From a virus (taxonomy: Duplodnaviria; Heunggongvirae; Uroviricota; Caudoviricetes): a DNA stretch of 7,437 bases. Shown piece by piece: positions 1 through 7,437 of the stretch; position 1 is the first letter of the stretch, and every line of letters starts with the position of its first letter. The stretch is from IMG/VR virus record IMGVR_UViG_2585428013_000002; one strand, given 5' to 3'. Made by a program: the position numbers and the translations under genes. The notes under the pieces are model-generated. The model made no database searches. It was not told the DNA's origin and worked only from the letters and a program-made list of their open reading frames with translations.

Positions 1-321
1 TACAGTGGCACGGTGGTTAACCGTCCGACGTTTTTTGCTTTTGCAAAAGGCGCGGGTGTGATGGGGGAAGCTGGACCTGAAGCCATTCTGCCACTGCGTC
101 GTGGTGCTGACGGTAAGCTGGGGGTTGTGGCGGACATTGGTGGTTCAGGTATGGCGATGTTTGCCCCGCAGTACAACATCGAGATCAATAACGATGGCAC
201 GAACGGGCAGATAGGTCCGGCTGCCCTGAAGGTGGTTTATGACCTTGGGAAAAAAGCGGCAGCGGACTTTATGCAACAGCAGGCCCGTGATGGTGGTCGG
301 TTAAGTGGAGCATATCGGTAA
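1..321 (+). CDS. H: Tail tape measure protein, C-terminal end (5'-partial; reading frame 1 is open from the window edge to TAA at 319-321)
   Basis: Frame-1 ORF open from base 1; lies immediately upstream of M-L-K-I-J in the lambda order; stop overlaps the M start (TAATG). Identity inferred from synteny, not from a search. Confidence 0.75.
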   Translation, partial: YSGTVVNRPTFFAFAKGAGVMGEAGPEAILPLRRGADGKLGVVADIGGSGMAMFAPQYNIEINNDGTNGQIGPAALKVVYDLGKKAAADFMQQQARDGGRLSGAYR

Positions 322-650
322 TGGAGACGTTTCACTGGAAAGTGCGCCCGGATATGAATGTGGTATCAGAGCCGAAAGTGGTGACAGTGAAGCTGGGCGA
401 TGGTTATGAACAGCGTCGTGCGGCGGGACTGAATAACCAGTTGTCGACTTACAGCGTGACGATACGTGTTCGTAAATGTGAACACCCATCTTTAAAAGCC
501 TTTCTGGAACGGCACGGTGGCGTCCGCGCATTTCAGTGGACGCCACCTTATGACTGGAAGCCGATCAGGGTGGTTTGTCGTAAATGGTCGGCAAGCGTGG
601 GGGCGTTGTGGGTAACCATAACGGCAGATTTTGAACAGGTCGTGGCATAG
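321..650 (+). CDS. M: Tail tip assembly protein M (minor tail protein), 109 aa
   Basis: 109-aa ORF, same length as lambda gpM; sequence METFHWKVRPDMN... matches my recollection of lambda M; ATG overlaps the H stop by 1 nt; position between H and L. Confidence 0.9.
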   Translation: METFHWKVRPDMNVVSEPKVVTVKLGDGYEQRRAAGLNNQLSTYSVTIRVRKCEHPSLKAFLERHGGVRAFQWTPPYDWKPIRVVCRKWSASVGALWVTITADFEQVVA

Positions 651-659
651 GAGGCTCTG

Positions 660-1358
660 ATGCAGGATATTCCACAGGAAACACATCATGAGACGACACG
701 CCTCACTCAGTCAGCCCAGGTGGTGCTCTGGGAAATCGATCTGACAGAGGTCGGTGGAGAACGTTATTTTTTCTGTAATGAGCAGAACGAAAAAGGTGAG
801 CCGGTCACCTGGCAGGGGCGACAGTATCAGGCATACCCCATTCAGGGGACGGGATTTGAACTGAACGGCAAGGGCAGTGCTGCCCGTCCGACACTGACGG
901 TTTCTAACCTGCACGGAATGGTCACCGGGATGGCGGAAGACCTGCAGAGTCTGGTCGGAGGAACGGTGGTCAGGCGTAAGGTTTACGCCCGTTTTCTGGA
1001 TGCGGTGAACTTCGTCAACGGAAACAGCGACGCCGATCCGGAGCAGGAGGTGATCAGCCGCTGGCGCATCGAGCAGTGCAGCGAACTGAGCGCGGTCAGT
1101 GCCTCCTTTGTACTGTCCACACCGACGGAAACGGACGGTGCTGTTTTTCCGGGGCGCATCATGCTGGCCAACACCTGCACCTGGACCTATCGCGGCGATG
1201 AGTGCGGTTATCACGGTCCGGCTGTCGCGGATGAATATGACCAGCCGACGTCCGATATCACGAAGGATAAATGCAGCAAATGCCTGAGTGGCTGTAAGTT
1301 TCGCAATAACGTCGGCAACTTTGGCGGCTTCCTTTCCATTAACAAACTTTCGCAGTAA
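660..1358 (+). CDS. L: Tail tip protein L (minor tail protein), 232 aa, with C-terminal cysteine cluster
   Basis: 232 aa, same as lambda gpL; AGGAGG Shine-Dalgarno at 651-656 about 4 nt before the ATG; four C-terminal cysteines (DEC...KCSKCLSGC) as in the gpL family; synteny. Confidence 0.92.
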   Translation: MQDIPQETHHETTRLTQSAQVVLWEIDLTEVGGERYFFCNEQNEKGEPVTWQGRQYQAYPIQGTGFELNGKGSAARPTLTVSNLHGMVTGMAEDLQSLVGGTVVRRKVYARFLDAVNFVNGNSDADPEQEVISRWRIEQCSELSAVSASFVLSTPTETDGAVFPGRIMLANTCTWTYRGDECGYHGPAVADEYDQPTSDITKDKCSKCLSGCKFRNNVGNFGGFLSINKLSQ

Positions 1359-1363
1359 ATCCC

Positions 1364-2107
1364 ATGACACAGACAGAATCAGCGATTCTGGCGCACGCCC
1401 GGCGATGTGCGCCAGCGGAGTCGTGCGGCTTCGTGGTGAGAACGCCGGAAGGGGAAAGATATTTTCCCTGCGTGAATATCTCCGGTGAGCCGGAGGAGTA
1501 TTTCCGGATGTCGCCGGAGGACTGGCTGCGGGCAGAGACGCAGGGTGAGATTGTGGCGCTGGTCCACAGCCACCCCGGTGGTCTGCCCTGGCTGAGTGAG
1601 GCCGACCGGCGGCTGCAGGTGCAGAGTGATTTGCCGTGGTGGCTGGTCTGCCGGGGTGAGATTCATAAATTCCGCTGTGTGCCGCATCTTACCGGGCGGC
1701 GCTTTGAGCACGGGGTGACGGACTGTTACACGCTGTTCCGGGATGCTTACCATCTGGCGGGGATTGAGATGCCGGATTTTCATCGCGAGGATGACTGGTG
1801 GCGTCACGGTCAGAATCTCTATCTGGATAATCTGGAGGCCACAGGGCTGTATCAGGTGCCGTTGTCAGCGGCGCAGCCGGGCGATGTGCTGCTGTGCTGT
1901 TTTGGTTCATCGGTGCCGAATCATGCCGCCATTTACTGCGGCGACGGCGAGCTGCTGCACCATATTCCTGAACAACTGAGCAAACGAGAGAGGTATACCG
2001 ACAAATGGCAGCGACGCACACACTCCCTCTGGCGTCACCGGGCATGGCACGCATCTGCCTTTACGGGGATTTACAACGATTTGGCCGCCGCATCGACCTT
2101 CGTGTGA
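1364..2107 (+). CDS. K: Tail tip assembly protein K: N-terminal JAB/MPN (JAMM) metallopeptidase-like domain + C-terminal NlpC/P60 cysteine peptidase-like domain (247 aa as called; alternative start at 1509 gives 199 aa)
   Basis: JAMM motif HSHPGGLPWLSEAD (H-x-H-x7-S-x2-D) at 1565-1606; NlpC/P60-like Cys (GVTDCYTLF) and downstream His residues (NHAAIY...LLHH); 3' end overlaps I by 103 nt as in lambda. The start is uncertain: 1364 has no obvious SD, 1509 has GGAGG about 13 nt upstream. Confidence 0.88.
   Translation: MTQTESAILAHARRCAPAESCGFVVRTPEGERYFPCVNISGEPEEYFRMSPEDWLRAETQGEIVALVHSHPGGLPWLSEADRRLQVQSDLPWWLVCRGEIHKFRCVPHLTGRRFEHGVTDCYTLFRDAYHLAGIEMPDFHREDDWWRHGQNLYLDNLEATGLYQVPLSAAQPGDVLLCCFGSSVPNHAAIYCGDGELLHHIPEQLSKRERYTDKWQRRTHSLWRHRAWHASAFTGIYNDLAAASTFV
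1565..1606 (+). other. JAMM/MPN+ zinc-binding motif (HxHx7Sx2D) inside K
   Basis: Codons cac-agc-cac ... agt-gag-gcc-gac read directly in the K frame. Confidence 0.8.
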
Positions 2108-2652
2108 AAACGGGGGCCGAAGCCATCCGGGCGCTGGCCACACAGCTCCCGGCGTTTCGCCAGAAACTGAATGACGGCTGGTATCAGGTGCGCATTGCCG
2201 GGCGTGATGCAGGCGAAAATGAATTATCTGCCCGTCTTAATGAGCCGCTGGCAAATGGTGCCGTGATCCACATCGTGCCGCGTCTGGCGGGAGCTAAAAG
2301 TGGCGGTGTGTTTCAGGTGGTGCTGGGGGCGGCGCTGATTGCGGTGGCATGGTGGAACCCTGTGGGCTGGCTGGGTGCTGCGGCTGTATCGGGCATGTAT
2401 GCGGCAGGGGCCAGTATGATCCTGGGCGGAGTGGCCCAGATGCTGGCACCGAAAGCCAGGACGCCCACGGCAGCCAGTACAGATAACGGCAAACAGAACA
2501 CCTATTTCTCCTCACTGGATAACATGGTTGCCCAGGGCAATGTTCTGCCCGTTCTGTACGGTGAAATGCGCGTGGGGTCACGCGTGGTTTCTCAGGAGAT
2601 CAGCACGGCAGACGAAGGGGACGGTGGTCAGGTTGTGGTGATTGGTCGCTGA
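2005..2652 (+). CDS. I: Tail tip assembly protein I: N-terminal ubiquitin-like (beta-grasp) domain ending in Gly-Gly, then a hydrophobic Gly/Ala-rich segment and a conserved C-terminal region; 215 aa
   Basis: Sequence MAATHTLPLASPGMARICLYGDLQRFGRRIDL... and C-terminus ...EGDGGQVVVIGR match my recollection of lambda gpI; starts inside the 3' end of K in another frame; GAGAGAGG upstream of the ATG; Gly-Gly at codons 100-101 (2302-2307). Confidence 0.9.
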   Translation: MAATHTLPLASPGMARICLYGDLQRFGRRIDLRVKTGAEAIRALATQLPAFRQKLNDGWYQVRIAGRDAGENELSARLNEPLANGAVIHIVPRLAGAKSGGVFQVVLGAALIAVAWWNPVGWLGAAAVSGMYAAGASMILGGVAQMLAPKARTPTAASTDNGKQNTYFSSLDNMVAQGNVLPVLYGEMRVGSRVVSQEISTADEGDGGQVVVIGR

Positions 2653-2670
2653 TGCAAAATGTTTTATGTG

Positions 2671-2698
2671 AAACCGCCTGCGGGCGGTTTTGTCGTTT
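2671..2698 (+). terminator. GC-rich hairpin in the I-J intergenic gap (8-bp stem aaaccgcc/ggcggttt, loop tgcg) followed by an interrupted T-tract; possible weak terminator/attenuator or RNA-stability element
   Basis: Perfect inverted repeat 2671-2678 / 2683-2690 read from the sequence; downstream ttttgtcgttt is not a clean U-run. Confidence 0.45.
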
Positions 2699-2712
2699 AT
2701 GGAGCGTGAGGA

Positions 2713-5700
2713 ATGGGTAAAGGCAGCAGTAAGGGGCATACCCCGCGCGAAGCGAAGGACAACCTGAAGTCCACGCAGTTGCTGAGTGTGATCGATGCCA
2801 TCAGCGAAGGGCCGGTTGAAGGTCCGGTGGATGGATTAAAAAGCGTGCTGCTGAACAGTACGCCGGTGCTGGACACTGAGGGGAATACCAACATATCCGG
2901 TGTCACGGTGGTGTTCCGGGCAGGTGAGCAGGAGCAGACTCCGCCGGAGGGGTTTGAATCCTCCGGTTCCGAGACGGTGCTCGGTACAGAAGTGAAATAT
3001 GACACGCCGATCACCCGGACCATCACGTCGGCAAACATCGACCGTCTGCGCTTTACCTTCGGTGTGCAGGCACTGGTGGAAACCACCTCAAAGGGGGACA
3101 GGAATCCGTCGGAAGTCCGCCTGCTGGTTCAGATACAGCGTAACGGTGGCTGGGTGACGGAAAAAGACATCACCATTAAGGGCAAAACCACCTCGCAGTA
3201 TCTGGCATCGGTGGTGGTGGGTAACCTGCCGCCGCGCCCGTTCAATATCCGGATGCGCAGGATGACGCCGGACAGCACCACAGACCAGCTGCAGAACAAA
3301 ACGCTCTGGTCGTCATACACCGAAATCATCGATGTGAAACAGTGCTACCCGAACACGGCACTGGTCGGCGTACAGGTGGACTCGGAGCAGTTCGGCAGCC
3401 AGCAGGTGAGCCGTAATTATCATCTGCGCGGGCGCATTCTGCAGGTGCCGTCGAACTATAACCCGCAGACGCGGCAATACAGCGGTATCTGGGACGGAAC
3501 GTTTAAGCCAGCATACAGCAACAACATGGCCTGGTGTCTGTGGGATATGCTGACCCATCCGCGCTACGGCATGGGGAAACGTCTTGGTGCGGCGGATGTG
3601 GACAAATGGGCGCTGTATGTCATCGGCCAGAATTGCGACCAGTCGGTGCCGGACGGCTTTGGCGGCACGGAGCCGCGCATCACCTGTAATGCGTACCTGA
3701 CCACACAGCGCAAGGCGTGGGATGTGCTCAGTGATTTCTGCTCGGCGATGCGCTGTATGCCGGTATGGAACGGGCAGACGCTGACGTTCGTGCAGGACCG
3801 ACCATCGGATAAGGTGTGGACCTATAACCGCAGTAATGTGGTGATGCCGGATGATGGCGCGCCGTTCCGCTACAGCTTCAGCGCCCTGAAAGACCGCCAT
3901 AATGCCGTTGAGGTGAACTGGACTGACCCGAACAACGGCTGGGAAACGGCAACAGAGCTTGTGGAGGACACGCAGGCCATTGCCCGTTACGGTCGTAACG
4001 TCACGAAGATGGATGCCTTTGGCTGTACCAGCCGGGGGCAGGCACACCGCGCCGGGCTGTGGCTGATTAAAACGGAGCTGCTGGAAACGCAGACCGTGGA
4101 TTTCAGCGTGGGCGCCGAAGGGCTTCGCCATGTACCGGGCGATGTCATTGAAATCTGCGATGATGACTATGCGGGTATCAGCACCGGCGGGCGCGTGCTG
4201 GCGGTGAACAGCCAGACCCGGACGCTGACGCTCGACCGTGAAATCACGCTGCCATCCTCCGGCACCACGCTGATAAGCCTGGTTGACGGGAGTGGCAATC
4301 CGGTCAGCGTGGAGGTTCAGTCCGTCACCGACGGCGTGAAGGTGAAAGTGAGCCGTGTTCCTGACGGCGTTGCTGAATACAGCGTATGGGGGCTGAAGCT
4401 GCCGACGCTGCGCCAGCGCCTGTTCCGCTGCGTGAGTATCCGTGAGAACGACGACGGCACGTATGCCATCACCGCCGTGCAGCATGTACCGGAGAAAGAG
4501 GCCATCGTGGATAACGGGGCGCACTTTGACGGCGACCAGAGCGGCACGGTGAATGGTGTCACGCCGCCAGCAGTGCAGCACCTGACCGCCGAAGTCACCG
4601 CAGACAGCGGGGAATATCAGGTGCTGGCGCGCTGGGACACACCGAAGGTGGTGAAGGGCGTGAGCTTCCTGCTTCGCCTGACCGTGACAGCGGATGACGG
4701 CAGTGAGCGGCTGGTCAGCACAGCCCGGACGACGGAAACCACATACCGCTTCACACAACTGGCGCTGGGGAACTACAGGCTGACAGTCCGGGCAGTAAAT
4801 GCGTGGGGACAGCAGGGCGATCCGGCATCGGTATCGTTCCGGATTGCCGCACCGGCAGCGCCGTCGCGGATTGAGCTGACGCCGGGCTATTTTCAGATAA
4901 CCGCCACGCCGCATCTTGCGGTTTATGATCCGACGGTACAGTTTGAGTTCTGGTTCTCGGAAAAGCGGATTGCGGATATCAGGCAGGTTGAAACCACAGC
5001 ACGCTATCTTGGCACGGCGCTGTACTGGATAGCCGCCAGTATCAATATCAAACCGGGCCATGATTATTATTTTTACGTTCGCAGTGTGAACACCGTTGGC
5101 AAATCGGCATTCGTGGAGGCTGTCGGTCAGCCGAGTGATGACGCATCCGGCTATCTGGATTTTTTCAAAGGAGAGATAGGGAAAACACACCTGGCTCAGG
5201 AGTTGTGGACGCAGATTGATAACGGTCAGCTTGCGCCTGACCTGGCTGAAATCAGGACATCCATTACGGGTGTCAGCAATGAAATCACGCAGACCGTCAA
5301 TAAGAAACTGGAAGACCAGAGTGCAGCGATCCAGCAGATACAGAAGGTTCAGGTTGATACAAATAATAACCTGAACAGCATGTGGGCTGTGAAGCTGCAG
5401 CAGATGCAGGACGGGCGCCTTTATATCGCGGGTATTGGTGCCGGTATTGAGAACACCCCTGACGGCATGCAGAGTCAGGTGCTGCTGGCGGCGGACAGGA
5501 TTGCGATGGTTAATCCTGCGAATGGCAACACAAAGCCGATGTTTGTTGGTCAGGGCGATCAGATATTCATGAACGAAGTGTTCCTGAAATATCTGACGGC
5601 TCCCACCATTACCAGCGGCGGTAATCCTCCGGCATTTTCCCTGACACCGGACGGGCGGCTGACGGCGAAAAATGCCGATATCAGCGGTAACGTGAATGCG

Positions 5701-6192
5701 AACTCCGGGACGCTCAACAACGTCACGATTAACGAGAACTGCCGGGTTCTGGGAAAACTGTCCGCGAACCAGATTGAAGGCGATCTCGTTAAAACAGTGG
5801 GCAAAGCTTTCCCCCGGGACTCCCGTGCACCGGAACGGTGGCCATCAGGGACCATTACCGTCAGGATTTATGACGATCAGCCGTTTGACCGGCAGATTGT
5901 TATTCCGGCGGTGGCATTCAGCGGCGCTAAACATGAGAGAGAGCATACTGATATTTACTCCTCATGCCGTCTGATAGTGCGGAAAAACGGTGCTGAAATT
6001 TATAACCGTACCGCGCTGGATAATACGCTGATTTACAGTGGCGTTATTGATATGCCTGCCGGTCACGGTCACATGACGCTGGAGTTTTCGGTGTCAGCAT
6101 GGCTGGTAAATGACTGGTATCCCACAGCAAGTATCAGCGATTTGCTGGTTGTGGTGATGAAGAAAGCCACCGCAGGCATCAGTATCAGCTGA
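2713..6192 (+). CDS. J: Tip attachment protein J / central tail fibre (host-specificity protein), 1159 aa
   Basis: 1159-aa ORF (lambda J is 1132 aa); N-terminus [34 protein letters not shown]... matches my recollection of lambda J; GGAG SD before the ATG; internal fibronectin-III-like repeats; position after I and before lom. Confidence 0.95.
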
Positions 6193-6211
6193 ATTTTATA
6201 ACCCCAATACG

Positions 6212-6235
6212 GGCGTCAGAAATGACGCCTTTTTT
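6212..6235 (+). terminator. Rho-independent terminator after J (7-bp stem ggcgtca/tgacgcc, GAAA loop, T6 run)
   Basis: Inverted repeat 6212-6218 / 6223-6229 with tetraloop gaaa, followed by tttttt at 6230-6235; begins 20 nt after the J stop. Confidence 0.75.
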
Positions 6236-6259
6236 ATTGCAGAAAAGCGAGAGGTAATT

Positions 6260-6859
6260 ATGCGTAAATTATGTGCTGTTATTCTGTCCGCAGTAGTCTG
6301 GCTGGTTGCCGCTGGTACGCCAGCAAGCGCAGCAGAGCATCAGTCCACACTAAGCGCCGGGTATCTTCAGACCCATACTGATATGCCAGGCAGCGATGAT
6401 CTGAACGGGATTAACGTGAAATACCGTTATGAGTTTACGGACACGCTGGGGCTGGTGACGTCATTCAGTTATGCCAATGCCAAAGATGAGCAAAAAACGC
6501 ATTACAGCGATACCCGCTGGCATGAAGATTCCGTGCGTAACCGCTGGTTCAGCGTGATGGCGGGGCCGTCTGTGCGCGTGAATGAATGGTTCAGCGCGTA
6601 TGCGATGGCGGGTATGGCTTACAGCCGTGTGTCGACCTTCTCCGGGGATTATCTCCGCGTAACTGACAACAAGGGGAAAACGCACGATGTGCTGACCGGA
6701 AGTGATGACGGTCGCCACAGCAACACGTCTCTGGCGTGGGGGGCTGGCGTGCAGTTTAACCCGACCGAATCCGTGGCCATTGACCTTGCTTATGAAGGTT
6801 CCGGCAGTGGTGACTGGCGCACTGACGGTTTCATCGTGGGTGTCGGTTATAAATTCTGA
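6260..6859 (+). CDS. lom: Lom outer membrane protein (Ail/Lom/PagC/Rck/OmpX family 8-stranded beta-barrel), 199 aa with N-terminal signal peptide
   Basis: Signal-peptide-like N-terminus MRKLCAVILSAVVWLVAAGTPASA/AEH; alternating beta-strand pattern; C-terminal ...GVGYKF with terminal Phe typical of OMP beta-barrels; matches my recollection of lambda Lom; GAGAGG SD about 6 nt before the ATG; located between J and stf as in lambda. Confidence 0.93.
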   Translation: MRKLCAVILSAVVWLVAAGTPASAAEHQSTLSAGYLQTHTDMPGSDDLNGINVKYRYEFTDTLGLVTSFSYANAKDEQKTHYSDTRWHEDSVRNRWFSVMAGPSVRVNEWFSAYAMAGMAYSRVSTFSGDYLRVTDNKGKTHDVLTGSDDGRHSNTSLAWGAGVQFNPTESVAIDLAYEGSGSGDWRTDGFIVGVGYKF

Positions 6860-6885
6860 TTAGCCAGGTAACACAGTGTTATGAC

Positions 6886-6912
6886 AGCCCGCCGGTTCAG
6901 GCGGGCTTTTTT
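6886..6912 (+). terminator. Rho-independent terminator after lom (8-bp stem agcccgcc/ggcgggct, 6-nt loop, T6 run)
   Basis: Inverted repeat 6886-6893 / 6900-6907, then tttttt at 6907-6912, 27 nt after the lom stop. Confidence 0.8.
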
Positions 6913-6923
6913 GTGGAGTGGAT

Positions 6924-7437
6924 ATGGCAGCAGTAAAAATCTCAGGTGTGCTGAAAGACGGTGCAGGAAAACCGATACAGAACTGCACCATTCAGCTCAA
7001 AGCAAAACGTAACAGCACCACGGTTGTGGTGAACACGGTGGCCTCAGAAAATCCGGATGAAGCCGGACGTTACAGCATGGATGTCGAGTATGGCCAGTAC
7101 AGCGTTATCCTGCTGGTTGAAGGTTTTCCGCCTTCACATGCCGGGACCATCACCGTGTATGAGGATTCTAAGCCGGGGACGCTGAATGATTTTCTGGGTG
7201 CCATGACGGAAGAGGATGTCATGCCGGAGGCATTGCGTCGTTTTGAGGTAATGGTGGAGGATGTGGCACGCAACGCTGAAGCCGCCTCTCAGAGCGCAGC
7301 GGCAGCAAAGAAATCAGAAACAGCAGCGGCATCGTCCAGGAACGCGGCGAAAACATCAGAGACGAATGCAGGTAACAGCGCGAAAGCGGCAGCTTCTTCA
7401 AAAACAGCCGCACAAAACGCAGCAACAGCGGCAGAAC
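6924..7437 (+). CDS. stf: Side tail fibre protein, N-terminal part (3'-partial, runs off the window)
   Basis: ATG at 6924 preceded by GGAG; translation MAAVKISGVLKDGAGKPIQNCTIQLKAKRNSTTVVVNTVASENPDEAGRYSMDVEYGQYSVIL... closely matches my recollection of the lambda Stf (orf-401) N-terminus; followed by an Ala/Ser/Thr-rich repetitive segment (AAKTSETNA...). Not in the ORF track because there is no stop in the window. Confidence 0.88.
   Translation, partial: MAAVKISGVLKDGAGKPIQNCTIQLKAKRNSTTVVVNTVASENPDEAGRYSMDVEYGQYSVILLVEGFPPSHAGTITVYEDSKPGTLNDFLGAMTEEDVMPEALRRFEVMVEDVARNAEAASQSAAAAKKSETAAASSRNAAKTSETNAGNSAKAAASSKTAAQNAATAAE

What the first reader, a model, noticed from the sequence alone, without database searches (positions are those of the whole stretch)
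1364..2652. K-I pair looks like a ubiquitin-like / JAB peptidase processing module embedded in tail-tip assembly
K carries an intact JAMM metalloprotease motif (HSHPGGLPWLSEAD) plus an NlpC/P60-like Cys/His domain. The overlapping downstream gene I encodes an N-terminal ubiquitin-like segment ending exactly in Gly-Gly (…PRLAGAKSGG, codons 100-101), followed by a hydrophobic Gly/Ala-rich stretch. Comparative-genomic work on prokaryotic ubiquitin-like systems (Iyer, Burroughs and Aravind) proposed that gpK-type proteins process gpI-type ubiquitin-like proteins, but as far as I know the biochemistry is barely characterised. This is the most system-like element in the window, though it is a known family association rather than something new.
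Basis: partly seen in the sequence, partly recalled or inferred. Interest (0 to 1): 0.6.

Follow-up and report, generated by a model that had tools for sequence, protein, structure and literature searches.

The report
Lambda tail-tip K/I protease–ubiquitin-like pair
These are the ordinary K and I tail-tip assembly genes of a lambda-like E. coli prophage: K is a two-domain peptidase that clips a ubiquitin-like handle off I during tail assembly, an idea proposed in 2006 and recently reported as shown experimentally, so it is real but already known.

Summary
K (1364-2107) is Prok-JAB plus NlpC/P60, with an exact JAMM motif (E19, H68-x-H70-x7-S78-x2-D81) and a Cys121/His187/His199 triad. All are invariant in 60 diverse homologues. 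I (2005-2652) has a confident beta-grasp domain (residues 13-92) whose best fold matches are SAMP1, MoaD, Urm1 and ubiquitin. Two hydrophobic helices and the C-terminal plug domain follow.

The window is the H-M-L-K-I-J-lom module of a lambdoid prophage, 98% identical to phage mEp460 and present in 5005 of 5426 complete E. coli genomes.

Cryo-EM and mass spectrometry show gpK absent from virions and only the C-terminal part of gpI resolved. An F-pyocin preprint shows the N-terminus of the gpI homologue is lost on maturation. A 2025 plenary by A. [quoted passage not shown]

One correction: the Gly-Gly at 100-101 is not the conserved element (G100 in 16 of 61 homologues). Profile alignments put the MoaD-type terminus at G96-A97 (P92 61/61, G96 60/61). 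The real start of I may be Met14 (nt 2044).

Still open are the exact cut site and the role of the NlpC/P60 domain. Verdict: already known, low interest.

The parts
1364..2107 (+). Gene K, tail tip assembly protein K (247 aa, long form)
   Evidence: ORF. 96.8% identical at protein level to K of lambda-type phages and annotated 'tail tip assembly protein K' or 'C40 family peptidase' in phage records. PHROG 30, minor tail protein. It starts 5 nt after the stop of L.
1370..1678 (+). JAB/MPN+ metalloprotease domain of K (residues 3-105)
   Evidence: Pfam PF14464 Prok-JAB, E 1.2e-14. Foldseek best matches are PfJAMM1 5ld9/5lda, Rpn11 and CSN5. PDB sequence hit 2kks.
1418..1420 (+). Glu19, the upstream catalytic Glu of the JAMM site
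   Evidence: Invariant in 22 close homologues and 60 diverse ones.
1565..1606 (+). JAMM motif HSHPGGLPWLSEAD (H68, H70, S78, D81)
   Evidence: Exact H-x-H-x7-S-x2-D. H, H, S and D are invariant.
1694..2035 (+). NlpC/P60 (C40) papain-like peptidase domain of K (residues 111-224). Catalytic Cys121 is at nt 1724-1726, His187 at 1922-1924 and His199 at 1958-1960.
   Evidence: Pfam PF00877, E 5.8e-13. Foldseek matches MepS 8xup and C. difficile autolysins. C121, H187 and H199 are invariant.
2005..2107 (+). K/I overlap (103 nt from the first ATG of I; 64 nt if I starts at Met14)
   Evidence: No -1 slippery heptamer lies in the overlap. In Neisseria relatives the overlap is 4 nt; in Pasteurellaceae about 58 nt.
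2005..2652 (+). Gene I, tail tip assembly protein I (215 aa from ATG 2005; 202 aa from ATG 2044)
   Evidence: ORF. phmmer E 5.8e-108 to lambda gpI, PDB 8iyk chain I. PHROG 32, tail assembly protein.
2044..2295 (+). Ubiquitin-like beta-grasp domain of I with its C-terminal tail (Met14 to Ala97)
   Evidence: Pfam PF06805 covers residues 14-97. AlphaFold pLDDT is above 90 for residues 13-92, with the last strand at 87-92. Foldseek matches SAMP1 2l52, MoaD 1fm0 (TM 0.75), Urm1 and ubiquitin.
2278..2307 (+). Predicted processing region P92-R-L-A-G96-A97-K-S-G100-G101
   Evidence: Conservation: P92 61/61, G96 60/61, A/S97 59/61, G100 16/61, G101 52/61. G96 aligns with the penultimate Gly of MoaD/ThiS chains. 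The lambda gpI model in 8IYK starts at residue 101.
2302..2445 (+). Hydrophobic helical hairpin H1/H2 (residues 100-147)
   Evidence: Predicted helices at 100-117, 119-123 and 125-147. 85% hydrophobic or small residues. Corresponds to the H1/H2 predicted transmembrane helices of lambda gpI.
2446..2649 (+). C-terminal plug/insertion domain of I (residues 148-215)
   Evidence: Nearly identical to lambda gpI residues 134-223, which are resolved as a trimeric plug holding the C-terminus of gpH. pLDDT is low as a monomer, as expected for a part that folds by strand augmentation onto gpJ.

Best explanation
The region holds genes K and I of the tail-tip module (H-M-L-K-I-J-lom) of a lambda-like E. 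coli prophage.

I is made as a precursor with four parts: an N-terminal ubiquitin-like beta-grasp domain, a short Gly/Ala/Lys tail, two hydrophobic helices, and a C-terminal domain that docks onto gpJ and gpL.

K is a non-virion assembly enzyme with a zinc JAB/MPN+ isopeptidase domain fused to an NlpC/P60 cysteine peptidase domain.

Once I is seated in the J/L tail-tip complex, K's JAB domain binds the ubiquitin-like domain in the way a deubiquitinase binds ubiquitin. It cuts in the tail after the last beta strand, most likely next to G96-A97 and possibly at G100-G101. The ubiquitin-like domain is discarded. The C-terminal fragment stays as the trimeric plug that holds the end of the tape-measure protein and later inserts into the host outer membrane. 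The cut acts as an assembly checkpoint.

Shown here: domains, folds, motif integrity, conservation and synteny. Taken from the literature: virion composition and the cleavage itself. Inferred: which K domain cuts, the exact scissile bond, and a chaperone or solubility role for the ubiquitin-like domain.
For: - Domain and motif integrity.
- Catalytic residues of both K domains are invariant in 22 close and 60 diverse homologues.
- The K model best matches PfJAMM1, including its SAMP2 complex, and Rpn11/CSN5. The I model best matches SAMP1, MoaD, Urm1 and ubiquitin.
- P92, G96, A/S97 and G101 are conserved in 61 diverse I homologues. G96-A97 aligns with the MoaD/ThiS terminal Gly-Gly.
- K (JAB+NlpC) lies just upstream of a Ubl-bearing I in all 71 genome loci with the K region fully present and in 13 of 13 phage loci checked from many families. 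Of these, 10 K proteins were confirmed by Pfam and 3 by inspection of the translated sequence.
- The phage database holds K in 1766 records and I in 1732, with near-identical per-genus counts.
- PHROG families exist that fuse JAB or K to I.
- Literature: the hypothesis; gpK not in virions and only the C-terminal part of gpI modelled; N-terminus of F-pyocin PA0640 lost on maturation, and deleting the gpK homologue gives tip-less tubes; the Davidson group reported that gpK cleaves the Ubl of gpI after gpI binds other tip proteins.
Against: - The direct biochemical evidence is available to me only as a conference summary, with no data or cut site. No full paper was found.
- In F-pyocin the N-terminus of the I homologue was still detected in mutants lacking tape measure, distal tail protein or tube, although the K homologue was present. 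Recombinant I lost its N-terminus to E. coli proteases. Timing and protease identity are therefore not settled in that system. I did not verify that PA0639 has a JAB domain.
- Nothing here tells which of K's two peptidase domains makes the cut.
- The lambda mass spectrometry found only one gpI peptide (9.9% coverage), with its position not given.
Confidence: 0.85

Rival explanations
1. The ubiquitin-like domain of I is removed, but not by the JAB site. The NlpC/P60 papain-like domain of K, or host proteases, make the cut. JAB serves only as a Ubl-binding module or has another substrate.
For: - The NlpC/P60 triad C121/H187/H199 is as invariant as the JAMM site, so that domain is also under selection as an enzyme.
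- Iyer et al. raised this possibility.
- Recombinant PA0640 loses its N-terminus in E. coli without any K homologue, and the N-terminus persists in stalled F-pyocin tips that contain the K homologue.
Against: - The JAMM motif is canonical and invariant.
- The nearest structural relatives of enzyme and substrate are a cognate JAMM/SAMP pair.
- The conference summary attributes the cleavage to gpK and highlights its deubiquitinating domain.
- NlpC/P60 enzymes characteristically cut gamma-D-Glu-containing peptides (background knowledge).
Confidence: 0.08
2. The peptidase domains of K mainly serve something other than I processing. One option is peptidoglycan hydrolysis during infection. Another is removal of host Bil-type ubiquitin-like conjugates from the central tail fibre as counter-defence. 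In either case the Ubl of I would be only a chaperone or docking handle.
For: - Database names such as 'cell wall-associated NlpC family hydrolase'.
- The lambda peptidoglycan-cutting enzyme is unidentified.
Against: - gpK is not detected in virions, so it cannot act at infection.
- SECphi27, the phage on which Bil conjugation to the tail fibre was shown, encodes a K with an intact JAMM-like motif and a Ubl-bearing I. The domain therefore does not obviously protect.
- The near 1:1 linkage of JAB-K with Ubl-I across 1700+ phage records points to an intrinsic substrate.
Confidence: 0.05
3. There is no cleavage. The Ubl stays attached in the virion and is simply disordered in the tail lumen or below the tip.
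For: - Cryo-EM papers describe the N-terminal domain only as 'unresolved'.
Against: - The domain is a plain beta-grasp with no catalytic motif.
- F-pyocin mass spectrometry shows the N-terminal region missing from mature particles.
- The Davidson report.
- An invariant protease encoded next door.
Confidence: 0.03

Closest known systems
Bacteriophage lambda gpK / gpI (tail tip assembly proteins K and I)
   Same: - Same gene order, H-M-L-K-I-J-lom.
- I is 79% identical to lambda gpI over its full length (E 5.8e-108).
- K is about 97% identical to K of lambda-type phages.
- Same 103-nt overlap and same PRxAGAKSGG tail.
   Different: - I is 8 residues shorter in the H1-H2 hydrophobic region (215 against 223 aa).
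- The window is closest to phage mEp460 (98.4% DNA identity) rather than to lambda itself.
Phage TAPK-TAPI module of Iyer, Burroughs and Aravind 2006 (JAB+NlpC/P60 next to a Ubl-bearing tail assembly protein)
   Same: This is exactly the architecture and neighbourhood described there, including the conserved Gly at the end of the beta-grasp and the Gly-rich linker.
   Different: Nothing material.
Archaeal JAMM/SAMP and bacterial Mec+/CysO or QbsD/QbsE pairs (JAMM proteases that trim or release MoaD/ThiS-type Ubls)
   Same: - Best structural matches: PfJAMM1 (with SAMP2) for K and SAMP1/MoaD for I.
- Cleavage is expected after the small-residue tail that follows the last strand.
   Different: - No E1, E2 or sulfur-transfer partner in the window. 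The Ubl is an internal N-terminal pro-domain of a structural protein, not a modifier.
- The tail is G-A, not G-G.
- The protease is fused to an NlpC/P60 domain.
F-type pyocin PA0639 / PA0640 (tailocin homologues of gpK / gpI)
   Same: - PA0640-like chains match I over both the Ubl and the C-terminal parts (25vf_9, E 1e-20).
- The N-terminus is lost on maturation, and deleting PA0639 gives tip-less tubes.
   Different: About 30-40% identity. The protease was not identified in that work, and I did not check the domain content of PA0639.
Phage T5 pb3 plug domain
   Same: It occupies the same place in the tail-tip lumen and plays the same role as the C-terminal fragment of gpI.
   Different: It is part of one large hub protein, with no separate Ubl pro-domain and no K-type protease.

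Membership tests
JAB/MPN+ (JAMM) metalloproteases | MPN fold / family profile match | tested here: met
   Pfam Prok-JAB, E 1.2e-14, above the gathering score. Foldseek matches PfJAMM1, Rpn11, CSN5 and AMSH with E down to 6e-5.
JAB/MPN+ (JAMM) metalloproteases | Complete JAMM motif E...H-x-H-x7-S-x2-D | tested here: met
   E19, H68, H70, S78 and D81 are present and invariant in 60 diverse homologues.
JAB/MPN+ (JAMM) metalloproteases | Zinc-dependent (iso)peptidase activity on a Ubl tail | not testable with these tools
   Known only from a literature report: gpK cleaves the Ubl of gpI.
NlpC/P60 (MEROPS C40) papain-like peptidases | Family profile and fold | tested here: met
   Pfam PF00877, E 5.8e-13. 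Foldseek matches MepS and C. difficile autolysins.
NlpC/P60 (MEROPS C40) papain-like peptidases | Cys-His-(His/polar) catalytic triad | tested here: met
   C121, H187 and H199 are invariant.
NlpC/P60 (MEROPS C40) papain-like peptidases | Cell-wall peptide hydrolase activity | not testable with these tools
   The substrate of this domain in K is unknown. gpK is absent from virions.
ThiS/MoaD/SAMP/Urm1-type ubiquitin-like beta-grasp domains | Beta-grasp fold | tested here: met
   pLDDT above 90 for residues 13-92. Foldseek matches SAMP1, MoaD (target TM 0.75, rmsd 2.4-2.8), Urm1 and ubiquitin.
ThiS/MoaD/SAMP/Urm1-type ubiquitin-like beta-grasp domains | [quoted passage not shown] | tested here: met
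   G96 is present in 60 of 61 homologues and aligns with the penultimate Gly of MoaD/ThiS. The next residue is Ala/Ser, not Gly.
Ubiquitin-like conjugation or sulfur-carrier systems (Ubl + E1, with or without E2) | Free C-terminal Gly-Gly plus a neighbouring E1-like adenylating enzyme | tested here: not met
   The Ubl is internal and followed by 118 further residues. The window's other genes are H, M, L, J and lom, and none of the phage loci inspected has an E1 or E2. It therefore works as a Ubl/DUB pair but is not a conjugation system.
Lambda tail assembly protein I family (Pfam PF06805) / lambda gpI orthologue | Profile match, C-terminal plug domain and position between K and J | tested here: met
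   PF06805, E 3.5e-24. Full-length match to 8iyk chain I. Synteny.

The most novel reading that the evidence does not exclude
K's NlpC/P60 domain has a catalytic triad as invariant as the JAMM site, yet K is not in virions. It may therefore have a second, still undiscovered proteolytic job in tail assembly. One candidate is the unidentified protease that converts the tape-measure protein gpH to gpH*. Alternatively, the JAB domain may double as a counter-defence deubiquitinase against Bil-type Ubl conjugation of the central tail fibre.
Probability: 0.12. Interest if true: 0.6.

Novelty: already known. Interest (0 to 1): 0.22.

Why it matters
The K/I pair is a minimal ubiquitin-like domain plus deubiquitinase-type protease working with no conjugation machinery. 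A virus uses it as a proteolytic checkpoint in building its tail tip. It bears on the prokaryotic origins of ubiquitin/JAMM partnerships and on siphophage and tailocin assembly.

This window adds no new biology. The module sits in over 90% of complete E. coli genomes, the hypothesis dates from 2006, and experimental confirmation has been reported. Two details could still be settled at the bench: the exact scissile bond (G96-A97 against G100-G101) and the substrate of the NlpC/P60 domain.

Tried and rejected
1. **Natural variants.** I looked for loci where K lacks JAB or I lacks the Ubl, to test co-variation. None turned up in 71 genome loci with the K region fully present or in 13 phage loci.
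   - Salmonella phage S137 appeared to have a truncated Ubl. This was a mis-annotated start, because the reading frame upstream encodes the missing strands.
   - The 199-aa 'NlpC-only' K clusters have the length of the old truncated lambda annotation (Goulet 2020 analysed gpK as 199 aa). I infer, without checking those sequences, that they are start-site artefacts rather than real JAB-less proteins.
2. **Locus searches that failed or were uninformative.** An NlpC-domain anchor in viral contigs returned only near-identical E. coli prophages.
3. **Programmed -1 frameshift giving a K-I fusion.** No slippery heptamer lies in the overlap. The fused proteins in the database are singletons of the size expected from one-base errors.
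4. **Internal start of K at Met49** (nt 1508, preceded by GGAGGAG). Rejected as the main start because Met49 is not conserved, and the 48 residues upstream carry the invariant E19 and match the JAB profile from residue 3.
5. **Wang et al. 2024 (Structure).** I tried to read it to see the first modelled residue of gpI in 8IYK. The paper is not held.
6. **Lambda virion mass spectrometry supplement.** It gives only one gpI peptide and no position.

Full report
**What is in the window.** The 7.4-kb window carries, on the + strand:
- the 3' end of the tape-measure gene H (13-321)
- M (321-650)
- L (660-1358)
- K (1364-2107)
- I (2005-2652)
- J (2713-6192)
- lom (6260-6859)

Region 1364-2652 is 98.4% identical to phage mEp460 and matches 268 phage records by megablast. 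The whole window matches 5005 of 5426 complete E. coli genomes, with a median of two places per genome. It is a standard lambdoid prophage tail-tip module.

**Checking the observation.** K is 247 aa and I is 215 aa. They overlap by 103 nt.
- HSHPGGLPWLSEAD is K residues 68-81 and fits the canonical JAMM pattern H-x-H-x7-S-x2-D, with Glu19 upstream.
- Pfam gives Prok-JAB (residues 3-105, E 1.2e-14) and NLPC_P60 (residues 111-224, E 5.8e-13) for K, and Lambda_tail_I (residues 14-97, E 3.5e-24) for I.
- PRLAGAKSGG ends at G100-G101 (nt 2302-2307). Residues 102-147 are 85% hydrophobic or small.

**Structure.**
- The AlphaFold model of K has mean pLDDT 80.6. Its best solved matches are Pyrococcus JAMM1, alone and bound to the ubiquitin-like SAMP2, then Rpn11, CSN5 and AMSH. 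The second half matches MepS and clostridial NlpC/P60 autolysins.
- The model of I has pLDDT above 90 for residues 13-92. This part is a beta-grasp with its last strand at 87-92. Helices follow at 100-117 and 125-147, and the C-terminal part is of low confidence.
- The best fold matches for I are SAMP1, MoaD (target-normalised TM 0.75), Urm1, ubiquitin and ThiS.

Enzyme and presumed substrate thus resemble a cognate JAMM/SAMP pair.

**Conservation.** E19, H68, H70, S78, D81, C121, H187 and H199 of K are invariant in 22 close homologues and in 60 non-identical K proteins from Enterobacteriaceae, Pasteurellaceae, Neisseria, Psychrobacter and Burkholderiales. Both active sites are therefore under purifying selection.

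| Position in I | Conserved in 61 diverse homologues |
|---|---|
| P92 | 61 |
| G96 | 60 |
| position 97 | Ala 50, Ser 9, Gly 2 |
| G100 | 16 |
| G101 | 52 |

A Gly-Gly as such is not beyond chance in this protein: 3 observed against 3.1 expected.

A profile of the Ubl region aligns with solved MoaD/ThiS chains so that G96 meets their penultimate residue (3rpf, position 73 of 74; 4n6e, position 89 of 90). hhalign against E. coli MoaD, whose sequence I recalled from memory, gives the same register, with PRLAG aligned to PPVTG. These alignments are weak (E 0.4-0.7; hhalign probability 25%) but agree with one another and with the model, in which the last strand ends at P92.

The homologue of the ubiquitin C-terminal Gly-Gly is therefore G96-A97. 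G100-G101 lies four residues further on, at the start of helix H1. Which bond is actually cut cannot be decided here. The statement that lambda gpI is modelled from residue 101 in 8IYK fits either site.

**Linkage of K and I.**
- In all 71 genome loci with the K region fully present, a K with both JAB and NlpC/P60 lies immediately upstream of an I that has both the Ubl and the C-terminal domain.
- The same holds in 13 phage loci I inspected: Drexlerviridae, Dhillonvirus, Hendrixvirinae, phi80-like, and Pseudomonas, Burkholderia, Moraxella, Aeromonas and Klebsiella phages. Pfam confirmed both domains in 10 of 10 K proteins scanned; the other three were checked by reading the translated sequence.
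- tblastn finds K in 1766 phage records and I in 1732, with almost the same per-genus counts.
- PHROGs contains families that fuse K, or just its JAB part, to I (phrog_28576 and phrog_35166).
- I found no natural case with one partner lacking its domain. The one apparent exception, Salmonella phage S137, is a mis-annotated start.

**What the literature says.**
- Iyer, Burroughs and Aravind (2006) described this very module. They proposed that the JAB domain of TAPK releases the Ub-like domain of TAPI by cutting at its C-terminal Gly, with the NlpC/P60 domain possibly also involved.
- Cryo-EM of lambda shows gpI as a trimeric plug in the tip lumen that grips the C-terminus of gpH. Only residues 134/135-223 are modelled, or 101 onward in 8IYK. 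gpK was not detected in virions by mass spectrometry.
- On receptor binding the hydrophobic helices H1/H2 are thought to insert into the outer membrane.
[quoted passage not shown] Deleting the gpK homologue gives tip-less tubes. The protease was not identified.
[quoted passage not shown] It also says this happens only after gpI has bound other tail-tip proteins.
- I found no full paper.

**Mechanism.** I is made with a ubiquitin-like pro-domain. After I docks on the J/L complex, K's JAB domain recognises that domain and cuts in the short tail after the last strand, probably next to G96-A97. The pro-domain leaves. The C-terminal fragment remains as the plug that recruits and holds the tape measure.

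A role for the pro-domain in keeping the two hydrophobic helices soluble until they are buried is my inference. So is the assignment of the cut to JAB rather than to NlpC/P60.

The F-pyocin finding that the N-terminus persists in mutants that still have the K homologue shows the timing is gated. That fits the checkpoint idea, but it also leaves room for another protease in that system.

**What remains open.** The function of the invariant NlpC/P60 site in a protein that never reaches the virion is unexplained. The Bil preprint's suggestion that phage DUB domains counter Bil is not favoured. SECphi27, the phage on which Bil conjugation was demonstrated, has a K with an intact JAMM-like motif and a Ubl-bearing I.

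**Verdict.** The feature is a textbook-phage gene pair whose function was predicted in 2006 and has since been reported as demonstrated. Novelty: already known. Interest: low.

Noticed in passing
window 2005-2046: The start of I is ambiguous. Pfam, 48 of 61 diverse homologues and many RefSeq annotations (200-202 aa) start at the equivalent of Met14 (ATG 2044). The first 13 residues have low pLDDT, and Pasteurellaceae and Neisseria relatives have no upstream start. With that start the K/I overlap is 64 nt and the Gly-Gly would be residues 87-88.
   Followed up: partly
window 1484-1510: A strong Shine-Dalgarno-like GGAGGAG sits 9-15 nt before the internal ATG 1508 (Met49 of K). A start there would give a 199-aa K, the same length as the old lambda annotation, and would lose part of the JAB domain including E19. 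Met49 is not conserved (Ile or Leu in relatives), so this is probably not a real second start. The thousands of 199-aa 'NlpC-only' database entries may derive from this, but I did not check their sequences.
   Followed up: partly
window 2671-2698: A G+C-rich hairpin (AAACCGCC-TGCG-GGCGGTTT) followed by TGTCGTTT lies between I and J. The 50-nt stretch around it (2656-2705) folds with -17.6 kcal/mol. The simple terminator scan did not flag it. Klebsiella phage Sushi has an annotated terminator in the same I-J gap (L161 3102-3124). It may attenuate J expression.
   Followed up: partly
L010-L023 (genome-contig loci): Identical lambda-type I/K sequences appear in assemblies labelled Neobacillus, Pseudomonas, Shewanella, Bradyrhizobium, Paenibacillus, Chromatium and others, several on contigs of about 48.4 kb. 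This looks like lambda DNA contamination or spike-in in those assemblies.
   Followed up: no
P0156, P0212, P0017, P0135; phrog_28576, phrog_35166: Database proteins and PHROG families in which K (or only its JAB part) is fused in frame to I. The 422-428 aa ones are the size expected from a one-base frameshift in the overlap and are singletons. No slippery heptamer lies in the overlap.
   Followed up: partly
L174 2135-2692 (Salmonella phage S137): The annotated I gene (148 aa, TTG start) is truncated. The open frame upstream encodes the missing N-terminal strands of the Ubl, so the start is mis-called. Its tail reads PVVEGA followed directly by the hydrophobic helix, with no Gly-Gly.
   Followed up: yes
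P0305: A 2783-aa highly repetitive protein matched I residues 10-50 in 23 stretches (E 4.5e-33). It looks like a low-complexity or repeat artefact rather than a true relative.
   Followed up: no
window 2302-2445 compared with lambda gpI 100-155: The hydrophobic H1-H2 region of this I is 8 residues shorter than in lambda (three small gaps) and is the most divergent part of an otherwise near-identical protein.
   Followed up: no
L175 (phage SECphi27) 1372-2782: SECphi27, the phage whose central tail fibre is tagged by the Bil defence system, encodes a K with an intact JAMM-like motif (HSHCGDGASTIPSAHD) and a Ubl-bearing I (…IVPVPTGSKSGGLF…).
   Followed up: partly

Follow-up and report, generated by a model that had tools for sequence, protein, structure and literature searches.

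The J gene of this viral DNA raises the question of how its 3' end was put together and which host receptor the encoded tail tip addresses. The initial annotation had taken the region from 5160 to 6192 as AT-richer than the rest of J, and had regarded it as one possibly swapped host-range module. The window (the whole 7,437-nt stretch analysed here) contains a lambdoid tail-tip cluster comprising M, L, K, I, J, lom, and the start of stf, and the ORF map and collinear matches to annotated phages gave the gene order M-L-K-I-J-lom-stf of a lambda-type J. The J protein consists of 1159 residues compared with 1132 in lambda J, which confirms the excess of 27 residues reported earlier. Six Pfam families were matched in J, all above the curated cut-offs: FNIII-A_GpJ, Phage-tail_3, Ig_J (aa 610–714), Ig_J_second (aa 716–818), Phage_Tail_Tip (aa 872–1000), and Ig_GpJ_C (aa 1029–1159). 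The protein carries the full J domain set, consisting of FNIII-A, the hub, two Ig/FNIII domains, the tail-tip fibre prism, and the C-terminal receptor-binding domain (RBD). The structural part, aa 1–805, is 96–100% identical to lambda J at the amino acid level. Gene position, domain architecture, and hub are the same as in lambda J (PDB 8iyk, 8xcj, and others), and the same hub is found in the J proteins of phage 434 (lambda h434), Ayreon, mEp460, and cdtI. The features of the locus are collected in Table 1.

Table 1. Features of gene J and its downstream flank, in window coordinates
Feature	Position	Strand	Basis or remark
Gene J (tip attachment protein / central tail fibre), 1159 aa	2713..6192	+	ORF and translation, Pfam, synteny
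GC change-point support interval	4857..5041	+	Family-wide feature; best estimate 4888
Module A: alpha-helical shaft (AHS), 'long' allele, and top of the beta-prism	5121..5557	+	Mismatch clustering
Conserved central-straight-fibre (beta-prism) segment between the modules	5558..5720	+	Mismatch maps, Pfam Phage_Tail_Tip
Module B: variable RBD core (C-terminal, Ig-like), 1A2 / O157-prophage class	5721..6153	+	
Conserved last J strand and stop codon; right-hand homology arm of the RBD cassette	6154..6192	+	
Hairpin and T-run between J and lom, intrinsic-terminator-like	6211..6238	+	
lom (Ail/Lom outer-membrane protein), downstream of the cassette	6260..6859	+	ORF, annotation of homologous loci

The mosaic structure of J was determined by 100-nt identity profiles, residue-level alignment, per-domain identities, and mismatch maps. 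Per-domain identities were obtained for 10 other J proteins taken from phage loci; 2G7b, 1H12, and the ev-series phages in this comparison are possibly laboratory recombinants. Comparison with lambda revealed that identity collapses at about 5121–5160 and stays at background (~50%) between about 5721 and the stop codon. The differences from lambda, 2G7b, and h434 are concentrated between 5121 and 5557 (Module A), a stretch that aligns to lambda residues ~806–920 and spans the lambda AHS, which occupies residues 809–861 (Ge et al. 2024, PMC11101478). The following beta-prism segment is conserved, with no differences from 2G7b, one to five from Ayreon, and 80–88% identity to lambda, and it is likely a substrate for homologous recombination. 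In the per-domain comparison, the beta-prism is 87% identical to that of lambda J. Divergence from Ayreon begins at 5721 and similarity is back at about 6154, which sets the limits of Module B. In blastn, Ayreon, mEp460, and h434 become similar to the window again at 6033–6175 and remain so through lom, and the C-terminal motif ...VVMKKxxxGISI. is common to the RBD classes. At the 3' end, the top database matches are to O157 prophages, VT1-Sakai, and PPompW, while Ayreon, cdtI, and mEp460 match best elsewhere in the window.

Analysis of the Module B alleles revealed discrete classes with no continuum between them. At the amino acid level, Module B is 100% identical to PhiR55_1, 97–98% to VT1-Sakai, 2G7b, and Stx2a_JNE, 61–64% to the A8 class, 43–44% to lambda, and 40–41% to the class of 434, Ayreon, mEp460, and cdtI, whose RBDs are 94–95% identical among themselves. 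The nearest experimentally studied relative is the chimera gpJ-1A2 (Nature 2024, PMC11338833), in which the J C-terminus comes from O157 prophages, e.g., VT1-Sakai (Sp15) and PPompW. The 1A2 C-terminus recovered from the supplement is the VT1-Sakai allele at all residues recovered in frame. The lambda-to-donor fusion of 1A2 (ADISG|N) corresponds to aa 992/993 of the window protein, a position within the conserved prism shortly before Module B begins. Over the swapped segment (~aa 993–1159), the window is 97.5–98.1% identical by tblastn, with at least 95% taken to define the 1A2 class, and only four differences from VT1-Sakai/1A2 were found in about 167 residues (I1052V, R1076K, D1134N, and S1157T, with the window residue given first). 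Outside the RBD, the molecules differ: 1A2 has the short shaft of lambda whereas the window has the long one, and the J of VT1-Sakai itself is frameshifted with a diverged hub, unlike that of the window. 1A2-type alleles differ from one another chiefly at the third position of J codons, indicating purifying selection. This exact RBD tip, characterised before, is widespread among E. coli prophages: of 5426 complete E. coli genomes, 3384 (62%) contain its core, and a homologue search with the last 400 residues of J was saturated by 99–100% identical E. coli entries.

Among solved structures, the closest is A8 gpJ (PDB 9wca; with OmpC, 9wcb), whose Ig-like RBD is homologous end to end. When the RBD was compared with PDB on its own, 9wca ranked first (E 2.4e-54), with lambda J behind (E 1e-33). 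The window and A8 RBDs are only 61% identical, below the ~80% or more taken for the A8 class, and A8 sides with the 1H12 / Stx1_14040 class (78–82%, with 1H12 at 82%). Judged by sequence, the window RBD is thus a homologue of A8, yet of a distinct class. Against lambda J 975–1132, which carries loops L1–L4, the identity of 43–44% is accompanied by an indel in the 1107 loop. Single-sequence AlphaFold2 prediction of aa 990–1159 gave a pLDDT of 46.8, too low for a fold search, and the predicted RBD fold comes from homology to PDB 9wca and 8xcj only.

Module A accounts for the length difference of J, being a net 28 residues longer than its lambda counterpart. It is 32% identical to lambda and 98–99% identical to Ayreon, PhiR55_1, and 1H12 at the protein level. 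It lies at the AHS position between FNIII-2 and the beta-prism, with flanks that align unambiguously, and aa 819–871 are outside any Pfam match. The coiled-coil-like 20-residue peptide pointed out in the initial annotation is located at aa 864–883. A heptad test over aa 836–893 gave weak support, with 27 of 2000 shuffles reaching the observed power at period 3.5; the hydrophobic excess at a/d positions of the same segment was not significant (259 of 2000 shuffles), and periodicity over the whole segment aa 809–893 gave no signal. The net addition of 28 residues equals exactly four heptads.

The shaft and RBD modules assort independently among phages. The 1A2-type RBD is paired with the long shaft in the window, PhiR55_1, and VT1-Sakai, with the short shaft in 2G7b, and with a third allele in Stx2a_JNE; the long shaft is paired with the 1A2-type RBD in the window, with the 434-type in Ayreon, and with the A8-type in 1H12. 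The proposal of a swapped host-range module in the 3' part of J thus held in that this part is mosaic and carries a host-range module unlike that of lambda, but 5160–6192 is not a single module: it comprises two independently assorting cassettes with a conserved segment between them. The proposal was correct in spirit; the mosaicism of the J 3' end is ordinary and already known. The J specificity region (lambda residues 960–1132) was described in 2018 as an independently recombining module among 1207 homologs (PMC6646904), and with modular J exchange on record since then, the finding has limited weight as a discovery. The length polymorphism of the shaft is one loose end of some value. It is possible, if rather doubtful, that the shaft acts as a further functional cassette, exchanged on its own, rather than as a passive spacer. 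Its three alleles (long, short, and third) would then adjust either the reach of the tip across O-antigen or capsule or the energetics of the tail-opening helix-to-sheet remodelling set off by the receptor, and host range or ejection kinetics would be set by the combination of shaft and RBD.

The window RBD most likely binds the trimeric porin OmpC instead of LamB, since it is four residues away from the characterised gpJ-1A2 / VT1-Sakai allele. Both chimeras, A8 and 1A2, transfer DNA to cells lacking lamB by way of OmpC (Brodel et al. 2024, PMC11338833), and 1A2 was found experimentally to be OmpC-dependent and LamB-independent. Delivery by 1A2 was 5% on wild-type LamB+ MG1655 and ~98% on cells with EDL933 OmpC (PMC11338833). 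A8 accepts K-12 OmpC, whereas 1A2 does not; a 2025 STEC preprint reports that 1A2 recognises O157 OmpC. The structure 9wcb contains A8 gpJ713 with the OmpC trimer, and phage 434 also uses OmpC, according to a passage of PMC11101478 citing earlier literature. From 1A2, we infer both OmpC use and the accepted OmpC variants for the allele with the four substitutions. At the specificity hotspots, P1040 (lambda 1012) is the same residue in the window and 1A2, and R1076K (lambda 1048) and D1134N (lambda D1107) differ conservatively. The choice among OmpC variants could depend on D, N, or G at 1134 and on R or K at 1076. Two of the four differences thus lie at lambda specificity hotspots, and the OmpC variant range, or even the receptor, could differ from that of 1A2.

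That the domain uses neither OmpC nor LamB but, for example, OmpF or another porin appears improbable. It would be consistent with the alignment of R1076 and D1134 to lambda residues 1048 and 1107, which are implicated in the switch of lambda to OmpF (1107 being critical and the 1048 region recurrently mutated; PMC6646904), and with the polymorphism of residue 1134 (D, N, or G) between alleles that are nearly identical elsewhere. However, all the changes are conservative (R/K, D/N, I/V, and S/T), and the gain of OmpF by lambda needs at least four mutations, including D-to-K (PMC6646904). The more distant A8 class, at 61% identity, still binds OmpC, which suggests that OmpC use is robust across the clade. 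Still less credible, to the point of being very unlikely, is that the C-terminal domain has retained LamB binding and that its sequence has drifted neutrally inside a family of LamB binders. Homology to the lambda RBD does extend over the full length and both belong to the Pfam family Ig_GpJ_C, but the low identity to lambda and the separation of the alleles into discrete classes argue against drift. In addition, 1A2 fails on LamB+ K-12 with native OmpC (the 5% figure, obtained at an MOI of 50) and delivers to lamB/ompC double-deletion cells once these are supplied with EDL933 OmpC (PMC11338833). For annotation, OmpC, not LamB, is thus the predicted irreversible receptor of this phage or prophage, and in lambda vectors engineered for delivery, a 4-residue variant of the RBD is already used to target OmpC. 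PhiR55_1, with an RBD identical to that of the window, was propagated on E. coli C; the SNIPE preprint names PhiR55.1 and gives no receptor for that phage. A preprint that predicts receptors from phage genomes covers the GpJ of Drexlerviridae and expressly leaves out the lambda C-terminal domain, so that it does not inform the present case.

With OmpC as the preferred receptor, the J protein is very probably a lambda-like hub carrying a distal fibre of recombined, interchangeable cassettes that include an OmpC-type RBD of the O157 class. In the proposed build, aa 1–805, comprising the hub domains and the two Ig/FNIII domains, are essentially lambda J, followed by the 'long' allele of a putative trimeric alpha-helical shaft (aa ~804–949), the conserved beta-prism (aa ~950–1002), and an Ig-like RBD of the E. 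coli O157 prophage class (aa ~1003–1159). The distal fibre would have been put together by homologous recombination of cassettes. The bottom loops of the RBD may insert into the extracellular face of OmpC, in a manner similar to the lambda domain with LamB and the A8 domain with OmpC. In lambda, the shaft is described in the literature to unfold and refold on receptor binding, coupling binding to tail opening.

The drop in GC content within J, noted by eye in the initial annotation, is real, but its position is not the claimed 5160–5300, which lies outside the support interval (Table 1). The best change-point (J nt 2175) separates a GC of 0.604 on the left from 0.516 on the right, with a log-likelihood ratio of 12.8 compared with a maximum of 8.3 among 300 codon shuffles. 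The drop occurs at all codon positions and is strongest at the third (GC3 from 0.743 to 0.594), and the AT-rich runs quoted as examples were found at 5356–5379 and 5999–6038. Rather than marking the start of the receptor-binding module, the change-point falls at the boundary of the two Ig/FNIII domains (Ig_J_second starts at aa 716, nt 4858), about 270 nt upstream of 5160, and coincides with a VT1-Sakai lineage junction at 4836–4860. The same change-point at J nt 2175 is present in the J genes of lambda, Ayreon, PhiR55_1, and mEp460, and VT1-Sakai J has it at nt 2168, indicating that the compositional shift is a property of the whole J family and no marker of a phage-specific swap. The GC drop is an older feature common to all J genes compared, and GC content is therefore unsuitable as a marker of recent J swaps. 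Recent horizontal gain of the entire 3' third by this phage can be dismissed as having a negligible probability: the drop is statistically real and extends to synonymous positions, but the step shared with the other J genes already refutes such a gain, the window is 91–100% identical to lambda across the change-point (4813 to 5112), and the true breakpoints relative to lambda lie 230–830 nt downstream of it. Instead of a recent gain, we infer that the step reflects a distal fibre, from the second FNIII domain to the tip, that circulates among lambdoid prophages with different hubs and has a composition near the E. coli average.

Two internal ORFs within J, 5559–5855 on the minus strand and 5696–5974 on the plus strand in another frame, were rejected as genes; their translations are of low complexity and rich in Arg, Ser, and Pro, and the allele differences are third-position-biased in the J frame. 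At the site corresponding to the hairpin and T-run downstream of J in the window, a terminator is annotated in both Ayreon and mEp460.

The ORF map and matches to annotated phages indicated that the window is a lambdoid tail-tip cluster running from the end of H to the beginning of stf. It is 96.5% identical to PhiR55_1 over its full length and 98.7% identical to prophages of E. coli O2:H6 PG20180057 and strain 1290, and a related segment is present in 5005 of 5426 complete E. coli genomes. The mosaic architecture of J, the lambda-type tip attachment protein, was revealed by identity profiles and not by composition (see table).

Tail-tip genes, J cassettes and J protein segments of the window
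Feature	Window position (nt)	Window J residues (aa)	Identity to lambda J protein
M	321-650		
L	660-1358		
K	1364-2107		
I	ends 2652		
J	2713-6192	1159 aa	
Module A	5121-5557		
Conserved segment between modules	5558-5720		
Module B, left edge (vs Ayreon)	5705-5721		
lom	6260-6859		
Hub		1-609	99%
First FNIII		610-714	100%
Second FNIII		716-805	96%
Shaft		806-893	32%
Top of prism		894-935	50%
Prism		936-1002	87%
Receptor-binding domain		1003-1159	44%

Mismatch maps at the nucleotide level resolved two separate cassettes in J. The differences from lambda, h434 and 2G7b are concentrated within Module A, to which the differences between the J genes of 2G7b and the window are essentially confined. 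Similarity to Ayreon, lost at the left edge of Module B, is back at ~6154, shortly before the J stop, and runs on through the terminator and lom. The segment between the modules does not differ from 2G7b and is 80-88% identical to lambda. The initial annotation had suggested that the AT-richer 3' third of J (5160-6192) may be one swapped host-range module. A swapped host-range module is indeed present and 5160 lies near the left boundary of Module A, but two cassettes were found, and the true receptor-binding module starts ~560 nt further downstream. The DNA runs and peptide quoted in that annotation, and the excess of 27 residues over lambda J, were all correct.

The decrease in GC content is likewise real, from 0.604 to 0.516 across a single maximum-likelihood change-point (log-likelihood ratio of 12.8, against a maximum of 8.3 among 300 codon-shuffled controls). 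GC falls at all three codon positions and most at the third (0.743 to 0.594), so the step is not merely an effect of amino-acid composition. The change-point is located at 4888 (support interval 4857-5041), ~270 nt upstream of the proposed 5160, at the boundary between Pfam Ig_J (aa 610-714) and Ig_J_second (aa 716-818), the two Ig/FNIII domains. The same change-point was recovered in the J genes of lambda, Ayreon, PhiR55_1 and mEp460 (J nt 2175) and, in VT1-Sakai, at nt 2168. Lambda retains 91-100% identity to the window across 4813-5112, indicating that the step is older and common to J genes. It is no evidence for a tip swap by the window phage. The VT1-Sakai J shares 51-92% identity with the window up to ~4836 and 85-100% from ~4860 to the end, with its recombination junction coinciding with the GC step. 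We infer that the entire distal fibre circulates among differing hub backbones and is close to the E. coli average in composition. An antisense ORF of 625 aa (3313-5190, minus strand) lies within the GC-rich part of J and has an end near the fall in GC and GC3; rather than a gene, it most likely reflects the scarcity of antisense stop codons that high GC3 brings about.

Alignment to the solved lambda fibre assigns Module A to the predicted alpha-helical shaft (AHS, lambda residues 809-861). In lambda, the AHS is a three-helix bundle beneath the FNIII domains, which upon LamB binding flips ~180 degrees and partly turns to beta-sheet (Ge et al. 2024, PMC11101478). The shaft region of the window J is a net 28 residues, or four heptads, longer than that of lambda, and a one-residue deletion in a loop of the receptor-binding domain (RBD) brings the total difference to 27. 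The earlier term 'coiled-coil-like' is reasonable. The heptad periodicity test (aa 836-893, period 3.5) was only weakly positive (p ~0.014), and the a/d hydrophobic excess was not significant.

Module B is predicted to encode the Ig-like RBD (Pfam Ig_GpJ_C), whose relatives in the phage collection fall into discrete classes. The class named after the engineered lambda J chimera 1A2 comprises ~55 records with at least 94% identity to the window RBD (PhiR55_1, 100%; VT1-Sakai, PPompW, Stx2a phages and 2G7b, 97-98%). The A8-like class (1H12, Stx1_14040) shows ~60-64% identity, the lambda class 43-44%, and the 434-type class (h434, Ayreon, mEp460 and cdtI, mutually 94-95% identical) 40-43%. The closest solved structure is 'A8 gpJ 713' (PDB 9wca, E 2.4e-54, versus 1e-33 for lambda J), and an OmpC trimer is present in its companion entry 9wcb. 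Read in the J frame, differences among 1A2-type alleles fall mostly at the third position of codons (for example, 10/15 against VT1-Sakai and 27/46 against Stx2a_JNE), indicating purifying selection on the RBD; this bias also argues against small overlapping ORFs being genes. The RBD core (433 nt) is carried by 3384 of the 5426 complete E. coli genomes, with at least 95% identity in ~2300 records, and the C-terminal 400 residues of the window J are 99-100% identical in more than 120 protein clusters among the matches listed.

Comparison of eleven J genes revealed independent assortment of shaft and RBD alleles. The 1A2-type RBD is paired with the long shaft in the window, PhiR55_1 and VT1-Sakai, with a short lambda-type shaft in 2G7b and with a third shaft allele in Stx2a_JNE. 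Conversely, the long shaft accompanies a 1A2-type (window), 434-type (Ayreon) or A8-type (1H12) RBD. Homology arms for the cassettes would come from the conserved prism and from the likewise conserved 3' end of J plus lom. In VT1-Sakai, the Stx1 prophage of O157 Sakai, a frameshift divides J (L004 3719-7191) into two ORFs, and the annotation lists the gene as truncated; its RBD is still 97.5% identical to that of the window, with mostly synonymous differences, and a defective prophage can thus be a reservoir of intact RBD cassettes. Non-lambda RBD classes on an otherwise lambda-like J were also seen in several records whose names mark them as lambda or mEp460 derivatives (2G7b, 1H12, Lambda_ev058 and mEp460_4F5); they resemble products of recombination with resident prophages, in the laboratory or in vivo.

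The chimeras A8 and 1A2 bear C-termini from natural prophage J proteins, and both deliver DNA via OmpC into lamB-deleted cells; 1A2 achieves ~98% delivery with the OmpC variant of EDL933 (O157), does not work with K-12 OmpC, and reaches only 5% on wild-type LamB+ MG1655 (PMC11338833). The recoded 1A2 sequence was taken from the supplement of that study and aligned frame by frame because of OCR indels in the PDF text. The 170 residues that could be read in frame match the VT1-Sakai allele, barring a junction residue that derives from lambda and what is probably one OCR error, and the window differs from this allele only by I1052V, R1076K, D1134N and S1157T. Judged by this similarity, the window J probably binds OmpC. 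The 1A2 fusion point (…ADISG/N…, window aa 992/993) sits in the conserved prism slightly upstream of Module B, indicating that the segment beyond it alone suffices for the receptor switch. According to a 2025 preprint, 1A2 recognises an OmpC that the 121 O157 isolates of that study all share.

In the alignment, R1076 and D1134 correspond to lambda residues 1048 and 1107. In lambda evolving OmpF use, residue 1107 is critical and mutations recur in the region of 1048 (PMC6646904), suggesting that the OmpC variants accepted by the window J may differ from those of 1A2. Residue 1134 (nt 6112-6114) varies among RBDs that are otherwise 98% identical: the window and PhiR55_1 carry D, whereas VT1-Sakai, 1A2 and Stx2a_JNE carry N and 2G7b carries G. 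It is a candidate site for fine-tuning the OmpC-variant range.

The J specificity region (lambda residues 960-1132) has been described as an independently recombining evolutionary module in 1207 natural homologs, including Ayreon, mEp460 and cdtI, with indel hotspots at 1012, 1048, 1077 and 1107, along with further, unexplained indel peaks in other parts of the gene (Maddamsetti et al. 2018, PMC6646904). Those other peaks, given without coordinates, plausibly include shaft polymorphism. The swapped J tip is already known as a well-documented phenomenon, its allele very common and its receptor effectively known; given this published modularity and abundance, the finding is a correct recognition of a known phenomenon.

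Downstream of J, lom together with the J-lom intergenic region (6193-6907) looks like a further mosaic cassette. Similarity to lambda returns only at ~6732, and 1H12 is without similarity at ~6238-6907 and without lom between J and stf. J and lom are each followed by a terminator-like hairpin, at 6211-6230 and 6886-6907, respectively. At the other end of the cluster, the mechanical ORF list starts I at 2005, with a ~100-nt overlap with K that the lambda reference annotation also shows. On sequence alone this is one of two candidate starts: in PhiR55_1, Ayreon and mEp460, I is annotated from an ATG overlapping the K stop (window 2104).
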